Part shown: positions 1 through 64,000 of the stretch, piece by piece | Position numbering within the stretch: position 1 is the first letter of the stretch | Layout: each line of letters opens with the position of its first letter | Assembly: GCA_902384935.1 (NCBI GenBank) | Contig: CABMDO010000009.1 | Span: forward strand, 74,983 to 138,982 | Length of the DNA stretch: 64,000 nt | Source: Candidatus Norongarragalina meridionalis | GTDB lineage: Archaea > Micrarchaeota > Micrarchaeia > Norongarragalinales > Norongarragalinaceae | Direction of reading: 5' to 3' | The notes under the pieces: model-generated | Databases searched by the model: none | Told to the model about the DNA's origin: nothing | What the model saw: the letters and a program-made list of their open reading frames with translations, nothing else | Made by a program: the position numbers and the translations under genes

Positions 1-529
1 GTTACAGAATAGTGAAAATCGGTGTCAGGTAGGATTGTTAGAATTCCCGACGGAGAGTTTTGGAAAGTAAATAGTAGATTTATCGTCGTGAAAAAAAGAA
101 AAACAACAAAAATAAGCCATGGTTTAAAGGAGAAAAGAGAATGATAGTTAAACGACCTATTATGAAACAATAGAAACGCAACAAACAATAAAATCAACGA
201 GGAGCAAATCACGTTCAGGGCAGAAACACCCAGAATGAAAGCCAAAACAAAGGAAACCCAACTGGAAAAGAAAACGCCCAGTACTATGCCATAAAATAGC
301 TTATTTTCGGCAAAAAAAATGTTCGAGAGTGAAACTCCTAAAATAACTGCAGAAGCTAGAAACAAAAGTGCTAAGAACACTAGGGAAAGTAGATTTTTAA
401 GTTTAAATTAGCTAGTATTTTACATTGAAATGCGTTTTTAGACATACGAAGCACAAAAGCATACTGATTAAAAGGCGTATGCGACGAGAAACAATCCTAA
501 TGCAAAATGTGGCTAGCCAAAGACTGTTT

Positions 530-1657
530 TTAACTTCGGGACGCCCATTCGAGCGCAGAATGCCATGCCCTTCGGGCAGCAACGAATGAGGATGCGAGTG
601 AAACCGCTTCATCTTCCGAAGGCGTTATTTTCTCCGGTTTAATTGAAATAATTGCGTTGAACTCGTCTGCGAACCCCAGTTCCGCCGCAGTTTTCGAAAG
701 CGAGTGCTGCTCGTTTTTCTGCGCCAGGTAGGGAAGGAGGTATTCCTCATAAGCGACGGAAGCAGCTGTCTGGACATCGACGGGTTTTCCATCGAGCTTC
801 GCCACGACGCAGTACGCGAGCGCGGCGCCCTTGATTTCGTTTCTGAGGTTGTTCACAAGCGCGTTTTTCACGGGCGTCTTTTCGTGGAATACCAATGGCA
901 AGCGGGCGGCCGCTTCAGTTTTGTCGAGAGGGCTATAAACTGCGCCTTCGCCGAGATAGCGGGTGGCGAGAGAGCCAAACAGACCGTCTTCCAACCGGTA
1001 AGGGGAAGGAAGAAAGCAGTAGCGGCGAAGCGAATCTAACGAAACCCCGAGGTTTCCTCCGCTCGCTCTCGTGCTGGTTAGAACCTCGTTTATCTCCTTC
1101 GGCACGCCTGCAAAGAGCAATGAAAGGCGGCGCTTGCAATCCTCCGCGTCCGCGCCTTTCTGCCTTTCCCTCAGAACCGAAATCACCTGAAGCACGAGAT
1201 GCGCGGTTCCGCTCGCATGCTTCAGATATTTTCCGCAGACGATTTTCTTGCCTTCGGAGAAAAGGGTTTCGTATCTGGCGACGCAATCATTGGCAGGCAA
1301 GGTATCGTCATCAAAGAAAGCGGCGTCCGAACCGTCCTTCGCGCAAAGCAGCAGGCAAATGTTGCGGAATCCGCCGTAGCCGCCTGAAAAGAGGGAGGCA
1401 TAGGAGGAGGATGAAAGGGATGTCTCGGTTGCATGAAGCGCGTCAAGTTTGAGACGCGCAATGGTTGCTTCATTCTCCTCGTGTGTTTTTTCCGTGTCCA
1501 CGACTACGAAGCGCTTCGTCTGCGCCGAATAAGCAGTAAGGCACTTCTCCAGCTTCTCGGAGTCGTTGGAAATCACGCAAGCCCTGAGCACGAAGGGATT
1601 ATGCCCCCTTTTGTTTTTAAGAGGACATTTTTGCACTTTTCCGGAGCGCGAAGCCAA
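530..1657 (-). CDS. hypothetical protein, possible GT-A fold (family 2-like) glycosyltransferase
   Basis: 375-aa ORF. Motif GGFRNICLLLCAKDGSDAAFFDDDTLP resembles the GT2 ARN-G...A-G...fLDaDD block. An upstream VVVDTEKTHEEN segment is present. No other recognisable domain. Confidence 0.35.
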   Translation of the reverse strand: MASRSGKVQKCPLKNKRGHNPFVLRACVISNDSEKLEKCLTAYSAQTKRFVVVDTEKTHEENEATIARLKLDALHATETSLSSSSYASLFSGGYGGFRNICLLLCAKDGSDAAFFDDDTLPANDCVARYETLFSEGKKIVCGKYLKHASGTAHLVLQVISVLRERQKGADAEDCKRRLSLLFAGVPKEINEVLTSTRASGGNLGVSLDSLRRYCFLPSPYRLEDGLFGSLATRYLGEGAVYSPLDKTEAAARLPLVFHEKTPVKNALVNNLRNEIKGAALAYCVVAKLDGKPVDVQTAASVAYEEYLLPYLAQKNEQHSLSKTAAELGFADEFNAIISIKPEKITPSEDEAVSLASSFVAARRAWHSALEWASRS

Positions 1658-1705
1658 GGCGTCTTGATTGCCGATTATTAAAAACCGAAGAAGACAAAAC
1701 GGGTT

Positions 1706-2371
1706 ATGGGAACTGTTTCGGGTTTGCGCGCCTATTTCCGGAAGGCTGGCGCGACGAAGGCGGTCATCGGGCTCAGCGGAGGCATCGATTCGGCGCTCGC
1801 ATGCTTCCTCACCGCAAGGGCACTTGGCGCAAAAAACGTGACGGCGTACTATCTTCCCTATTTCGGGAACGGCGAGGAAAATTACGCGAAGACGGCGGCG
1901 AAATGGGCGGGCGTGCGACTGAAGAAAGCGAGCATTAGGAAGGCGGTTGACGCGGTTTGCGATGCGACGGGAACTAATGACAGAGTAGGTAGGGGAAACG
2001 TGATGGCTCGCGTCCGCATGGCATTGCTCTACGCATTTGCCAGGAAAAACAGGGCGCTGGTCGTCGGAACTGGAAACAAGAGCGAACTCCTTACGGGATA
2101 TTTCACCAAATACGGCGACGGCGGATGCGACGTCCTTCCATTGGGCGCGTTGTATAAAACGGAAGTAATGGCGCTGGCTAAGCGACTTGGAGCGCCAACT
2201 GCCATTTTGAAACGCAAACCTACTGCAGGACTTTGGAAAGGGCAGACGGACGAGGGCGAACTGGGAATGAGTTACGCGGAGTTGGACGCGCTACTTAGGA
2301 AGGGAGGACTGCGCAAACGCGTTTCTGCGACCGAACACAAAAGAAAACCGCCAGTTGTGATTAAATGCTGA
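1706..2371 (+). CDS. nadE: NH3-dependent NAD+ synthetase
   Basis: PP-loop motif GLSGGIDS and the conserved NadE core (VVGTGNKSEL, GYFTKYGDGG); 221 aa. Confidence 0.85.
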   Translation: MGTVSGLRAYFRKAGATKAVIGLSGGIDSALACFLTARALGAKNVTAYYLPYFGNGEENYAKTAAKWAGVRLKKASIRKAVDAVCDATGTNDRVGRGNVMARVRMALLYAFARKNRALVVGTGNKSELLTGYFTKYGDGGCDVLPLGALYKTEVMALAKRLGAPTAILKRKPTAGLWKGQTDEGELGMSYAELDALLRKGGLRKRVSATEHKRKPPVVIKC

Positions 2372-3174
2372 CCGACGACATGAAAAGGCGGCTGGAATCG
2401 TTCGTCGCGGACGATGTCGAGAAAGGCGACGTGACGGGCGCGCTTGTTCCGCTCCGCGAAATCAAGGCGAAAATCGTCACACGGGAAAAATGCACTCTCG
2501 CTGGAATTGAAGAGGTGGCGTTTATTTTTGAAAAGCACGGGCTTACTGTGAAGACGCTGAAGCGCGACGGCGAAAAGGCGAGGAAAAGCGATGCGATCAT
2601 GCGCATCTCAGGGCTAAATCGTTCTCTTTACGAAACCGAAAGAGTCGCGCTCAACATCATGTCGCGCATGTCGGGGATTGCCACCGCGTGCGCGGAAGCG
2701 GCGAGGCTCGCGGCGCCCGTGAAGGTGGCGGTGACAAGGAAAACCACTCCCGGCTTTTCGGTATTCGAAAAGAAAGCCGCGGTTTTGGGCGAGGCGCTGC
2801 CGCACCGCGCGGATTTGTCGGAGATGATTTTGCTAAAGAGGCAGCATCTGCGCGAAATGGGCGGAATAAGGAAGGCGGCGGTTGCCGTGCGGGAAAAGCA
2901 CGGCGTGTTCGAGGCGGAGGTTTCTTCGGTTGCGGAGGCGGTTGCCGCCGCGGAAGCGGGCGTGCCGATCATCATGCTCGACAACATGCCGATTAAGGAA
3001 GCTAAAAGGGCGGTAGCGGAAATAAGGAAGAAAGGAAACGCGGCAATTGAAATTTCAGGCGGCATCACTCCCGCGAATCTGAAAAAATACGCGGCACTGA
3101 AACCCGACTTCGTCTCCATGGGCTCGCTTACGAGGGACGCGCGCGGCGTAGATTTCTCGATGGTGACGGAATGA
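2365..3174 (+). CDS. nadC: nicotinate-nucleotide (quinolinate) pyrophosphorylase
   Basis: 269 aa with typical NadC/QPRTase blocks (DVTG, VAVTRKTTPG, IIMLDNM, EISGGIT). Overlaps the nadE stop by a few nt, so operon-coupled. Confidence 0.85.
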   Translation: MLTDDMKRRLESFVADDVEKGDVTGALVPLREIKAKIVTREKCTLAGIEEVAFIFEKHGLTVKTLKRDGEKARKSDAIMRISGLNRSLYETERVALNIMSRMSGIATACAEAARLAAPVKVAVTRKTTPGFSVFEKKAAVLGEALPHRADLSEMILLKRQHLREMGGIRKAAVAVREKHGVFEAEVSSVAEAVAAAEAGVPIIMLDNMPIKEAKRAVAEIRKKGNAAIEISGGITPANLKKYAALKPDFVSMGSLTRDARGVDFSMVTE

Positions 3175-3743
3175 GAATCGGGATACTCGGCGGTTCGTTC
3201 AACCCTCCGCACGACGGGCACGTCGCCGCTGCTAAGGCAGTTCTGCGAGCACGTCTTGTGGACGAGGTGTGGGTGATGCCGTGCTGGAGGCAGGCTGGAA
3301 AGAAGCTCGCTCCGTTCAGAACGAGGATGGAGATGGCGCGCATCGCGTTCGGCGGCATAAGAGGCGTCCGAGTCAGCGATTTCGAAGAGAAATACAACAG
3401 AACCGGAAAAACCATCGAGACGATTCGGGCATTAAAACGCAGTTATCCGCGCACTGCTTTCTCGTGGATTATCGGCTCGGATTTGCTGAATTCGCTGAAT
3501 TCCTGGGACGAGGCTGCGGCGCTGAAGAAAAGCCTGGATTTCGTCGTCGTGAAGCGCGGAAAGATGCCCGCGAAAAAACTGGCTGCGAATTTTGTCGTGT
3601 TGGATGCGAAAACTCCCGATGTGTCGAGCACCGAGATAAGGAGAAAACTCGCTAAGGCAGGTCGCGGGGCTCGCGTCCGGGGCGTATCGGCAGGTGTTTT
3701 ATCCCGCTGGTTAGGCTTCGCGAACGGGAAACGCGCCTCATGA
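3171..3743 (+). CDS. nadD: nicotinate-nucleotide adenylyltransferase, bacterial NadD type
   Basis: GGSFNPPHDGH nucleotidyltransferase motif and the SSTEIR motif near the C-terminus. The 3' end overlaps the convergent HD-GYP gene by ~90 nt. Confidence 0.75.
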   Translation: MRIGILGGSFNPPHDGHVAAAKAVLRARLVDEVWVMPCWRQAGKKLAPFRTRMEMARIAFGGIRGVRVSDFEEKYNRTGKTIETIRALKRSYPRTAFSWIIGSDLLNSLNSWDEAAALKKSLDFVVVKRGKMPAKKLAANFVVLDAKTPDVSSTEIRRKLAKAGRGARVRGVSAGVLSRWLGFANGKRAS

Positions 3744-4509
3744 AAAGATTGTTTTCTTCGCGCACGAGTTTTAAGAGCGCCTCGGTTACGCGCGGGTCGT
3801 AGCCGTGCGCGCCGTTTTTGGAAAGCAAATCGTCCATCTGTTCGCGGAGAGAGCGCCTTTTGATGTATCCGCCAGCCTTGCCTACCTGCCGCGTCCACAT
3901 CGCATGAAGAGAATCGGCGACCGCGAGAATTCGCGCGCCGAGCGGCGGGTGCTCGATTTCGTCGAAACCATGCGGATAGCCTTTCGGATAATGGTGGAAC
4001 AGAACTCCGTCGATGATTTGGGGTGGAAGCCCGGAATGGTACAGTTCCTTTGCAGACAGCGCCGCGTGCTTCTCCTTGGCGCGAATCAATTGCTCCTTGT
4101 CTTCCCGGTCTTCCCAATTTCCGGCATTATTGAGGAAAAGTTCCCGCATCTCCTCGGTGGAAACCTTGCCTATGTCGTGGATCCTGCCCATCGCGTACGC
4201 CCACGCGCCGCTATCGGCGGACAACAGCATAAGTTCCTCCGCGTCCTTTCCCTTGAAAAGCGATGGATTGTCGCGCTGCATCTCCGCAAGCTTGCAGGCG
4301 ATGCGCGCGGAAAGCGCCGCGACTCCCGTGGAGTGCCCATACTCGAGATGGTCGGGCGGGATACGGCGAAGTTGTTCCTGAATGCGTTCGGGAACGGACA
4401 GCTCGAATATGTCCTCCAAACCAGCCATGCCCTTGGCGCTGAAAACGCGAGTCAGAAGCGCGTGATCCCTGCGAGGGGAACCGCTCCTGCGCTCCCTGCG
4501 GAACTGCAT
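3652..4509 (-). CDS. HD-GYP domain phosphohydrolase
   Basis: HD motif RIHDIGK plus FHHYPKGYPHGF (HH...GYP.G), matching the HD-GYP signature. An alternative start MAGLEDIF lies near 4428. Confidence 0.6.
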   Translation of the reverse strand: MQFRRERRSGSPRRDHALLTRVFSAKGMAGLEDIFELSVPERIQEQLRRIPPDHLEYGHSTGVAALSARIACKLAEMQRDNPSLFKGKDAEELMLLSADSGAWAYAMGRIHDIGKVSTEEMRELFLNNAGNWEDREDKEQLIRAKEKHAALSAKELYHSGLPPQIIDGVLFHHYPKGYPHGFDEIEHPPLGARILAVADSLHAMWTRQVGKAGGYIKRRSLREQMDDLLSKNGAHGYDPRVTEALLKLVREENNLFMRRVSRSRSLTSGIKHLPIRPGREPRDLP

Positions 4510-4510
4510 C

Positions 4511-4729
4511 CTAGCGCCCCCTCCGTTTTATGCGCAGCCAGAACCAGCCGAAGAACGCGACGAACAATAACACGAAAGAAAGCAGCGCCCACGCGCCGTC
4601 GGTTTTCGAGAAGCCGCAGAGGCAGCCCTTCCAGAAATACATCCCTATCGCGGTTATGACGAGCGCGCCGAGCCCCGCCTTGAAGGACGCCTTCACCAGC
4701 GCGGGTGCGTCCCAATCCTCTAGCACCAT
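4511..4729 (-). CDS. small membrane protein
   Basis: Likely true start MVLEDWD (ATGGTGCTAG overlaps the stop of the upstream ORF). Two predicted TM helices. Confidence 0.4.
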   Translation of the reverse strand: MVLEDWDAPALVKASFKAGLGALVITAIGMYFWKGCLCGFSKTDGAWALLSFVLLFVAFFGWFWLRIKRRGR

Positions 4730-4908
4730 GACATCACCTTGTCGCGGCGGAAGTAGCGCACGAGAAGCGCGAGCCCCACCGCGATGAGCAGGAGCGCGAA
4801 CCACGGGAAATCGATGCGCGGAATCCAACCCATCTGCTTCCCTATTTCAAGCACGCCCCACGCGATGAAAAGTATCGCGACGAACAGCATGAACGTTCCG
4901 CGTGCCAT
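4720..4908 (-). CDS. small membrane protein
   Basis: 62 aa with two hydrophobic helices. Stop/start coupled to the neighbouring membrane ORFs. Confidence 0.4.
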   Translation of the reverse strand: MARGTFMLFVAILFIAWGVLEIGKQMGWIPRIDFPWFALLLIAVGLALLVRYFRRDKVMSWC

Positions 4909-4909
4909 T

Positions 4910-5356
4910 TTACCGCCTCCTCTTTGCTTTCGACGGACGCGCCGCGGCGAAACCCGCCACGCCGCACGCCGCAGCTACGCCTACAAAGGCAATCATGAGC
5001 TGGAAAATCGCGTATTCCGCGGATGCGCCGGGAAGCGCGAGCGCGTTGAAGCGCGAGTATCCTATTTTCCCCAGAACCGCCGAGGAAATCGGGTGCGCAA
5101 TCACGCAGGCGAGCCCGCCGAACACCAGCGTCATTCCCGCCGAAAACAGCCCGAAGGTTATCGCGTCCCCGGAACGCTTCGCCTCGACGTAAGCGAGCGC
5201 GGCGAGAATCGCGACGACAACGGCGCCCTCCGCCGCGAGGAAATAAAGCGCGGTGCGTCCGTATCCCTCGGTATAAACCACGTAGAGCATGAGCAGCGAC
5301 GCGAACCAGCCCGCAGCCTGAACCATCGCCGAAGCGGCGAGAAGCTTGTTGTCCAT
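4910..5356 (-). CDS. membrane protein (4 TM), hypothetical
   Basis: 148 aa, strongly hydrophobic. First gene of a three-ORF membrane operon. Confidence 0.45.
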   Translation of the reverse strand: MDNKLLAASAMVQAAGWFASLLMLYVVYTEGYGRTALYFLAAEGAVVVAILAALAYVEAKRSGDAITFGLFSAGMTLVFGGLACVIAHPISSAVLGKIGYSRFNALALPGASAEYAIFQLMIAFVGVAAACGVAGFAAARPSKAKRRR

Positions 5357-5405
5357 GAAAGTGTTTGGGTGAAAGAATTTTTAAACGCCGCGCACTAGGC
5401 TTTGC

Positions 5406-5849
5406 ATGGAAAAAAGGCTATACCGTTCGAAGAAGGACAGGATTCTTGGCGGGGTGTGCGGCGGAATCGCGGAGTATTTCGAAGTGGACCCAACGCTCGT
5501 GCGGCTGCTCTGGGTGCTGTTCGTGCTCGCAGGCGGCGCGGGAGTAATCGCGTACATAATCGCGTGGATAATAATGCCGCCGAATCCGAAGCAGAAAGGA
5601 GTCGACGAGGACTTCTCGCGCGCCGCGGAACGCCTCGGAAAAAGGATGGAACGCAGGAAAGAACGCGAAGAAGACGGCAAACACGGCCTGCTGATAGGCG
5701 GAATCATAGTTCTCGGCATCGGGCTCGTGTTTCTCGCGTCTAACTACGGCTGGTTCCCGGGATGGTGGAGCTGGGACAAGATGTGGCCGGTTATGCTGAT
5801 ACTCGTGGGCGTCGGGCTGCTTGCCGGATGGGTGGCGAAGCGTGACTAA
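5406..5849 (+). CDS. PspC domain protein
   Basis: N-terminal RSKKDRILGGVCGGIAEYFEVDPTLVRL is the canonical PspC domain. Followed by TM segments. Confidence 0.75.
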   Translation: MEKRLYRSKKDRILGGVCGGIAEYFEVDPTLVRLLWVLFVLAGGAGVIAYIIAWIIMPPNPKQKGVDEDFSRAAERLGKRMERRKEREEDGKHGLLIGGIIVLGIGLVFLASNYGWFPGWWSWDKMWPVMLILVGVGLLAGWVAKRD

Positions 5850-5862
5850 AATTACCAAAAGC

Positions 5863-6048
5863 ATGACGCTCGGCGACGTGGTGTCGCGCTATCCGAACGC
5901 CACGGGAGTTATGCTCAAACACGGCCTGCACTGCGCGGGCTGCCCCGGCGCAATGATGGAAACAGTCGAGATGGGCGCGGTTGCGCACGGCATGACCGCG
6001 GCGCAGCTGGCGAAGATGCTCAGGGAAATGAACGACGCCGAGAAGTGA
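5863..6048 (+). CDS. DUF1858 / hybrid-cluster-protein-associated redox disulfide domain protein
   Basis: MTLGDVVSRYPNATGVMLKHGLHCAGCPG matches the small CxxC DUF1858 family. Confidence 0.55.
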   Translation: MTLGDVVSRYPNATGVMLKHGLHCAGCPGAMMETVEMGAVAHGMTAAQLAKMLREMNDAEK

Positions 6049-6087
6049 AGGCGCTGTTTTTTAAGAGGAAACGCGCAGGATAAGTGT

Positions 6088-7803
6088 ATGGCAGCGCGCA
6101 TCAAATACGGCGGAAGCAGCCAGCGTGATCGCAGACTTATACGATACGGCGTTGATCTCGGCAGAAAGATAGCCGTGCGAAGGTTAATCGAACCGTCGCC
6201 AGCGCACATACTTTCGCTGGACTCGCAGGGAAGGATAATCGCCGCTTCCAAAAAGGCGGCGGAGCTTTTCGGCAGGGACTCCGCCAAACAACTCGAGGGT
6301 TTGCATTACACCGAACTTTTCCCGCACAGCCGCGACGAGCTTCTCACCGAGAGACACATCGGCGACAAGGACGGCTCCTCCACGAACTCGCTTCTCGTGA
6401 AGCGCAATTCCCCAGAAGGGCTCGTCGAATCGTACGTCCGAGTGAAACGGAACGGAAACGTTTTCAATTTGGCGTTAACCGACGTGGCGGACATGGTGAA
6501 GAGGAACCAGCTAATCACGGACATTTTCGGAATAAACAGGAAGATTAACACGGAAACGGATCTCGGCAAGGTCTTCGACGCCATAGCCCAGCATGCGGCG
6601 ACACACTTCGGGGTGCGCGCGGTTGTTACGAGATTCGACGGGGAAAAACTTGTCCCGTACGCCACGGCGGGGCCTGAGGAAACCGGAACCGGACCGATTC
6701 GGCTTTCCGACTTGGTGAAGAAGGGGCCGATACCGCTCGGCGAGGGAGTGATGGGCAGGGCTGCCGCGGAAGGAAAAACCGCCCGCGTCGAAGACGCCGA
6801 CGGCTACACCGGCGCCATCTTCCCGGGGATAGAAGACGAATACAATCTCGGCAATTCCGTCGGGGTGCCCCTGTTCGCCTATAACGGCGGCGGAAAGCGC
6901 ATACTCGTAGGTGTCATAGGGCTGTTCAAGGAAGTCGGCCAGGAAAAATTCCACGATTACCAGCTCGACCTCATGGACCACATAGCGGACAACGCGGCGA
7001 TAAAGATACGCAACGCCCAGCTGAACAAGAAGCTCGAGGAGATGGCTTACACCAACCCCGTCACGGGACTTTCCAACAGGAGGCGCTTCTTCGAGGAGCT
7101 GTCCAAGCATCTGGGCGTGGAGAGCATGGATACTGACGCGGCGAAACTGACGGAAAGAATCGGCACGGCGGGCATTCAACCGTTCACCGTCGTAAAGTTC
7201 GACGTGACGAACCTGCACGGCGCAAACGAGATAATCGGACACGACGCGGCGGACGTCCTGCTGAGGGACGTAATGGGCAAAACGCTGAGCAGCGTTTTCG
7301 GGCGGATGGGGCTCGGCAGGAAGGACGCGGTTTTGGCGCACGTCTACGGGGATGAATTCAACCTTTTGTTAAGAAATGCCGACGCGCACGTTGCCGAGGA
7401 ATTCGGAAAAACCGTGCGTGACGAGGTGGAAAGGCGCATATCCGAACAGTATCCAAAACTGAAGGATGCAGGAGTGGGAATCGACTACGCTCAAACAACT
7501 TACAATTACGCTGGCGCGAAGAACACCCCGAATGCGGTCAATCTCCTGCGATTCAAGCAACTGATAAGCGCGTACTCCAGAAAGGGCAGGCTGAAAACCA
7601 TCGGGCTCAGCGCGGGAGACGTCGTCGACATCTTGCTCAGGTATCCGGAGATACCGCTCGGAAAGGGAAAAGCGGAACGGAAAACCGCAGGCGGATGGTG
7701 GCCGCCGGGGGCTGCCCAGGAACTCGTCCGGCTCATCACGGAAGGCAAGTCTTCCAAGAACGCCATAGAAGAAATCGTAAAAAAATACCACATCAGGCGC
7801 TAG
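6088..7803 (+). CDS. PAS-GAF-GGDEF domain signalling protein with degenerate YGDEF motif
   Basis: The C-terminal ~170 aa match GGDEF: NPVTGLSNRRRFFEEL, FDVTNLHGANEIIGHDAADVLLRDV, VYGDEFNLLL, GVGIDYA. N-terminal PAS-like and GAF-like regions. Confidence 0.65.
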   Translation: MAARIKYGGSSQRDRRLIRYGVDLGRKIAVRRLIEPSPAHILSLDSQGRIIAASKKAAELFGRDSAKQLEGLHYTELFPHSRDELLTERHIGDKDGSSTNSLLVKRNSPEGLVESYVRVKRNGNVFNLALTDVADMVKRNQLITDIFGINRKINTETDLGKVFDAIAQHAATHFGVRAVVTRFDGEKLVPYATAGPEETGTGPIRLSDLVKKGPIPLGEGVMGRAAAEGKTARVEDADGYTGAIFPGIEDEYNLGNSVGVPLFAYNGGGKRILVGVIGLFKEVGQEKFHDYQLDLMDHIADNAAIKIRNAQLNKKLEEMAYTNPVTGLSNRRRFFEELSKHLGVESMDTDAAKLTERIGTAGIQPFTVVKFDVTNLHGANEIIGHDAADVLLRDVMGKTLSSVFGRMGLGRKDAVLAHVYGDEFNLLLRNADAHVAEEFGKTVRDEVERRISEQYPKLKDAGVGIDYAQTTYNYAGAKNTPNAVNLLRFKQLISAYSRKGRLKTIGLSAGDVVDILLRYPEIPLGKGKAERKTAGGWWPPGAAQELVRLITEGKSSKNAIEEIVKKYHIRR

Positions 7804-8270
7804 TGCACCGCCCTGTCGGCACTGACTTTTCGTTTGACTTTCCACGTCTCAACGAGTGAAACCCATTCCGCGCCTATATGCTTGAACGCCTCGCCGAATT
7901 TCGTAGAAAGCGTCAGCCGCATGCCGTGGCGCTTGTCCTTGTCGTCCTGTCCAGTCGGGTTTTCCCTCTCGCGGGAAAGCAATCCGACGCGCACGAGCTT
8001 CGGAATAACGAGGTTACGGAGCGTGGAATTCGGAATCTTGTGCTCCGCCTGCCACGCCGCAATTGCGTCGCCGTCCGCCTCCCCTTTCTCGGAAAGGAAG
8101 CGGATGAATTTGCATGCTATCTCGTACTGCGCAGCTTGCGCCTGTGGCGGGAATATCAGCTTCAGGACGTCTTCGGCTTCCCAGCGGGCGCTAACCGGCA
8201 TCGGGAGCGCCGAATACTCGAACCACAGCGACTTTTTCGACGGAATTCCACGAGAGGCGGGTTCAGGCAT
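7800..8270 (-). CDS. hypothetical protein, probable winged-helix
   Basis: Protein-like C-terminal 156 aa starting at MPEPASRG. The upstream part of the listed 264-aa ORF runs through a repeat-rich non-coding region and is probably not translated. Confidence 0.4.
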   Translation of the reverse strand: MPEPASRGIPSKKSLWFEYSALPMPVSARWEAEDVLKLIFPPQAQAAQYEIACKFIRFLSEKGEADGDAIAAWQAEHKIPNSTLRNLVIPKLVRVGLLSRERENPTGQDDKDKRHGMRLTLSTKFGEAFKHIGAEWVSLVETWKVKRKVSADRAVH

Positions 8271-9900
8271 GAACACATCATTATGGTGTAATATAAAAAG
8301 TTTGATGGGCGCGCCTTCCAGTGCTGGGTTGCGGTATAACGCAGGAAAGGAGGCGGCGCTTCTGGGAGATAATAAGTTCATACTTGTAAGAACCAAAATA
8401 GCCGAATAGGCAGGAAAACGGGCGAAAAACGGGAATACTGCCTCGTTCAGAAGGCTCCGGATGCCAAGGAATCGTACTTTTTTGAAAGAATAGGCAGGTT
8501 CTAGGTATTTTCGCAGGAAATAGGCATGTTTTTTGCAGGGCGTTCTGGAAAGCCCTGCTGAAACCGAGCGGAAAAGCACACTTCCGTTATTCATATCATA
8601 ATGGTGTGCGGTAACTAAAAATATGGCAAAAAAGCATGGTTGAAAGCGGTGCCGCTAAACGCGCACTCATAAAAAACGCGCTAAATAGCATTACGGTGTG
8701 TTGTGTTTTCGCTGAAAACGCCTTCAAAACAGCGCAGCGGTGTCACGCGATGCCGAAAATGCCTCTAAAGCGATACTTTCGGCACAAAGCAGGGCTTACC
8801 CCGGCTCAAGTGGCGCATTTTAGTGGCTGAATAACGCTACAATGTAACATAGGCATGTTGAGGCACTTGAGGACACCCCATTACGTTACACCATAAGGGA
8901 ATTTTGAAAAAGAGGTTTTATCATAATGGTATTTTTGGTTTGGAGTGATTTCGCAGCGTAAAAAAGGGGCGGTTTTCTCGAGGGTAATGGCCGCCTTGGA
9001 TCGACGTCGTTTCTTACGGGAATAACGGTGGCGCCAGGGCCTGCTTTTTCTGCTTTTTTCTGCTCAGCCGGCAGTTCATACCTGTAAGAACTTATAGCCG
9101 CCTTTGGCGCAAATCCTTCCAGTACGCAGGAAGCCGACGGTCGTTTTTGGCTATCAGGAAGCGCACGGCATCATCCACGCTCACGAAACGCTTCATTTTC
9201 ATCTGGAGCTCCCCAGCCAGGAGCGCCAAACGCTCGTACGTATCCTTTTTCACTCTTATAACGTTCGTCATGCGATTTACCTCGGTAACTTTGTTACTTT
9301 AGTATTCCAAAAATACTATGTTACACGCTATTTTTAACCTTTTCGGCTGGTGGGAATAGCGGAAGCGGGCTGGGTTCCTGCTCGGTGGTTGAAAACCTGG
9401 CTACAGCCGACGGAGCTGGCTGTAGAGGGGGCTAAAAATTGCTAAAAATCCTGCAGGAAACCCAGAAAGCTGCCTATTCCGGCCAAAAACAAGGAAACCG
9501 CACGCATAGGGAAGGGATGCCGGAAAGTACGCGGAGGATCGCCTGCGAGACAAAAACCACTCCGTGCCTAAAAAACCGCACTTTTTCTCAAAAAATGCCT
9601 ATTCTGAGCCAAAAACATTGCATTTTCGTGAAAAACATGGCAGAACAGGACACCCAGACGAAAACCTGCCTATAACGGCTATGGAAACGCGAGTGAAACC
9701 GCCAAAATCACTGCGGAAACGCCAAAAACTGCCCAATCTCTCGCAAAAAACGCGATTTTCGGCGATTTTCTGCGTTTTATGGAAAAACCGCGTGCTTCCA
9801 GGCTCAGGGCTAGAGTTTCCGCCCGTTCGAGAGAGGCCGCTATAAAAGCGGAAACGAGTTTCAAGCCAAAAAGATGCCCCTTGGCTGAAACCTGCCTAGT
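8270..9900. repeat. repeat-dense, largely non-coding island with iteron-like motifs
   Basis: AATAGGCAG at least 3 times on + (8.40-8.53 kb) and its complement CTGCCTAT/CTGCCTAG 4 times (9.47-9.89 kb). (C)ATAATGGTGT 4 times in both orientations. Periodic (G/C)AAAAAC and GGAAACG motifs in 9.44-9.86 kb. Confidence 0.5.
9093..9272 (-). CDS. small ribbon-helix-helix (CopG/antitoxin-like) DNA-binding protein
   Basis: 59-aa ORF MTNVIRVKKDTYERLALLAGELQMKMKRFVSVDDAVRFLIAKN. An AT-rich upstream region carries palindromes GTAACTTTGTTAC and TAGTATT..AATACTA. Confidence 0.45.
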
Positions 9901-10383
9901 CCTTGCGTCAAAAGCCTGTTTTGTCTCGGTAAAATCGTAATCGAGAAGTGGTATCAAACGCAGCGCCATAGAGGTAACGAAGGCGATTTGAGAGGGCACG
10001 CGAGCTGCGCGCATGGAGTGTGCGATGTCGGACGGCATCGTCGTAAGAAGAACGATCTTGGAGGCGTATAAAAGCGCGAGCAGCCGCAAAACGATTATGC
10101 AGCCGTTGGCAAAACCTGCCCACATGCCGTACGGCCAGAACAAAACCTGGAGCGTTACGAGAAAAACCGCGAGCAGGAAAAACCATTTTCCGGGACGCAG
10201 CGCCCTCGTAAGAGGCTCGTAAGAGGCTGAAAATGCGAGTATCTCCGCCAGAATCACAAGCGCAAGCACAAACAGGTTGGTCGTGGCGAAGGCAGCCAGG
10301 GAAACGAGCAGCGCGGCGGCAAGTTTCGCCAGCGCGTTCACCCCGTGCATCGGGCTTTTCCTTTGGGAATACCTGAAAATCAA
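9679..10383 (-). CDS. ecfT: ECF transporter transmembrane T component (CbiQ family)
   Basis: 234-aa polytopic membrane protein with the EcfT/CbiQ profile. Sits in an operon with two ABC ATPases. Confidence 0.7.
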   Translation of the reverse strand: MIFRYSQRKSPMHGVNALAKLAAALLVSLAAFATTNLFVLALVILAEILAFSASYEPLTRALRPGKWFFLLAVFLVTLQVLFWPYGMWAGFANGCIIVLRLLALLYASKIVLLTTMPSDIAHSMRAARVPSQIAFVTSMALRLIPLLDYDFTETKQAFDARTRQVSAKGHLFGLKLVSAFIAASLERAETLALSLEARGFSIKRRKSPKIAFFARDWAVFGVSAVILAVSLAFP

Positions 10384-10973
10384 GTCCGTTCACTTTTTCG
10401 CGCTATACCGCAACCGCCGATTATTTTACCTCTATGGAGCCGCATGTTTTTTGCCGCAAAAGAAACCGGGTTGTGCGTCAGGAGGATAACCGAGGGAACG
10501 CGGCGCAACGCCTTTGCAATCGCCTGCCTGCCGAACAAGTCCTGGGAAGCGAACGGTTCGTCGGCTATCAAAAGCGCCGGCTCGGAAGCAAGCGCGCAGC
10601 AGAACGCCAGCCTTTTGCGTTCGCCGTAGGACAACGTTGCACAATCGCGCCGCGGGTCCAGAAGCATGCTTTCAAGCGCCCGCTTCGCCGCGGCGGTTGA
10701 AACGGCGCCCAACCCCACCTCCTCGCGGACTGTTTCCTCGAAAAGCTGATGATTGGGGTTCTGGAAGACGTAGGTGGTGCTGCTCGGAACGCGGACTGCT
10801 CCCGCGGTGGGTTTGAGGATGCCCGCCATTATTTTGCCAAGCGTGGTTTTGCCGCAGCCGTTGTCTCCGTAGACGGCGGCTATGCCTCTGCCCAGCCTGA
10901 ATGAAGCACCAGACAGCACCTCGCGATCGTCGTAGGAGAAGCGCACATCGTCAATGGAAATCTCATAATTCAT
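10380..10973 (-). CDS. ecfA: ECF transporter ATPase component
   Basis: Walker A GDNGCGKTT, ABC signature LSYGERKRL, Walker B LLIADEP. Confidence 0.8.
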   Translation of the reverse strand: MNYEISIDDVRFSYDDREVLSGASFRLGRGIAAVYGDNGCGKTTLGKIMAGILKPTAGAVRVPSSTTYVFQNPNHQLFEETVREEVGLGAVSTAAAKRALESMLLDPRRDCATLSYGERKRLAFCCALASEPALLIADEPFASQDLFGRQAIAKALRRVPSVILLTHNPVSFAAKNMRLHRGKIIGGCGIARKSERT

Positions 10974-11676
10974 TAGGGGAAATCACGCCCAAGGAATGAA
11001 GCATGCTATGGTTGCTGAGGATGCGCTTTCCTTCCGTCGCAATTCTCCCGTTTTTCAGAAAGACGACGTCGTCAGCCAACTCCTCCAGCAACTTCGTATT
11101 CTGCTCCGCGCAGACAACGGTTTTCCCGCGCTTTTTCAGCCGCGCCAAAGCCCCATACAAGTCCCTTACGCCTCTTGAATCCAGGAAAGCCGAGGGTTCG
11201 TCGAGGATGAGAATCGGAGGCTCGGCTGCAAGAATCGAGGAAAGAAGCAGGCGCTGTATTTCCCCGCCCGACAGTTCGTTGGTTAGGCGGTCGCGAAGAG
11301 GAAGCACGCCCATCATTCTCATGGCGCGAACGGCGTTGCGCTTGGGCATTCCCAGATTGTCGGTGACGAACGCCGCCTCCTCTTCGGCGGTTACGGAAAC
11401 TATCTGCGCTTCCGCATCCTGAAAAAGAACGCCGACGGAACGGGCGAGTTCGTTCAGCGGCGGCAGGGGCTTGCCGTCAAGCAGAACCGCGCCGCCAACC
11501 TGCGCATCGATCGCTTGCGGGATTACTCCCGACAACGCAAGAGCCAGCGTGCTTTTGCCGGAACCGTTGGCGCCGCATAAGCCGAGAAACGAGCCGGAAG
11601 GGATACGCAGAGTAATGCCGCGCAGGGCGCGCCTGCCGTCGGCGTAGGTTACCGAAAGTCCTTCGCATTCGAGCAT
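10963..11676 (-). CDS. ecfA: ECF transporter ATPase component
   Basis: Walker A GANGSGKST, signature LSGGEIQRL, Walker B ILILDEPSAFLD. Confidence 0.8.
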   Translation of the reverse strand: MLECEGLSVTYADGRRALRGITLRIPSGSFLGLCGANGSGKSTLALALSGVIPQAIDAQVGGAVLLDGKPLPPLNELARSVGVLFQDAEAQIVSVTAEEEAAFVTDNLGMPKRNAVRAMRMMGVLPLRDRLTNELSGGEIQRLLLSSILAAEPPILILDEPSAFLDSRGVRDLYGALARLKKRGKTVVCAEQNTKLLEELADDVVFLKNGRIATEGKRILSNHSMLHSLGVISPNEL

Positions 11677-12204
11677 TTACTTCTCCCTGAAGCGCTTGAG
11701 CCGCGAAAACAGGAGCCACGCCGCGCCGATTTCGACGACTCCGAGCACCGCGTTCAGCAGGATTATCTGCGGCACGAGCGGCGTTATCATCGACGCGGGC
11801 CAGCCCGTGAACAGCGGAATCACGTAAAGGTTCAGGCTCGCCATCGCGACGGAACGGAAAATAATCGCGGGAATGGAAATAGCGGAAACAAAGGCGACGT
11901 CGTCCGGTTTTTTACGAAGCAGGGTGAGCCCCGCGAATACGATCAGCAGCATCGGGTACGTCGCCGCGAATTTCATGAACCCTCCGAGCCATCCCGAAGA
12001 GGAGAAGAACGCGAGGAGCAGCGAAGAGGATACGGAAACGAGCGTGGCGCACCGCAAGCCGTAAAGGAACAGCGCGAGCACCCAGAGCGCTCCCATGAAA
12101 TCCAGCTGCATTCCCCACGGAACCCGGAAGAAGGGCAGGAAGTTCGCGAGGAACGAAAGCGCCGTCAGCACCGCGGAGACAGCGAGGAGTTTTGATTCGC
12201 GCAT
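11677..12204 (-). CDS. ECF transporter substrate-specific S component (possibly riboflavin, RibU-like)
   Basis: 175-aa, ~6-TM small membrane protein at the head of the ecfAA'T operon and next to the riboflavin regulator RbkR. Confidence 0.5.
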   Translation of the reverse strand: MRESKLLAVSAVLTALSFLANFLPFFRVPWGMQLDFMGALWVLALFLYGLRCATLVSVSSSLLLAFFSSSGWLGGFMKFAATYPMLLIVFAGLTLLRKKPDDVAFVSAISIPAIIFRSVAMASLNLYVIPLFTGWPASMITPLVPQIILLNAVLGVVEIGAAWLLFSRLKRFREK

Positions 12205-12256
12205 AGCGAAGAAAATGGGCGCAACTGTTTAAAAGGGGATTTCCGCTGCCGCAGGG

Positions 12257-12868
12257 CTACTTATTTTCGAGTAACTGTACGGAAACGTCGCTTCCGTTCC
12301 TGAGGCGGAGCGAGCGGCGGAGGCGAACTGGAGCGATAATCTCGAGCACGTTGTTGCCGTAGTGCGTCCGTTCGGGAAGAACGATTGCGCCGCGGGACTT
12401 GCCTCCCACCAGGCACGGCAGGAGCGCGACGCCGCCGCACTGCACTCCGCGCGTTTCGAACGGAGGAATGCGTATCCCGCCCGAAAGCGAGTGCGGAACC
12501 TCGAGCTTGATGTTGAGCGTGCCCAGATACGGCTCGTATCCGAGCAAAGAGCGTATGCGCGGCGCGTAAAGCGGCATGAACCGCGCGCCGTCGCGGAATC
12601 CCGAGAAAACGACGCCGCGGAACTCCCTGCGCGACGACGGCTTCACCGCGTAGCGCGTAAGGGTCCGCAATCCGGAAGCGGTGATGGACAGTCCCTGGCG
12701 CCCGCGCTTCAGCTGCCCGTCCTTCTCGAGCTCGCGCACCCAGCGGGACACTGTTTGTTGCGACGCGCGCACGCGCTCCGCTATCGCGGTTGTGCTCGCG
12801 CGGACAGGCGCGGCTGCCGCGCCGTTCTCCGCGAGAAATAGAAGCACGTCGAGCGGCGAGGGCTTCAC
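12257..12868 (-). CDS. RbkR: winged-helix regulator fused to archaeal CTP-dependent riboflavin kinase
   Basis: HTH part (AERVRASQQTVSRWVRELEKDGQLKR) then MJ0056-type riboflavin kinase (GTLNIKLE, GIRIPPFETRG, PERTHYGNNVLEIIAP). Probable GTG start at 12868. The remaining 5' part of the listed 420-aa ORF is an Arg-rich run-on. Confidence 0.7.
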   Translation of the reverse strand: MKPSPLDVLLFLAENGAAAAPVRASTTAIAERVRASQQTVSRWVRELEKDGQLKRGRQGLSITASGLRTLTRYAVKPSSRREFRGVVFSGFRDGARFMPLYAPRIRSLLGYEPYLGTLNIKLEVPHSLSGGIRIPPFETRGVQCGGVALLPCLVGGKSRGAIVLPERTHYGNNVLEIIAPVRLRRSLRLRNGSDVSVQLLENK

Positions 12869-12895
12869 GAGGGAATTAGGAATAGGGTTAATAAG

Positions 12896-13288
12896 TTGTT
12901 TCGCCGCCGTATTCTCATGGACGCTTTTGCCGAAAAAATGAGCAAAATAGCATCGGTGCCGACCTACAACGCGATATTCGTGAGGGAACTCGCGAGAACC
13001 ATGCCCGCGGATCTGCGCGGGCCCGCGGAGAAATATTTCCAAAAGATGATTGCCAACACGAACAGCTATCTGCGGGTCGAACACATAACCGGCGCGCTTA
13101 GGAAAAACATCACATCGGAGCCGAATTACCTGAAGCGCAGGGCGCACTCCATGATGCTCGAACATATCGAAGGCATGCCAGGCTTCCAAAGGAATGTCGA
13201 ACTCGTTGTCAGGGGCAGCGTCGCGCGCGTTCGCGCGGGGTCGGAAAAGCCGGTGCGCAGGGTCCTGGGGCTCCGCGGAAGGGCATAA
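12896..13288 (+). CDS. hypothetical protein
   Basis: 130-aa ORF with balanced, protein-like composition. Probable start MDAFAEK at 12917. No recognised domain. Confidence 0.35.
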   Translation: MFRRRILMDAFAEKMSKIASVPTYNAIFVRELARTMPADLRGPAEKYFQKMIANTNSYLRVEHITGALRKNITSEPNYLKRRAHSMMLEHIEGMPGFQRNVELVVRGSVARVRAGSEKPVRRVLGLRGRA

Positions 13289-13303
13289 TCTTATTTTCCC
13301 GCT

Positions 13304-15979
13304 TTGCGTATTCTTCGCATGCCGCAGCTGCGCCCGGAAATAGCGCGCCTCGCGAAGGCGAAGGGCATTTCCGAGGAAACGGAGATTCAGAAGAAGGCGA
13401 TTCCGCTCATACTGGAGGGCAGGGACGTGCTCTGCGTCGCGCCGACTGGTTTCGGCAAGACGGAAGCCGCGGTGCTGCCCATTCTTTCGAAACTTCTTGA
13501 CGAACACGATGCCGGACACAAGGAGGGCATCCAGGCGCTTTACATCACGCCGCTGAAGGCGCTCAACCGCGACATGATAGAGCGGCTAACGTTCTTCTGC
13601 CACATGCTGGGCGTGCGCATCGCGGTGAGGCACGGCGACACGCCCTCTTCCGAACGCGCGAAGCAACGGGACAATCCGCCGCAGTTCCTCGTCACGACGC
13701 CCGAGACGCTGCAATCGTTGCTAGTGGCGCCGAAGCTTTGCGAGTCGCTCGTCAACGTCCGTTTCGTCGTTGTCGATGAAGTGCATGAGCTCGTGGAAAG
13801 CGAGCGCGGTTTGCAGCTCTCAATCGGGATGGAGAGATTGCGCGTCAAGGCGCCTTCGTTGCAGGTCATCGGATTAAGCGCTACGGTCGGGAGCAAGGAG
13901 GAAGTCGCGCGCTTTTTGTCGCCGAAATGCGTCGTCGTCGAAAGCGGGCTCGGGCGCGAACTGCACGTAACAGTTGAGAGCCCAGTGAAAGCGAAGGGTT
14001 TCGAGGAACTCGCGTTGAGTGTCGAGAGCAGGGCGCGACTTGAACGCGTCAAGGAACTGATAGAGACGCACCGCAGGACGCTGGTTTTCGTCAACACGCG
14101 GTACCACGCGGAATCGCTCGGCTCGCTGCTCGTGGACGCGCTCGCTGAAGGCGAAGCAGCGGTTCACCATTCGTCGCTCTCGAAGGAAGCGCGCGTCGAG
14201 ACGGAGAAGGAATTCAAGGATTCCGCGGGAAAGATACGCGGCGTGGTGTGCACGAGTTCGCTCGAATTGGGAATCGACATCGGCGAAATCGATTTGGTGG
14301 TGCAGTTCGTTTCGCCGCGGCAGGCTACCCGGCTGCTGCAGCGCGTCGGGCGCAGCGGGCATCGGAAGCACCTGATACCGAAGGGCATCGTAATCGCGGG
14401 TGACGCGCTCGACTGCATCGAAGCGGGCGTCGTCGCGCGCCGAGCGAAGAAGGGATTGCTCGAACGCGAGGGAATACGCAGGAACGCGCTCGACGTCGTC
14501 GGGCACCAAATCGCGGGCTTATGCCTCGATTTCGGGAAGATGCAGGCGGCGAAGGCATACGAAATAATCACGAAGGCGATGCCGTTCAGCTCGCTCGACT
14601 ACGATGCGTTTCTGGACGTGGTGCGCAGGACTTCGGAAGCAGGCATCATTCTTTTCGACGGACACGAGATTGCTGCTTCTCGGCGCACGCGGCTTTACTA
14701 CTACGAAAACGTTTCCACAATCCGCGACAAGAAACGGTACTTCGTCAAGGACGCGAACACGCGCAAGAACGTCGGCGTGCTCGACGAGGAATTCGTGAGC
14801 GAGTATCTTCGCGAGGGCGTCTCCTTCATCGCGCGCGGCAGGGCGTGGCGGGTTATGGCGGTAGGCGAGAAAGAGCTGGTGGTTGAGCCCACCCGCGATA
14901 TAGCGGCGGCGATTCCCGAATGGGCGGGCGAGGAAATACCCGTCGCTCCGGAGGTCGCGCAGGACGTTTCGAAGGTTTTCTCAGGCGCGGAGTTGCCGGA
15001 TTTGGACGCGGACGCGCGCAAGAAAGTAACGGCGTACGTCGAGGAGCAGAAGAAATTCTTCGTTCCCGCACCGGACGCCATTCACGTCGAAATGCGCGGC
15101 GAACTGTGCGTGATACACTGCTTCGCCGGCAACAAGGCGAACGAGGCGCTCGGGCGGCTGCTGGCAGCGGTTCTTTCGCACGGTGGAGGAAGCGCGCGCG
15201 TGAAGGCAAGCGCCTACGGCGTCGAGTTGGAGTTCGGGAAGCGCCCGGAACCGTCCCGTATAAAGGCGGCGCTCGATGATCTGAAGACGAAGGACCTTGC
15301 GAAGATTCTGGAAAAAATCATTCCGAACACGCAGCTTTTCCGTTTCAAGTTCGGCGGGGTTGCGAAGGCGTTCGGCATAATCTCGAAAAAGGCGGAGTGG
15401 AGGGATTTCTCGTTAAAGCGGCTGGCTGAAACAGAAAAGGGTTCCCCTGTTTGGAGGGAAGCGCTCGAAGAAGTGCTGTGGGACAACGCATCCGCATCCG
15501 ACGCGCAGGAAGTTTTGCGTAAATCGTCAATCGTGCTGCTCAACGAAAGGGATGCCTGGTCCCCTCTTGCTAAGGAGTTCTTCGAGCTGGGTTCGTTCGG
15601 GGATTTGATTACGCCCGCGGACGCGGCGGGCTCGAAGGTTCTGGAAGGGTTCAAGGAAACGCTGATGGCGAAACGCGCGCATCTGGAATGCGGGTTCTGC
15701 AAGCGCACGTTCTGGCGCTCGCTGAAGGACGCCGAGGAGAAAATAGTGTGCCCGTACTGCGGCTCCAACCAGGTGATGATTGAGGGGCAAAAGAAGACGA
15801 TGGCAGTAGTCGCTCACTACGGACGCCGCGGGTTGCTCGCGCTGAGCACGTTCGGCGTCGGGCCGGATACGGCGGCGCGCGTGCTTCGGAAGCAGCACGA
15901 GAGCGAGGAGGCGTTGCTGCTCGATCTTCTCGAAGCGCAGCGGAACTTCATCAGGACAAGGCAATACTGGCGGATTTAA
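13304..15979 (+). CDS. lhr: Lhr-family DEAD/DEAH-box ATP-dependent helicase with C-terminal zinc ribbon
   Basis: Walker A APTGFGKTE and DEAH box VVVDEVHEL, helicase C motifs, then a long Lhr-type C-terminal extension ending in CGFCKRTF...CPYCGS. Confidence 0.8.
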   Translation: MRILRMPQLRPEIARLAKAKGISEETEIQKKAIPLILEGRDVLCVAPTGFGKTEAAVLPILSKLLDEHDAGHKEGIQALYITPLKALNRDMIERLTFFCHMLGVRIAVRHGDTPSSERAKQRDNPPQFLVTTPETLQSLLVAPKLCESLVNVRFVVVDEVHELVESERGLQLSIGMERLRVKAPSLQVIGLSATVGSKEEVARFLSPKCVVVESGLGRELHVTVESPVKAKGFEELALSVESRARLERVKELIETHRRTLVFVNTRYHAESLGSLLVDALAEGEAAVHHSSLSKEARVETEKEFKDSAGKIRGVVCTSSLELGIDIGEIDLVVQFVSPRQATRLLQRVGRSGHRKHLIPKGIVIAGDALDCIEAGVVARRAKKGLLEREGIRRNALDVVGHQIAGLCLDFGKMQAAKAYEIITKAMPFSSLDYDAFLDVVRRTSEAGIILFDGHEIAASRRTRLYYYENVSTIRDKKRYFVKDANTRKNVGVLDEEFVSEYLREGVSFIARGRAWRVMAVGEKELVVEPTRDIAAAIPEWAGEEIPVAPEVAQDVSKVFSGAELPDLDADARKKVTAYVEEQKKFFVPAPDAIHVEMRGELCVIHCFAGNKANEALGRLLAAVLSHGGGSARVKASAYGVELEFGKRPEPSRIKAALDDLKTKDLAKILEKIIPNTQLFRFKFGGVAKAFGIISKKAEWRDFSLKRLAETEKGSPVWREALEEVLWDNASASDAQEVLRKSSIVLLNERDAWSPLAKEFFELGSFGDLITPADAAGSKVLEGFKETLMAKRAHLECGFCKRTFWRSLKDAEEKIVCPYCGSNQVMIEGQKKTMAVVAHYGRRGLLALSTFGVGPDTAARVLRKQHESEEALLLDLLEAQRNFIRTRQYWRI

Positions 15980-16004
15980 ATTTTCGGACGTTCCTGATTT
16001 TTCC

Positions 16005-17012
16005 ATGGAAGCGAGGCGGCCGTTCGGCAAAATGGAAAAAATGCTGAACAGCCCCCAGAACGCGGTAACGAATAGGGTTGCCGAGCTCATTCTTCAAAAA
16101 AGGGGCAAACCGCTTACTGAAAACCAGTCCGCGGCGCTGAAGAAAGCAATAGCCGGGATTTTCTCCGGAGCCGCGGTGCAGGCCGAGGAATTCCACAGGA
16201 AAAGCCCCGACGATTACGCCACGTTCAACCGGCACAGGAAATTCGTAATCGAGGGGGTGCGCGGCTACCTGCGCAAGAACAGCATCGCCAGTTTAGACCG
16301 CGTGCCCGCCAAGTGGGAGCTGCCGTATGCATCGCCATGGAAGCAGCCGAAGAAAAGCGGTGACGCCGCCGTCGATAAAACCGAACCCGAGGAACCCGCC
16401 AAGCACGAACTTGAGACGCTTCCGAAACCGCCCGAACGGGACGAGTCCGTTTTCCTCGAAAAGGTGCAGGAAGCCGCCGCGAAGAGGAACCCGAAACGCG
16501 TCGGAAGAACCGCGGTTACGATGGCTGCGATCGCAGCGACTGCCATCATGGGCGGAACGAAACCGGCAACCGGACACGCGACGTCGGAGAAAATCGCAAT
16601 CGCTGCCGAACTGCCGAACGCACCCGCAGAACTTCCGAAAACCGCCGTGCCTGAAAAACTTTCGATGGAAGCGCTGGCGTTCGAAGCCAAACTTTCGGGG
16701 GCGGAAACCAAAAATCTCGTGAAAACCCAGAATCCGAACATCGCACTGGCGATTTCGAAGTACAACGCCGCAACCGAGGCGCAGGACAGGGGAGACGGGG
16801 AAACCGCCAGGGCGCTCCTGATAGAAGCCCAGATACAGGCGGAAGCTGCGGCGATGGGTAGCGGTGAAGTGGCAATGAGCGAAAAGCAGGACAGGGAGTA
16901 CAGGAAAGCGCTGAACGCCGGCAAAACCGCCGAACGCCTCGGAAGGCATTATGCCATAACCGCGGCGGACCAGATGAAATCCCTGATAGCGAAAAGGCTG
17001 TCGCGGCTATAG
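16005..17012 (+). CDS. hypothetical protein with single TM segment
   Basis: 335 aa, charged with low-complexity stretches and one hydrophobic helix (TAVTMAAIAATAIMGG). No known domain. Confidence 0.4.
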   Translation: MEARRPFGKMEKMLNSPQNAVTNRVAELILQKRGKPLTENQSAALKKAIAGIFSGAAVQAEEFHRKSPDDYATFNRHRKFVIEGVRGYLRKNSIASLDRVPAKWELPYASPWKQPKKSGDAAVDKTEPEEPAKHELETLPKPPERDESVFLEKVQEAAAKRNPKRVGRTAVTMAAIAATAIMGGTKPATGHATSEKIAIAAELPNAPAELPKTAVPEKLSMEALAFEAKLSGAETKNLVKTQNPNIALAISKYNAATEAQDRGDGETARALLIEAQIQAEAAAMGSGEVAMSEKQDREYRKALNAGKTAERLGRHYAITAADQMKSLIAKRLSRL

Positions 17013-17053
17013 CGCCGCCCGCGTTGCGTGGAATTTAATAACCAGAAGTCCCC

Positions 17054-18190
17054 ATGTTTTTCTTGATGAAAGTGAAACCGGGACTTCGGAAGAGTATGGA
17101 AAGGGAGTTCCGCAACGAGGACCGGAAGCTCGAACGGGCTCAAAGCTTCATGGACGAGCCGCTGACGCGCAAAAGGATCGGAGAGCTCTTGGGAAAACCC
17201 CGGGGCGCCATCGGGAACGCCGAACTTTCCCAGAAGGAGCAGGACAGGGTGCTAGACGAAATACTCACCCAAAAGAGAACCGACGCGTTCATGGAAAAGC
17301 TCGGGAGGATTGCGGGGCAGAGCCTGACGACTTCGCGCGCGTTCTACGTCAGAAGGTTCTATTACAACAAAATCAAGCCCGCGGTATACAACGCGCAGAA
17401 GGAACACGGACTCAGCCTCGAAGAAACCGAGAAACTTCTCGATGCCATTGAAAACAGGGCCGCGGAATCGCACGCCAGGCAGTGGAAAGCCGGAAGAATC
17501 CAAAGCATGGGGTGGGCGCTGCGCAACAAATTCCGCAGGAAAACTCCCGAAGAGAAGCGCGACCGCACGTACCAAAAGCTGATGGCGAAAGCGGAAAGGA
17601 AAAACAAGGGTATGATCCGCGACAGCGCTGCCGCCGACATCACCAAGGTTATTCCTAGCCAGAAAAAAGCGCCTGAACCGAAAAAGGGAAAGACGCCGGG
17701 AAGATTCCGGAGATGGGTTACCGCACTTGCCGCAGTGGCGACGCTCGGGCTGGCTTCGCCTTCGGCGCCGGTTGAACAACAGCGCGAAACGCCAAAAACC
17801 GCGATGACGACGCAGGCGAAGCCCGCCGCAGAGAAGGTTCCGGACCGGAATTTGGAAAAGGGAAAAGGCGTTGTGCGCAGGTACGAGGACCTGGACTATC
17901 AGGCGCGACGCACGAACAACCAGACGCTCAGGGACGCGATAAGAGCGTACCAGTACGGCAACTATTCGAACGCGCGGACGCTTGCGCAGCACGTCACCAA
18001 AACCGGGCACATGCAGCTGAGCGATAAGGAAAAAGCGACGCTGAGTTCGGAGGCGGCGACGGGAAGGATACTGGGCGGCGGGGCGCGCGGCTCGAACGCG
18101 GAAATATCCGAAACCGCTTCCGACGAGGACATGGCGGTTGCGGCGATGCTCGTCCAGAAAAGCACGAACGCGATGGCGGAAAAGCGCTAG
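17054..18190 (+). CDS. hypothetical protein with single TM segment
   Basis: 378 aa, highly charged (K/R/E rich) with one hydrophobic helix (WVTALAAVATLGLA). No known domain. Confidence 0.4.
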   Translation: MFFLMKVKPGLRKSMEREFRNEDRKLERAQSFMDEPLTRKRIGELLGKPRGAIGNAELSQKEQDRVLDEILTQKRTDAFMEKLGRIAGQSLTTSRAFYVRRFYYNKIKPAVYNAQKEHGLSLEETEKLLDAIENRAAESHARQWKAGRIQSMGWALRNKFRRKTPEEKRDRTYQKLMAKAERKNKGMIRDSAAADITKVIPSQKKAPEPKKGKTPGRFRRWVTALAAVATLGLASPSAPVEQQRETPKTAMTTQAKPAAEKVPDRNLEKGKGVVRRYEDLDYQARRTNNQTLRDAIRAYQYGNYSNARTLAQHVTKTGHMQLSDKEKATLSSEAATGRILGGGARGSNAEISETASDEDMAVAAMLVQKSTNAMAEKR

Positions 18191-19662
18191 TGCCTGAAGT
18201 GCCTTATTCCCGTAAATACCATGGCGAGCTTGCGCCTGTCGCACGCGGCGATTGAGTCCGCGTCGCGCAACGAACCTCCGGGTTGGATTATCGCGGTTGC
18301 GCCCACCTTCGCCGCCAACTCAACGCAGTCTGGGAACGGGAAGAAGGCGTCAGACGCCATCACGCTGCCCTTCAGCTTCATGCCGGCGCGCTTCGCTTTT
18401 TCAACCGCTATATTCGCCGCATCGATGCGGCTCGTCTGCCCCGCGCCGACACCCAGCGCCTGGTGGTCGGAAGCGAAGACTATCGAGTTTGATTTCGCGT
18501 GCTTGGCGATTGCGAACGCGAATCTCATCGCGGACATCTCCTTCGCCGTGGGCTTGCGCTTCGTCGGATAGGCGAGCTTCTTCTCGTCCAGCACGATTCC
18601 GTCGGGCTCCTGCACAAGCAGGGCGTCGGAGAACACCGAACGCAACTGCCTGCACTGCTTCTGCTTCGCGAGCGACGTCGTGTCGATGACGCGCAGGTTC
18701 TTCTTTTTCGCGAAAAGTTCAAGCGCCTTCTTGTCGAATCCGGGCGCCATCACCACTTCGACGAACTGCGGCTCCATCGCCTTTGCTACCGAGGAATCGA
18801 TTCTGCGGTTGAAGGCGACGATTCCGCCGAACGCCGACAAGGCGTCGGTTTTGAGCGCGAGCTCATATGCGCGCTTGGGCGTTGGCGCAATGGCGACGCC
18901 GCACGGGTTCGTGTGCTTGACGATTACGCAGCACGGTTCGGAGAATTCGCGCGCAAGCGCGAGCGCCGCGCTCGCGTCGAGCAGGTTGTTGTAACTCAGT
19001 TGTTTGCCCGCGAGCGATTTGACGCACGCGCCGTACAACGCCGCTTTCTGGTGCGGGTTCTCGCCGTAGCGCAAATCCTGCGACTTAACCGTCGAGATGA
19101 GAAGCTGGTCCGCGCCGAAGTACGACGCGATGGCGGCGTCGTATGCGCTGGTAACCGCGAACGCCTGCTGCGCGAGTTTCAGGCGCGTGGAATTGTTCAG
19201 CGCGCCCCTGTTCGCCTTCAGCTCGTCAATCACCGCGGCGTACTGTTCGGGCCTGACGATTACCGCGACTCCCGCCCAGTTCTTGGCGGCTGCGCGGATA
19301 AGCGCAACTCCGCCGATGTCGATGTTTTCAAGCGAAGGCTCGTGCAGAAACGGGTAAAGATTTACTGCGACGATGTCGATTGGTTTGATGCCGTGCTTCC
19401 TTATCGTCGATTCGTCCTCGGCATTCCCGCGCCTGTGAAGTATGCCCGCGTGTATGTTCGGATGCAGCGTCTTGACGCGTCCGCCGAGCATCTCGGGAAA
19501 TCCCGTTACCTGGGAAACGTCCGTCACGGGAACGTTGTGTTCGCGGAGAAGCGATGCCGTGCCGCCTGTCGAGATTATTTCCACGCCGAGACCGCGAAGC
19601 GACTTCGCGAATTCTACCACTCCAGTCTTGTCATGGACGCTGATAAGAGCGCGACGAATCAT
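18187..19662 (-). CDS. purH: bifunctional AICAR transformylase / IMP cyclohydrolase
   Basis: MGS-like N-terminus ALISVHDKTGVVEFAKSL...ISTGGTA...GFPEMLGGRVKTLHPNIHAGIL plus the AICARFT domain. Start taken at MIRRALISV. Confidence 0.85.
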   Translation of the reverse strand: MIRRALISVHDKTGVVEFAKSLRGLGVEIISTGGTASLLREHNVPVTDVSQVTGFPEMLGGRVKTLHPNIHAGILHRRGNAEDESTIRKHGIKPIDIVAVNLYPFLHEPSLENIDIGGVALIRAAAKNWAGVAVIVRPEQYAAVIDELKANRGALNNSTRLKLAQQAFAVTSAYDAAIASYFGADQLLISTVKSQDLRYGENPHQKAALYGACVKSLAGKQLSYNNLLDASAALALAREFSEPCCVIVKHTNPCGVAIAPTPKRAYELALKTDALSAFGGIVAFNRRIDSSVAKAMEPQFVEVVMAPGFDKKALELFAKKKNLRVIDTTSLAKQKQCRQLRSVFSDALLVQEPDGIVLDEKKLAYPTKRKPTAKEMSAMRFAFAIAKHAKSNSIVFASDHQALGVGAGQTSRIDAANIAVEKAKRAGMKLKGSVMASDAFFPFPDCVELAAKVGATAIIQPGGSLRDADSIAACDRRKLAMVFTGIRHFRH

Positions 19663-19806
19663 TTTTTGCGCCTCCTCGGATTGTAGGTTTCGACGAAATC
19701 GTATTCCTTCTCGTCGGGCGGCTTGGATTCGCACGCCTCGGGCTCCTTCTTGCACACGATTCGAGGTTTCCCCGCCATATAGGCGATTAGAATAACGGCG
19801 GATAAT

Positions 19807-20286
19807 TTAAACGTTAACAATCCGCGGCCCGCTCTTCACTGGAAGCGCTCCGCCGTTCAATGCGTCGGGATGCGCGTCGAAGTAAACGGCCGCCTCCTTA
19901 TTCAGCGGGTCCTTCGTGTTCGGGTGCTCGAGAAGTTGTTTCAGCGCCTTCACGACGCTGAGAATCGTCTGCCCTTCCGCCCAGTTGTTGATAAGCTGGA
20001 TGCACACCTTGCCGTCCTTTTCGTGGATGTTCGGATGGAAAATGGGGGTGAGCCACGTGACGTCGATTCCGCCGGCATAGGGATATTCGCGCAGCAAGTC
20101 GATTTGGACGGAATGGGCGTCCCTGCGCATGACTGATTCTCCGTTCCGGTAAAGCCCCACTCCGCGCACACTGACCAGATAACGCGTACGCTCGGCGTTT
20201 ACTTCAAAGCGCTCGCCGCTTTTCTCCATCTCGGCGTACTCGCTGTCAAGCCGACGGCGCCATATCTGCTCGGGAAGCATCGGCAT
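19807..20286 (-). CDS. ubiquitin-conjugating enzyme E2-like protein (UBC fold)
   Basis: HPNIHEKDGKVCIQLI matches the UBC active-site motif HPN(I/V)xxxGx(I/V)C(L/I)xxL with a catalytic Cys. ~159 aa. Confidence 0.7.
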   Translation of the reverse strand: MPMLPEQIWRRRLDSEYAEMEKSGERFEVNAERTRYLVSVRGVGLYRNGESVMRRDAHSVQIDLLREYPYAGGIDVTWLTPIFHPNIHEKDGKVCIQLINNWAEGQTILSVVKALKQLLEHPNTKDPLNKEAAVYFDAHPDALNGGALPVKSGPRIVNV

Positions 20287-20295
20287 TGGAAACCC

Positions 20296-20538
20296 TCAGC
20301 CGCCAGTCGGATCCGGAATCAGGAGGAGTGAATCCCCTTCCTTTATGCCGGCGTCGGAAATCGTCAGTTCGGGGTTAAGGATTTTGTTGTCCTTCGTCGC
20401 AAGAACGAACCTGTCCTTGAGCTGCAGGCTCTCGGTAAGAACTTCGAGCACCGACGAGATGGTGAACGTCGGTTCGACGGCCACCACGATTTCCTTTCCA
20501 GACGTGGAATGAGTTACTGTAACGTTGAATTCTGCCAT
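20296..20538 (-). CDS. ubiquitin-like beta-grasp modifier ending in Gly-Gly
   Basis: 80-aa protein MAEFNVTVTH...SLLLIPDPTGG with a stop immediately after the C-terminal diglycine. Confidence 0.7.
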   Translation of the reverse strand: MAEFNVTVTHSTSGKEIVVAVEPTFTISSVLEVLTESLQLKDRFVLATKDNKILNPELTISDAGIKEGDSLLLIPDPTGG

Positions 20539-20587
20539 GTGGCACCACCAAAACGGTTTAAAGAGCACGGGCAATATAACCTTTTTC

Positions 20588-20995
20588 ATGGCATCCGGAC
20601 CGCGCATCGTGAAAAAGGACAGCGACGGCTTTGTCGAGATATCGATGGGCGGACACGAGGAGCAGAAGCCGCCTGCCGCCGAGGAGAAGAAGAACGCGAT
20701 GGAGGTTGCTCCCGAAGAAGTAGGGGAACGATTCGTCCGCGGCGAACTTCAAGAGATGCACAAACCGAAGATTGTTTCCGCCCGCGACGCATCGCCGCAG
20801 GACGCCGCCAGGGCGCAGAGAGCGGCTGCGTCCCGGGACATTACTCCCGTCACGGCAGGACCGCAGAATCCGATTGTCATGACTCAGGACGAGCGCGAGA
20901 AAGCCTCGGATCTCGCGCGCAAGATTTACCAGGAAAGGGAAGCGGAGAAGGAGAAGCGCCCGGCTCACCGCTTCAGGAAACTGCTCGGACTGTGA
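20588..20995 (+). CDS. hypothetical low-complexity/disordered protein
   Basis: 135 aa rich in A/E/K/R, no domains. Divergent from the Ub-like gene and directly upstream of the JAMM gene. Confidence 0.3.
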   Translation: MASGPRIVKKDSDGFVEISMGGHEEQKPPAAEEKKNAMEVAPEEVGERFVRGELQEMHKPKIVSARDASPQDAARAQRAAASRDITPVTAGPQNPIVMTQDEREKASDLARKIYQEREAEKEKRPAHRFRKLLGL

Positions 20996-21003
20996 TATAG
21001 GAT

Positions 21004-21468
21004 ATGGCGCAGTACGACGTCTACATCGACGAAGCGGCGGTGCGCAAAGCCGAAAAGCAGTTCCGCGACGCCGCCCGCAACGGAAAAGAGGCGATGGGGC
21101 TCCTTCTGGGAAACGTGTTTCATTCGGACGGAAGCGAATTCGTTCACGCAACCGACTATGTCACCGCGCCGAACGATTCAACCGCCGTCTCCGTGCGCTT
21201 CACTAGGCAGGCGTTCTCCGAACTGAGCGGAAAAATACGCGGCAAGGGGCTGATAGTTGCCTGGGCGCACTCGCACCCGGGATACGGCTGCTTCCTTTCC
21301 TCCACGGATATGGCGACGCAACATAGGTATTTCTCCGAAAAATTTCACTTCGCGCTCGTGATGGACCCTACGCGGCGCGAAGGAAGCGCAATGCTTAAGA
21401 GGGCGTTCCGCCTGAAGGACGGGGGCTACGAAGAGGTTTCGTTCGCGGTTGTGAGGAAACGTGGCTGA
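21004..21468 (+). CDS. JAMM/MPN+ metalloprotease (Rpn11-like deubiquitinase/isopeptidase)
   Basis: JAMM motif AHSHPGYGCFLSSTD (HxHx7Sx2D) with an upstream Glu. 154 aa. Confidence 0.75.
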   Translation: MAQYDVYIDEAAVRKAEKQFRDAARNGKEAMGLLLGNVFHSDGSEFVHATDYVTAPNDSTAVSVRFTRQAFSELSGKIRGKGLIVAWAHSHPGYGCFLSSTDMATQHRYFSEKFHFALVMDPTRREGSAMLKRAFRLKDGGYEEVSFAVVRKRG

Positions 21469-22219
21469 ATCCGAGACGCAGGCAACTGCGCCTGAAAAAA
21501 AACGCAAGGCACGCAAAAAAAACCTAGAGATAACGCTGTTCGACCGCTCGGTTGCGAAGGAGGTCATGAACGGCGTTTCGAGCGTCGCCTCCCTCAAAGA
21601 AAAATTCAAGTCCGTGGACGAAACGGAGTTCGACGCACGGCTCCGCGAGCTCTCCGCCGAAGGTTATTTCGCGCTCAACGGCGACGTGGTGAAGTTCGGA
21701 ATAAAGGGATTCAACGCGTTCGCTCCCAAACCGAAGAAGGAAAAGGCGAAAGCGGTTGCGCCCGCCGTGCAGGCAAAAACAAAGGAAGAAACGCAGGTTT
21801 CCCCTGCGGCGTCCATTGCTCCCGAATCTCCCGCGCAGAAGACCGATGAGCGCATGGATCTGGACGAGGCGTTCCGCAAGGGCGCGCCGTCGGGAACAGG
21901 CGACTCTTTCTTCGCCAAGCGAAGGAAGCAGCGCGAAGGCGCCGCCGCCGAAGCAGCGGCAGCCGCACCGATACAGCCGCTGAAGAACGGCGAGGAAGGC
22001 GCGTGCGAGCTGTGCAAGGCGCCTTTCAAGATATCAACAGGCGCCGAAAACAACCCGCGCTACGGGCACTGCTTCTGCGGCGCGGCGTACCACCAGGACT
22101 GCTACGAAACTTTGGCGGCTACTGGCGCGAACTGCGTCCGATGCGGAAAGAAAATCAAGCTCACTGTTGACAGGCGCACCGAGGAAGCGATGAAGGGCGT
22201 CAAGGACGCGTTCGACTAG
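21461..22219 (+). CDS. RING-type zinc-finger protein (candidate E3 ligase) with Lys-rich disordered N-terminus
   Basis: C-terminal CELC-x15-HCFC-x4-H-x2-C-x11-CVRC cross-brace Cys/His pattern. Start overlaps the JAMM stop. Confidence 0.55.
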   Translation: MAESETQATAPEKKRKARKKNLEITLFDRSVAKEVMNGVSSVASLKEKFKSVDETEFDARLRELSAEGYFALNGDVVKFGIKGFNAFAPKPKKEKAKAVAPAVQAKTKEETQVSPAASIAPESPAQKTDERMDLDEAFRKGAPSGTGDSFFAKRRKQREGAAAEAAAAAPIQPLKNGEEGACELCKAPFKISTGAENNPRYGHCFCGAAYHQDCYETLAATGANCVRCGKKIKLTVDRRTEEAMKGVKDAFD

Positions 22220-22974
22220 GAAGGGTGTACTGGGCAACCAGCGCGTTTTGGAATGCCGTACGTTTTTGCCTCGCCTTTTAATCCGTCGTAGAAAAGGAAC
22301 CTGTTTTCCAGCGTTTCCCCCTGATTGAACAGCATCTTCAGGAATTCGTTCGCCTGAATCGCCGCGACGATTGACGTCGTCGTGGGCAGCGCGGGCATCT
22401 TCGGATCCAGGAAGTCCAGGATTTCCCCGACGCACGAATACTTCTTCCACATGAGCTTGTAGTCGCGCGTGCTGATACCGCATTCTATGCAGGCAGACGG
22501 CGCGCGAACCGTTTGCACCCTGCCGTTGAACGCCGCGGTTCCTCCGTCAATGAGCGGAACCTTGCCATAGCATTGGGCGTTCAGGTGCAGCCTTGCGCCG
22601 AGGTTGTCGAGGCAGCCGAAGGCACAGTCGAAGGAAGAGAAAACGCCCTCGTCGACGTGCTCAATATGTTTGTCAATTACCGCGATTTCTGCTGCGGGCT
22701 CCAGACGCTTCGCCTCGCGCGCTACGACATCGGCTTTCTTCTTCCCGACGTCCGCCTCGGAGAAAAAAACGCATCGGTTAAGATTCGCGGGAACGATTTC
22801 GTCGTAATCAACGAGAGTGATTTTGCGGACGCCCAACTGCAGCAGGTTCTTTACGACTTCGTTGCCGAGGGCGCCTGCGCCGACGACTAGAACCCGCGCG
22901 CCGGCGACGCTCTCCTGCTTCCATCCCGCGACGCGTTTCTGCCTGTCGTGCCTGTCGGCGTCGATTGCTTCCAC
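22216..22974 (-). CDS. E1-like ubiquitin-activating enzyme (ThiF/MoeB/UBA fold)
   Basis: DRQKRVAGWKQES, nucleotide-binding loop VLVVGAGALGNEV, ITLVDYDEIVPANLNR, and CxxC pairs (CIECG). Confidence 0.75.
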   Translation of the reverse strand: MEAIDADRHDRQKRVAGWKQESVAGARVLVVGAGALGNEVVKNLLQLGVRKITLVDYDEIVPANLNRCVFFSEADVGKKKADVVAREAKRLEPAAEIAVIDKHIEHVDEGVFSSFDCAFGCLDNLGARLHLNAQCYGKVPLIDGGTAAFNGRVQTVRAPSACIECGISTRDYKLMWKKYSCVGEILDFLDPKMPALPTTTSIVAAIQANEFLKMLFNQGETLENRFLFYDGLKGEAKTYGIPKRAGCPVHPS

Positions 22975-23008
22975 GATGGGTTTAAGGAGCGTGCGGATAA
23001 AAGCATTT

Positions 23009-23734
23009 ATGCCGATTGTGTTTTACGGAAAGGACGATGCGGCGGGAAGGAATATCGTCTCCAAAATAAGGGGCGCGGAAATAAGGGAGCTGCCCGTGCA
23101 TCCGATACGCGCGGATTTGTCTGCATTTACTTCCGACCTCTTTGTTTTCGCCTCGACTCACCGCAGCGAAAGCGGGAAGCCCTGCCTCACCGTGCATCCT
23201 CCCGGAAACTGGGGAACCGCGGAAATGGGCGGAAACGAAAGGGAGGTGCAGCCCACGAGCGCGTTCGCCATCAAGGCGGCGTTCCTTTATTTGAAAGCGC
23301 ACCCCGTTCCTGGTTTCGACGTGTTCATGGAAGCAACTCATCACGGCCCCGGCAACCTCAATGCGCCCTGTTTTTTCATCGAAATAGGAAGCAGCGAGAA
23401 GGAATGGGGCAACGAAGAAGCGGGCGTTGCGGTTGCGGGAGCGATCGAAGCGGTGCTGGCGGGATGGAAAAAACCCGCGGGAAAGGTCGCGCTCGGTTTC
23501 GGCGGCACGCATTACTGCCCGTCGTTTTCGAAGATGGAAGCCGAAGGCTACGCGTTCTCGCACATCTGCCCGAAGTATGCGCTTGACAAGCTCGACGCGG
23601 ACATGCTGGCGCAGGCGGTTGCGAAAACAGCGGAAAAAGTGGAATGCGGGGTAATGGATGATTGCAGGGGCGAACAAAAAAGGAAGGTAGCGTTACTCCT
23701 GGAACAGGCGGGCATCCCGCTTGAAAAGCTTTAA
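23009..23734 (+). CDS. dtdA: D-aminoacyl-tRNA deacylase, archaeal type (DtdA)
   Basis: MPIVFYGKDDAAGRNI start, conserved archaeal DTD blocks (HPPGNWG, EATHHGP). 241 aa. Confidence 0.6.
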   Translation: MPIVFYGKDDAAGRNIVSKIRGAEIRELPVHPIRADLSAFTSDLFVFASTHRSESGKPCLTVHPPGNWGTAEMGGNEREVQPTSAFAIKAAFLYLKAHPVPGFDVFMEATHHGPGNLNAPCFFIEIGSSEKEWGNEEAGVAVAGAIEAVLAGWKKPAGKVALGFGGTHYCPSFSKMEAEGYAFSHICPKYALDKLDADMLAQAVAKTAEKVECGVMDDCRGEQKRKVALLLEQAGIPLEKL

Positions 23735-24079
23735 ATGCCGTTGCCCTCCGAGTTTACTCATATGCTCGCTGAACTTTCGGTCGCGATATTCGTACTCTGC
23801 TTCGACGCCTACGCTTACCAGCAGTACCGCAAGAGCCAGGAAACCGCCGAGCCGAAGCGCGACGTGGCGGAAGTGGCCAAGGTGCTTCGGGAAGAGGCGG
23901 ACAACGGCGGCGCATACGAGGAGACGATTGTCGGCGGCAGCGTGGAGATGCTCCGCGGCGAATTCGACGCCCTGCGCGAGGACTACGAGCGCAGGTTCGA
24001 CGATTTCGAGAGGAAGCTCGCCGGTGCGTCGGCGAAGGAACTGCCCAAGAACTACGACGGCGTCATTCTCAACGATTAG
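23735..24079 (+). CDS. hypothetical small protein with N-terminal TM helix
   Basis: 114 aa, N-terminal hydrophobic segment then an acidic coiled region. Confidence 0.35.
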   Translation: MPLPSEFTHMLAELSVAIFVLCFDAYAYQQYRKSQETAEPKRDVAEVAKVLREEADNGGAYEETIVGGSVEMLRGEFDALREDYERRFDDFERKLAGASAKELPKNYDGVILND

Positions 24080-25260
24080 AAGTCGCTCAGACGCCTCTGC
24101 CGCAAAACAGTGCTTTTCTTTTCGTACTCGATTATCGGGATGCGCAGCCGGCTCTTTATGTCCGCCAGCGCCTCCGCGAGCGTCGCGAACTTTCTCGGCG
24201 GGTTCTTGAACGCGTGCCTCACGTTCTCGCGCAGTTCCCACACGCCGACGGGCAGCTGGTATCCTTCGTAAATCTCGCGGAAAATGATGGCGCGGGCTTG
24301 GCGGTGCATGTCACGAAGGCCTTCTGCGACTCCGAACCTTCCGGCATAATAGCCGCCCCCCTCGCTCTCCGCATAGTCGCTCCTTCCCTGGTAAGGCTCG
24401 TATTCCTGCGCTATTCCGGCGCCGTCGGGCGTCCATACCGTTCCGGCCTGCCAAGCCTCGAACTGCTCGAATTCCCACGCGCCCGGAAGCAGGAGAATCT
24501 CGAAATGGTTGTACAGGTATTCGTTGGAGAAAACCGTGAATTCGGAAACCGACGGGAATTCCTTGATGTTCTTGATGTACAAATCGGCAATCATGCGATC
24601 CGCCGCAGTAATCGCCCAGCGCGTCGGCACGAGCTTCTTCTTCTCGCCGAGCAAGCCCGCGGAGAGTATTTTTTGGACATAGTAGTAGTCGAGTCCGGAG
24701 GAAAGCAACTCTGGAAGCGCGTCCCTTACTTTTATGCGTTCATTCGCGAACTCATCGACTCTCTTCGGAACAGTCGGGTTCCCAGCGAGCCGCAAGTCCT
24801 GCAGCGGCGCGGTCGGGCCCATCGGCTGCGACACGGGCGAGAAGGACATCTTGAAAGAGAGCGGCTTCGAAAAGCGCGCTTCGATGTCCACCGGCTTGGT
24901 TGACATTACCGCAGATTGTATCTCGCCGAGCATCGCGGATTGCTCGGAAACGCGCTGGCGGTGCATGCCCCGCGCGAGCGACGAACGGAAGCGGATTATA
25001 TCTTCGTAGGGAAGCCCGTACCACTCGGCAGGAGAATCGTAAAGCCGAGCGTCCATCCCCTCTTCCACGGCGATGAGCGGGCCTACCTGCACCGCAGGAT
25101 AGCCCTGCCAACCGACGAAAGCGTTTGGGGGCGAGGGTCCGAAAACCGAAGTCAGCGCCCTTCGCGCGATGGGAGCCTCGACGCGCAGCTTTTCAAGCAA
25201 GGGGCACGATGGAAGCCCGCACCAGAGGCGCCCTTTGCATGAGAGGCATTGACGCGACAT
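24076..25260 (-). CDS. nreA: archaeal DNA repair protein NreA (Nre family, DUF650/651)
   Basis: N-terminal CLSCKGRLWCGLPSCP zinc-ribbon signature of the Nre family. 394 aa. Confidence 0.65.
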   Translation of the reverse strand: MSRQCLSCKGRLWCGLPSCPLLEKLRVEAPIARRALTSVFGPSPPNAFVGWQGYPAVQVGPLIAVEEGMDARLYDSPAEWYGLPYEDIIRFRSSLARGMHRQRVSEQSAMLGEIQSAVMSTKPVDIEARFSKPLSFKMSFSPVSQPMGPTAPLQDLRLAGNPTVPKRVDEFANERIKVRDALPELLSSGLDYYYVQKILSAGLLGEKKKLVPTRWAITAADRMIADLYIKNIKEFPSVSEFTVFSNEYLYNHFEILLLPGAWEFEQFEAWQAGTVWTPDGAGIAQEYEPYQGRSDYAESEGGGYYAGRFGVAEGLRDMHRQARAIIFREIYEGYQLPVGVWELRENVRHAFKNPPRKFATLAEALADIKSRLRIPIIEYEKKSTVLRQRRLSDF

Positions 25261-25405
25261 CGCAAGGCAGAAGGAAGCGCAAGAATAAATAAATGATGCC
25301 TCTTACAACCCTCCGATGCTCCCCCTTACGACGTCTCCGACGTTCCATAGAAGGCGCTTACCGCCCTTCCGATATTTCGAAACCCTTTTAAATGCCCCTT
25401 AAGTA

Positions 25406-26563
25406 ATGAACCGCGAGATGGCAGACGCGTTCGAAGCAAAGGAGAAGCTCCTGAAGGAGCTCGGCTGGAGCGAAAACCCGTTCGTCAAGGACCTCCGCAC
25501 CAGCGATCCGGAGGGCTTCCGCAAGTATTACTGCCCCTTCGAGGCGCAGGGAATTCTCGAGCGTTTGGCGTTCGACGCAAAAGCGTGCCTGCTTTACGGC
25601 CCCAAGGGAGTCGGAAAAACCAGCGCGCTATACTACGTAATGTTTTCCCTGCCCGAAAACGAGTTTGAAACCTACTTCTTCAAGGAACCGCCGAAGAGCA
25701 TGACCGCTCTCGCGCTCGAAACCGGATTCGTTACCGAGGGCGGTTTCGTCGATTCGTTATTCGAACTTCTGGGAAAGAAGCGCGAACGCAAGGTTTCCCG
25801 CGCCGACGTGGTGCGCATGCTGAAGAAGCGCAACAAGAAAGTCGTGTTCTTCGTGGACGAGGCGCACTTGAACGAGGAAATGCAGATGGAGTGGAAGTAC
25901 CTCCTCGACGACGTGCCGAACCTGCGCATCGTGCTTAGCTCGCTGGGAAGCGACTTTCCGGATTCGCTCATGCATCTCATAGGGGAGGGCAACGTGCTCC
26001 AGCGCAGGGGATTCAACGACGAGGAGATGAAACGCATCATATCGCACCGTATTTCCGCGGTAGGCGGAAGCGGAATGCGTCCGTTCTCCGACTCTTATCT
26101 GAAGGGAATGCTTACTGAAAAGAATCTTCTGTCGCCGCGTTACGTGTTCGACGAACTGAATCTGCATCTGGCGTCAATAGCCGGCGGAAAGAACAGGCAG
26201 GCTATGTACGTCGGCGACTCCATCGTGGAAGCGGTGATGGCGGAAGGAAGCGAGGAAAAACTTTCGAAAAGCAACGCGGAATGGTGGGTGCAGTTGAGCC
26301 CGTCACAGCGCTCCATACTCGAACTTCTCATCAAGAACAGGGAAGGCATGACGCTCGCGGAAATAATGGACTCGACGAAACTGCAGGAGAACACGTCCTT
26401 CAACGCGCTCTACCAGCTGCGCGGCGAGGACGAGGCGGAGAAGAAGCGCAAACCTGAGGTTCCTTTCCCGCTGGTGGAAGTGGAAACGAAGCTCGTCGGA
26501 GGAAGGAAGCGCAATATTTATAGAGTAGAACCGAAGGTGCGCAGCATCTTCACCATGACGTGA
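25406..26563 (+). CDS. AAA+ ATPase with C-terminal winged helix (Orc1/Cdc6-like or Arch_ATPase family)
   Basis: Walker A LLYGPKGVGKTS, Walker B VVFFVDEAH, C-terminal wHTH (SQRSILELLIKNREGMTLAEI). Confidence 0.5.
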   Translation: MNREMADAFEAKEKLLKELGWSENPFVKDLRTSDPEGFRKYYCPFEAQGILERLAFDAKACLLYGPKGVGKTSALYYVMFSLPENEFETYFFKEPPKSMTALALETGFVTEGGFVDSLFELLGKKRERKVSRADVVRMLKKRNKKVVFFVDEAHLNEEMQMEWKYLLDDVPNLRIVLSSLGSDFPDSLMHLIGEGNVLQRRGFNDEEMKRIISHRISAVGGSGMRPFSDSYLKGMLTEKNLLSPRYVFDELNLHLASIAGGKNRQAMYVGDSIVEAVMAEGSEEKLSKSNAEWWVQLSPSQRSILELLIKNREGMTLAEIMDSTKLQENTSFNALYQLRGEDEAEKKRKPEVPFPLVEVETKLVGGRKRNIYRVEPKVRSIFTMT

Positions 26564-26764
26564 TGATATGGAAAAAACAGTATCTCAGGTTTTTGCGGAG
26601 CTCGCGGAAAGCGGTGCTTCGTTCAAGTTCAGCGGGCGCAACGGCCGCGTGTTGGTGCAGATTGACGGCCTGATGCACTCGTTCAGGAACTTGTAAGAAA
26701 GAAAAAAACAAACGGGAACGTTGGTGGGGACCTTCTGTTCCGTTTTACCGAGAGGTGGGTCGGC

Positions 26765-26968
26765 ATGAGAATGCTGTCATTGTTCGACATGGACGTGCTT
26801 CTTAGGAACGCGGGCGCGGAGCGCGTAGGAGAGGACGCGAGCCGCAAGCTCGGGGACATACTTGAGGACAGGGCGAAGGACGTGGTTTTCCGCGCGAAAA
26901 TATACGCGAGGCACGCGGGAAGGAACACCGTCACGCGCGAGGACATCATGCTCGCAGCGCAGACTTGA
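26765..26968 (+). CDS. archaeal histone (HMfB family)
   Basis: Histone-fold: LLRNAGAERVGEDASRKLGDILEDRAKDVVFRAKIYARHAGRNTVTREDIMLA aligns with HMfB. 67 aa. Confidence 0.8.
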   Translation: MRMLSLFDMDVLLRNAGAERVGEDASRKLGDILEDRAKDVVFRAKIYARHAGRNTVTREDIMLAAQT

Positions 26969-26992
26969 GCGATGTCGGCGTCCGAAAAAACG

Positions 26993-27451
26993 TCAATATT
27001 CAGCCGGCTGGTAGGCGTGGGCGGGCCGCAGCCTCCTGCCGAGAAGACTCGACAAGGAACGCCTGACTCTTGCTACGCCGGTCCGCTGTACGACGTTAAA
27101 CACCGAAACGGGCAGCAGCAGGTCTTGACCCGAAGGCGGGCCTATCACGACGAGGTGGTTTCCCGTGAGCATTTTCACTGGGTATTCTGGCTCGTTTCCT
27201 TCCAAACCACTGACGAAGGAATTTCGAACCTTGATTTTGCCGAGCACGCTTTCCAGATTGAGATCTCCGGAGTTTACCAGGAATTTCGTCCACATCAGCT
27301 TGTGCGTCCCGTTTGAAACCTGCTTCCGCATATGGGGCGGGAAATCCTCGATGTCCCGGGGTATGGAATTCAGGGCACCCAATTCAACGTTCCCGACGAC
27401 GTGCTTGCCGAAAGCTTCTACGACTTTTCTCATGAAAATACCTCCGCGCAC
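26993..27451 (-). CDS. hypothetical protein
   Basis: 152-aa ORF downstream of the DHH nuclease gene with protein-like composition. Probable start MRKVVEAF. No domain recognised. Confidence 0.3.
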   Translation of the reverse strand: MRGGIFMRKVVEAFGKHVVGNVELGALNSIPRDIEDFPPHMRKQVSNGTHKLMWTKFLVNSGDLNLESVLGKIKVRNSFVSGLEGNEPEYPVKMLTGNHLVVIGPPSGQDLLLPVSVFNVVQRTGVARVRRSLSSLLGRRLRPAHAYQPAEY

Positions 27452-27463
27452 CCGAATAAAACG

Positions 27464-28861
27464 CTATCGTAACTGAAGCTGCACCTCGATTACTTCCTTC
27501 GCCTTTTTCAGGAACAGCCGCTCGTTCTCCGCCGACGGCTTGAAGGAGCAGCCCGCCGCCACGTTGTGCCCGCCGCCGACGCCGCCGACTTCCGCGCCTG
27601 CCTTGCGCATCACTTCCCCCAAATCCAGCCCTTTTTCGATGAGCGCCTTGCATCCGCGGGAAGAAACCTTCGTGTTTCCCTCCTCATCGTTGCTGAAGGC
27701 TAGGATGGGTTTGTTGCGTTCGACCAAACCCGAATTGAAGTAGGCGCCTGCGACGGTTCCGATAACCGTATCGGGAATCTCTCCGCGTCCGTCTAAAAAG
27801 TAAAAGGCGCCTGCGTCGAAGGCGTGTTTGCGGGCGAAGAAAATGCCAGAGCGTATGGCGCGCCGGTGCTCGAGAAGAACTTCGTGGGCTGATTCGTACG
27901 CACCAGCTTCGCCCAGGCAGACGCTTATGCCCAACTCGGGCTTTCCGTGCCGTCCGCATGCGTTCAGAAGAGTGGAGAACTCGTATGCGTCGCGCAGTTC
28001 CGTCCCGTCCGGCTCCTTCAGGAATATGTAAACGTCTCCTATCATCGAGGCAGTTGCCTCGGCGCTTACGCCGTGCTCGTTGCAGTAGTTTATGAGCGCG
28101 GTTTGCAGTTCCTTTCTCCGCGCGGGAGGCAAATCGTAGTAGCGCACCCATTTCCCATCCTCCTTCAGTGAGATGCCGTGCTTGTGCAGGAAAAGCGCGC
28201 ACGCCTTGTCGTTGTTGGTCAAACCGGGAAGAAACGGTTCATCGCAATAAGCAAGGAACCACACCAGCGGTCGGGAAACGCGTCCGAACATCCTCAAATC
28301 GCGGGTACGCAACACTACTCCCGACTCGACCGAATCGCCGAGCATTATCGCATTCAAGCCGCGCAACCCCTCCTGATCCTGCATGTCACCTACCGCTCCG
28401 ACGATTCCCAGTTCCACGATTCGCGGGTTGTCGAGATGCTTGAAGCAGAAATACGCCGTTGACGCGGCTGACGCTTCAGTTGCGCCGTCGTATCCGAAGG
28501 CGTGCGGGTTCGCCTGAAGCAGGCCCGTCTGCGCGGACGGAGGGTGATGGTCGATTATGATTGCTTTGGGGAAATATTTCTCTACTAAATCCGCTTGCCC
28601 GGAGCCCAAATCGACGAATACGACGTTGCGCTCGGCGGGTATGGAGGAAAGCAGCTTATCGTCGACTCTTTTGATCGTTCTTACCTCGAACGCCCTGCCT
28701 TTTAGTTTCAGCGCGTTGGCTACGAGCGCGGTTGCGCTCAAACCGTCGGCGTCGTAATGCCCCATTACCAGCGGATTGTCGAGCGAAAGTATGGTGTCGC
28801 CCACTTCGCGGCAACGCTCGAAAAAGTCAGGTTCCCCGGCACCAAGCAGTTTCTGCATCAC
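27464..28861 (-). CDS. RecJ-like DHH/DHHA1 phosphoesterase (GAN/Cdc45-like nuclease)
   Basis: DHH motifs MGHYDADGLSA and IIIDHH. C-terminal DHHA1 GGGH (VGGVGGGHNVAAG). 465 aa. Confidence 0.75.
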   Translation of the reverse strand: MMQKLLGAGEPDFFERCREVGDTILSLDNPLVMGHYDADGLSATALVANALKLKGRAFEVRTIKRVDDKLLSSIPAERNVVFVDLGSGQADLVEKYFPKAIIIDHHPPSAQTGLLQANPHAFGYDGATEASAASTAYFCFKHLDNPRIVELGIVGAVGDMQDQEGLRGLNAIMLGDSVESGVVLRTRDLRMFGRVSRPLVWFLAYCDEPFLPGLTNNDKACALFLHKHGISLKEDGKWVRYYDLPPARRKELQTALINYCNEHGVSAEATASMIGDVYIFLKEPDGTELRDAYEFSTLLNACGRHGKPELGISVCLGEAGAYESAHEVLLEHRRAIRSGIFFARKHAFDAGAFYFLDGRGEIPDTVIGTVAGAYFNSGLVERNKPILAFSNDEEGNTKVSSRGCKALIEKGLDLGEVMRKAGAEVGGVGGGHNVAAGCSFKPSAENERLFLKKAKEVIEVQLQLR

Positions 28862-28908
28862 GGAAATTAGGCGCAGGGCTTTTATTTCGGTTGTGATTAA
28901 TCGCTTGG

Positions 28909-29172
28909 ATGTCCAGAATCTCCGAAAAGAATTTCCTTCGCGTAGCGGAGCAGGCGCTCCACGCGCTCTACGAGCGCTTCCCCGAACCCTTGAGCACCGC
29001 GGCGCTTGCGCAGGAAATAGCCCGCGACAACGAGTTCTGCCTGCGCGTGCTGGAATTCCTGGAAAAAAAGGGAATGGCGAAGAGGACGGGCAACCTCGCG
29101 CACCTTAAGCTCTGGACAATCACGCCCGCCGCCCGCAAGAAATACGATTCGGCATTACAGCAGCGCGGCTAA
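28909..29172 (+). CDS. hypothetical winged-helix protein
   Basis: 87 aa. LSTAALAQEIARDNEFCLRVLEFLEKKGMAKR resembles a wHTH. Confidence 0.35.
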   Translation: MSRISEKNFLRVAEQALHALYERFPEPLSTAALAQEIARDNEFCLRVLEFLEKKGMAKRTGNLAHLKLWTITPAARKKYDSALQQRG

Positions 29173-29535
29173 CTCCATGCCGGTATCGTAATCCGACTCC
29201 AGCAGCGAGAAGCCGCGCGGATTCTCGCGGAAAATCGTGAGCGGAAAGAAGCGCCATTCCCTGCGAGGTTTGCGCCACGCCACGTAAACGGGCATATTCG
29301 TCGCTGCCTGCCACTCCTGCATTATCTTGAACTTCGTCGTTTCGAGATGCGGCGCCTTGCGCCACGCCTTGCATTCGAGGGCGAACTTTTTAGTTGCGCC
29401 GAGGACGACCAAGTCGGGTGACACGCCGTCCACGCCGCTTCCGGACGCACGGACGACTCGGTAGCCATGCCCTTTTAATTCCGCGGACAGCAGTCGCTCC
29501 TGGTGCGCGCCCTTGTTGTACCGTCCGTTGCCCAT
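29155..29535 (-). CDS. hjc: Holliday junction resolvase Hjc
   Basis: GAHQERLLSAELKGHGYRVVRASGSG...DLVV...ECKA matches Hjc catalytic motifs. Start taken at MGNGRYNKG. Confidence 0.75.
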   Translation of the reverse strand: MGNGRYNKGAHQERLLSAELKGHGYRVVRASGSGVDGVSPDLVVLGATKKFALECKAWRKAPHLETTKFKIMQEWQAATNMPVYVAWRKPRREWRFFPLTIFRENPRGFSLLESDYDTGMELAALL

Positions 29536-30049
29536 GGAGGAAAAAAAGGCGCGGTTATTTAAAGCGCCTTTCCTCAGGGGTAATTGGTGATTGAGGATGG
29601 CTCCTGCGAGATTGCGCGTACGCTCTGTTCGTGGCCATGTAGTTATCATACCGCACCCGTTTAGAAAAGGAAGCCACATACTAGTGAGATTTCAACGAAA
29701 AACGTCTAATAGCGGAATGCTTCTTGCGTGGTCCCCCCGCGAAATTTATGGCGAATCACGCGGTAGCGCGTTTGGTAATGTTACAAAAGAAATTCCAAGG
29801 GGGCATGCGGCCGTTATTAGCGAAGGTAAGACTAGTGTCTACAAGCCGTTCAAACCCGCAGAAGAAGCTAAAATCCGACGTGCTTTGTATCGAAACCGCC
29901 CTGCAGGGTGGTCATTTCTGAAAGCGGGCGTCTCGCGTCGAAAAAACGAACTGAAAAAACGAAAATTGTTGGATGAACCGCTGAAAGGGCGTTATCCGGG
30001 TCCCAAAGCAATGAAACCGATAATTGCCTAAGGAAACGCTTATCGTCCA

Positions 30050-30517
30050 TTGTCGTTCTCGGCAACGCTTTTAAAAGCGGGCTGCGTAGTTATGCCAATG
30101 GAAACAGGAGTTAAGGCGGGGGACTGCATGAGACGGTCTCTTGTCACCATCAGCGAGGACGCCAGCATGTACGAGGCTGCCAGGGTCATGACCGAAGCGA
30201 AGGTCGGCGGTTTGCTCGTCACTGACTCCAAAAAGAAGATTTACGCGATAATGACGGACGATGACATCGTCCGGAAAGCCGTCGCTACGAAGAAGATGGA
30301 CTTGAAGGTCAAGGACATCGCAAGCAAGCCGCTCGTCGGGGTATCCGCAAGCGCGGACATAAACGAGGCGGCGAAGCTGATGGGACAAAAGAACATAAAG
30401 AGACTCGCGGTTTTCGATGCAGGAAAGATAGTCGGCATAATGTCCGAAAGGGACATAGTCCGAATCTCTCCCTCCTTATACGACCTGATAGCGGAGAAGG
30501 AGCACCTGAAGCAGTAA
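30050..30517 (+). CDS. CBS domain pair protein
   Basis: Two CBS repeats (VGGLLVTD, IKRLAVFDAGKIVGIMSERDI). Confidence 0.7.
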   Translation: MSFSATLLKAGCVVMPMETGVKAGDCMRRSLVTISEDASMYEAARVMTEAKVGGLLVTDSKKKIYAIMTDDDIVRKAVATKKMDLKVKDIASKPLVGVSASADINEAAKLMGQKNIKRLAVFDAGKIVGIMSERDIVRISPSLYDLIAEKEHLKQ

Positions 30518-30704
30518 CGGCGGTAATTTATTATTCGCCGCCGAAAGAAATCTGCGCCGGGCGCCGGATGACCCTCTGAGCCCCTGTTGGCTGCATTCCT
30601 TCGGGAATGCAGCGAGCAAGGGTTTTGAAGAAGGGAACAACAGGCGCGCGGCGCATTTCGCTGCACACGCCGCATTCCGCGGGAATGCGGCAAACAACTG
30701 CAAA

Positions 30705-31136
30705 ATGGACCCTCTTCGTAAGAAACAGGAAATCGGCAAGGTTTTCCATGCCTTGGATTCCACCGCGATACTAGTGGAAGGAAAGCGCGACGAAGCCGCG
30801 CTGCGTGCGGCGGGCGTAACTGCGCCCATAGTGCTCGCAGCCGGACGGAAAGCCGAACGTGTCGCCGAGGAAGCGCAGGCATTCGGGCTTCCTCTCGCGC
30901 TGCTCTTCGACTGGGATGTGGAAGGAGAAAGAAAAACAAGGGAATATGAGGAGTTGATGAAGGCGGACATCCGCCTCAGGAAAAAGATGAAGGTGTTGTT
31001 GGGTTTGAGGACGGTTGAGGAACTGGGTTTCCGGCTGTCCGAGCTTGAGAGAAAGGTGAATGAAAATGGGAAAGACTTACATAGATACGGTAAAGTACCT
31101 GGTAAAGGCGAACTTCGAGATAGACGGCATCGTTGA
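30705..31136 (+). CDS. small Toprim-domain protein (tentative)
   Basis: ILVEGKRDEAALRAAG...LLFDWDVEG resembles a minimal Toprim fold. The 3' end overlaps the dnaG start in another frame. Confidence 0.35.
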   Translation: MDPLRKKQEIGKVFHALDSTAILVEGKRDEAALRAAGVTAPIVLAAGRKAERVAEEAQAFGLPLALLFDWDVEGERKTREYEELMKADIRLRKKMKVLLGLRTVEELGFRLSELERKVNENGKDLHRYGKVPGKGELRDRRHR

Positions 31137-32367
31137 GAAGCCGGACATAGTCGGAGCGGTTTTCGGCCAGACGGAAGGTTTGCTCGGCGACGAGCTGGAT
31201 TTGCGCGAGTTGCAGAAGAACGGACGCATAGGGAGAATAGAAGTCGACGCGCAGGTGCGCAGCGGCAGGAGCTTCGGCACTATTCTCGTGCCGTCGAGCC
31301 TGGACATGGTGGAAACCAGCATCCTCGCGGCGGCTCTCGAGATTGTGGACCGCGTAGGTCCGTGCGAGGCGCGCATAACCGTCGAGAAAATAGAGGACAC
31401 GCGCAATCTTAAGAGAAAGCAGGTGCTGGACCGCGCGAAGGTTCTGCTCCGCTCGATGCTTACGAACGAGATTCCCGAAAGCAAGGAACTCAGCGATCTG
31501 GTGCGCGACGACGCGAAGGTGGCGGACGTAGGGACGTACGGCGTGGACAAGCTGCCCGCAGGCCCCGCTGTTGCCACGAGTGAAGCGATCATAGTCGTCG
31601 AAGGCAGGGCCGACGTAATCAACCTGCTGAAGAACGGCATCAAGAACGTCGTGGCAATCGGCGGAGCGAAAGTCGGGAAAACGGTCGCCGAACTCGGCAA
31701 GGAGAAGGAACTCACCGTGTTCCTCGACGGGGATCGCGGCGGGGACATCATCCTGAAGGAACTGGTTGAAGCCACCGACGTGGATTACGTGTGCCGCGCG
31801 CCTCCCGGAAAGGAAGTGGAGGAGCTTGCACGCAAGGAACTCATAAAATGCCTGCGCCGCAGGACGCCCATAGAGCAGGTCGTGGGATACGAGCACCTCG
31901 CGAAGGAGCGCGCGTCCCAGCCTGTTGAAAAATATCCCGAGAAGAGCGAGCGTCAGGATCGCGCAGATCGCGGAGTCCGCGAGGAACCGCGTCCGCAACC
32001 GCAGCAGCGCTTCGAAAGGGACGAATCTACCATCGAGCTGAGCGCGCCGGTCCCTCCCGTAAAGGAGGAAACTCCCGAGGAACGCGAGAAAAGCGAGACG
32101 CTTCGGAAGAGCCTTAAGGATTTGGAGGGCTCGTTGAAAGCTAGGTTGCTCGACAAAAGCGGGAACACCATGAGCGAGGTAATGATCCGCGAAATCATGA
32201 AGACGCTCGGGGAAACCGACGGCGTATGGGCGGTCGTGCTCGACGGAATCGTCACGCAGCGGCTCGTCGACTTGGCGGAGCAGAAGGGCGCGGAGTACGT
32301 CGTGGGAATACGCTCGGGCAACGTGACGCGCCGTCCCGCGGCGCTACGCATAGTGCTCGCGGAGTGA
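31060..32367 (+). CDS. dnaG: archaeal DNA primase DnaG (Toprim)
   Basis: N-terminus KYLVKANFEIDGIVEKPDIVGAVFGQTEGLLGDELDLRELQKNGRIGRIEV is archaeal DnaG. Toprim block IIVVEGRADVINL...FLDGDRGG. Confidence 0.85.
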   Translation: MKMGKTYIDTVKYLVKANFEIDGIVEKPDIVGAVFGQTEGLLGDELDLRELQKNGRIGRIEVDAQVRSGRSFGTILVPSSLDMVETSILAAALEIVDRVGPCEARITVEKIEDTRNLKRKQVLDRAKVLLRSMLTNEIPESKELSDLVRDDAKVADVGTYGVDKLPAGPAVATSEAIIVVEGRADVINLLKNGIKNVVAIGGAKVGKTVAELGKEKELTVFLDGDRGGDIILKELVEATDVDYVCRAPPGKEVEELARKELIKCLRRRTPIEQVVGYEHLAKERASQPVEKYPEKSERQDRADRGVREEPRPQPQQRFERDESTIELSAPVPPVKEETPEEREKSETLRKSLKDLEGSLKARLLDKSGNTMSEVMIREIMKTLGETDGVWAVVLDGIVTQRLVDLAEQKGAEYVVGIRSGNVTRRPAALRIVLAE

Positions 32368-32423
32368 AAAGGTATTTAAGCGAAAAAAGGCGCGTTAATA
32401 GAAGGAAGGGGGTTTGAGCAGGA

Positions 32424-33188
32424 ATGGGCACGTCGCTAGTATTCGCATCTGGCAAGGGCGGGGTAGGCAAGACGCAGACCGTGATCAACCTCGGAACCGC
32501 GCTTGCACAGCACGGGCACAACGTCACCATAGTCGAGGGCAACCTCATCACGCCCAACCTCGCGATTTATTTCGGCATTCCGCTCCACGCGAAGACGCTC
32601 AACGACATCATCCGCGGCGACGCGAGCATAGACGAGGCGACGTACGTCCACGAGGAAACCGGACTGCTCCTCATACCCGCGAACATACAGCTGCATGCGC
32701 ACAACGACATCTCGTCGCGCGCCCTGCGCAATACAATCCGCGACATCAAGAAGCACACGGATACCGTAATCGTCGATTGCGTTTCGAGCCTCGGCGACGA
32801 GGTAAGCGAAATCATAAAGTCCGCGGACAAGGCGGTAATAGTCACGAATCCCGAGCTTCCCGCAATGGCGGACGCCTACAAGACGATCCGCCTTACAAGG
32901 CACCTCGGAACGCAGGTCGCGGGCGTCGTCGTGACGCGCACCGGGCGCTTCAAGGGCGAACTGTCGGACGACGAAATCAACACGCTTCTCGAAGGCACGC
33001 AGGTTATCGGGAAAATCCCCGAGGACCATCGCGTGCCCATGGCGTCGTCGCGTTCGGAACCCGTCGTGCTCGCATACCCGCACTCCCGCGCGTCGCGCGC
33101 CTACAAGAGGCTCGCGTCGTCGATGCTCGGAAAAGAATACAGCGAGTTCGGGTTCGCGGAAGACGTGCTCAATAGCCTGCAGCCCTGA
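32424..33188 (+). CDS. minD: MinD/ParA-family P-loop ATPase
   Basis: Deviant Walker A SGKGGVGKT. 254 aa, MinD-like throughout. Confidence 0.75.
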   Translation: MGTSLVFASGKGGVGKTQTVINLGTALAQHGHNVTIVEGNLITPNLAIYFGIPLHAKTLNDIIRGDASIDEATYVHEETGLLLIPANIQLHAHNDISSRALRNTIRDIKKHTDTVIVDCVSSLGDEVSEIIKSADKAVIVTNPELPAMADAYKTIRLTRHLGTQVAGVVVTRTGRFKGELSDDEINTLLEGTQVIGKIPEDHRVPMASSRSEPVVLAYPHSRASRAYKRLASSMLGKEYSEFGFAEDVLNSLQP

Positions 33189-34752
33189 ATGCGCGCCGCA
33201 TTTTCGCAAGCACTTCTCCCGGGCTAGCGCCTAACACGAATATGGTCGCCTCTTTCCCGAACGCGCCCTTGTCGTATATAACGTCGGAAACGCCGCCGTG
33301 TTTTTTCACCGCCTGCAAGGCAAGCCAGGGCATCGACGCGCCTTCCGCAGACGCGACGGACTCGGGCTCCTCCTCGCTCCGCGATACTTCGGCGACGCTC
33401 ATGTTCGAACGCACGAACGCATCGAGCAACTGAGGAGAATATGCCACGTCAAGAGCCGAGCGCACGCCTTGCTTGGAAAGCGCTATGACTACGCCCGCGA
33501 CGTGGTGCGACGCTCCGTAAGCGGCGGCTCCGCGGAGCACGCGATTGATCCCGCGCCTCATCCGTCCCTCTATTGCGGCGACTTCCTTCGGTGACTTCGC
33601 TCCGGGTTTCGCGAAAACGAGATTCGACCCGATTTCGGGTATGCTTTCAAGAAAGCCGGCAGTGGCGCAAAGCGCAGCCGCAACATCTTCCACTTCGGTA
33701 AGCAGCGCATCGTTCCCTCCGGCCTGCTTCTTCAGATACTCCTCGAACGCTATCCAGAACGGGTCCGTGCCGGGATGCAGCGTCCTTTTTCCGTCAACGA
33801 ACAGGCCGCGCTTCTTCATTACTCGGCCTACGACGCTCGCCGGAATGTCCGCTTTTTTCAGCGCCTTTACGGTTGCCTCGCCTTCTCCCTTCCGCACGGT
33901 CGCAAGAAGCGTTCCTTCGCTGATGGCGATGAACGGATCGATTCCGAAGCATTCGCACGTTTTCGCAACCGCGTCCTGGACTATTACTTCTTCCTTTTCG
34001 ACGTCCATTCCGTATTTCAGGCACAGCTCGGACAATCCGCCCCATACTCCGCACTCCGTAGCGTCGTGCATCGCGGTTGCGGCGCCTGTTTTCGCCACCA
34101 CGGCTGCATCCTTCACGACGCTCATCTGGTAGAAAACCGACTGCGCCTTTTTCACGAGCTGTTTTCCGCAGCTGGCTTCGAGGAATTCGGGAAACTGGAC
34201 GGACATCAATCCGGTCGTCTCTATCGCCGGGCCTTTCGTCACTATTACTTCGTCGCCGGGGCGCATCGCCGAACGATCTACGAGTTTTTTCCGCGAACCG
34301 ACGCCGAACATCACGCCTCCGCCGACCATCGGATAGTTGCACCCCGCGTATCGTGCGGTATGCCCCGTAACAACGTTTACGCCCAGCTTCTTGCACTCGG
34401 AATCAACCGTTCGCCAGATGCGCTTCAGCACGTCGGCGGTTGTTTCGGGCGGAAGATTCAGGTCAACCGCGAAATAGCGCGGCGGGATTCCGCTTACTGC
34501 GACGTCGGAAGCGAGTATATGCACCGCGAACCACGCCGCCCGCTCCCAGCCAAGCGACGGGGAGATGAAGAACGGATCCGCGGAAAGCACAACCGCGTTG
34601 TTCCCGCATTCGAACGCCCCGAAATCCACGCCGTTTGTGGGCGGAACTATCACCGACTTGTCCTTGGCGCCGAGATGCGGATAAATCACCTTTCGGAAGA
34701 ATTCCGGCGGGATTTTCCCCAAAGAAGGAAGCTCGTCCATGCTAAACACCAA
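33169..34752 (-). CDS. AIR-synthase-related (PurM-like) protein fused to ThiN-like thiamine-phosphate synthase domain
   Basis: N-terminal PurM/HypE-like fold and a C-terminal ~180 aa resembling ThiN. Adjacent to thiL and thiC. Confidence 0.45.
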   Translation of the reverse strand: MVFSMDELPSLGKIPPEFFRKVIYPHLGAKDKSVIVPPTNGVDFGAFECGNNAVVLSADPFFISPSLGWERAAWFAVHILASDVAVSGIPPRYFAVDLNLPPETTADVLKRIWRTVDSECKKLGVNVVTGHTARYAGCNYPMVGGGVMFGVGSRKKLVDRSAMRPGDEVIVTKGPAIETTGLMSVQFPEFLEASCGKQLVKKAQSVFYQMSVVKDAAVVAKTGAATAMHDATECGVWGGLSELCLKYGMDVEKEEVIVQDAVAKTCECFGIDPFIAISEGTLLATVRKGEGEATVKALKKADIPASVVGRVMKKRGLFVDGKRTLHPGTDPFWIAFEEYLKKQAGGNDALLTEVEDVAAALCATAGFLESIPEIGSNLVFAKPGAKSPKEVAAIEGRMRRGINRVLRGAAAYGASHHVAGVVIALSKQGVRSALDVAYSPQLLDAFVRSNMSVAEVSRSEEEPESVASAEGASMPWLALQAVKKHGGVSDVIYDKGAFGKEATIFVLGASPGEVLAKMRRAFRAAGY

Positions 34753-34823
34753 CGCATTAATAACCGCTTTCAGTAATTCTGTAGGAACGCATTTATAGGT
34801 TTGCGACTTCGGCAGGCAGCGAT

Positions 34824-35711
34824 ATGCTCTCTGAACGCGACATCATTGACGTCATAAAGCGCAGCCTCGGCGCGCCTTCTTCGTTCGAGGACGCGGAGGA
34901 GCTGAAAGGCGGCGCCGTCTGCACGACCGACATGGTACTGGACTTCGACGACTTTCCGAAGGGCACGAAACCCTACTACAAAGGATGGACTGCTGTTTGC
35001 TCCTCGGTAAGCGACCTTGCGGCGGCAGGAGCGAAACCGCTTGGCGTCGTAGCGTCGTGGGCGATACCTAGAAGGATGGGGAGGCGCGAAATCGCCGAAA
35101 TAGCGAGAGGAATGCGCGACTGCGCGAAGGCGGCGAAAACCCGCGTCATCGGCGGGGACGTGAACGAAAGCGAACGCCTGATCTTATGCACCGCGGCGGC
35201 GGGGGATAAAAGGCGCGCATCAAGGAGCGGAGCAAAACCGGGCGACATTATTGCGGTAACTGGCAGGCTGGGAGCGAGCGCGGCTGGCTGGCTGGCTTTG
35301 AAAAAGGGACTGCGCGGGCATACGGCGGTAAAAAACAAATTCATGAAACCTCCAGTGCGCATAAACGAAATGCAGAAGATAGTCGGGTACGTCGATGCGG
35401 CTACGGACTTGAGCGACGGATTGCTAATCGGAATTTATAACATATGCGAGGAAAGCAGATGCGGAGCCGAAATAACGGGCGTGCCGATTGACAACGGCGT
35501 CGAAGCGGTTGCCCGCGCGCTCAGAAAAACTCCGTTCGATTTGGCGTGCATCGGTTCGGACTACGAACTGCTGCTGGCGATACCGAAGCAGAAGATAGCG
35601 GAAGCGAAAAAAAGGACGCGGCTGTACGAAATAGGCGTTTTTACCAAAGGAAAAGGCGTGCGCATGAACGGGAAGGTTCTGCAGCGCAGGGGATTCCAGC
35701 ATTTCCAGTGA
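34824..35711 (+). CDS. thiL: thiamine-monophosphate kinase
   Basis: PurM-superfamily ThiL pattern (CTTDMVLD, GWTAVCSSVSDLAAAGAKPLG, ATDLSDGL). Confidence 0.7.
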   Translation: MLSERDIIDVIKRSLGAPSSFEDAEELKGGAVCTTDMVLDFDDFPKGTKPYYKGWTAVCSSVSDLAAAGAKPLGVVASWAIPRRMGRREIAEIARGMRDCAKAAKTRVIGGDVNESERLILCTAAAGDKRRASRSGAKPGDIIAVTGRLGASAAGWLALKKGLRGHTAVKNKFMKPPVRINEMQKIVGYVDAATDLSDGLLIGIYNICEESRCGAEITGVPIDNGVEAVARALRKTPFDLACIGSDYELLLAIPKQKIAEAKKRTRLYEIGVFTKGKGVRMNGKVLQRRGFQHFQ

Positions 35712-35721
35712 GAGTGAAGAA

Positions 35722-36909
35722 ATGGAAACCAAACCGCTAGCAAGGAAGGAAGGAGTTAGCGAAAGCTTTTTGCGGAACGGCATTGCTTCCGGCAGCATCG
35801 TTGCGCTCGGAAACTGCGCAGTAGGTGCGGGCTTGCGCACTAAGACGAACGCCAACCTCGGATGCTCCGAAGGATTCTCCTCGTTGAAAACCGAGATGGA
35901 GAAGGCGGAAATCGCGGTGAAATACGGCGCCGACGCGCTGATGGATTTGAGTGTGGTCGACGTCGGGTTGCGCGCCAGATTGAAAAAATTCGGCGTGCCC
36001 GTAGGAACCGTTCCCGTTTACGACACGTTCGCGAAGAAGAATCCCGACGCCGACGACTTCTTCGGCGCGGTTGAGCGCCACTGCAAGGACGTGGACTTCG
36101 TAACGGTGCACTGCGGCGTCACAAGGAGCACGAGCGCGCTTGCAATGAAACGCCTAATCGGCATCGTCAGCAGGGGAGGGGCGCTCACTTCCCTTTGGAT
36201 GGCTAAGACCAAGCAGGAAAACCCGTTTTACGCGGAGTTCGACTATTTGCTGGAGATTCTAAAGGACAGCGGCGTCGCGCTCAGCCTCGGCGACGCTCTG
36301 CGGCCGGGTGCGCAGGCGGATGCCGACGACGCCGCGCAGGAGGCGGAACTTCGCATCAACGGCGCGCTTGTCAAGAGAGCGAGGAGAGCGGGGGTTGCCA
36401 TTTTCGTGGAAGGGCCGGGGCACATGCCGCTCGACAAAATCGCGCCGCACGTGAAGCACATGAAAAAGGTGTGCGGAAACGCGCCCTACTACGTGTTGGG
36501 GCCGCTTGTCACCGATTTGGGCGCGGGGCACGACCACATAACCGCCGCAATAGGCGGGGCGGTTGCGGGCGCCGCAGGCGCGGACTTCCTCTGTTATGTG
36601 ACGCCTTCGGAGCATCTTTCTTTCCCCGACAAGGAGGACGTGCGCGAGGGAGTCATTGCGGCGAGAATTGCGGCGCATGCGGCGGACATAGCGAAAGGCG
36701 TTCCGAACGCCCGCACACAGGACGACAGATTGTCGAAAGCGAGGGCGAATCTTGACTGGAAGACACAGTTCGCGCTCTCCTTCGACACGGACGCGTGCGT
36801 GCGCTATCGCAGGTCGCGACCTCCCGCGTGCGGGAACGTCTGCAGCATGTGCGGCGAGTTTTGCGCCGTGAAGGCTTTTCGGGAATCGAAGAAGGAGGCG
36901 GGAAAATGA
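35722..36909 (+). CDS. thiC: phosphomethylpyrimidine synthase
   Basis: Short archaeal ThiC with conserved blocks and the C-terminal CSMCGEFCA Fe-S cluster motif. Confidence 0.8.
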   Translation: METKPLARKEGVSESFLRNGIASGSIVALGNCAVGAGLRTKTNANLGCSEGFSSLKTEMEKAEIAVKYGADALMDLSVVDVGLRARLKKFGVPVGTVPVYDTFAKKNPDADDFFGAVERHCKDVDFVTVHCGVTRSTSALAMKRLIGIVSRGGALTSLWMAKTKQENPFYAEFDYLLEILKDSGVALSLGDALRPGAQADADDAAQEAELRINGALVKRARRAGVAIFVEGPGHMPLDKIAPHVKHMKKVCGNAPYYVLGPLVTDLGAGHDHITAAIGGAVAGAAGADFLCYVTPSEHLSFPDKEDVREGVIAARIAAHAADIAKGVPNARTQDDRLSKARANLDWKTQFALSFDTDACVRYRRSRPPACGNVCSMCGEFCAVKAFRESKKEAGK

Positions 36910-37217
36910 AAGGATACATGAAAATGGTGCACAGGCACAACCACGTCGCCTATGCCGGCATTCTGCCGCAGGGACTTGCGGTGGTGCATCTCAACCGCAA
37001 GCTTGCGCCTTCGGACATCACGTCCGCGGCGAAGTCGCTCGGACTGAAGGTTTCACAGCATCCGCCGAAGCGCAGCAGGCGGGTTGACGTGCGCGACTCG
37101 CGGGGCAACCTCGTTGCAACCGTTGTCGGCAACGACCTCGCGCTCCTGCCCGGCCATCCGAAGAACATGGAGCTTACCAAGGATTTCGTGAACGCGCTGC
37201 TCAAGGGGAAGCGTTAA
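36906..37217 (+). CDS. hypothetical protein
   Basis: 103-aa ORF whose ATG overlaps the thiC stop (ATGA). Confidence 0.3.
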   Translation: MKGYMKMVHRHNHVAYAGILPQGLAVVHLNRKLAPSDITSAAKSLGLKVSQHPPKRSRRVDVRDSRGNLVATVVGNDLALLPGHPKNMELTKDFVNALLKGKR

Positions 37218-37241
37218 TAATTTCCGAGAGGTAATTTAGTC

Positions 37242-38669
37242 GTGAAATTCAAGACAACCGCCGACATCCCCGTGCCTTCGGACCCGCTCGAGCAGGTAAT
37301 AGGGCAGGACGAGGCGGTTCGGGTTGCCAAGACGGCGTGCAGCCAGCGCCGGCATCTTCTCCTGGTAGGACCGCCGGGAATCGGCAAGAGCATGATAGCG
37401 CAGGCCATTGCGTACCGTTTGCCGAAACCCACGGAAGAGATAAGCGTCCTGCACAACCCCGAAAACCCCGAACGCCCCACGATCGAGGTGCGGAGTTCCA
37501 CGGAAATAGAGAAGGAGCGCAAACTCGTGAAAGCGGCGGAAGCTGCGAAACTCATCGACCCTTCGGAAGCGCCCGCCATGGTTGCGGAGCGCCTCGGCTT
37601 CAGGTGCAGGTTCTGCGGTTCGCCTTCGAAACACTCCGAACGCGCCTGCCCGAGCTGCGGACGCGAGAAAACCGACATGTTCTCGCCATATCCGAACATA
37701 TTCATCGGTGCGCGCCCCCAGGCATCGCCCGAACGCGTGCACACTACGCGAATCACCGACGGCGAGCGCGAGGAGGTGGTCATATACGAACGCACGGGCG
37801 AGAAAATCCGCGTGCTCGACCAGTCGGTTCTCGAGAAAATCGACGCGATAAAGCGCAAACTCCCGCGCCGCGTGATCGTCCCGCTTGAAAGGAAGACTTT
37901 CGTGACCGCATCTGGAGCGAGCGAGACGGAATTGCTGGGCGACGTGCGGCACGATCCGTACGGGGGGCACGCGCAGGTCGGAACTCTTCCGTACATGCGC
38001 GTCGTTCCGGGCGCGATACACGAAGCGCACCAGGGCGTCCTGTTCATAGACGAGTTGAGCGCGCTCGCTTACGTCCAGCGCTTCCTGCTGACTGCCATGC
38101 AGGAGAAGAAATTTCCGATTGTAGGGAGGAACCCGCAGAGCGCGGGCGCGTCGGTGCGCGTCGAGGAAGTGCCCTGCGACTTCGTGCTTGCGGCGGCATC
38201 GAACATAAACGACCTGAAGATGATCCTTCCGCCCTTGCGCTCGCGCATAGTCGGCAACGGCTACGAACTGCTTCTTGAAACGACTATGCCGGACACTCCT
38301 GCGAACCAGGAAAAGGTTGCCCGTTTCGTTGCGCAGGAAATCCGCAAGGACGGCAAGATTCCGCACGCTTCCGCCGCGGCTGTCGAACGCTTGATCGACG
38401 AGGCGCGCAAAAAAGCGAAGGAATTCGACAACACGGACAACGCGCTTTCATTGCGCTTCCGCGAACTCAGCGGCATAGTGCGGCTCGCTGGGGACAACGC
38501 CATAGGGAACGGCGAGAAAACAATCGAGGAAGGCAACGTGGAGGACGCGGCGCGCCGCGGACGCTCCATCGAACAGCAGTTGCGCGACAAATACGGCTCG
38601 CTCTGGAAAGCAGGGGAAAGCGAGAACGTCAGCGCGCCGAAGGACGCGAAGCGCAGCGAAATCAGCTAA
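37242..38669 (+). CDS. LonB-like AAA+ ATPase lacking protease domain, with Zn-ribbon insert
   Basis: LonB N-terminus (VIGQDEAVRV, LLLVGPPGIGKSM), Walker B VLFIDELS, GDVRHDPYGG. CRFCGSPS...CPSCGRE replaces the LonB TM hairpin. The ORF ends without a Ser-Lys protease domain. Confidence 0.6.
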   Translation: MKFKTTADIPVPSDPLEQVIGQDEAVRVAKTACSQRRHLLLVGPPGIGKSMIAQAIAYRLPKPTEEISVLHNPENPERPTIEVRSSTEIEKERKLVKAAEAAKLIDPSEAPAMVAERLGFRCRFCGSPSKHSERACPSCGREKTDMFSPYPNIFIGARPQASPERVHTTRITDGEREEVVIYERTGEKIRVLDQSVLEKIDAIKRKLPRRVIVPLERKTFVTASGASETELLGDVRHDPYGGHAQVGTLPYMRVVPGAIHEAHQGVLFIDELSALAYVQRFLLTAMQEKKFPIVGRNPQSAGASVRVEEVPCDFVLAAASNINDLKMILPPLRSRIVGNGYELLLETTMPDTPANQEKVARFVAQEIRKDGKIPHASAAAVERLIDEARKKAKEFDNTDNALSLRFRELSGIVRLAGDNAIGNGEKTIEEGNVEDAARRGRSIEQQLRDKYGSLWKAGESENVSAPKDAKRSEIS

Positions 38670-39184
38670 TCCTTGCTAGACAGATAGGTAGTTCTTTTTG
38701 TATCGTATATTGCAGAATTATCTTTAAACTTATGTCCGGATACGCCCACGGGCTTGGACCTAATTTGGGGGCGACAGTCATGATTATCTGAATGAAAATG
38801 CAAATGACATAAAATCTTGTGGCATAGAGGACATGCGGTTTTTTCAAATGCGTTAAGTTTCTTTTTACAAACGGAACATACGCCGTAGGTTTTCTGACGT
38901 TTCCTTGGTTTAGAGATAAGTTCCGGAGCAGAATGCACTTCGTGGAGGCGGTGCTCCGTACAGAAAAGTCCGTGACAGAATGAACATTTGAAGCCGCAGG
39001 TACCTCCAGCAGACGCGCCACAATATTCACAAATAGGCGCGCTATATTTTGCGGAGAAAACAGCAGATTTTGCAGGGGCTATGAAGTATTTTTCTAAAAA
39101 GCCCCGGTGATCTATAGAAACGACTCGATTATTCGACTGATGTTCTAACCCCAATCTGAGCTTAAGCCATCTCCAAAAGCCCAT
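38666..39184 (-). CDS. tandem AN1-type zinc-finger protein
   Basis: Two AN1 fingers: CEYCGASAGGTCGFKCSFCHGLFCTEHRLHEVH and CSVCKKKLNAFEKTACPLCHKILCHLHFHSDNHDC. Lies in an AT-rich (~42% GC) segment. Confidence 0.6.
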   Translation of the reverse strand: MGFWRWLKLRLGLEHQSNNRVVSIDHRGFLEKYFIAPAKSAVFSAKYSAPICEYCGASAGGTCGFKCSFCHGLFCTEHRLHEVHSAPELISKPRKRQKTYGVCSVCKKKLNAFEKTACPLCHKILCHLHFHSDNHDCRPQIRSKPVGVSGHKFKDNSAIYDTKRTTYLSSKD

Positions 39185-39188
39185 AAAA

Positions 39189-39704
39189 TCAATTTTCGCT
39201 TAGCACGTACGCGAACAGGCTTCCGACCTTCTGCGCGTTCCTGAGCATGAAATCCGTTCCGCCGCTTACGTATATCCTGTCGGAAACGCGCACGCAATCG
39301 CAGTTCGATATCTCGACAACCACCTGCGCGCCGGTGCAATTCGTCGTGTTTGCGTTGCAGTTGATGGTGGGCACTCCGTCCACTACGCCATAGACATAAA
39401 CCGTCTTGTTCGAAACGTAAAGCGAATGCGCCGCCTCCGCAGCCATTACCGCAACTGCGGAATTGCGCGGATCCGAAGCGTTGACGAGCCGCTCCTCCAC
39501 CACTATGGTATGCGAAGCGAGCGCCCCGGCGAGCTCCTCCTTCGCATTGCCGGCGAAAATGATGCGCAAACCGTCGATGGTGGTCTCCTTCTGCCCCGCG
39601 CCCTTGGACAGGAAGAACATTGCCGCGAAAACAACGGCGAATACGACGACGAGCAGGACTGTTTCGGTCCAGTTTTTCCCTTCTTTTTTCTTCTCCTCGC
39701 TCAT
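39189..39704 (-). CDS. membrane-anchored/secreted hypothetical protein
   Basis: Start MSEEKKKEGKNW then a TM helix and a Cys/Asn-rich domain. The 5' remainder of the listed 328-aa ORF is an Arg/Gly-rich run-on. Confidence 0.4.
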   Translation of the reverse strand: MSEEKKKEGKNWTETVLLVVVFAVVFAAMFFLSKGAGQKETTIDGLRIIFAGNAKEELAGALASHTIVVEERLVNASDPRNSAVAVMAAEAAHSLYVSNKTVYVYGVVDGVPTINCNANTTNCTGAQVVVEISNCDCVRVSDRIYVSGGTDFMLRNAQKVGSLFAYVLSEN

Positions 39705-40588
39705 ACCAGAACCTCCAAACCCTCTTCCGCCATAAGCGTATCCTTGAAAACCAGCCTCGCCTCCTTCAGGAGCGGGGAACGGTCCTCGTAGCGGTTGCTC
39801 GCGTGCGTGAGCAGGAGCTTCTTCGCCCCGGCTTTTTTCGCGCACTCCGCCGCTTCTTTCGCAGTGGAATGGAACTTCTCCTTCGCCATCTTTCCGTCCG
39901 CTTCCGCGAAACAGGCGTCGTGAATCAGCAGATCCGCGTCCTTCGCGGCGGCCTGCAACTCGGAACACGGCGCGGTGTCGCCGCTGTACGTGATTTTCTT
40001 GCCTGCCTGCTTGTAGGTGATGTCCTCGAGCCGCACGGTCTTTCCGTTGACGACGAGCTTGCCCTTTTTCTGAATTTCCGTGAACATCGGGCCCCTCAAA
40101 CCTTTGGATTTCGCCTTCGCCTCGTCGAAACGGATTTTTTCGCCTTCCTCGAGAACGTAGCCGAGCGCCTTGCACCCGTGCTTGACGGGAAAGGCGCGCA
40201 CGGAGAACAGCCGCTCGTCGAGAACCGTACCTTCGCGGGCTTCCTTGACGGAAATTGGAAAAGCGGGTGCGAGCTCCTTCAGCGAAAAAATCGTCTCCAT
40301 CATTTTCTTCGTCCCTGCGGGCCCCGTGATGAGCAGCTCATCCCTCCTGCCTATCATTCCGAGCGTCTGCACCAAGCCGAAAACGCCTAGAAAGTGGTCC
40401 GCGTGCAGATGCGAGATGAAAATCGCCCTTATCTGGCCGTAGTTCGCGCCGAATTTCATCATCTGCCGCTGCGCTCCTTCGCAGCAGTCGAACAGATAGG
40501 TCGCCCCGTATTTCACCGCGAACGAGCTGGGGACATGCCTGGGGCTGGGAAGGGAACCGCCGCTGCCCAACGCTACGAGGCGAATCAT
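39701..40588 (-). CDS. rnz: ribonuclease Z (tRNA 3' endonuclease)
   Basis: Metallo-beta-lactamase motif HLHADH. 295-aa short-form RNase Z. Confidence 0.75.
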   Translation of the reverse strand: MIRLVALGSGGSLPSPRHVPSSFAVKYGATYLFDCCEGAQRQMMKFGANYGQIRAIFISHLHADHFLGVFGLVQTLGMIGRRDELLITGPAGTKKMMETIFSLKELAPAFPISVKEAREGTVLDERLFSVRAFPVKHGCKALGYVLEEGEKIRFDEAKAKSKGLRGPMFTEIQKKGKLVVNGKTVRLEDITYKQAGKKITYSGDTAPCSELQAAAKDADLLIHDACFAEADGKMAKEKFHSTAKEAAECAKKAGAKKLLLTHASNRYEDRSPLLKEARLVFKDTLMAEEGLEVLV

Positions 40589-40623
40589 AAACCTTTTAAC
40601 GACGCCGAGCTTTTTAATGTATT

Positions 40624-41607
40624 ATGGCGAAGCGCAGGGCTGCGAAGCCGACGTTAAAAGCAAGAACCACCGCGGACCTAGCGGTGCCTACGCGGCTCGT
40701 CGACCAGGTGATCGGGCAGGAGAAGAGCGTCGACATCATAAAGAAAGCCGCGAAGCAGAAGCGCCACGTAATGCTCGTGGGCACGCCCGGCACTGGAAAG
40801 AGCATGCTCGCGCAGGCGATGGCGGAGCTACTGCCCGCGGAGAAGCTCGAGGACATACTTATCGAGGAGAATCCGGAAAACGAGAACATCCCGCGCGCGA
40901 AAACCGTGAAAGCGGGCGAGGGAAGGAAAATCGTCGACGAAATGCGCATGAAAACGCAGCTCGGCGGCAAGGACATGAACATCGTCTACGTGTTCTTCAT
41001 TTTCATCGCGTCGTTTTTCCTGCTCGCATACGGCAGGCAGCAGCTCGGCGACGTCATAACCGCCGCGATGCTCATCGGCCTGTTTCTCGTAGGCGGGGTG
41101 ATGATGCTCGGCTCGCAGCTGTCGCGCGGAAGGGCTGGCGCGGGTTACGAGTCGGTGAAGCTGCTAGTTGACAATTCCGGAAAAACAATAGCGCCGTTCA
41201 TCGACGCTACGGGCGCGCGCGCAGGAGCGCTGCTCGGCGACGTGAAGCACGACCCCTTCCAATCGTTCGACGGCGGAACTGTTGTTGACGGCGCGGACGA
41301 AAGCATGGAGAACCTCTGGAAGAAGATGGCTAGGAAACACGCCGCATTGATTGAGCGGAACGAGGAGGGGTACGAGGCAATAGTCCTGCCGAAGAACGAG
41401 CGCGTTTACGCGTACGGTTTGAAGGCGGGGCGCATAGTGCGCAGCAGAATCCGCATAATCAACCGCCGCCCGTACCGCGGAAAAGTAGTGCGCGTGAAAG
41501 CGGGCAGGCGCGCCATCACCACCACGCCGGAGCACGGATTCTATTCGAAACCTAAGAAAACCGCGAATTCCCTGCGCAAGGGGACGCCGCTCGTCGTAAG
41601 GAGGTAA
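40624..41607 (+). CDS. LonB N-terminal fragment (Walker A + TM hairpin) fused to intein N-fragment-like Hint module
   Basis: Aligns to LonB through LLGDVKHDPFQ, then diverges into ~114 aa: SFDGGTVVDG (intein block A-like with Ser1) ... AITTTPEHGFY (block B TxxH). Ends with no Walker B or protease domain. Confidence 0.5.
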   Translation: MAKRRAAKPTLKARTTADLAVPTRLVDQVIGQEKSVDIIKKAAKQKRHVMLVGTPGTGKSMLAQAMAELLPAEKLEDILIEENPENENIPRAKTVKAGEGRKIVDEMRMKTQLGGKDMNIVYVFFIFIASFFLLAYGRQQLGDVITAAMLIGLFLVGGVMMLGSQLSRGRAGAGYESVKLLVDNSGKTIAPFIDATGARAGALLGDVKHDPFQSFDGGTVVDGADESMENLWKKMARKHAALIERNEEGYEAIVLPKNERVYAYGLKAGRIVRSRIRIINRRPYRGKVVRVKAGRRAITTTPEHGFYSKPKKTANSLRKGTPLVVRR

Positions 41608-41611
41608 TTCT

Positions 41612-42073
41612 ATGGAGAAAACATTCGTGATGCTAAAACCGGATGCGGTTCAACGCGGCTTGGTCGGCGATATTACGTCGCGCTTCGAGCGCAAGGGATT
41701 GAGGCTCATCGCCACGAAGATGATATGGCTTAAGGACTCGCAACTGGACGAGCACTATTCGCAGTACCTCGGAAAGGACTTCTTCCCGAGATTGAAGGAG
41801 TTCATGGGCGCCTGCCCCGCGGTTGCGATGGTTTGGGAAGGGAAGGATGCGGTGAAGGTTGTGCGCGCCCTCTGCGGATTGACGAACGGGCGCGAGGCTG
41901 CGCCCGGCACAATACGCGGCGACTTCGGCATGAGCCTGCAGTGCAACCTCGTGCACGCGTCGGACGGCGTGGAAACCGCAAGCAAGGAGATAGCGCGCTT
42001 CTTCAACGGGAACGAGATATTCACGTACGGGGATTCCCTTTCGGAATTCCGCTACGCGAAGGACGAGCGTTAG
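41612..42073 (+). CDS. ndk: nucleoside diphosphate kinase
   Basis: ERTFVMLKPD, NLVHASD active-site His region. 153 aa. Confidence 0.85.
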   Translation: MEKTFVMLKPDAVQRGLVGDITSRFERKGLRLIATKMIWLKDSQLDEHYSQYLGKDFFPRLKEFMGACPAVAMVWEGKDAVKVVRALCGLTNGREAAPGTIRGDFGMSLQCNLVHASDGVETASKEIARFFNGNEIFTYGDSLSEFRYAKDER

Positions 42074-42645
42074 AAGTCGCCCAAGCCGAGCATTATGTTC
42101 TGGATTCCGCGCGTGAGCAGCAGCAGTCCCATTATTTTGGCAACGACGCCTATCAGGCGCTGCCCGAGCGCCTTCGTCAGGTATGAGGAATAGCGTATTA
42201 CCAGCCAGCTCGCGATTACCACGCCGAGTATGGCGAAGAATAGCGGAAGAAGCGGCGTATCCGCCGCTTGAAGAATTATCGCGGTGATGACTCCGGGGCC
42301 CGTGAGCATCGGCGTGCCTATGAGCACGGCGATTGCATCCTCGTCCGACGCTTCCACCTTCGTCAGCGATATGCCGAGGGACGTCTGGATTCCGAGTATG
42401 GAAAGGATTACTCCTCCAGCTATCCTGAACGCGGAAATCTTCAAGCCCATCACGTCGAGCAGGGGCTCTCCGATGAAGAGAAACGCCAGGGCGAGCCCGC
42501 CCGCGACAAGAGCGGCCTTGTCCGCGGCGTGCCTTCGCTGCGCCTCGGAAAAGTCCTTCGTGAGCGTAAGGAACGGCATCACGCTGGACAGGGGGTTCAT
42601 GATTACGAATAGGACTGCGAATGCGGTGAGAAACTGCTCGAACAT
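42070..42645 (-). CDS. MarC family (UPF0056) membrane protein
   Basis: 191-aa 6-TM protein with the MarC profile (MNPLSSVMPFLTL...). Confidence 0.6.
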   Translation of the reverse strand: MFEQFLTAFAVLFVIMNPLSSVMPFLTLTKDFSEAQRRHAADKAALVAGGLALAFLFIGEPLLDVMGLKISAFRIAGGVILSILGIQTSLGISLTKVEASDEDAIAVLIGTPMLTGPGVITAIILQAADTPLLPLFFAILGVVIASWLVIRYSSYLTKALGQRLIGVVAKIMGLLLLTRGIQNIMLGLGDF

Positions 42646-42674
42646 AAGCGGAGCAATATAGGGCGCAAAGGCTT

Positions 42675-43577
42675 TTATTCCAATATCTCGACGGCATCGA
42701 CTATGCCGTCGCCGTCCTCGTCGAAGCCCTGGACTACGTGCGCAAGAGACTCGTTATCGAACAGGTTTCCTTCGTCCATCGCCGCGGCTTTTTTGAGCAG
42801 GGCGAGCACGGCGACGCGCGTCGCATTATGCGTCGCACCGGCGAGCACGAGCATTTTCTTTCCGGCATGGAACGGGCTTTCCACAAGCTCGACCACGCCC
42901 ACTTCCTCGCCGTACGTCTTTCTGGACAGCGACGACTTAACCGCGAACGTTTTCTCGTCGAAGCGTATCGGAAGCGATTCGTTCGCCTCGGAAACGAGCA
43001 TGTTCACCTTGGGCCCGCCCACGAGCAGAAGATTGCCGTGTTTTTGGGCGTCGCGCACCTCGGTATCGAGCAGATAAAGGGGCGGCGCGAACGAAGCGAA
43101 GGAACCGAGAAGCATCGCCAGTTCTATTGCGGCATAATCCGAACCCCCCGCCCGGTATTTTCCGTGCGCGTCGGGCGAACCTACCACTATTTTCCCGTCG
43201 AGAAAGCCCGCGCCTACGAACGGCTTTAGCAAAGAGGGCGGCTTTTTCTTCTGCAGGGGCATCGGCTTCCAATCGTCGTTGAGCAGAACCACGAGCGCCT
43301 GCGCGGAAACCGAATATTTCTTCGCGAGTGCGCCGCCTTTCTCCGCGTACTCCGTTACCTTGACGAGCCCCGCGTCCTGAAGAACGCGGAAATGGTAGTA
43401 CGCGGTTTGCGCCTGCATGTGCAGTTGCTTCGCCACCTCGGCGGGGTATTTCGGCGCTTTCGCCAGCGAACGGAGAATTAGCAGCCGCTCCGGGGACAGC
43501 ACGGAAATCTCCGAATCGCCGACTATTTCCGCGTCCAACGCCTTTTCCTTCTCGAACACCTGCGCCATGCGAATCAC
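42675..43577 (-). CDS. winged-HTH (ArsR-like) transcriptional regulator with C-terminal domain
   Basis: N-terminal wHTH (RLLILRSLAKAPKYPAEVAKQLHMQAQTAYYHFRVLQDAGLV). C-terminal ~200 aa of unknown function. Confidence 0.45.
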   Translation of the reverse strand: MIRMAQVFEKEKALDAEIVGDSEISVLSPERLLILRSLAKAPKYPAEVAKQLHMQAQTAYYHFRVLQDAGLVKVTEYAEKGGALAKKYSVSAQALVVLLNDDWKPMPLQKKKPPSLLKPFVGAGFLDGKIVVGSPDAHGKYRAGGSDYAAIELAMLLGSFASFAPPLYLLDTEVRDAQKHGNLLLVGGPKVNMLVSEANESLPIRFDEKTFAVKSSLSRKTYGEEVGVVELVESPFHAGKKMLVLAGATHNATRVAVLALLKKAAAMDEGNLFDNESLAHVVQGFDEDGDGIVDAVEILE

Positions 43578-43736
43578 CGTTTTTAGCTGTTTTAATACTA
43601 GTATGGTAAATTTAATAATACCAACACCATTTTTATATGAAAAATGCTGAATCGGCGGCTCGGAGTCAGCCGGGTTTTGAACGGCGTTTATAATGGCGTT
43701 CCGCCCACAATCCTTCCTCGCCTTAGGGTGAAAAAT

Positions 43737-45512
43737 ATGTGCGGAATAATCGGGTACGTCGGCGTCAAAAGCGCCGGACCCATATTGCTGGACGGCTTGC
43801 GGAAGCTCGAATACCGGGGCTACGATTCAATAGGAATGGCCACGTTTGAGGGAAGCGGAATCACGCTGAAAAAGGACGCGGGAAGAATCGACGACGTCGC
43901 GAAACGCGAAAAATTCGGGGAAATGACCGGAAATGCGGGCATAGGGCACACGCGCTGGGCTACGCACGGAGGAGTTACGAAGGAAAACGCGCACCCGCAC
44001 GCGTCGTGCAACGGCGACATCGTCGTGGTGCACAACGGAATCATCGAAAACTATTCCGAACTCCGCACCGAGCTCGTAGAAAGGGGGCACTCCTTCCGCT
44101 CGCAGACCGACACCGAGGTAATCCCGCACATGCTCGAGGAGGAGATGCGGCGCGGCAACGGCGCGGAGCAGGCGGTACGCAATGTCGTCAAGCAATTGCA
44201 CGGCTCGTTCGCGCTTCTCGTGTTATGCTCGAAAGAACCCGATAAAATCGTCGCCGCCCGCCGTGAAAGCCCGCTCATCATAGGGCTCGGGAAACACGGA
44301 ACCTACGCCGCGAGCGACGCCACGCCTTTCCTCGGGCAGACGAAGCACGTCGCCTACCTCAACGACAACGAGATGGCGGTGCTCACAAGAGGCGGCGCCA
44401 CGTACTTCGACTTCAACGGCAATCCCATTCGCAAAGAAATCGCGGAAATAGCCTGGAAGGCGGAACAGGCGGACAAGGGGGAGCACGACTTCTTCATGAT
44501 AAAGGAAATCCTCGAGGAGCCTGCTGCGATGCGCAGCGCGCTCCTTCAGGACAAGAAGGCATTCACCGAGTTCGCGCAGGAAATCGCTTCCGCGAAGAAG
44601 GTGATGATAATCGCGTGCGGAACCGCCAGGCATTCCGCGATAATCGGGAAGCATCTGCTCGACCGCCTTGCGGGAAAGCAGGTGGAGGTGATGATCGCCT
44701 CCGAATTCTCGTATTTCGCGGACAACCTCACGCCGGAAACGCTCGTCGTATGCGTCTCGCAGAGCGGCGAAACCGCGGACGTGCTCGACGGAGTGCGCAA
44801 GGCGAAGGCGAAGGGGTGCCGCGTGCTTTCAATAGTGAACGTCGTCGGCTCGACGCTCGCACGGCTGAGCGACAGGGCAATCTACCTCAACTGCGGCCCC
44901 GAGGTGTGCGTCGCCGCTACGAAATCGTTCATCAACCAGGTTACCATTTTCTACCAGCTCGCCTACGCAATGAGGGGCGCGTTCGACGAGGGCGTCACGG
45001 AACTTACCAAGATAAGCGAACTGATGCTCGAGGCGTTCAAGCGCAACAACGAGAGGGCGAAGCAAATCGCGGAGCGTTTCGTCAAGAACGGCAACACATA
45101 CTACCTCGGCCGCGGCGTGAACTTCGCCATGGCACTGGAAGGCGCGCTGAAGATGAAGGAAATTTCCTATGTCCACGCAGAAGGAATGCCCGCAGGGGAA
45201 CTGAAGCACGGCACGCTCGCGCTCATCGAGCAGGGCACGCCGGTATTCCTGCTCAACCCGACGGATTACACGTATTACGACACGCTTTCCAACGGCTTGG
45301 AGACGAAGGCGCGCGGCGCGGTTCTCATAGGCGTGGGAAACAAGAACAACAAGGCGTACGACGAGTTCGTCGAGCTTCCGGAGGTGCCGGAGATTTTCTA
45401 TCCACTTCTCGAAGCGGTGCCGCTGCAGCTGATCGCATACTACGCCGCAGTTGCGCGCGGACGCGATCCGGACAAGCCGCGCAACCTCGCGAAATCGGTG
45501 ACGGTAAAATGA
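43737..45512 (+). CDS. glmS: glutamine--fructose-6-phosphate aminotransferase
   Basis: MCGIIGY N-terminal nucleophile, two SIS domains, C-terminal KPRNLAKSVTV. Confidence 0.9.
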   Translation: MCGIIGYVGVKSAGPILLDGLRKLEYRGYDSIGMATFEGSGITLKKDAGRIDDVAKREKFGEMTGNAGIGHTRWATHGGVTKENAHPHASCNGDIVVVHNGIIENYSELRTELVERGHSFRSQTDTEVIPHMLEEEMRRGNGAEQAVRNVVKQLHGSFALLVLCSKEPDKIVAARRESPLIIGLGKHGTYAASDATPFLGQTKHVAYLNDNEMAVLTRGGATYFDFNGNPIRKEIAEIAWKAEQADKGEHDFFMIKEILEEPAAMRSALLQDKKAFTEFAQEIASAKKVMIIACGTARHSAIIGKHLLDRLAGKQVEVMIASEFSYFADNLTPETLVVCVSQSGETADVLDGVRKAKAKGCRVLSIVNVVGSTLARLSDRAIYLNCGPEVCVAATKSFINQVTIFYQLAYAMRGAFDEGVTELTKISELMLEAFKRNNERAKQIAERFVKNGNTYYLGRGVNFAMALEGALKMKEISYVHAEGMPAGELKHGTLALIEQGTPVFLLNPTDYTYYDTLSNGLETKARGAVLIGVGNKNNKAYDEFVELPEVPEIFYPLLEAVPLQLIAYYAAVARGRDPDKPRNLAKSVTVK

Positions 45513-46126
45513 AATACTTCCTGTTCGACCTCGACGGAACAGTCCTGCATTCCAACGAGGCGCTCATACGCCTTTACAAGGACTGCTTCGCGCATTTCGG
45601 ATTGCCCGAACCCGCTGGCGAAGACGTGCTCAGATACAACGGCAATACCGCCGAAGATTGGGTGCCGCTGCTCGAACCGTCGGTGCGCAGGGAAAAAATA
45701 CCCGAAATCGTCGCATGGCTCCGCAATGCCTACGCGAATGAGTACATGCCGAAATACGGGAAGGCCGAGCCCGGCGCGGTTGAAATGCTTGAGGAATTGC
45801 GCGGAAGGGGAGCGAAACTGTGCGTCGTTACCAATCAGATGCGCACTGAGGCTACTTCTTCGTTGCGCGTCATGGGATTCAAATTCGACGAAGAGGTTTG
45901 CATGAAAGAAGGGCTAACCCCCAAGCCCGCGCCCGACTTGGTTTTTGAGGGAATGAAACGCTTGGACGCGAAAAAAGAGGAAACGCTTTTTGTGGGCGAC
46001 TCGTTTGCCGACGCCGGCGCCGGAAAAGCCGCAGGTGTTCGCACGGTACTCGTGCGCAGATTCTGGAACGCGGACATCGACGCGGAAAAAATCGACTCGC
46101 TGAAGGAGGTGCTGAAATTCCTATGA
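45509..46126 (+). CDS. HAD-superfamily phosphatase
   Basis: FDLDGTV motif I. Embedded in the glmS-glmU-glmM cluster. Confidence 0.6.
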   Translation: MKYFLFDLDGTVLHSNEALIRLYKDCFAHFGLPEPAGEDVLRYNGNTAEDWVPLLEPSVRREKIPEIVAWLRNAYANEYMPKYGKAEPGAVEMLEELRGRGAKLCVVTNQMRTEATSSLRVMGFKFDEEVCMKEGLTPKPAPDLVFEGMKRLDAKKEETLFVGDSFADAGAGKAAGVRTVLVRRFWNADIDAEKIDSLKEVLKFL

Positions 46127-47337
46127 ACACTTACGTGGTTCTCGCAGCCGGCAACGGGGTGCGGCTCTGGCCCATCACCGAGCACATACCGAAGGTCATG
46201 GTTCGCGTGCTCGGCAAGCCCATGCTCGAGTGGATTTGCGGGGGCATAGACAAGGACGCGGGAAAGATAATACTCGTCGTAGGCGCCAAGAAGGAAACCG
46301 TGGAGGAATGGGCGCATAACTCGCGGTTCCGCGACAAAATAATCCTCGTCGAGCAGACCGAGAGGCTCGGAACCGGGCACGCGCTCCTGCAGGCGGAGAA
46401 GCACATCGACGGCGACTTCGTCGTGATGAACGGCGACAACTTCTTCGGCATGGACGCGTTCAAGCGCATCGCCTCCGAAAAAGGATACTGGTGCTTCTCG
46501 AAAAAGGTGGAGGACAAGCGCCACTACGGCGTTTTCGAAACCGACAGCGGGCGCCTGAAATGGTTCGAGGAGAAACCCGCCGAAGGGGGGCCGGGACTGG
46601 CGAACCTGAACCTGATGCGGCTGCCTACGCAGTTTTTCGACTACCTGCGCAATCTCGAAAAGTCGCCGCGCGGCGAATTCGAGCTTCCCGACGCACTCTT
46701 TGCGTTCGCGAAGAAGAACGACGTCGCTGTGCACGAGCTCGAAACCTACTGGAACGACGTCGGCTTCTTCTGGAACCTGCTCGACGCCAACGCATACGCC
46801 GCGGAAAACCTCATGGACGAGAAGCGCGACGGCGAAATCGAGAAAGGCGCCATTGTTAAGGGCAAAATTCATCTCGGAATAGGCTCGATCATAAAGGCGG
46901 GCACGGTTGTGCAGGGCCCGTGCTACATCGGCGACAACTGCGTCGTCGGCCCCGAAGCGGTTCTCAGACCCGCAACTGTTCTAGAAGGCGACAACCACGT
47001 CGGCGTGCACGCCGACTTGAAGAACAGCCTGTTCATGCGCGGAGCGGACGCGCATTCCGCGTACGTGGGAGATTCCGTGGTATGTGGCGGCGTCAACCTC
47101 GGCGCAGGCACCCGCACCGCGAACCTCCGCTTCGACGAGGAGCCGGTTGACGTTTACTTCCGCGACAAGAAGGTTAATTCCGGAAAACGCAAGCTGGGCT
47201 GCGTCGTCGGCGCAGGAACGAAGACAGGAGTCAACACGTCGATAAACTGCGGCGTGCTCATAGGCGAGAACTGCCGCATATTCCCAGGCACCGTGGTAAA
47301 CAAGACGCTCGACAACGGCACCGTATGGAAGGGTTGA
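46123..47337 (+). CDS. glmU: bifunctional sugar-1-phosphate nucleotidyltransferase / acetyltransferase (archaeal GlmU-like)
   Basis: N-terminal NTP-transferase (LAAGNGVRLWP) and C-terminal left-handed beta-helix hexapeptide repeats. Confidence 0.7.
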   Translation: MNTYVVLAAGNGVRLWPITEHIPKVMVRVLGKPMLEWICGGIDKDAGKIILVVGAKKETVEEWAHNSRFRDKIILVEQTERLGTGHALLQAEKHIDGDFVVMNGDNFFGMDAFKRIASEKGYWCFSKKVEDKRHYGVFETDSGRLKWFEEKPAEGGPGLANLNLMRLPTQFFDYLRNLEKSPRGEFELPDALFAFAKKNDVAVHELETYWNDVGFFWNLLDANAYAAENLMDEKRDGEIEKGAIVKGKIHLGIGSIIKAGTVVQGPCYIGDNCVVGPEAVLRPATVLEGDNHVGVHADLKNSLFMRGADAHSAYVGDSVVCGGVNLGAGTRTANLRFDEEPVDVYFRDKKVNSGKRKLGCVVGAGTKTGVNTSINCGVLIGENCRIFPGTVVNKTLDNGTVWKG

Positions 47338-47338
47338 G

Positions 47339-48559
47339 ATGTTCAGAACCTACGACGTGCGCGGAATTTACGGGAAGGACATAACCGGGGAGAAATTCTG
47401 CAGCCTCGGAAAGGCGATGTCCGGCTATGCTAACGAGATAGTCGTAGGCATGGACTACCGCAGGCATAACGAGGAACTGGCTGCGGCTTTTCGGGCGGGT
47501 TTTGAGGGGGAAGTGCGCTACCTCGGAAGGGCGCCCACTCCCGCAATCGCGTTCCACTCCGAAAAACTGGGCGCCGCCCTTACCGCGTCCCACAATCCCG
47601 CGGAATACAACGGCTTGAAGCCGTTCCGCGAGCGCCGCTGTTTCTGGCCCGAGGAACTGAAGGAACTGGAAGGAAAAACTGAACCGTGCGGCTTGAAACC
47701 GCCGAAACCGCTTGAAGCGGACTCGGAACTGCATGACGGCTATGTTTCCGCGCTTCCCGAAGCAGGAGACGCGCTTTTCGACTTGTGCGGCGGCGCGGCG
47801 TGCGCGCTTAAGGACGTTTTTCCGCATCGAATCTTTGACGAACCAGATCCCGCTTATCAAAGGCACTCCGCCGAACCCAAGGACGAGACTCTTTCCGTGT
47901 TGAAGGAAAAATCGCACGAAAAGCTCGGCTTCGCGTTCGACGGCGACGGGGATCGCGTCGCGGTGTGCGACCGCGGCAAAGTCATCGATGGCGGAACCGT
48001 GATAGCGTTCATAGCCGAACGTTTTATGAAGAAGAACGACACGCTCGCGGTCACTCTCGATGTGTCCGACGAAGTCGTGCAATACCTGACGGACGCGGGA
48101 TTCGGCGTGGAAGTTTCCGCGGTTGGCGACGTTTTCGTCCTGCAGAAAGCGCTCCGGGAGGGTGCTGCGTTCGCGGGGGAGCGTTCGGGTCACTATTCCA
48201 TGATGAAGCACATGCCTTACTCGGACGGGATATACTTCGGGCTGCTTCTTTCGCAGGCGAAGGCGGGGGAAATCGCCGATTACGCTTCGCGGTTCAAGGC
48301 GGTTACGGAAATCGACGCGGTTTACGCCAAGGTGGACTTTGCGAAGCTCGAGGAAAAACTCCGCACGAAGGAACCTGAATGGATTTCGACGATAGACGGC
48401 ATCAAGGTGCGCTTCCCCGATTACTGCCTGCTTATCCGCGCTTCTAACACCGAACCGAAGGTGCGCGTTAACTCCGAAGCGAAGACGCACGAACTCGCGC
48501 TGCGCGGAATGCGGGAAGCGAAGGAATTAATTAACGCCTGCATCGTCAAGCAATCATGA
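47339..48559 (+). CDS. glmM: phosphoglucosamine/phosphohexose mutase
   Basis: Active site TASHNPAEYNG and metal-binding FDGDGDR of alpha-D-phosphohexomutases. Confidence 0.75.
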   Translation: MFRTYDVRGIYGKDITGEKFCSLGKAMSGYANEIVVGMDYRRHNEELAAAFRAGFEGEVRYLGRAPTPAIAFHSEKLGAALTASHNPAEYNGLKPFRERRCFWPEELKELEGKTEPCGLKPPKPLEADSELHDGYVSALPEAGDALFDLCGGAACALKDVFPHRIFDEPDPAYQRHSAEPKDETLSVLKEKSHEKLGFAFDGDGDRVAVCDRGKVIDGGTVIAFIAERFMKKNDTLAVTLDVSDEVVQYLTDAGFGVEVSAVGDVFVLQKALREGAAFAGERSGHYSMMKHMPYSDGIYFGLLLSQAKAGEIADYASRFKAVTEIDAVYAKVDFAKLEEKLRTKEPEWISTIDGIKVRFPDYCLLIRASNTEPKVRVNSEAKTHELALRGMREAKELINACIVKQS

Positions 48560-49329
48560 GGGAACCCGCGGTTGCCGGCTCGTTTTATCCTGGAGATTCC
48601 GAAGACGTAGAGGAGATGCTGGCGGCGTTCAGGGAGCGGGCGAAAGCGCCGAAGAAGAAAACCGATGCCGTTGTTGCGCCTCACGCGGGCTGGATTTACT
48701 CCGGAGCGACGGCGATGCACTCCTTCCTCGCGCTGGAAAAGAAGAAGACGTACGTAGTTCTCTCGCCGAACCACACGGGCGCGGGCGCGCCGATTGCGAT
48801 GAGCGCCGAAGACTGGGAAACGCCGTTGGGCACGGTGAAGAACGACAAGGCGCTTGCGAAGGAACTCGGCTTGCCGATAAGCGAAGCGGCGCACCAACGC
48901 GAGCATTCAGTCGAAGTGCAGCTTCCGTTCCTCCAGTTCCTGTTCGGCGATTTTTCCTTCGTTCCTATAACCATGATGGACCAGTCGTTGGAAGCGGCGA
49001 CAATGGTAGCGGAAAAACTCGCCGCGTCCAAAAAAGACTTTGCCGTAGTTGCCTCTTCGGATTTCACCCATTACGAGCCCGCAAAACAGGCGAAAGAAAA
49101 AGACGACAAGGTGATTGACGCTATCCTCAAGATGGACGCCGACTTGTTTTACCAGCGGCTGCAAGAAACGCACGCAACCGCCTGCGGTTTCGGCCCTATT
49201 GCCGCCGCCATGCTGTGGGCGAAGAAAAAGGGAAGGAAAAAAGGGGAATTGCTCGCGTTCTCGAACTCGGGCGACGTGTCGGGCGACTATGCAGCCGTGG
49301 TGGACTACGCCGCGATTGCGTTCCGTTAG
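48556..49329 (+). CDS. MEMO1-family protein (AmmeMemoRadiSam system protein B)
   Basis: AGSFYP, VAPHAGWIYSG, EHSVEVQLPFLQ motifs. Confidence 0.7.
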   Translation: MREPAVAGSFYPGDSEDVEEMLAAFRERAKAPKKKTDAVVAPHAGWIYSGATAMHSFLALEKKKTYVVLSPNHTGAGAPIAMSAEDWETPLGTVKNDKALAKELGLPISEAAHQREHSVEVQLPFLQFLFGDFSFVPITMMDQSLEAATMVAEKLAASKKDFAVVASSDFTHYEPAKQAKEKDDKVIDAILKMDADLFYQRLQETHATACGFGPIAAAMLWAKKKGRKKGELLAFSNSGDVSGDYAAVVDYAAIAFR

Positions 49330-49359
49330 GGAGTTAAATGGCGAAAATCTGGAGATACT

Positions 49360-49674
49360 ATGCGCGCTTCGAAGGAAGAAATCGAAACAACGAAAAGGAT
49401 CATCAAGAGCGCCCGCCTCCCGACGCCAGACTCCGGCGTGTTCGAACGCCCGCCGACACAGGCGGATATTCGGAATGCCCACCGCATAAACCACGTATAC
49501 GACTATGCTCTTGGGAAGAACAAGGTTCTAGGCGACGACATCCGAAGCCTGCTCCGCCACAGTGAAAAGGACGCCATAGAGCAATACCGACTGACAATCG
49601 CCGTTGCTAGGGGAACTAGAAAAAAACGGATAATAAAAACGATGCTGGAATACCTCGGCGGTCTGCGCCTCTGA
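49360..49674 (+). CDS. hypothetical protein
   Basis: 104-aa ORF with protein-like composition. No domain recognised. Confidence 0.3.
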   Translation: MRASKEEIETTKRIIKSARLPTPDSGVFERPPTQADIRNAHRINHVYDYALGKNKVLGDDIRSLLRHSEKDAIEQYRLTIAVARGTRKKRIIKTMLEYLGGLRL

Positions 49675-49688
49675 AGGAGAGCGAAAAC

Positions 49689-50672
49689 CTAGTCCGCCAA
49701 TCCGTCGGGGGTTACGCGGAACACGCATTCCCCGTCGGGAAGGTTCGGGGAATCAACGAGCTTCGCGATTCTCCTATCCTCCTTGCTTCTCCGCAAGTAA
49801 AGGCGATACGTCGAGGTGTGCGCTAGGACATGTCCGCCGATAGGCGTCGTCGGATCCCCGAACATCATGCCGGGATTGTCCATCACCTGGTTCGTGACGT
49901 AAATCGCGAGGTTGTTGTTGCGCGCGTATTTCAGCAGCAAATGGATATGCTTGTTCAGCTTGTGCTGCCTCTCGTTGAGCATCTCCCTTCCCAGGTAATC
50001 GCTCCTGAAAGTCGCGGTAAGCGAATCCACTATTATCAGGCGGATTTTTTTCTCGCGGATAAGGTTTTCCGCCTTCTCGGTGAGGAACATCTGGTGGTCG
50101 GAATTCATCGCCTGCGCGACGTGTATGTTGCTGAGGATCTTAGCGGGATCGAGGTCGCGCGCCTCCGCCATCTGCGAAATTCTCTCGGGACGGAACGTGC
50201 CTTCGGTGTCTATGAAAAGCACCGCTCCTTCGAGCCCGCCCTGCTCGCGGGGCAACTGCGCCGTGACGCAAAGCTGGAATCCGAGCTGCGACTTGCCGGA
50301 ACCGAATTTCCCGAAAGCCTCCGTAATCGCCTGCGTCTCGATTCCGCCGCCGATGAGCTTGTCCAGCTCTTCGGAGCCGGTAGTGATTTTTTCTATCTTC
50401 AGGCGCTGCTCCATTATCGCATTTCCCGTTTCGAAGCTCGCCTCGACCTGCTTGCGCGCCGCGGTTATCACCTTAAGCGCGGTGTCCTCGCTCATCTCTA
50501 TGGCAATCGCGAGCTCCTGCGGCATGCACGTCGCAAGGGTCTCCAGATTGTCATAATGGGTTTCCCGCAGCTTTTCCGCGGTTGCCCGCGATACGCCCAG
50601 CTGCGCCTCCAAATCGTCCGCTTCCGAAGCGGCAGAAGCCTCCTGTTTGGAGGCATTTTCGCCTTTTGCCAT
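49689..50672 (-). CDS. radA: DNA repair and recombination protein RadA
   Basis: HhH N-domain, Walker A GKFGSGKSQ, Walker B LIIVDS. 327 aa. Confidence 0.9.
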   Translation of the reverse strand: MAKGENASKQEASAASEADDLEAQLGVSRATAEKLRETHYDNLETLATCMPQELAIAIEMSEDTALKVITAARKQVEASFETGNAIMEQRLKIEKITTGSEELDKLIGGGIETQAITEAFGKFGSGKSQLGFQLCVTAQLPREQGGLEGAVLFIDTEGTFRPERISQMAEARDLDPAKILSNIHVAQAMNSDHQMFLTEKAENLIREKKIRLIIVDSLTATFRSDYLGREMLNERQHKLNKHIHLLLKYARNNNLAIYVTNQVMDNPGMMFGDPTTPIGGHVLAHTSTYRLYLRRSKEDRRIAKLVDSPNLPDGECVFRVTPDGLAD

Positions 50673-50790
50673 GCTATCTCCTCCGACGCGTTGATATTTC
50701 CGTTAAGGAAATTCCCACCAACGCCGATTATTCAGATGAAGGGATTACGGAGTCGGAATTAATAAGGAAACTGGGCGTGCTTGCCAGTGC

Positions 50791-51564
50791 TCACTTCTTC
50801 TTTTCCGGCTTGCGGATTAGCAGGAAAACTATGACCGCGGCGCCCACCATCAGGAGCATCACAGTAGGCAGCATGTCGGGCGGGCTCTGTTCGACTGCGG
50901 CAGGCGGCGAAGGCGAAACGCGGACGATTATCGGTTGATTCGGCCTCGACGAAGGAGTCGGAGTTGCGGTTGGTTTGGGCGAAGGCGATGGTTTGGTTGT
51001 CGGCGAAGGCGACGGCGCAACCGACGGGCAGGGCGCGAACTCGCAATTCGGTCCCGTTCTTCCCACGGACGAACCGTCGGGGCATATTTTCGCTTCCGCC
51101 GTGCATGCTACGGGCGAAGGAGACGGCAGCGTCGAGGGTGACGGCGTGAAAGGAGGGGCGAACGCTATCTGAGTCGCGACGTTCGCGGTCCAGCAGTCAC
51201 TGGAGTTCGTTACGTTGACGCCCGTAACGGTATGATTCTTCCATAGGCAGCAGTCCTGACCCTCGGTAGGCGCGACGAACTCGGTCTGCACCACGCCAAC
51301 GTAGCCGTCGCCGGGTATTGTGTCGGCTAAATTCCCGTCAATTGAAATCGCCATGTCGCCTGCCAAGGGGTTCTGAACGGCTATGTAAATCACTCCCATC
51401 TGCCCCCACGTGAGATTGTAGTAGCAGGACGTTACGTTCGAGCAGCTGCAGGGCGCGGGCGCGTCGGACTGGTTCCCGCACAGGATGTAGGGAACCGTAA
51501 GCGAGCCGCATGCGAAAACAAAAGGAACCGCCAGAAGCGCGAGCCAGAGCCAGCGGATTGCCAT
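50791..51564 (-). CDS. secreted surface (glyco)protein with Pro/Thr/Ser linker and C-terminal TM anchor
   Basis: Signal peptide, many N-glycosylation sequons, PSPSPTTKPSPSPKPTATPTPSS linker, C-terminal hydrophobic helix + KPEKKK. Confidence 0.55.
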   Translation of the reverse strand: MAIRWLWLALLAVPFVFACGSLTVPYILCGNQSDAPAPCSCSNVTSCYYNLTWGQMGVIYIAVQNPLAGDMAISIDGNLADTIPGDGYVGVVQTEFVAPTEGQDCCLWKNHTVTGVNVTNSSDCWTANVATQIAFAPPFTPSPSTLPSPSPVACTAEAKICPDGSSVGRTGPNCEFAPCPSVAPSPSPTTKPSPSPKPTATPTPSSRPNQPIIVRVSPSPPAAVEQSPPDMLPTVMLLMVGAAVIVFLLIRKPEKKK

Positions 51565-51643
51565 GAAGACAGTAGCGCCGCGATATTTAATAACACTAGG
51601 CGGAAAGGGGATTTTTAATCAGTGAATTCATATTACTGGGCAA

Positions 51644-51718
51644 GGGCCTATAGCTCAGCCTGGATAGAGCGGTTGGCTTCTAACCAAAAGGTCGAGGGTC
51701 CGAATCCCTCTAGGCCCG
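51644..51718 (+). tRNA. tRNA-Arg (anticodon TCT)
   Basis: Hand-folded cloverleaf: 7-bp acceptor stem, 4-bp D stem, anticodon loop CTTCTAA, 5-bp T stem with TCCGAAT loop. No encoded CCA. Upstream AT-rich TATA-like box. Confidence 0.75.
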
Positions 51719-51720
51719 TC

Positions 51721-52083
51721 TCACTTCTCGAAGCCGTAGGTTTCGCCGAAGGACTTGCCCCCGCGCTGCTTGCGGTCGCCGTATTTTATTTCCGCGAGAC
51801 GTCCCACGACGCGCGGCGACGCATCGATGTCGTCAATGTCCAGTTCCTTGTGTTTGGAAGGCGGCTTTTCGGAAATCATCTTCCGCACGAAGTAGAAGTC
51901 GGCGAAGAGCGTCACGATGAGCGCCAGCAGCGCCGCTAACGTGTTCGCGGAGATTCCGATTGCGTTGAACAGCGCGCCTCCGGCGCCTTCAAGCGCGCGC
52001 GTGCAAGCGTAATAGACGCCGAGCATGACGGCGAGCGTGATTACGAGGAACTGCGCGCCCTTCCAGAATGAATAGTCGACCAT
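51721..52083 (-). CDS. hypothetical membrane protein
   Basis: 120 aa with two hydrophobic helices. Confidence 0.35.
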   Translation of the reverse strand: MVDYSFWKGAQFLVITLAVMLGVYYACTRALEGAGGALFNAIGISANTLAALLALIVTLFADFYFVRKMISEKPPSKHKELDIDDIDASPRVVGRLAEIKYGDRKQRGGKSFGETYGFEK

Positions 52084-52090
52084 AAAAGCG

Positions 52091-52393
52091 TTAATCGTCG
52101 ATTCTGCTTTTAAGCCCGTGGATGCGGCTGAATTCGCGGAGCAACTTCGTCACCATCTTCTCGGCTGCCCGCTCGTTCGAGGCGATTACCGCGATGCGCT
52201 CGGGCTGTTTTTCCTTCTGGAAGAACTCTTTTAGAAGGTTTTCCCGGAAATAATGGATTACGACCGCAAGATACGTGCGCTTGCGGCGCGCTTTGATGAG
52301 GACGAACTGGAATTTCGGATACTTCTCGACGGAGACTGTGAACTTCTTCTCCTTCAGCTGCTTCGCGAGCCATTCCGTTACGAGATATTTCAC
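52091..52393 (-). CDS. hypothetical protein
   Basis: 100-aa basic protein. No domain recognised. Confidence 0.3.
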   Translation of the reverse strand: MKYLVTEWLAKQLKEKKFTVSVEKYPKFQFVLIKARRKRTYLAVVIHYFRENLLKEFFQKEKQPERIAVIASNERAAEKMVTKLLREFSRIHGLKSRIDD

Positions 52394-52397
52394 GAAA

Positions 52398-53636
52398 TCA
52401 CCTATAGAATTGGAAATCCTTGCAGAGGTCTATTACTTCCGCCTTGACGTTCGCGAGCATCGCTTCGTCGTTCCACTTTCCAACCGCTTTGACGATTAGA
52501 CGCCCCACTTCCTTCATCTCGGATTCTTTCATGCCGCGCGTCGTAAGAACGGGGGTTCCCAAGCGTATGCCCGACGGATCGAAGGGCTTGCGCTTGTCGA
52601 ACGGAATCATGTTTTTGTTTACCGTGATGTTCGCCTTGTCCAGCGCTATTTCAGCCTCCTTTCCGGAAACTCCCTTGTCGGAAAGGTCCACGAGAAGCAG
52701 ATGGTTGTCCGTTCCGCCCGTAACGAGGCGCAACCCGCCTGCCTGAAGCGCGTCGGCGAGCGCCTTCGCATTTTTCACGATCTGCTTTCCGTACGTCTTG
52801 AATTCGGGCTTGAGCGCCTCGCCGAAGCAAACCGCTTTCGCCGCGATGGTATGCTCGTGCGGCCCGCCCTGCAAACCGGGGAAAACCGCCTTGTCTATTG
52901 CCTGCCCGTACTGCTCCTTGCACATTATCATGCCGCCGCGCGGTCCGCGCAGCGTCTTGTGCGTAGTCGTGGTAACTACCTCGGTGAAGGGGAACGGCGA
53001 CTGGTGCACGCCCGCGACTATCAAGCCCGCGATGTGCGCGATGTCCGTCATAGAGATTGCTCCGCACTCCTGCGCGATTTCATGAATCTGTTTGAAATCG
53101 ATCTCGCGGGAATACGCGGTTGCGCCGGAAACGATGATTTTCGGTTTTTCCGCGAGCGCGGTTTTGCGCATGGCGTCGTAGTCTATTCTTTCGTCCTCTC
53201 TGGAAACGCCGTACTGGACGAACTTGTAAGCGCGGCCCGAAAAATTCACCGCGTGCCCGTGCGTCAGGTGCCCTCCTTCGGCGAGGGACATGCCCATAAC
53301 CTTGTCCCCGAACTGGAGAAGGGCGAAGTAAACCGCGATATTCGCGGGGCTGCCGGAATACGGCTGGACGTTGACGTGCTCCGCGCCGAACAGCTGTTTC
53401 GCGCGATTAATCGCGATTTCCTCGACTATGTCCGTGAACTCGTTCCCGCCGTAATAGCGCTTGTGCGGATATCCTTCGGAATATTTGTTCGTGAACACGG
53501 AGCCCATCGCCTCGAGCACGGGTTCGCTCACGAGATTTTCGGAGGGAATCATCTCGAGGACGTTCATCTGGCGATGAAGTTCCTGCTGTATGACGGAGTA
53601 AACCTCGGGATCGGCTTCTTTCAGCAAATCAATCAC
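52398..53636 (-). CDS. glyA: serine hydroxymethyltransferase
   Basis: PLP site [11 protein letters not shown]. Full-length SHMT similarity. Confidence 0.9.
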
Positions 53637-54333
53637 CCTTCAAGATGCAACCGGGAATGTTCTTCCAGCGCCCGCAGGACATTTTTCCTTCTAGGCAAAC
53701 GCCTTTCGAGACGCAGGACGGCCCCGCGTTTTCGAACATAATCGGCGCCCGCTCCTTGGAGAGGCGCATCATCTCCTCGGCGAGGCTGCGGATTTCCCAC
53801 TGTGCGCGCGCGCACGTCCTCGCCTCGAAGAAGTGCAGAAGCTCGCGGCCGTTCATCGTTATCACTATCTTCGTCTCGCACGCGTTCGGAAGCACGAAGC
53901 GGGCGTCTTCCTTATCGACGCCTGAATCGCAGAGCGAGGAATAAAGGGCTGCGGAAGCTGCCATGAAGTCGGCGAACTCGCGCTCCTTTCCTTTTGCTTT
54001 GATGCTGGCGGGCATTATGAAATCGAAATCTTTTGCTTTTACATAGCGCTGGCTCTGCTGGGAAAAGGAAGCGATGCGGTGGCGAACGAGCTGGTGCGTG
54101 CATGCGCGGGACAGTCCCTCCGCCGCGAACGTGAACGACGCATGCTCTAGAACCGAGTGGTGCCCGCTTTTCACGACCTGCCTGACGAGTTTCGCTACCT
54201 CGTCGTGGGAAAGCGACTCCATGAGTTCGGAAGCGCCCTTGGCGCTGTAGCATTGGCGCGCCGCAGCGGCAGCCGCGGAATCGGGATTCGGCGTATTGTA
54301 CAGAAGTTTCACGCTAAGGTGAGTTTCAGTCAT
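53629..54333 (-). CDS. thyX: FAD-dependent thymidylate synthase
   Basis: ThyX signature [14 protein letters not shown]. Start taken at MTETHLSV. Confidence 0.8.
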
Positions 54334-54385
54334 CCTAATCCCCGCAGTAAGAAGGTTTAACCTGCGAACGCATATAATAGTTGCC

Positions 54386-55630
54386 ATGGACTACGCAACT
54401 GCAGTGCGCTGGCTCGGCAAACTGCCCACTCCGAAGCAGTGGACTCTTGAGCGAATGAGGATACTTTGCGCGGCTGCGGGCGTGGTACCGCCGAAGAACG
54501 TCGTGCATATAACGGGAACGAACGGCAAGGGCTCCGTTGCGGCGTTGATCGCGGCGTCGCTTCCTGAAAAGGTCGGGTTGTACACGTCGCCGCACCTTGT
54601 GGCGGTGAGGGAACGCATAAGGATAAACGGGAACGACGTCGGCGAGAAGGTTTTCGCGAAGGCGGTTTCCGAAATCGCCGATGCGACGAAAAAAATGCGC
54701 GAGAAACCGTCTTATTTCGAGGTTCTCACCGCCGTTGCGTTCAAGATTTTCCAGGACGAGAAGGTGGACTGGGCGGTTCTCGAAGTCGGGCTGGGCGGAA
54801 GGCTGGACGCCACCAACGTGGCGGACGCCCGCGTCGCCGTGATAACGAACGTCGGCTTGGAACACACGGAGCTTCTCGGTAAAACCGTCCAGGAAATCGC
54901 GCACGAAAAATCCGGAATAATCAAAAGCGGCTGCGTAGTCGTCACCGCCTGCGACGGACGGGCGCTGCGCGAGATAGATACCAAAGCAAGAAGGGAGCAC
55001 GCGCGCATAATCGCTCTCGGAAAGCAGTTCGAAATCGCGAACGTGAAGGTGAAGGAGGACGGAACTTCCTTCGAGGTGCTCACGCGCGGAGGAAGAATCC
55101 CGCTGAAAACTCGGCTCATAGGCAGTTTCCAGGCGAGGAACGCCGCGCTCGCAGCGGTAGTGCTCCGCGAACTCGGTTTTGAATGGCCCATGATAAGGAA
55201 CGGGCTGCTGAAGGCGCGCTGGGAAGGAAGGATGGATTTGCGCGACGGCGTGCTTCTCGACGGCAGCCACAACTACGACGGCGCGGTTGCCATGAGGGAA
55301 GCCTTGGCGGAGTTGTGGCCCGGCGCCCGCTATGCGATAGTGTTCGGGGTGATGAAGGACAAGAACTGGCGCGCGATGATAGCGACGCTCGCGCCCATCG
55401 CCGACGTTTTCGTTGCTACGCAACCGAAACTGGAGCGTTCGCTCGGCGCTAACATAATCGCGAAGGAAGCCAAGAATTACTGCGGAAACGTATTTGCCGT
55501 GCGCGACGTGCGCGCTGCTATTGAATTCGCGAAAAAGAAGTCAAAAGGAAAAAAAGTGGTCGCGTGCGGTTCGCTTTTCCTTATCGGAGAAGCGCTTTCC
55601 GCACGCGTCGAACTCGAGGAAAAGCGTTAA
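54386..55630 (+). CDS. folC: folylpolyglutamate synthase / dihydrofolate synthase (Mur ligase family)
   Basis: P-loop ITGTNGKGS and FolC-type Mur ligase domains. Confidence 0.75.
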   Translation: MDYATAVRWLGKLPTPKQWTLERMRILCAAAGVVPPKNVVHITGTNGKGSVAALIAASLPEKVGLYTSPHLVAVRERIRINGNDVGEKVFAKAVSEIADATKKMREKPSYFEVLTAVAFKIFQDEKVDWAVLEVGLGGRLDATNVADARVAVITNVGLEHTELLGKTVQEIAHEKSGIIKSGCVVVTACDGRALREIDTKARREHARIIALGKQFEIANVKVKEDGTSFEVLTRGGRIPLKTRLIGSFQARNAALAAVVLRELGFEWPMIRNGLLKARWEGRMDLRDGVLLDGSHNYDGAVAMREALAELWPGARYAIVFGVMKDKNWRAMIATLAPIADVFVATQPKLERSLGANIIAKEAKNYCGNVFAVRDVRAAIEFAKKKSKGKKVVACGSLFLIGEALSARVELEEKR

Positions 55631-55974
55631 CCCTGTTCGGGCGTCTCTTCCGCTCCGCCTTCTTCCGGAGTCGCGGCTGCCGCACCTGCGGAACCTACTT
55701 TCTCCCCTATAGCGAAGCGCCTGCGGACATCCTTGATGCGGATTCTGCAGCTCTCGCCCTTGGACGCGCCCGCGATGAAGATTATGAAACCTTCAACCTT
55801 CGCGATTCCGTCGCCCTTCTGCGCGACGTCGGTTATCTGGACGTCGTACTCTTCGCCCGGGCGCACGGGGGCTTCCCTCTGCTCGAAACCGCCGCCGTAT
55901 CCGCCGCGGTCTCCTCCGCCTCTGTCTCCGCCGCGGTCTCCTCCGCCTCTGTCTCTATATCCCATTTCATTCAC
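55627..55974 (-). CDS. TRAM-domain nucleic-acid-binding protein with N-terminal RGG/DRGG repeats
   Basis: N-terminal RDRGGGDRGGDRGGGDRGGYGGG then a TRAM OB-fold (YDVQITDVAQKGDGIAKVEGFIIFIAGASKGESCRIRI). Confidence 0.6.
   Translation of the reverse strand: MNEMGYRDRGGGDRGGDRGGGDRGGYGGGFEQREAPVRPGEEYDVQITDVAQKGDGIAKVEGFIIFIAGASKGESCRIRIKDVRRRFAIGEKVGSAGAAAATPEEGGAEETPEQG
55901..55954. repeat. perfect 27-bp tandem duplication (2 copies) encoding the DRGGGDRGG repeat
   Basis: CCGCCGCGGTCTCCTCCGCCTCTGTCT occurs twice back-to-back. Confidence 0.8.
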
Positions 55975-56080
55975 CTATGCGGGATGCTGAAGCGTGATGC
56001 AGAAGAATACGCCCTAAGCACATCTTCAAACAGTCGCCCTGCAACCCTGCAATTATTTTGGCGCGCAACTTTATAAACGT

Positions 56081-56482
56081 TCAGACTACTTCGAGCGCTA
56101 CCTGCTTGCCCTTCGAATCGAATGCGTTGGCGCTTTCAAAAGGAGGGCACGCTATCAGATGGAAGGGAAGCGAGCGCGAAAAGAACTGCAAATCGCCGGC
56201 AGATGGCGACGCGGGCGGATAGGGATGCGAGTGAAAGGAGGCGAAGGCGCCGACGTTCGCGGGGATGTGGAAATCCGAATACGAGGAGAATCCGTTGCCG
56301 TACGTGCTGAAAGGCGCGATCAGCAGTTCGGTAAGAAGCGCGCCGTCCTTCTCCTTTTTCCCGCGCAGTATTCCGATGAACTCGTCGGGATACGTGTGCT
56401 TCGCCGCCTCGAGGGCGCTTTCCAGCGCGGCGCGTTTTATGCGGACGGTTACCACAGGACTACCTCCGCCTCGTGCATCCAT
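56081..56482 (-). CDS. second JAMM/MPN+ domain metalloprotease
   Basis: FHSHPYPPASPSAGD JAMM motif (HxHx7Sx2D) with an upstream Glu (YPDEFIGIL). N-terminal limit uncertain. Overlaps the upstream membrane ORF by ~30 nt. Confidence 0.55.
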   Translation of the reverse strand: MDARGGGSPVVTVRIKRAALESALEAAKHTYPDEFIGILRGKKEKDGALLTELLIAPFSTYGNGFSSYSDFHIPANVGAFASFHSHPYPPASPSAGDLQFFSRSLPFHLIACPPFESANAFDSKGKQVALEVV

Positions 56483-56934
56483 ATCAGAATCACCACTCCC
56501 GCGTCGACGAACCAGAGAACCACGTGCGCGACGTCCATCAGCGACGGCGCAGAGAAACCGACGTAAAGCGTGACGAACATGCGCAGGAGGTTGAACCCGA
56601 GAAGGAACGGAGTCCATATCAAGAACGCCCGCACGCGGCGTTTTTCCTCGACAGGCGTCGCCCACAGCAGCGCGAGCAGCAGGAACACCATCATCAGGCC
56701 CGTGCAGTCGGCGACTATCTCGAAGGGAAAGCCCTCGACGAAAAGAAGGGCTGCGTTCTGCGAAACCGCGAACCCGCCGGTTCGGAACATGGCGGCTTCG
56801 ACCGAAGCGACCGCATTCGTCGCTAATCCGATGTCGACGACGTGAATCAGGATATACGGGATTCCGAAGAGTAGCGCGAACTTAAGGACGAACTCGATTG
56901 GCGACGGTTTTTTCACGCGTGTTACCACGGGACT
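56449..56934 (-). CDS. polytopic membrane protein, possibly short archaeosortase/exosortase-family
   Basis: ~160 aa, 4-5 TM. IVADCTGLMMV ... NLLRMF resembles the exosortase Cys...NxxR catalytic region. Probable GTG start overlapping the carS stop. Confidence 0.3.
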   Translation of the reverse strand, partial: SPVVTRVKKPSPIEFVLKFALLFGIPYILIHVVDIGLATNAVASVEAAMFRTGGFAVSQNAALLFVEGFPFEIVADCTGLMMVFLLLALLWATPVEEKRRVRAFLIWTPFLLGFNLLRMFVTLYVGFSAPSLMDVAHVVLWFVDAGVVILIWMHEAEVVLW

Positions 56935-57449
56935 TTTTTCAGGCGCAGGCGATGCGCTATCACGTTGAAAAGATAGTGGAGCAGTATCGTCAGCACGAGT
57001 ATGAGCGCGAGCCCGTCCCATCCGAGCGCTTCGAACAGCGGCGGATAGACGAGCCACGCGAGGAACAGCCCGACGAGGATGAACGGCATCTGGTCTATGA
57101 CGAAGGACGACTCGCCGTCCTTTATGCCGAGCCTGCGCTTCAGGAAGCTGCCGAGCAAATCCCCGGCCATCGCACCGAACGCCATCGCGCCCACGAGCCA
57201 CATCTTCGTCGCGAACGACGCGTCGGGAAGATAGAGCCCGCTGAATAGGAGAACTGTCACCGCGCCCGCGGCTATTCCGAATGCGACGCCGCTGAGGAAC
57301 CCCTGAATCGTCTTTCCGTCGCCGAACAGCCGTCTTCCGTCGATGAACTTCCTGCCTCCGTCGATGCGCGGCCCGCCTCCGAACACCACGGGAACGCTGT
57401 TGGCGACGTAGGCGGGAAAAACAAGCAGGAGCAGGCCGAGAAGGTCCAT
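56922..57449 (-). CDS. carS: CDP-archaeol synthase
   Basis: PAYVANSVPVVFGGGPRIDGGRKFIDGRRLFGDGKTIQGF matches the CarS (DUF46) signature. 175 aa. Confidence 0.75.
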   Translation of the reverse strand: MDLLGLLLLVFPAYVANSVPVVFGGGPRIDGGRKFIDGRRLFGDGKTIQGFLSGVAFGIAAGAVTVLLFSGLYLPDASFATKMWLVGAMAFGAMAGDLLGSFLKRRLGIKDGESSFVIDQMPFILVGLFLAWLVYPPLFEALGWDGLALILVLTILLHYLFNVIAHRLRLKKVPW

Positions 57450-57483
57450 TGAGTTAATAAATCACCGGCGAGATATAAAAAGC

Positions 57484-58371
57484 ATGAAGCTTTCCCGTCC
57501 TCTCGTTTCGCTGATAGGTGTTTTCGCGCTTGCGCTGCTGCTGATAATCATCGTCGCGAATTCGGGGCTCGGAATGGGCGGCGGATGCGTCGGCGTGGTG
57601 CGCGTCGTCGGGGACATGACGTACGAAAAGGCGGGCATGTTCGGCGGAGGCGGCGTAACCGCGCAGGGGATTTCCGACGAAATCGCGAAGGCGGACGGCG
57701 ACGAGAACGTGAAGGCGATTTTCGTCGAGATAAACAGCGGCGGGGGAAGCGCCGCCGCGGCGAAGGAGATTTACGACGCGATCGCCGCTTCGAAGAAGCC
57801 TACGGTTGCATACCTCGAGGAAATGGCGGCGTCCGGGGGATACTACGCGGCGAGCGCGACGGATTACATAATAGCGAATCCGAACGCGATCACGGGGAAC
57901 ATCGGCGCGCGCATGGAAATCACGAATTATGAGGGGCTTTTCGAAAAGCTCGGCATAAGCACGGAAACGATAAAACGCGGGGAAATGAAGGACATCGGCA
58001 GCCCCACCAGGAATATGACGCCCGAGGAACGCGCCCTGCTGCAGCAGATAATCGACGAATCCTACATGAACTTCAGGCAGGATTTGGAAGCGGGACGGAA
58101 GGGGAGGCTCACCGCCGAATACGAAAAATCCAAGGACGCGAGGATTCTCTCGCCGCGCATGGCGCTGGGCATGGGGCTGATAGACGGAATAGGGAACCGC
58201 GAATTCGCCCTGAACAAGACGCGCGAGCTCGGCGCAATCGAGGGAACGGAAATATGCGACATGGCGCCGCCGAAGACGCTCGCCGACGTTTTCAGCGAAC
58301 TGAGCGCGTCGATAGGAAACGGAATCGCGTCTTCCGCGACGAACGGCGGCACCAGTTTGGACTACAAATAG
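57484..58371 (+). CDS. sppA: signal peptide peptidase SppA (S49 family)
   Basis: N-terminal TM, ClpP/crotonase fold blocks (INSGGGSAAAA, MAASGGYY). Confidence 0.75.
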   Translation: MKLSRPLVSLIGVFALALLLIIIVANSGLGMGGGCVGVVRVVGDMTYEKAGMFGGGGVTAQGISDEIAKADGDENVKAIFVEINSGGGSAAAAKEIYDAIAASKKPTVAYLEEMAASGGYYAASATDYIIANPNAITGNIGARMEITNYEGLFEKLGISTETIKRGEMKDIGSPTRNMTPEERALLQQIIDESYMNFRQDLEAGRKGRLTAEYEKSKDARILSPRMALGMGLIDGIGNREFALNKTRELGAIEGTEICDMAPPKTLADVFSELSASIGNGIASSATNGGTSLDYK

Positions 58372-58427
58372 GTTTAAATTGCGCGGCGCAGAACTTTCCC
58401 CAACGCAAAAAAAGAGGCGAGACCCAC

Positions 58428-58595
58428 ATGACCGTTGTCGGCGACGATTTCATACTGAATTGCAGGAACTGCTTCTCGAAGCACGGCTACGGCGTGAGGC
58501 TGAAGGCGAACGGCGGCACGATGATGTGCCCGCAGTGCCGCGAGGAATACGTAGTCAAGAGAGGATTCCTCGAGAATGTGACAGCCAGGCGTTAG
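58428..58595 (+). CDS. small zinc-ribbon protein
   Basis: 55 aa with CRNC...CPQC. Confidence 0.35.
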   Translation: MTVVGDDFILNCRNCFSKHGYGVRLKANGGTMMCPQCREEYVVKRGFLENVTARR

Positions 58596-59283
58596 CGGCG
58601 GAATAATAGCGGAACTTTTTCTCGTCATCCTTGAATTCGCCCGAGTGAACTGTTCGTCGCATGCTTTTTCCCCTCTGATAGAGGACGCGGTGCTTGCAGT
58701 GCAGCAATTCGTGATAGACCACGTACTCGACGACGAATTCCGGAACGCGCGGATTGTCTAGAGTCTTATTGATTACGATTTGCGAGAACGCGGAATCGTG
58801 GAAACCGAGAACGCGCGAACCGCGATGCGAAGACCAGACAACCGAGGGGGAAGGAATACCCGTGAAAATCTCGGCGTATTCGGTTCTGACGCGCGCCATT
58901 ATTTCCATCAGGTCGTACGCAGTTCCTCTCGCGTTTTCCTCCCGTTTTCTGCCCCGCCCCCTGCGCAGCGCATCGTGCAGATGCGAAACGCTTTCGCGCG
59001 AAACGAATTCGCGGTATTCGTCGACGTAAGGCGAGGAGATTTTCCTGCGGTAGATTTTCGACAGCAGCGAGAGCGCGAGCCCGACGAGAACGTCCCTCGA
59101 AGCCACGGCATAGCCGTCGCTCACCGACGCAAAAACATTTCCACTGCGCAGGCGCACGCTCGCGCCGAGCCCGGCGCGCCTGCGGAATCGCGCGTCGACG
59201 TGCGCATTTTCGCCGAGAATCGCCATTGCGGAGCAAAAAGCTTCCTGCAGCGCGGAGTTTTCCACGGAAAAAAAACCGCGCAA
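58555..59283 (-). CDS. DUF45/YgjP-like metal-dependent hydrolase (HExxH)
   Basis: WSSHRGSRVLGFH...INKTLDNPRVPEFVVEYVVYHELLH parallels the DUF45 WGSC...YVVvHELaHL block. TATA-like box ~25 nt upstream of the start. Confidence 0.45.
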   Translation of the reverse strand: MRGFFSVENSALQEAFCSAMAILGENAHVDARFRRRAGLGASVRLRSGNVFASVSDGYAVASRDVLVGLALSLLSKIYRRKISSPYVDEYREFVSRESVSHLHDALRRGRGRKREENARGTAYDLMEIMARVRTEYAEIFTGIPSPSVVWSSHRGSRVLGFHDSAFSQIVINKTLDNPRVPEFVVEYVVYHELLHCKHRVLYQRGKSMRRTVHSGEFKDDEKKFRYYSAANAWLSHSRGILS

Positions 59284-59299
59284 ACAAATATATACTCCG

Positions 59300-59640
59300 C
59301 TTGAATCATGAATTCATCACTTAACGGGGTGAAAACACATGGCAAAGAAAAAGAAGAAGAAGAAGAAATAATTCCGTTAAAGCGGAACGGAAATCGTAGT
59401 CTTGATTTTTCCCTCCCCTGTTTTTAGAAATTTTTGGAAAAGCTTAAATACTTCTTTTGTTTGATGAATTCGCCCTCACAAGGGCGGTGAAAACAATAAT
59501 GATGAAGAAGAAGAAGAAGAAATAAAGCAGATTTGTCCGCTGACGAATTCTGAAACTGTTGCCTTGATTCTCTTTCTTCTTTTTTATTTTTCGTCTCCCG
59601 CATGACGCATCCCCGAGATGCGTCGAACGGGGGTTCTTTC
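59300..59640. repeat. duplicated ~70-bp element with poly-lysine micro-ORFs and flanking hairpins
   Basis: Two copies of ATGAATTC-N10-13-GG(G/C)GGTGAAAACA-ATG-(AAG)n-AAATAA, encoding MAKKKKKKKK* (59339..59371) and MMKKKKKK* (59499..59525). Hairpins CGCCCTcacaaGGGCG and GACGCATCcccgaGATGCGTC. Confidence 0.5.
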
Positions 59641-59687
59641 TCCGTTTTCTGCAAGGTTTATATCGCGGAAGTTCCCGATATTATCTT

Positions 59688-61925
59688 ATGCCCGAATTCG
59701 CGGAACTACCGGAAACTATGCGGAAAATCCGCGTGCCCAGGGACCTCCACGAGTATCTTGACAGGATAGAGGATGCGGCAGGCGGGAACAGCACCGAGGC
59801 AATAGTAAACACGTCACTGCTTAGCGAATACGGCCCCGCGTCGACGCTGCATTTCCTCAGGCTCATCAAAAGCGCCAGAACCGTGCAGGGCGTGGAAGCC
59901 GCCGCCTCGCAGGCTACCATCATGCTCAAGCAGCTGAAGGAACTAAAGGAAATGGGCTTCAAAGACAAAACGCTCAGGGAACTTTATGCTCCGGTTTACA
60001 GGGAATACTTCGGAAGGGAGTCCACTTCCAAGGACAGGATCGAGAAATACATCGACAGGACGTTCGGCTTCATCGAGAGCAGGGACCCGCAGGTGCTATC
60101 GCTCACCGTGGACCAGTTGTACAGCAGGGCGTTCGGCGGAATCGCGGACGCTTTCGGGAGGGAAAACACGCGCGACGAAGCGCGCGCGCGGCTCGCAATA
60201 ACCCTGTCCGAGGCGGGGCTGCTGCCCGAAATGATTCAGAGCGGAATCGCGACAAACGGAATAGTCCGCGCCATGGAGCTCGCCGCAAAGAAAACTGGAA
60301 TCGGCATGACCGAAACCGTGCGCAACGAGGAGGGCGAAATCGAGGACAGACATCTTACCGGAAGGAAAATCGCTTCGATCCTGCTGAAGACGTCGCAGGC
60401 GCTGCCTGACCCGAGGAAACGCCTGATAATCGCCCTCAGGGTTTTCGAGAGCGGAGAAGAAGCGGCGAGAGCATTGGGCGAAACCGCCCTGAACGAGACG
60501 CTCGAAGACGAAAACAGCGTCATGGACGCGATCGGTTTGCTTAGGCAGACGGAAACTGAAGACAGCAGTAACCTTCTGTCGAACAGGATACGCAGCTCAT
60601 TCTCGAAACTCGAGGGGGAAGGGCGCGGCGAAACGCTGCGCAGGGCGATGGATGCGCTCGGCGAACTGGCGACTTCGGAAGTAAGCGGAGCGGTTCCGAA
60701 CGCAACGGCAGCCGCGGACACTATACGGAGCATAGTTCTCAAGGACGGGAAATACGTCTGGACCCACGACGAGGTACCACCAAAACGCAGGAAATTTCTG
60801 GGTTTGAAGTTAGGAAAGCATAAAACGCCGCCTAAGGCGATAGATTACCTTTTCAGCGCAATGGGAATACACGGAAACAACGAGACTTTCGCGAAAACCG
60901 CGTCGAACATATTGCGCGAGATGCCGGTCGAGGAGCTCATGCGCAGGGAAAGGTTCGAAGAATACGTTTATCCGATGCTCTCGACAATCGAAAGCAGGGC
61001 GAACTCCGATGAGCGAAAGGAACTCCTCAGGAAGTTCGGCAGGATACTCGCGCACGGGGACTTCCACAAGGGAATCGGGCGCTTCCTCACGAGCAGGCGC
61101 GGCGCGGAAACGACCAAGAGCATAGTGCACACGCTCAGCGATGTCGCCACGAAACCCAACGAAACGCCGACAAATGTGATGTGGTCGGTCGGGCTCATTC
61201 GCAGGGTAATGCTGAAGGCGCCGCGCATGCCCATGGACCCGACGACGAAGAAGAAGATAACGGACGCCATCACCGCGGGCATGACGAACAAGTCCGGCCC
61301 CGTGCACGTGCTCTCTTACAAGACCACCTACGACCTGGAATCCAAGATTCCGAAACTTAAATGGCTGAGCCACGACGTCGTGCCGAACTACAACAAGTTC
61401 GTGGAGATAACCCGGATAAATCCCCTGAGGCAGAAGATAGACGATCTGGAAGCCGAGATGCTGCTCAAGAAAAGGCGCATGGAAGAATTGGGCCCGGAGG
61501 CGGACGAAGCGAAGCTGCTGCGCGCCGAAAAGGAAACTCTCACCAAAAGGCTGCAGGAGACGCGCCAGATGCTGGCGGAGGAACACCAGGGGCATGCCGT
61601 CCTGCTGCAGATACTCGCGGGATTGAAGAAGCGCAAACTGTTTTCGCACACGGAAACGCCGACACTGAGCGAGGAAGGGAAAAAGCTCATCGACGACGAA
61701 CTGAGAATGCACGTGGAAGAGCTCGGAAGCGACATAATAAGGCAGGCGCACGAATACGTGAGAACCCAGCAGGGCAGGGAACTGAAGCTCAAGGAAATTC
61801 AGGAAGAACTCAGGGCGATGCAAGCGGTGCTCGCCGCCGCGCCGAAACCGTCGCGGAGGATTCCGCGCGGGGAAATCGCAGGTCTTAGGAAAGAACTGGA
61901 AGACCTTCTGAAAATCATCGGCTGA
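59688..61925 (+). CDS. large hypothetical protein with C-terminal coiled coil
   Basis: 745-aa ORF with balanced composition and no recognisable catalytic motif. The C-terminal ~150 aa are heptad-like and charged (KIDDLEAEMLLKKRRMEELG...). Confidence 0.5.
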   Translation: MPEFAELPETMRKIRVPRDLHEYLDRIEDAAGGNSTEAIVNTSLLSEYGPASTLHFLRLIKSARTVQGVEAAASQATIMLKQLKELKEMGFKDKTLRELYAPVYREYFGRESTSKDRIEKYIDRTFGFIESRDPQVLSLTVDQLYSRAFGGIADAFGRENTRDEARARLAITLSEAGLLPEMIQSGIATNGIVRAMELAAKKTGIGMTETVRNEEGEIEDRHLTGRKIASILLKTSQALPDPRKRLIIALRVFESGEEAARALGETALNETLEDENSVMDAIGLLRQTETEDSSNLLSNRIRSSFSKLEGEGRGETLRRAMDALGELATSEVSGAVPNATAAADTIRSIVLKDGKYVWTHDEVPPKRRKFLGLKLGKHKTPPKAIDYLFSAMGIHGNNETFAKTASNILREMPVEELMRRERFEEYVYPMLSTIESRANSDERKELLRKFGRILAHGDFHKGIGRFLTSRRGAETTKSIVHTLSDVATKPNETPTNVMWSVGLIRRVMLKAPRMPMDPTTKKKITDAITAGMTNKSGPVHVLSYKTTYDLESKIPKLKWLSHDVVPNYNKFVEITRINPLRQKIDDLEAEMLLKKRRMEELGPEADEAKLLRAEKETLTKRLQETRQMLAEEHQGHAVLLQILAGLKKRKLFSHTETPTLSEEGKKLIDDELRMHVEELGSDIIRQAHEYVRTQQGRELKLKEIQEELRAMQAVLAAAPKPSRRIPRGEIAGLRKELEDLLKIIG

Positions 61926-61962
61926 GCGGAACGGATTAATAAGCGGTTTGCGTAATACTTAC

Positions 61963-62240
61963 GGGGACGGCGGGTTGCACGGCTGTCGGTATCCTCCCGT
62001 CAAACGGAGGAGGCTGAGGAAGTTCCGCCCACCATTTGCGAGAGCAAAGTGTTAGATGCGCAAGCATCCCCGTCTAAGACGGGAGCGTGGAACAGAAACG
62101 AACCGCGCCGAGAGCAGGATGACGAACAGGACGTTTCTCGGAATGCGGATGAAACGCGCCGCGCTTGGTGCAAGTGCTTTACGCACGCTAAGTCGAATGC
62201 CGTGGACAACAGAAGGCGGGCTACGGACTCGCCGTCCCAC
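61963..62240 (+). ncRNA. rnpB: probable RNase P RNA (archaeal type A)
   Basis: ~278 nt between CDSs. Ends pair (GGGGACGGCG/CGCCGTCCC, P1), P3-like hairpin CCUCCCgucaaaCGGAGG. AGGAAGUUCCGCCCACC resembles the CR-I/P4 5' strand AGGAAAGUCCGGGCUCC. ACAGAAGGCGGGCUACGG resembles the P4 3' strand ACAGAAnnCGGCUUA. CCGCCC/GGCGGG can form P4. Confidence 0.55.
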
Positions 62241-62270
62241 TCATATTTTAATAGCGGAAGCGTTCTTTCT

Positions 62271-64000
62271 GCATGGCGCCCGACTCGATGCTCGCCGGGC
62301 GAGCATCCAACAAGGACGAGCTGCGTAAGGAATTCTCGAAGGAGTACAGGCAGCACTACGAGGTTCCGCTCTTCAAAAAGGAGGGTTTTTCGCGCTTCGT
62401 CTGCAAGAAATGCGGCAAGGGCTATTGGGCGCTTGAGGAAGGAGCGGACTGCGGCGATTCGTCGCACCGCGAATACTCGTTCTTCCGCGAGAAGCCGCGG
62501 CAGATGGGCTACGCCGAGTTCTGGAAGAAATTTGCCGACTTCTGGAAGAAGAATGGACACGAAGTCATACCGCGTTACCCCGTGCTGAGCAGGTGGCGCG
62601 ACGATTTGTATTTCACGATCGCGAGCATCGTCGACTTCCAGAGGCTTGAAGCGGGGCGAATCGTCTTCGAATATCCGACGAGCCCGCTGATGGTGCCGCA
62701 AATCTGCCTGCGCTTCCCCGACATCGCCAACATCGGCGTCACCGGAAGGCACATGTCGTGCTTCATGATGGCGGGGCAGCATTCTTTCGGAAAGGAGGGA
62801 TACTGGCGCGACAGGTGCTTGGAGCTTAACTACGGCTGCCTGAAGGACGTGCTCGGAATAGACAAGAAGAAGCTGACGTACACCGAGGACGTTTGGAACA
62901 TGCCGGACTTCAGCGCGTTCGGGCCGTGCATCGAGTCCTTCGCCGACGGCTCGGAGCTTGTGAACAGCGTATTCATGCAGTTCTATCTCGACGGAACGCA
63001 GAAGAAAGAGCTGCCGACGCGGGTAATCGACGTGGGCTGGGGTTTCGAACGGTTGCTGTGGTATTACACCGGCGCGCGGACGATATACGATGCGTCGTTC
63101 CCGAGGGAAATCGAATTCATGAAGAAGGGAGCGGGAGTGCACGACACCCCGCTTTTCTCCCGCTATGCCGCGCTCAGCGCCGGGCTTGACGTGGAATCGG
63201 TGCACGACCTGCGCGAGGAGCGCGAAAAAATCGCGAAGAAGCTCGGAATAACGCTGAAGGAGATGGAGGACACGATTGCGCCGACGCAGGGCATTTACGC
63301 TATCGCCGATCACTCGCGCACGCTGCTGTTCGCGCTTACCGACGGCGCGCTTCCTTCGAACACCGCGGGCGGCTATAATTTGCGCGTCCTCGCTCGCCGA
63401 GCGTTCTCGTTCATGGACGAGTACGGTTTTGATTTCGATCTGATGCGCATCATGGAGATGCACGCCGAGGATTTGGCGCCGCTTTTCCCGGAACTTTCCG
63501 AGGGCTTGGATTCGGCGCAGAGGATAATGGACGAGGAAAGGCGGAAATACGCGGAAAGCATGGTGAAGGCGAGGCGCATCGCGGGCGAAATAGTGGCGAA
63601 AGGCGGCGAGATAAACGCCGAAAAGATGGCGACGCTCTACGAGAGCAACGGCGTCACTCCGGAGATTCTCGAGAAAGCCGCGCTGCAGGCCGGAAAGCCC
63701 ATCCGCGTCTCGACGGATTTCTACGGGAAGCTGACGAACAAACACATCATGGAAAAGCAGGAGAAGGAAAAGGTGGAAATCGACGCACCGGCGACGGAAT
63801 TGCGCTACTACGAAACCGACAAGCTCGAAGGAGACGCCAAGATCGTCGCCGTCGGCAAGGACTGGGTTGCTCTTGACGGAACGCTCTTCTATCCGGAAGG
63901 CGGCGGGCAAACCGCGGATCACGGCTGGATAAACGACGCGGGCGTCAAAGACGCGCAGAAAAAAGGGGGAGTCGTCCTACATTATGTCGGGCAGCATTCG
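62271..64000 (+). CDS. alaS: alanine--tRNA ligase (archaeal type), 3' partial at window end
   Basis: Hand translation: MAPDSMLAGRASNKDELRKEF...RWRDDLYFTIASIVDFQ...GVTGRHMSCFMMAGQHSFG...WGFERLLWYY matches the archaeal AlaRS N-terminal catalytic domain. Open to the window end, hence absent from the ORF track. Confidence 0.75.

Follow-up and report, generated by a model that had tools for sequence, protein, structure and literature searches.

The N-terminal precursor of a probable naturally split, cysteine-less LonB intein in a Micrarchaeota genome

The window analyzed here, a 64-kb stretch of the genome of Candidatus Norongarragalina meridionalis, contains a gene which encodes the N-terminal part of the archaeal protease LonB (the N-extein) followed by an intein-like module (IntN), with ndk immediately downstream (Table 1). 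Its product is identical in sequence to VVB67201.1 from the same organism, which has been deposited as 'Archaeal Lon protease', relatives being deposited as 'ATP-binding protein' or 'hypothetical protein'.

Table 1. Features of the LonB N-half locus, in window coordinates.
Feature	Position	Strand	Basis
N-half precursor gene (LonB N-extein + IntN, 327 aa)	40624..41607	+	ORF listing; ATG start, TAA stop 41605-41607
N-extein, LonB residues 1-213, end ...LLGDVKHDPFQ	40624..41262	+	TIGR00764, Foldseek, alignment to unsplit P0093
Walker A / P-loop GTPGTGKS, residues 53-60	40780..40803	+	read from sequence
LonB membrane hairpin, two hydrophobic helices, ~residues 118-171	40975..41136	+	AlphaFold and hydrophobic sequence
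IntN, residues 214-327 (114 aa)	41263..41604	+	TIGR01445, PDB sequence matches, AlphaFold/Foldseek, collinearity, dN/dS
Intein block A SFDGGTVV; Ser214 (41263-41265) = intein residue 1	41263..41286	+	comparison with unsplit LonB
Block B core T301-P-E-H304 (TxxH)	41524..41535	+	aligns with TPEH of contiguous inteins
ndk, nucleoside diphosphate kinase	41612..42073	+	PF00334, E 1.4e-50

The NCBIfam LonB model TIGR00764 matches residues 11-215 over model positions 2-197 of 608 (E 1.7e-61). In the AlphaFold model, the two hairpin helices span residues 99-141 and 143-171, where pLDDT rises as high as 97, the hydrophobic sequence of this region being NIVYVFFIFIASFFLLAY...VITAAMLIGLFLVGGVMMLG. When the AlphaFold model was searched with Foldseek, its N-terminal part resembled LonB from Thermococcus onnurineus (3k1j, E 8e-10), and the N-extein also matched a second LonB structure, 4zpx, the E-values for 3k1j and 4zpx being about 1e-9. 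In the P-loop, residues P55, G56, G58, K59 and S60 are invariant among 118 homologues. After Q213, the similarity to LonB ends, at a point where the aligned unsplit relative P0093 reads TGGLGTPAH... The insertion is in frame and is located between HDPFQ and SGGLGTP, which are uninterrupted in unsplit LonB (P0093 and P0388 among others). The break lies in the AAA+ module, after Walker A and ahead of Walker B. The initial annotation, made from the sequence alone, had followed LonB through Walker A, the hairpin and LLGDVKHDPFQ before a switch, a description with which TIGR00764, the AlphaFold model and the P0093 alignment all agree. Walker B, the LID and the S16 protease domain are absent from the 327-aa ORF and present in the C-half partner family described below, and the ORF scores 208.6 bits with TIGR00764, whose cutoff is 516.6 bits. 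The N-half would count as an archaeal LonB protease only after splicing.

IntN contains no cysteine and has a net charge of +16. Its sequence matches to known inteins are individually modest: 24.8 bits with TIGR01445 (intein_Nterm; cutoff 24.5, E 3.4e-5) and, among solved inteins, E 0.003 for 4o1s and 0.007 for 2jmz, the best PDB sequence matches being VMA and KlbA inteins. In tblastn, contiguous LonB inteins of other genomes match this stretch with E 6e-16. Blocks A and B and the Q213/S214 junction, as read in the initial annotation, were all confirmed, the junction being the site of contiguous LonB inteins in other DPANN genomes, and Ser214 is the predicted nucleophile for the first acyl shift. 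Across the 118 N-half sequences over which residue conservation and residue-1 counts were taken, intein residue 1 is Ser (97), Cys (18) or Thr (3) without exception (118/118), and T301 and H304 are conserved at 90% or more. A Hint fold, suspected from the start for about residues 215-327, is also predicted by AlphaFold, with pLDDT of 85-95 over residues 214-327. Foldseek retrieved the inteins 4o1s, 2jmz and 9hth (TvoVMA, KlbA and fused Aes123 PolB1) with a probability of 1.0 and an rmsd of 2.2-3.5 Å over about 120 columns; a target TM-score of about 0.53 is to be expected when some two thirds of the domain are present. IntN is kept by purifying selection and is not decaying: six pairwise comparisons among four congeneric genomes, including the source, gave dN/dS of 0.10-0.22 for IntN, and the same genomes gave 0.06-0.12 for the N-extein.

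The gene is complete, with its own stop (TAA at 41605), and its layout is common to four genomes, the source and three others sharing the intact ORF, the end point and the N-half-ndk order. As had been noticed, ndk follows directly, its ATG at 41612 being separated from the N-half stop by only 4 nt. Because the final N-half codons contain the AGGAGG for ndk, the two genes are probably co-transcribed, and ndk shows where the N-half gene truly ends. When the 64-kb window was searched by tblastn with the paralogue mentioned below, three C-halves and seven contiguous inteins, neither an IntC nor a Walker B/protease C-extein nor an endonuclease turned up in the 40 kb upstream or the 22 kb downstream of the N-half; the missing Hint C-terminal half, endonuclease and C-extein of the initial annotation are hence missing from the ORF and from the whole window alike. 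The only cross-match in these searches, besides IntN, was a LonB-like paralogue at 37242..38669, which was rejected as a splicing partner since it has its own Walker A and carries neither an IntC nor a protease domain.

The same architecture, a LonB N-part followed by IntN, is shared by more than 100 DPANN proteins. The best 120 of 1013 matches at E <= 0.001 are, with few exceptions, 320-430 aa long and cover about 90-100% of the query. These homologues belong to Micrarchaeota, Iainarchaeia/Diapherotrites and relatives, and they terminate 22-37 aa past block B.

Matching C-halves were identified by an exhaustive representative search, as proteins whose match starts exactly at the Q/S junction near the N-terminus. 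This partner family reads M...KGxVYNVTTETGNLFVxxILVHN/SGGLGTP..., followed by Walker B, the LID and Lon_C; in other words, an IntC of 35-45 aa which ends in HN precedes SGGLGTP and the remainder of LonB. The IntC scores 19.7 bits with TIGR01443 (cutoff 15.6), and the C-half P0521 reaches 620.9 bits with TIGR00764 over model positions 168-606. Examples include PIN96295.1 and OIO27672.1, of 455 aa, with the C-half stretch MVKVESVKRRKLKGFVYNATTDTGNLFVNGILAHNSGGLGTP. A word-indexed protein search with a 104-aa C-extein query returned only short, frameshifted LonB fragments. A genome scan for the IntC motif yielded 227 confirmed matches, the best 80 of which were kept as species-level loci, and the counts of loci given hereafter refer to these 80. 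All 80 have the terminal Asn and Ser+1, and the penultimate residue is other than His in 32/80. Block F of the LonB IntC is VYN and not VYD; many class-1 inteins have an Asp at this position. Judging from these sequences, the Asn in block F and the missing penultimate His in relatives may result in unusual kinetics. With an IntC net charge of +4, both halves are basic. The initial annotation had anticipated an IntC fused to a LonB C-extein elsewhere, and such proteins do exist, at the level of the family and in the nearest relatives.

The arrangement of the two halves varies among the 80 loci. The intein is split in 73 of them, and in 73 of 80 a stand-alone C-half has its own ATG 30-45 codons ahead of the HN/S junction; the other seven (L055, L058, L073, L076, L081, L086 and L087) carry a contiguous intein at the same Q/S site. 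At 45 of the 80 loci, the halves are 0-5 kb apart on one strand with their order kept, and 36 of these 45 have an endonuclease-like ORF of about 320-390 aa between them. This ORF has no Pfam domain and is 30-45% identical to the central domain of contiguous LonB inteins, which itself matches an intein-containing RtcB model (NCBIfam); on the basis of this homology, it is considered a probable endonuclease. Visual inspection additionally revealed a LAGLIDADG-like motif, ILGxxFGDGG.

In Micrarchaeota, the halves are dispersed. JAHJQN010000008.1 carries the N-half P0037 on the + strand near 143.4 kb and, some 89 kb away on the - strand, the C-half P0523 near 54 kb. Closer to the source genome, the C-half P0521 shares assembly ERZ27293400 with the N-half P0001, which is 88% identical to the window protein, and assemblies ERZ27293347 and JGI 3300025021 with the N-half P0003; P0521 and these N-halves are on separate contigs with the same GC content of 0.59-0.60. 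Placed end to end, the window IntN and a relative's IntC align with the contiguous 161-aa mini-intein of locus L058, which occupies the same LonB site, with 41% identity, and with the splicing domains of 496-aa inteins with 28-36% identity. The break falls at the exact site of the central (endonuclease) domain of about 340 aa in L076, L081 and L087. The source genome itself is not among the best 80 of 227 IntC-motif matches, and no Norongarragalina protein belongs to the cluster formed at 90% around the nearest C-half (P0520/P0521). The source MAG, GCA_902384935, is 93.5% complete in 49 contigs, and its own C-half could therefore be missing from the assembly; we infer that the genome does carry this C-half, on a separate gene.

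Collectively, the family, the conserved catalytic residues, the dN/dS values, the predicted fold and the partner family support the first of the two readings offered by the initial annotation, an IntN half of a naturally split intein. The gene at 40624..41607 very probably encodes the N-terminal precursor of a LonB whose intein is naturally split, class-1-type and cysteine-less, and the two halves, as far as can be judged from their sequences, are likely to trans-splice. The N-half gene would give a membrane-anchored polypeptide with Walker A, the transmembrane hairpin and an incomplete ATPase, ending in the 114-aa IntN, and a second gene elsewhere would give an IntC of 35-45 aa ending in Asn, followed by the +1 Ser, Walker B, the LID and the S16 protease domain. 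After association of IntN and IntC into a complete Hint fold, an attack of Ser214 on the peptide bond of Q213 would bring about the N-O acyl shift, trans-esterification would pass the N-extein to Ser+1 of the C-extein, and cyclization of the terminal Asn would release the intein. A final O-N shift would then lead to the native ...HDPFQ-SGGLGTP... chain, a LonB of about 633 aa whose ligated junction peptide would span HDPFQSGGLGTP.

Three other explanations have been considered. The intein fragments might act as a high-affinity dimerization or cleavage module without ligation, or the N-half might have a function of its own. Consistent with this explanation are the penultimate position of the 32 relatives devoid of His, the Asn which replaces Asp in block F and the basic charge of both halves. 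However, all residues needed for the chemistry are kept, namely the candidate nucleophile at residue 1 (118/118), the Thr and His of block B (at least 90%), the terminal Asn (80/80) and Ser+1 (80/80), which is not expected if binding alone mattered. Moreover, the break separates Walker A from Walker B within a module that is normally a continuous chain in unsplit relatives, and this explanation is considered improbable. The second reading of the initial annotation, a decayed, intein-disrupted LonB pseudogene, supposes that a contiguous intein-lonB gene lost its 3' part and left a non-functional remnant, as the lack of a C-extein, IntC or endonuclease around the N-half in the window and the absence of a source-genome C-half from the best 80 of 227 IntC matches might suggest. 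It is, however, very unlikely in view of the selection measured on both parts of the protein, the intact ORF with an unchanged end point and ndk neighbor in four genomes, the nucleophile and block B kept in more than 100 homologues and the matching C-halves of relatives. Least probable of all, to the point of being negligible, is an artefact of assembly, binning or gene calling (an intein-lonB gene interrupted through a frameshift, chimerism of the contig or a false join to ndk), for although the source is a metagenome-assembled genome and frameshifted LonB fragments exist in public data, the same stop and ndk recur in independent assemblies from different sites (LFLS in Australia, three further MAGs from GenBank and re-assemblies at ENA), the stop comes after the conserved IntN C-terminus with the AGGAGG of ndk in the last codons, and the C-halves of relatives stand alone behind their own ATG in 73 of 80 loci.

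As a probable split intein, the LonB system can be compared with the Ssp and Npu DnaE and the Nanoarchaeum equitans PolB inteins. There, an essential multi-domain enzyme is encoded by two distant genes, an IntN of about 100-125 aa with blocks A and B ends the N-gene, an IntC of about 35-45 aa with blocks F and G starts the C-gene, and the intein is interrupted where an endonuclease would be inserted. This dispersed layout resembles that of the Micrarchaeota locus L071/L002, and the Npu DnaE structures 4kl6 and 4qfq align, weakly, with the window IntN in Foldseek. In contrast, the host here is the LonB protease and not a DNA polymerase, Ser occupies both residue 1 and +1, both fragments are cysteine-free without acid/base charge complementarity, and no close sequence relationship is detectable. 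The LonB pair (IntN +16, IntC +4) in this respect departs from the split inteins modelled in PMC2677866, whose fragments have been described as complementary in charge.

The arrangement in relatives recalls the 'fractured genes' with an IntN of 88-105 aa and an IntC of 33-54 aa (Dassa et al. 2009). Fragment sizes are similar, and the order and strand are likewise kept at the 45 DPANN loci, 36 of them with an endonuclease-like ORF in between. The window differs, with ndk after the N-half and neither a C-half nor an endonuclease ORF; its locus is a dispersed derivative of the fractured arrangement seen at the 36 related loci. In addition, the intervening ORF of the relatives is a homologue of the intein's own central domain rather than GIY-YIG or Vsr-like, and the intein resides in a protease of cellular archaea instead of in phage-like DNA-metabolism genes. 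The homology of this ORF to the central domain suggests that an intein ORF broke up, rather than that a foreign endonuclease gene invaded, and the related loci provide a rare natural series for the origin of split inteins.

LonB itself belongs to the P-loop ATPases, which inteins have often invaded, and ten contiguous LonB inteins from Euryarchaeota have been listed (Novikova et al. 2016; PMC4760082). These share the host protein family with the window intein but consist of a single ORF, whereas the window intein is very probably split over two genes. No report of split LonB inteins in DPANN archaea was found in the literature. Natural split-intein hosts have been described as mostly DNA synthesis and repair enzymes, to which a protease would now be added. 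With 227 IntC matches and 73 of the 80 kept loci split, split inteins also appear to be common among cellular archaea and not confined to the one case of Nanoarchaeum PolB. As neither half can by itself be a working LonB, inferences on proteostasis or 'gene loss' in reduced DPANN genomes should treat the two halves as one gene.

If trans-splicing does occur, the dispersed Micrarchaeota form would combine a membrane-anchored N-half, co-transcribed with ndk, and a soluble C-half from another operon, and splicing could constitute a post-translational checkpoint setting the amount of active LonB at the membrane. A joint reading, put forward only tentatively and judged doubtful as a whole, is that the DPANN LonB intein forms a large, mostly cysteine-less split family in which all stages of break-up are alive across lineages, the dispersed form acting as this checkpoint. 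The stages in question are contiguous inteins with an endonuclease, contiguous mini-inteins, sets of three neighboring ORFs, the former endonuclease domain of the intein having turned into a gene of its own, then directly abutting halves (ATGA overlap) and finally dispersed halves as in the window.

Cysteine-less split inteins are rare and wanted for protein ligation under oxidizing conditions (PMC11923092, PMC12707363). The more than 100 natural variants, in which IntN spans roughly 115-130 aa and IntC roughly 35-45 aa, could serve as a ready engineering panel, the pair of this lineage being, by sequence, cysteine-free with the putative nucleophiles Ser1 and Ser+1. Ser nucleophiles and cysteine-free fragments are likewise found in the cysteine-less split inteins used for engineering, AceL-TerL/CL and Aes123 PolB1 (PMC11923092, PMC10189870), from which the LonB intein differs in host (archaeal LonB) and lineage. 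With the fused Aes123 PolB1 structure 9hth, the predicted IntN aligns over about 120 columns with an rmsd of 2.2-2.3 Å, at an identity of only 13%.

The N-terminal part of VVB67201.1 (the N-half) belongs to archaeal LonB, as the initial annotation had proposed from the Walker A region, the membrane hairpin and the LLGDVKHDPFQ motif. Residues 11-215 match positions 2-197 of the 608-position LonB model TIGR00764 (E 1.7e-61), and the corresponding part of the AlphaFold model matches Thermococcus onnurineus LonB (3k1j, 4zpx; Foldseek, E about 1e-9), the membrane hairpin being predicted as two long hydrophobic helices (residues 99-141 and 143-171). LonB similarity ends after ...LLGDVKHDPFQ213, beyond which the unsplit relative P0093 reads TGGLGTPAHLRVEAG...GVLFIDE. 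In the window protein, Q213 is followed by 114 residues carrying SFDGGTVV at their start and TTTPEH within, and then by the stop codon, which agrees in every detail with the switch first described. An exact sequence match assigns the N-half to a 187-kb contig of Ca. Norongarragalina meridionalis LFW-144_1 (GTDB genus 0-14-0-20-59-11), a MAG 0.93 Mb in size and 93.5% complete.

The intein block A-like and block B-like motifs claimed for this tail (IntN) are borne out by profile, PDB and collinearity evidence. The NCBIfam model intein_Nterm TIGR01445 matches residues 226-307 with 24.8 bits (curated cutoff 24.5), and phmmer against PDB sequences retrieved the Thermoplasma VMA intein (4o1s, E 0.003), the Methanocaldococcus jannaschii KlbA intein (2jmz, E 0.007) and PI-PkoII. 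An AlphaFold model built with 118 homologues has a pLDDT of 85-95 across residues 214-327. In Foldseek, this predicted structure aligns with 4o1s, 2jmz and the fused Aes123 PolB1 split intein 9hth (probability 1.0; rmsd 2.2-3.5 A over about 120 columns), consistent with a Hint fold; the target TM-score of about 0.53 is the value due from about two thirds of a Hint domain. Contiguous inteins that other genomes carry at exactly the same LonB site also match the tail (tblastn, E 6e-16). A composite of the window IntN and the C-terminal intein fragment (IntC) of a near relative can be aligned over the whole length of a contiguous 161-aa mini-intein (41% identity). Against inteins of 496 aa, it matches the splicing domains (28-36% identity), and its split point lies at the position of their central domain.

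Two readings had been offered for this architecture, the IntN half of a naturally split intein or a decayed, intein-disrupted pseudogene. A decaying remnant is expected to drift towards a dN/dS of 1 and to gain stop codons. However, among the window and three congeners, dN/dS is 0.10-0.22 for IntN (0.06-0.12 for the N-extein; Nei-Gojobori), with no such drift and no gain of stops. Furthermore, the residue-1 nucleophile is retained in all 118 homologues (Ser in 97, Cys in 18, Thr in 3), and the Thr and His of block B are at least 90% conserved. Among the matches listed, more than 100 homologues of 320-430 aa, from Micrarchaeota, Iainarchaeia/Diapherotrites and other DPANN, span about 90-100% of the query and all end shortly past block B. 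Decay is thus highly improbable, and the split-intein reading is supported as likely. One homologue, P0030 (419 aa), extends beyond IntN into a tRNA-intron-endonuclease-like domain (PF01974), probably because its stop codon was lost or because gene calling fused it to the next gene.

The immediate next gene is ndk, as first noted, and this order is kept in three congeneric genomes (L004, L089, L092). Within window positions 41596-41614, the N-half ends with the codons AGG AGG before TAA, giving an AGGAGG motif 8 nt 5' of the ndk ATG, which suggests translational coupling or co-transcription of the two genes. The LonB-like paralogue VVB67195.1, which also adjoins the N-half in congeners with its length kept at 473-476 aa, was rejected as a splicing partner. 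Neither an IntC nor a protease domain is present (TIGR00764, 356.6 bits against a cutoff of 516.6), and the place of the missing membrane hairpin is taken by a zinc-ribbon-like CxxC...CxxC insert of about 20 residues. The sole tRNA found in the 64-kb window is a tRNA-Arg (TCT; 51644-51718, +).

Features of the split LonB intein in the window and in related loci
Feature	Position	Strand	Description
LonB N-half ORF, VVB67201.1	window 40624..41607	+	ATG start, TAA end, 327 aa
P-loop GTPGTGKS	N-half residues 53-60		
ndk	ATG 4 nt past N-half stop	+	PF00334, E 1.4e-50
LonB-like paralogue VVB67195.1	window 37242-38669	+	475 aa; second 'Archaeal Lon protease'; AAA+ with Walker A, Walker B, LID domain
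Free-standing ORF, example	L005:8181-9263	+	
Free-standing ORF, example	L056:8815-9864		
Locus of contiguous mini-intein, same LonB site	L058:8717-11182		161 aa; Micrarchaeia
C-half ORFs with second intein	P0370, P0373, P0376; L029, L033, L038, L041, L044, L051, L063, L078		622-993 aa

No IntC, C-extein or endonuclease was found in the 64-kb window. A C-half family emerged from exhaustive searching with a fragment of the Walker B region, among matches that start exactly at the Q|S junction, about 40 residues from the protein's N-terminus. In P0253 and many other members, the sequence is M...KRPFKGHVYNVTTETGNLFVEDILVHN|SGGLGTPAHLRV... and leads into Walker B, LID and the Lon_C protease domain; the short leader scores 19.7 bits on intein_Cterm TIGR01443 (cutoff 15.6). 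Scanning one genome per species with the IntC alignment confirmed 227 matches, the best 80 of which were classified; every one of these 80 has the terminal Asn and the +1 Ser. Seven carry a contiguous intein, in 45 an N-half precedes the C-half on the same strand at a distance of -4 to 5355 nt, and in 28 the locus shows no N-half. Only four of these 28, all from Micrarchaeota, span the full 10 kb upstream; one of the four, contig JAHJQN010000008.1, encodes both halves, P0037 (N-half) at about 143.4 kb (+) and P0523 (C-half) at about 54 kb (-). Among the nearest relatives of the window, the N-halves P0001 and P0003 share their assemblies with the C-half P0521 (455 aa; IntC MVKVESVKRRKLKGFVYNATTDTGNLFVNGILAHN), which is on separate contigs of the same GC (0.59-0.60). 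The genome of Ca. N. meridionalis is not among the best 80 matches, and its own C-half is predicted. Some contigs with a DPANN-type split locus are in bins named Falkowbacteria, Chloroflexi, Thaumarchaeota or 'bacterium' (L010, L017, L041, L072) and are probably mis-binned.

A same-strand ORF of 316-387 aa lies between the halves in 36 of the 45 linked loci. Pfam recognized no domain in it. Alignments of about 320 residues (lowest E 1e-90) show 30-45% identity to the central domain found in contiguous LonB inteins of 496 aa. This central domain matches the intein part of an intein-containing RtcB model (E 5e-25) and carries, by eye, a LAGLIDADG-like ILGxxFGDGG motif. These similarities suggest that the endonuclease-like domain of the intein itself turned into a free-standing gene. 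At L074, the halves abut with an 82-nt gap, and at L082 the split is minimal, the N-half stop overlapping the C-half start (ATGA, L082:9971-9974) with nothing between. Contiguous, fractured, abutting and dispersed states are thus all found in the family, and the window probably represents the dispersed one. A similar arrangement is that of 'fractured genes' (Dassa et al. 2009, PMC2677866), but here the free-standing gene apparently stems from the intein's own domain. In many C-halves, the AAA+ module is interrupted after ...TEPVP|C... by a further, contiguous intein, so that maturation of LonB there would require trans-splicing once and cis-splicing once; the free-standing ORF matches inside the C-half gene in L029, L033, L038, L051 and L078 (tblastn, about 28-37% identity).

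Without Walker B, the protease domain and the sensor and arginine-finger regions, the N-half cannot be a working LonB by itself; missing from the C-half are Walker A and the membrane anchor. Ser1, TxxH, a terminal Asn and Ser+1 are the residues of canonical class-1 splicing. The best-supported account is trans-splicing into one LonB chain, for which we infer five steps: IntN would associate with IntC, Ser214 would perform an N-O acyl shift, the N-extein would be trans-esterified onto the +1 Ser, the terminal Asn would cyclize, and an O-N shift would yield ...HDPFQ-SGGLGTP..., a LonB of about 633 aa (213 + 420). As caveats, block F carries Asn where Asp is usual, 32 of the best 80 of the 227 matches have another residue in place of the penultimate His, and both fragments are basic (IntN +16, IntC +4), in contrast to the charge-complementary split inteins modelled previously (PMC2677866).

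The intein of Nanoarchaeum PolB is naturally split. Natural split inteins are also on record in cyanobacterial DnaE and phage-like metagenomic genes (PMC4760082, PMC2677866), and contiguous LonB inteins in Euryarchaeota (PMC4760082). In the full-text literature outside subscription journals, we found no description of this split LonB intein of DPANN archaea, and the source paper of Ca. N. meridionalis does not mention it. The proposed splicing mechanism follows the canonical scheme; what appears to be new is the host protein, the range of lineages and the evolutionary series. In addition, the N-half/C-half pair of the window's lineage contains no cysteine, which makes it of practical interest, since cysteine-less split inteins are called rare (PMC11923092, PMC12707363).

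What the first reader, a model, noticed from the sequence alone, without database searches (positions are those of the whole stretch)
59300..59640. Duplicated element encoding poly-lysine micro-ORFs upstream of a large unknown gene
Two ~70-bp units share ATGAATTC, a GGTGAAAACA box, and an ATG followed by (AAG)n-AAA-TAA, i.e. MAKKKKKKKK and MMKKKKKK. Each is followed by a GC hairpin. Homopolymeric Lys codons stall ribosomes, so these could be translational attenuator or leader peptides sensing Lys-tRNA or ribosome status for the downstream 745-aa gene. Alternatively they are a small duplicated MITE-like element or a purine-rich microsatellite.
Basis: seen in the sequence. Interest (0 to 1): 0.5.

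Follow-up and report, generated by a model that had tools for sequence, protein, structure and literature searches.

The report
Tandem micro-genes encoding oligolysine peptides
The two repeats are most likely two complete miniature genes of a DPANN archaeon. Each has its own promoter, ribosome-binding site and terminator and encodes an 8-10-residue oligolysine peptide. They belong to an apparently undescribed family of polybasic micro-genes found in ultra-small archaea, with look-alikes in ultra-small CPR bacteria, and they are not a leader or attenuator for the gene downstream.

Summary
Two tandem ~156-nt units (59286-59435 and 59443-59591) each carry a TATA-like box, a GGTGA Shine-Dalgarno, a micro-ORF (MAKKKKKKKK*, MMKKKKKK*), a post-stop hairpin and oligo-T runs. 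The window is archaeal (Ca. Norongarragalina meridionalis, Micrarchaeota).

A pattern scan of 185,579 species genomes found about 70 stand-alone M-A-(A)-K6-9 micro-ORFs, 43 in DPANN-type archaeal loci and 22 in CPR bacteria. A sample of relatives chosen only through the neighbouring SprT-like gene carries, at the same position, MAKRRRRRR, MAKKRRRR, MAAKRRRRRR (GTG start) and MKKKRKKK, written with AGA/CGC codons. Selection therefore acts on a polycationic peptide, not on (AAG)n RNA or on Lys codons.

The downstream 745-aa ORF is a lineage-specific insertion with its own promoter. The conserved order is SprT-like gene, micro-gene(s), RNase P RNA, AlaRS. The attenuator, Lys-tRNA-sensor, MITE and microsatellite readings are not supported.

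The most likely product is a small polycation that binds nucleic acid. That function is inferred, and no expression data exist. I found no prior description in Rfam or in nine full-text literature searches.

The parts
59286..59295 (.). TATA-like box AAATATATAC, promoter of micro-gene 1. It is near-palindromic and probably also serves the divergent SprT-like gene.
   Evidence: Sequence. It is conserved in L113, L048, L168 and L169. In relatives the TATA lies 52-66 nt before the start codon. The GTG start of the divergent gene (59265) lies 27 nt away.
59326..59332 (+). Shine-Dalgarno GGGGTGA of micro-gene 1, with a 6-nt spacer to the ATG.
   Evidence: The same (C/G)GGGTGA with a 5-9-nt spacer occurs in relatives chosen without reference to the ORF.
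59339..59371 (+). Micro-ORF 1: ATG GCA AAG AAA (AAG)5 AAA TAA = MAKKKKKKKK*.
   Evidence: There is an in-frame TGA inside the SD, so the ORF cannot extend upstream. Counterparts: MAK8 (L113), MAK9 (L168), MK8 (L048/L169), MAKR5K (L174).
59372..59392 (+). Post-stop hairpin TTCCGTT/AACGGAA directly after the TAA.
   Evidence: RNAfold -6.9 kcal/mol; also picked up by the hairpin scan. It is conserved in L113, L048 and L168. Post-stop hairpins occur in most relatives.
59401..59435 (+). CTTGATTTTT followed by two more T5 runs: predicted oligo-T terminator of micro-gene 1.
   Evidence: Sequence. The CTTGATT motif is shared by both units and by relatives. That archaeal termination occurs at oligo-T is my own knowledge.
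59443..59450 (+). TATA box CTTAAATA, promoter of micro-gene 2.
   Evidence: It matches TTTAWATA at 7 of 8 positions. It is one of 43 such matches in the window, 26 of which precede long ORFs, and this one has no long ORF downstream. It is conserved in L113 and L048.
59471..59486 (+). Small hairpin CGCCC-TCACAA-GGGCG abutting the SD of micro-gene 2.
   Evidence: L048 has a different insert at this position. Its function is unknown.
59484..59490 (+). Shine-Dalgarno GCGGTGA of micro-gene 2, with an 8-nt spacer to the first ATG.
59499..59525 (+). Micro-ORF 2: ATG ATG (AAG)5 AAA TAA = MMKKKKKK*.
   Evidence: Counterparts: MK6 (L113), MK7 (L048, L168). The window's second ATG corresponds to an AAG in relatives.
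59528..59552 (+). Post-stop hairpin of micro-gene 2.
   Evidence: RNAfold -8.6 kcal/mol. Relatives have GCGGC/GCCGC (L113) and GCGAC/GTCGC (L048) at the same place, a compensatory change.
59562..59591 (+). CCTTGATT followed by a pyrimidine tract with T6 and T5 runs: predicted terminator of micro-gene 2. It can also pair with the purine-rich ORF.
   Evidence: The unit 2 fold is -38.2 kcal/mol, z = -4.3.
58555..59265 (-). Context: divergent SprT-like / DUF45-like HExxH protein (236 aa). It is the conserved neighbour of the micro-genes in Micrarchaeota.
   Evidence: 78% identical to the L048 homologue. HELLHxKH motif. Homologues carry PF10263/PF01863 or the name 'M48 family peptidase'. It served as the anchor for the unbiased sample.
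59657..59664 (+). Context: TATA box TTTATATC of the 745-aa ORF (ATG at 59688). It shows that gene has its own leaderless promoter.
   Evidence: 31 nt to the ATG, the same geometry as most genes in the window.
61967..62235 (+). Context: RNase P RNA gene. In relatives it is the conserved same-strand downstream neighbour of the micro-genes. In the window it is separated from them by the inserted 745-aa ORF.
   Evidence: Rfam RF00373, 121 bits against a gathering score of 84. The same order is seen in L048, L169, L171, L188, L194, L009 and L027.

Best explanation
Each unit is an independent archaeal micro-gene. A TATA box starts a transcript of about 100-115 nt. After a 5'UTR of about 20-28 nt with a strong GGTGA Shine-Dalgarno, a ribosome translates an 8-10-codon ORF into M-A-K8 or M-M-K6. 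Translation ends at TAA directly in front of a small hairpin, and transcription ends at oligo-T runs.

The pair is a tandem duplication that predates the split of the closest relatives. It belongs to a family of polybasic M-(A)-(K/R)6-10 micro-genes in DPANN archaea, and very similar micro-genes occur in CPR bacteria. What is conserved is a short, purely cationic peptide.

Its most likely role (inferred, not shown) is as an abundant small polycation that binds RNA or DNA. It could be a ribosome- or RNase-P-associated micro-protein or a general charge neutraliser. It does not regulate the 745-aa ORF.
For: Gene anatomy:
- Both units have a TATA-like box, SD, ORF, post-stop hairpin and T-runs.
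- TATA-like octamers predict gene starts in this window, with 26 of 43 preceding a long ORF.

Family:
- The genome scan gave 117 loci and 78 in-frame micro-ORFs, 60 of them exactly MA(A)K6-8 although Ala was not part of the pattern.
- 58 of 71 family members have an in-frame stop within 15 codons upstream. In the phage-contig control, 25 of 35 hits are C-terminal tails of long ORFs.
- 43 members lie in 40 archaeal loci with TATA boxes and T-rich 3' ends, and 22 in CPR loci with bacterial signals.
- Several DPANN MAGs carry two separate loci.

Coding selection:
- Ala codons are GCA, GCG, GCT and GCC.
- The AAG fraction is 0.64-0.69, against 0.47 (archaeal) and 0.20 (CPR) in flanking genes.
- The mean longest A-run is 5.6, against 11.3 expected.

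Unbiased sample:
- Loci were chosen only by the SprT-like neighbour. SD-led micro-ORFs at the same divergent position include MAKRRRRRR, MAKKRRRR, MAAKRRRRRR (GTG start), MAKRRRRRK, MKKKRKKK, MAAKKKKKAKKK and MAKKKTKAKKTSKKKK.
- Residues after the initiator: K 106, R 22, A 19, T 2, S 1, with no acidic or hydrophobic residue. Arg uses AGA, AGG and CGC. The stop is TAA in 18 of 18.
- There are 17 such ORFs in 12.1 kb of that region against 1 in 232 kb elsewhere in the same loci.

Independence from the downstream gene.
Against: - There is no transcript, ribosome-profiling or peptide evidence for any member. Everything is comparative.
- Peptides of 8-11 low-complexity residues cannot establish homology. 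DPANN and CPR members, and even separate DPANN lineages, could be convergent.
- The genome scan imposed GGTG, ATG, at least six AAR codons and TAA, so those features are ascertained in that set. Only the SprT-anchored set is unbiased.
- Length changes of 3 nt in an (AAG)n tract also arise by slippage and do not prove a reading frame.
- K-to-R exchange is equally compatible with a peptide whose only job is to slow the ribosome by its charge.
- A free 9-10-residue peptide would normally be short-lived.
- Only 14 of 31 relatives with at least 39% identity in the SprT-like protein carry the micro-ORF at this position.
- The proposed molecular role has no direct support.
Confidence: 0.68

Rival explanations
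1. Regulatory micro-ORF. The act of translating a polybasic run (slow elongation or termination caused by positive charge in the exit tunnel) is the function. Ribosome occupancy would control the post-stop hairpin or terminator, and thereby read-through into whatever lies downstream (ancestrally RNase P RNA, here the 745-aa ORF) or the stability of the transcript. The peptide would be a by-product.
For: - The stop codon abuts a hairpin in most members.
- In unit 2 the ORF can pair with its own 3' tract, z = -4.3.
- In Micrarchaeota the same-strand downstream neighbour is conserved, namely RNase P RNA.
- In CPR the ORF is followed by competing repeats ATTGGTAA / TTACCAAT / TTGGTAA.
- K-to-R exchange keeps the charge.
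- That polybasic nascent chains slow ribosomes is my own knowledge.
Against: - Oligo-T runs follow each unit, and the next gene has its own TATA.
- Most archaeal members are followed by a convergent gene.
- The unit 1 fold is no better than shuffles, z = -0.13, so no alternative-structure scheme is shared even by the two units.
- Codon choice avoids A-runs, the most slippery and stall-prone way to write Lys.
- In CPR a full intrinsic terminator and a separate secA promoter follow.
- Two dispersed copies per genome are hard to explain by a cis role.
Confidence: 0.17
2. Small non-coding RNAs. The purine-rich (AAG)n tract and flanking hairpins would be the functional part, for example an antisense or protein-binding sRNA or a C/D-box-like RNA, and the ORF would be incidental.
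For: - Discrete promoter-to-terminator units of about 100 nt.
- Unit 2 contains TGATGA and CTGA boxes and gave a weak sR52 C/D-box hit (16 bits, E = 2.4).
- Unit 2 folds well.
- The micro-genes neighbour stable-RNA genes: RNase P RNA, and some tRNAs.
Against: - The Rfam hit is far below the gathering score (16 against 50), and the box spacing does not fit.
- Positional counterparts replace AAG with AGA/CGC while keeping the SD, start, frame, stop and charge.
- Ala codons vary synonymously.
- No E or G codons occur, although a purine-only constraint would allow them.
- No secondary structure is shared by units 1 and 2.
Confidence: 0.07
3. Passive repeat: a MITE-like element, a purine microsatellite, or a T-rich terminator read on the opposite strand.
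For: - It is a tandem duplication with a triplet repeat.
- On the minus strand, each hairpin followed by TTATTTCTTC scores as terminator-like.
Against: - There are only two copies in 64 kb and no further near-matches.
- There are no terminal inverted repeats.
- No minus-strand gene converges on the units in the window.
- Both copies are retained in four or more relatives, with conserved promoter, SD, start and stop.
- The family spans phyla and shows K/R exchange.
Confidence: 0.03

Closest known systems
eL41 / eS32 (ribosomal protein L41e) and other tiny polybasic ribosomal proteins (bL37, bS22, bTHX)
   Same: These are stand-alone genes for very short, almost purely K/R peptides that bind rRNA. 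They are lineage-restricted and are routinely missed by annotation; Yutin et al. 2012 (PMC3353972) say this of L41e. eL41 is reported in Nanoarchaeota and some Euryarchaeota (PMC9932298). bL37, bS22 and bTHX are from my own knowledge.
   Different: eL41 is 22-41 residues in solved structures. The yeast query carries the segment W-R-K-K-R-M-R-R-L-K-R-K-R-R-K-M; that this core is conserved in the archaeal chains is my own knowledge, because their sequences were not printed. The peptides here are 8-16 residues of K/R with Ala and have no W, M or L positions. Ribosome association is untested, and the genes are not in ribosomal-protein operons.
Amino-acid-sensing leader peptides of transcription attenuators (his, trp, phe; the Lys-rich leader of the Thermus thermophilus lysine cluster)
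   Same: A very short SD-led ORF with a run of one amino acid, followed by a hairpin and T-runs. This comparison rests on my own knowledge of these systems.
   Different: There is no conserved regulated gene downstream, no mutually exclusive terminator/antiterminator pair shared by the units, and no link to lysine metabolism. Lys codons are replaced by Arg codons in counterparts.
Arrest peptides upstream of secretion genes (SecM-secA, MifM-yidC2, VemP-secDF2)
   Same: The CPR look-alikes sit immediately upstream of secA, between serS and secA.
   Different: This is not applicable to the archaeal window. In CPR the micro-gene has its own intrinsic terminator, and secA has its own extended -10 promoter with a leaderless start. 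A 9-11-residue chain cannot leave the exit tunnel to be pulled by the translocon (own knowledge).
Smallest known peptide genes (mccA, 7 aa, microcin C precursor; tal/pri 11-aa peptides of insects)
   Same: Functional products of ORFs with fewer than 12 codons, overlooked by gene finders (own knowledge).
   Different: Those peptides have specific sequences, and mccA has dedicated modification enzymes. Here the product is a homopolymer-like polycation with no adjacent modification or export genes.
Protamines, histone H1-like K/A-rich tails and polyamines
   Same: Small or unstructured polycations that neutralise nucleic-acid charge (own knowledge).
   Different: Those are much longer proteins or are enzymatically made amines. 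At least some DPANN and CPR organisms do encode polyamine enzymes (PMC10407285), so a simple replacement scenario is not supported.

Membership tests
Archaeal protein-coding micro-gene (stand-alone sORF) | Own promoter: a TATA box upstream of the transcription start. | tested here: met
   AAATATATAC at 59286-59295 and CTTAAATA at 59443-59450 lie 52-56 nt before the starts. Relatives have TTTAAATA/TTTATATA 52-66 nt before the start. The motif predicts gene starts in this window.
Archaeal protein-coding micro-gene (stand-alone sORF) | A ribosome-binding site at the proper distance, with start, frame and stop conserved across relatives. | tested here: met
   GGTGA with 6- and 8-nt spacers. In the sample chosen without reference to the ORF: (C/G)GGGTGA, spacer 5-9, ATG or GTG start, TAA stop in 18 of 18.
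Archaeal protein-coding micro-gene (stand-alone sORF) | The substitution pattern shows selection on the amino-acid sequence rather than on the nucleotides. | tested here: met
   K/R exchange with AGA/AGG/CGC codons; GCA/GCG/GCT/GCC for Ala; no D, E or hydrophobic residues among 150.
Archaeal protein-coding micro-gene (stand-alone sORF) | Transcript and peptide are detected. | not testable with these tools
   No expression data are available. Peptides made only of K/R are destroyed by trypsin, and ORFs under 30 codons are skipped by standard gene callers (own knowledge).
Leader-peptide transcription attenuator | A co-directional regulated gene immediately downstream, conserved together with the leader. 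| tested here: not met
   The 745-aa ORF is an orphan. Three close relatives have three different downstream sequences. Most archaeal members face a convergent gene.
Leader-peptide transcription attenuator | Mutually exclusive terminator and antiterminator structures overlapping the end of the ORF. | tested here: not met
   The unit 1 fold has z = -0.13, and no alternative-pairing scheme is shared by units 1 and 2. T-runs follow irrespective of hairpins.
Leader-peptide transcription attenuator | The regulatory codons are specific to the sensed amino acid. | tested here: not met
   Positional counterparts encode MAKRRRRRR, MAKKRRRR and MAAKRRRRRR.
eL41 / eS32 ribosomal protein | A peptide of about 22-41 aa containing the segment W-R-K-K-R-M-R-R-L-K-R seen in the yeast query. 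Its conservation in archaeal eL41 is my own knowledge. | tested here: not met
   PDB eL41 chains are 22-41 aa, but only eukaryotic chains were shown residue by residue. The window peptides are 8 and 10 aa with no W, R or L.
eL41 / eS32 ribosomal protein | Located in the ribosome, at the subunit-interface pocket formed by h27, h44 and h45. | not testable with these tools
   I found no DPANN or CPR ribosome structure.
C/D-box sRNA | C (RUGAUGA) and D (CUGA) boxes with 12-nt guides, forming a k-turn. | tested here: not met
   The Rfam sR52 hit scores 16.2 bits against a gathering score of 50, E = 2.4, in unit 2 only. The box spacing does not fit, and unit 1 lacks the boxes.
MITE / dispersed repeat | Many dispersed copies, terminal inverted repeats, target-site duplications. 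| tested here: not met
   There are two adjacent copies only in 64 kb and no terminal inverted repeats.

The most novel reading that the evidence does not exclude
M-A-(K/R)6-10 micro-genes would be among the smallest conserved protein-coding genes known, shared by the two great radiations of ultra-small symbionts (DPANN archaea and CPR bacteria). They would have stayed invisible because gene callers skip them and trypsin destroys the product. The peptide would be a genetically encoded oligocation with a dedicated cellular role: an unrecognised ribosomal or RNase-P-associated micro-subunit, or a ribosomally made substitute for polyamine-type charge neutralisation in cells with very little volume.
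Probability: 0.3. Interest if true: 0.85.

Novelty: new variant of a known kind. Interest (0 to 1): 0.7.

Why it matters
If these micro-genes are expressed, a conserved and probably abundant component of DPANN and CPR cells has been missing from every annotation and proteome of these lineages. It would add a family of 8-16-residue products to the short list of functional ultra-short genes.

It would also give a concrete, synthesisable molecule (for example Ac-AK8) to test on ribosomes, RNase P RNA and nucleoids of organisms whose translation machinery is known to be reduced.

For annotation, it shows that long 'empty' intergenic regions in compact genomes can hold complete genes. It also corrects the local map of this window: RNase P RNA, the true AlaRS start, a shadow ORF and an inserted orphan gene.

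Tried and rejected
- **Rfam scan of the region:** nothing credible. The Bp1_781 hit at 29 bits (gathering 80) lies inside the SprT-like coding sequence. The sR52 C/D-box and miRNA hits are noise.
- **C/D-box or k-turn reading of unit 2 (TGATGA ... CTGA around a GAATTC stem):** dropped. Unit 1 lacks it and the box spacings do not fit.
- **Synteny through the 745-aa protein:** impossible. It is an orphan with only a self-hit among 5.8 billion proteins.
- **Functional clue from neighbours of 43 archaeal members:** clustering and Pfam gave recurrent but unrelated neighbours (a 155-aa unknown, an HTH protein, a BFN nuclease domain, AlaX, Nre), so no functional theme emerged.
- **Identity of the SprT-like neighbour:** no PDB or NCBIfam match. 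It is identified only by its HExxH motif and by Pfam tags on distant homologues.
- **tRNA adjacency:** three loci within 250 nt against 1.3 expected, P = 0.13 with ARAGORN calls. Not pursued.
- **CPR 3' element:** it is sequence-invariant, so covariation is uninformative. It has no Rfam family.
- **Polyamine-surrogate idea:** weakened, because some DPANN and CPR organisms encode polyamine enzymes.
- **Retrieval of the source contig:** not on record.
- **Nine literature searches:** none found a description of such peptides.
Full report
**1. What is in the sequence**

The finding is accurate at its coordinates. Micro-ORF 1 is ATG GCA AAG AAA (AAG)5 AAA TAA at 59339-59371, giving MAKKKKKKKK*. Micro-ORF 2 is ATG ATG (AAG)5 AAA TAA at 59499-59525, giving MMKKKKKK*. 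Each is preceded by GGTGAAAACA, which occurs exactly twice in the 64-kb window. The 21-mer (AAG)5AAATAA also occurs twice, against none expected in 100 shuffles.

The repeated unit is about 156 nt, not about 70. The similarity starts at a TATA-like box (AAATATATAC at 59286-59295; CTTAAATA at 59443-59450). It runs through (T)CATGAATTC / TGATGAATTC, the GGTGA box and the ORF. It then continues through a small hairpin that begins right after the stop (59372-59392; 59528-59552), a shared (C)CTTGATT motif and T5-T6 runs (59406-59435; 59580-59591).

**2. Organism and reading rules**

The window encodes CDP-archaeol synthase. The 745-aa ORF has a single database match, to itself, in Candidatus Norongarragalina meridionalis, a DPANN Micrarchaeote. 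Archaeal signals therefore apply.

Octamers matching TTTAWATA at 7 of 8 positions or better occur 43 times in the window. In 26 cases they lie 20-75 nt before a long ORF, typically 27-33 nt before its ATG, which is the layout of leaderless mRNAs. The 745-aa ORF follows this rule: TTTATATC at 59657, ATG at 59688.

The two micro-ORFs differ. Their TATA boxes lie 52-56 nt upstream, which leaves a 5'UTR of about 20-28 nt carrying a GGTGA Shine-Dalgarno 6-8 nt before the ATG. Each unit therefore reads as a complete small gene: promoter, ribosome-binding site, ORF and oligo-T terminator. The rule that archaeal RNA polymerase terminates at oligo-T is established knowledge, not something tested here.

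The units lie in a 461-nt gap between divergent genes, unusually long for this compact genome.

**3. A family, not a local oddity**

I scanned one genome from each of 185,579 species for GGTG, N4-11, ATG, N0-9, (AAR)6, TAA. This returned 117 loci.

- Of 78 in-frame micro-ORFs, 60 read exactly M-A-K6-8 or M-A-A-K6-7, although alanine was not in the pattern.
- Of 71 family members (including the window's two), 58 have an in-frame stop within 15 codons upstream, so they are stand-alone.
- The same pattern in phage contigs gave 41 loci. Most in-frame hits there (25 of 35) are lysine-rich C-terminal tails of long proteins. This control shows that the stand-alone architecture is not what the pattern finds by default.

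By record title and context, 43 members lie in 40 archaeal loci: Micrarchaeota, Aenigmatarchaeota, Nano-, Woese- and Pacearchaeota, Undinarchaeota and unclassified archaea. These have A/T-rich TATA boxes upstream and T-rich 3' ends. Another 22 lie in CPR/Patescibacteria loci with bacterial signals. Several DPANN assemblies carry two separate loci with different conserved neighbours, and three other Micrarchaeota loci (L027, L048, L113) carry a tandem pair like the window.

**4. Nucleotide-level selection**

Lysine codon choice in the micro-ORFs does not follow the genome. The AAG fraction is 0.64 (archaea) and 0.69 (CPR), against 0.47 and 0.20 in flanking long ORFs (Wilcoxon P = 3e-11). The mean longest A-run is 5.6 nt, against 11.3 expected from local codon usage. 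The last Lys codon is AAA in 49 of 67.

Avoiding long A-runs is what one expects if the tract must be transcribed and decoded faithfully. A-runs promote slippage and are the most stall-prone way to encode Lys (own knowledge). Ala codons vary synonymously: GCA 52, GCG 4, GCT 4, with GCC also seen at the third position.

**5. The decisive test: an unbiased sample**

The gene divergent from the units (58555-59265, minus strand) encodes a 236-aa HExxH protein. Its distant homologues carry SprT-like/DUF45 Pfam tags. I used it alone to fetch relatives, without reference to the micro-ORF.

SD-led polybasic micro-ORFs sit on the opposite strand just upstream of that gene in 14 of the 31 relatives that share at least 39% identity with the window's SprT-like protein and have enough upstream sequence.

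| Locus | Peptide | Note |
|---|---|---|
| L168 | MAK9, MK7 | tandem pair |
| L169 | MK8, MK7 | tandem pair |
| L171 | MAKRRRRRR | AAG AGA CGC AGA CGC AGA AGA |
| L172 | MAKKRRRR | |
| L173 | MAAKRRRRRR | GTG start |
| L174, L164, L165 | MAKRRRRRK | also seen |
| L183 | MKKKRKKK | |
| L188, L189 | MAKKKKKK | |
| L194 | MAAKKKKKAKKK, MAKKKAKKK | tandem pair |
| L200 | MAKKKTKAKKTSKKKK | |

A variant ending in R with a TAG stop occurs in L201.

Across 18 such ORFs (16 from relatives plus the window's two) the residues after the initiator are K 106, R 22, A 19, T 2 and S 1. None is acidic or hydrophobic. The TATA box lies 52-66 nt upstream in most of them (79-81 nt in two), the SD is (C/G)GGGTGA with a 5-9-nt spacer in most, and the stop is TAA in 18 of 18. 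Their density is 17 per 12.1 kb in that upstream region against 1 per 232 kb elsewhere in the same loci, about 200-fold.

Replacing AAG with AGA, AGG or CGC while keeping SD, start, frame, stop and charge cannot be explained by an (AAG)n RNA motif, a purine-only tract, a microsatellite or a Lys-tRNA sensor. It is what selection on a polycationic peptide predicts.

**6. Not a leader for the 745-aa gene**

Window, L113 and L048 are about 90% identical across both units, and their SprT-like proteins are 78-82% identical. Similarity stops right after unit 2's T-runs. The sequence downstream differs:

- In the window, the 745-aa orphan ORF.
- In L113, a 729-aa ORF with only a faint N-terminal resemblance (E = 0.004 in a pairwise comparison).
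- In L048 and L169, about 140 nt and then RNase P RNA and alanyl-tRNA synthetase.

In the window, RNase P RNA is at 61967-62235 (Rfam 121 bits). AlaRS begins at about 62273 and runs off the end. The conserved order is SprT-like gene, divergent micro-gene(s), RNase P RNA, AlaRS. It is seen in L009, L027, L048, L169, L171, L172, L188, L189, L194 and others. The 745-aa ORF is an insertion into that order. Across the archaeal family the downstream neighbour is usually convergent.

RNA folding gives no attenuator scheme shared by the two units. Unit 1 is no more stable than shuffles (z = -0.13). Unit 2 folds well (z = -4.3) only because its purine-rich ORF pairs with its own pyrimidine-rich terminator tract.

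**7. How it most likely works**

- Shown by comparison: two independent micro-genes under selection for a short, purely cationic product.
- Inferred from sequence signals: transcription from each TATA box, SD-dependent initiation, termination at TAA in front of a hairpin, and transcript ends in the T-runs.
- Inferred from analogy only: the peptide acts as a small nucleic-acid-binding polycation. After removal of Met before Ala it would probably be A-K8, possibly N-acetylated.

The best precedents are the tiny polybasic ribosomal proteins (eL41/eS32, bL37, bS22, bTHX), which are lineage-restricted and often missed. Linkage to RNase P RNA in Micrarchaeota is a lead towards an RNA partner. However, that linkage is one conserved synteny, not independent evidence.

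I put 0.68 on 'translated micro-genes whose product is the point'. I put roughly 0.3 on the stronger claim that the peptide has a dedicated RNA or ribosome-type partner.

The main rival (0.17) is that translating a polybasic run is itself the function. Charge-dependent stalling would tolerate K-to-R exchange, and the stop abuts a hairpin. Against it are the separate terminators and promoters, the convergent neighbours, the dispersed second copies and the avoidance of A-runs.

**8. The CPR look-alikes**

In CPR genomes the micro-ORF (MAK7-9, MAAK7) lies between serS and secA. It is not a SecM-like leader.

- It has a strong AGGAGGTGA ribosome-binding site.
- It is followed by a nearly invariant element (ATTGGTAA, a variable apical insert, then TTACCAATTGATCA[G/A]TTGGTAA).
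- Next comes a canonical intrinsic terminator.
- Only then comes an extended -10 box (TGnTAAAAT), placed so that secA would be leaderless.

No Rfam family covers the element. Whether the bacterial and archaeal genes are homologous or convergent cannot be decided for peptides this short.

**9. Comparison with known systems, and novelty**

Membership was tested and failed for leader-peptide attenuators, eL41, C/D-box sRNAs and MITEs (see the membership table). The closest functional analogues are the micro ribosomal proteins and, by size, mccA and the tal/pri peptides (own knowledge).

Nine full-text literature searches found no description of these peptides, including literal searches for MAKKKKKK, MAAKKKKK and MKKKKKKK. 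Rfam has no model. The peptides are too short for protein databases.

I rate it a new variant of a known kind (small-ORF-encoded proteins). The cross-domain distribution is the surprising element.

**10. Caveats**

- There are no expression data.
- The genome scan ascertained SD, ATG, K6 and TAA, so prevalence is unknown.
- Triplet-repeat slippage also produces 3-nt length changes.
- Micro-ORFs are present at the SprT-linked position in only about half of the relatives examined.
- The proposed molecular role is an analogy.

Noticed in passing
window 61967-62235 (+): Archaeal RNase P RNA gene (RF00373, 121 bits against a gathering score of 84). In relatives it sits directly downstream of the polybasic micro-genes on the same strand, or directly divergent from the SprT-like gene where no micro-gene is present (L163, L166).
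   Followed up: yes
window 62273-64000 (+) and 62000-63922 (-): Alanyl-tRNA synthetase starts at about 62273 and runs off the window end (TATA at 62246; Pfam tRNA-synt_2c, E = 2e-81). The 640-aa minus-strand ORF with no Pfam hit is therefore a shadow ORF, and it also overlaps the RNase P RNA gene.
   Followed up: yes
window 59688-61925 (+); L113 1373-3562: The 745-aa ORF is an orphan with only a self-match among 5.8 billion proteins. It occupies an insertion between the micro-genes and RNase P RNA. L113 has a 729-aa ORF at the same spot with only a faint N-terminal similarity, and L048/L169 have nothing there. This may be a hypervariable or recently acquired gene slot.
   Followed up: partly
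window 58555-59265 (-): SprT-like / DUF45-like HExxH protein (motif YHELLHCKH), restricted mostly to Norongarragalinales-type Micrarchaeota. The annotated 236-aa form starts at GTG 59265, 27 nt from the near-palindromic TATA at 59286-59295, which suggests a bidirectional promoter shared with micro-gene 1. It has no PDB or NCBIfam match.
   Followed up: partly
CPR loci, e.g. L033 3695-3813 (-), L037 2079-2197, L079 3811-3926 (-): In CPR bacteria a MAK7-9 micro-gene lies between serS and secA. It is followed by a nearly invariant element ATTGGTAA, variable stem-loop insert, TTACCAATTGATCA[G/A]TTGGTAA, in which two copies of one arm compete for the same partner. An intrinsic terminator comes next, then an extended -10 box placed for a leaderless secA. 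There is no Rfam family for it.
   Followed up: partly
window 59499-59591: In unit 2 the whole ORF can pair with the pyrimidine-rich terminator tract (-38.2 kcal/mol, z = -4.3). Unit 1 shows nothing comparable (z = -0.13). It is unclear whether this is functional or a by-product of a purine-rich ORF next to a T-rich terminator.
   Followed up: partly
window 59401-59407 and 59562-59569; also L174, L064, L161, L200: A short motif (C)CTTGATT(T) recurs 20-60 nt downstream of many archaeal micro-ORFs, just before or within the T-runs. The CPR element contains TTGATCA. Its meaning is unknown.
   Followed up: no
viral loci L119-L158: Many phage contigs encode proteins ending in ...GG(L/Y)M(T/A)(N)KKKKKK*. 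This lysine-rich C-terminal tail recurs in related phage proteins and was picked up by the same DNA pattern.
   Followed up: no
L001, L014, L058, L064, L065: tRNA genes, some intron-containing, lie within about 250 nt of the micro-ORF in several DPANN loci. Using ARAGORN calls the enrichment is not significant (3 observed against 1.3 expected, P = 0.13).
   Followed up: partly
L164 about 1816-2501: A scaffold gap (run of N) is flanked on both sides by the same 3' part of the MAKRRRRRK micro-gene. This suggests a tandem pair that the assembler could not resolve.
   Followed up: no
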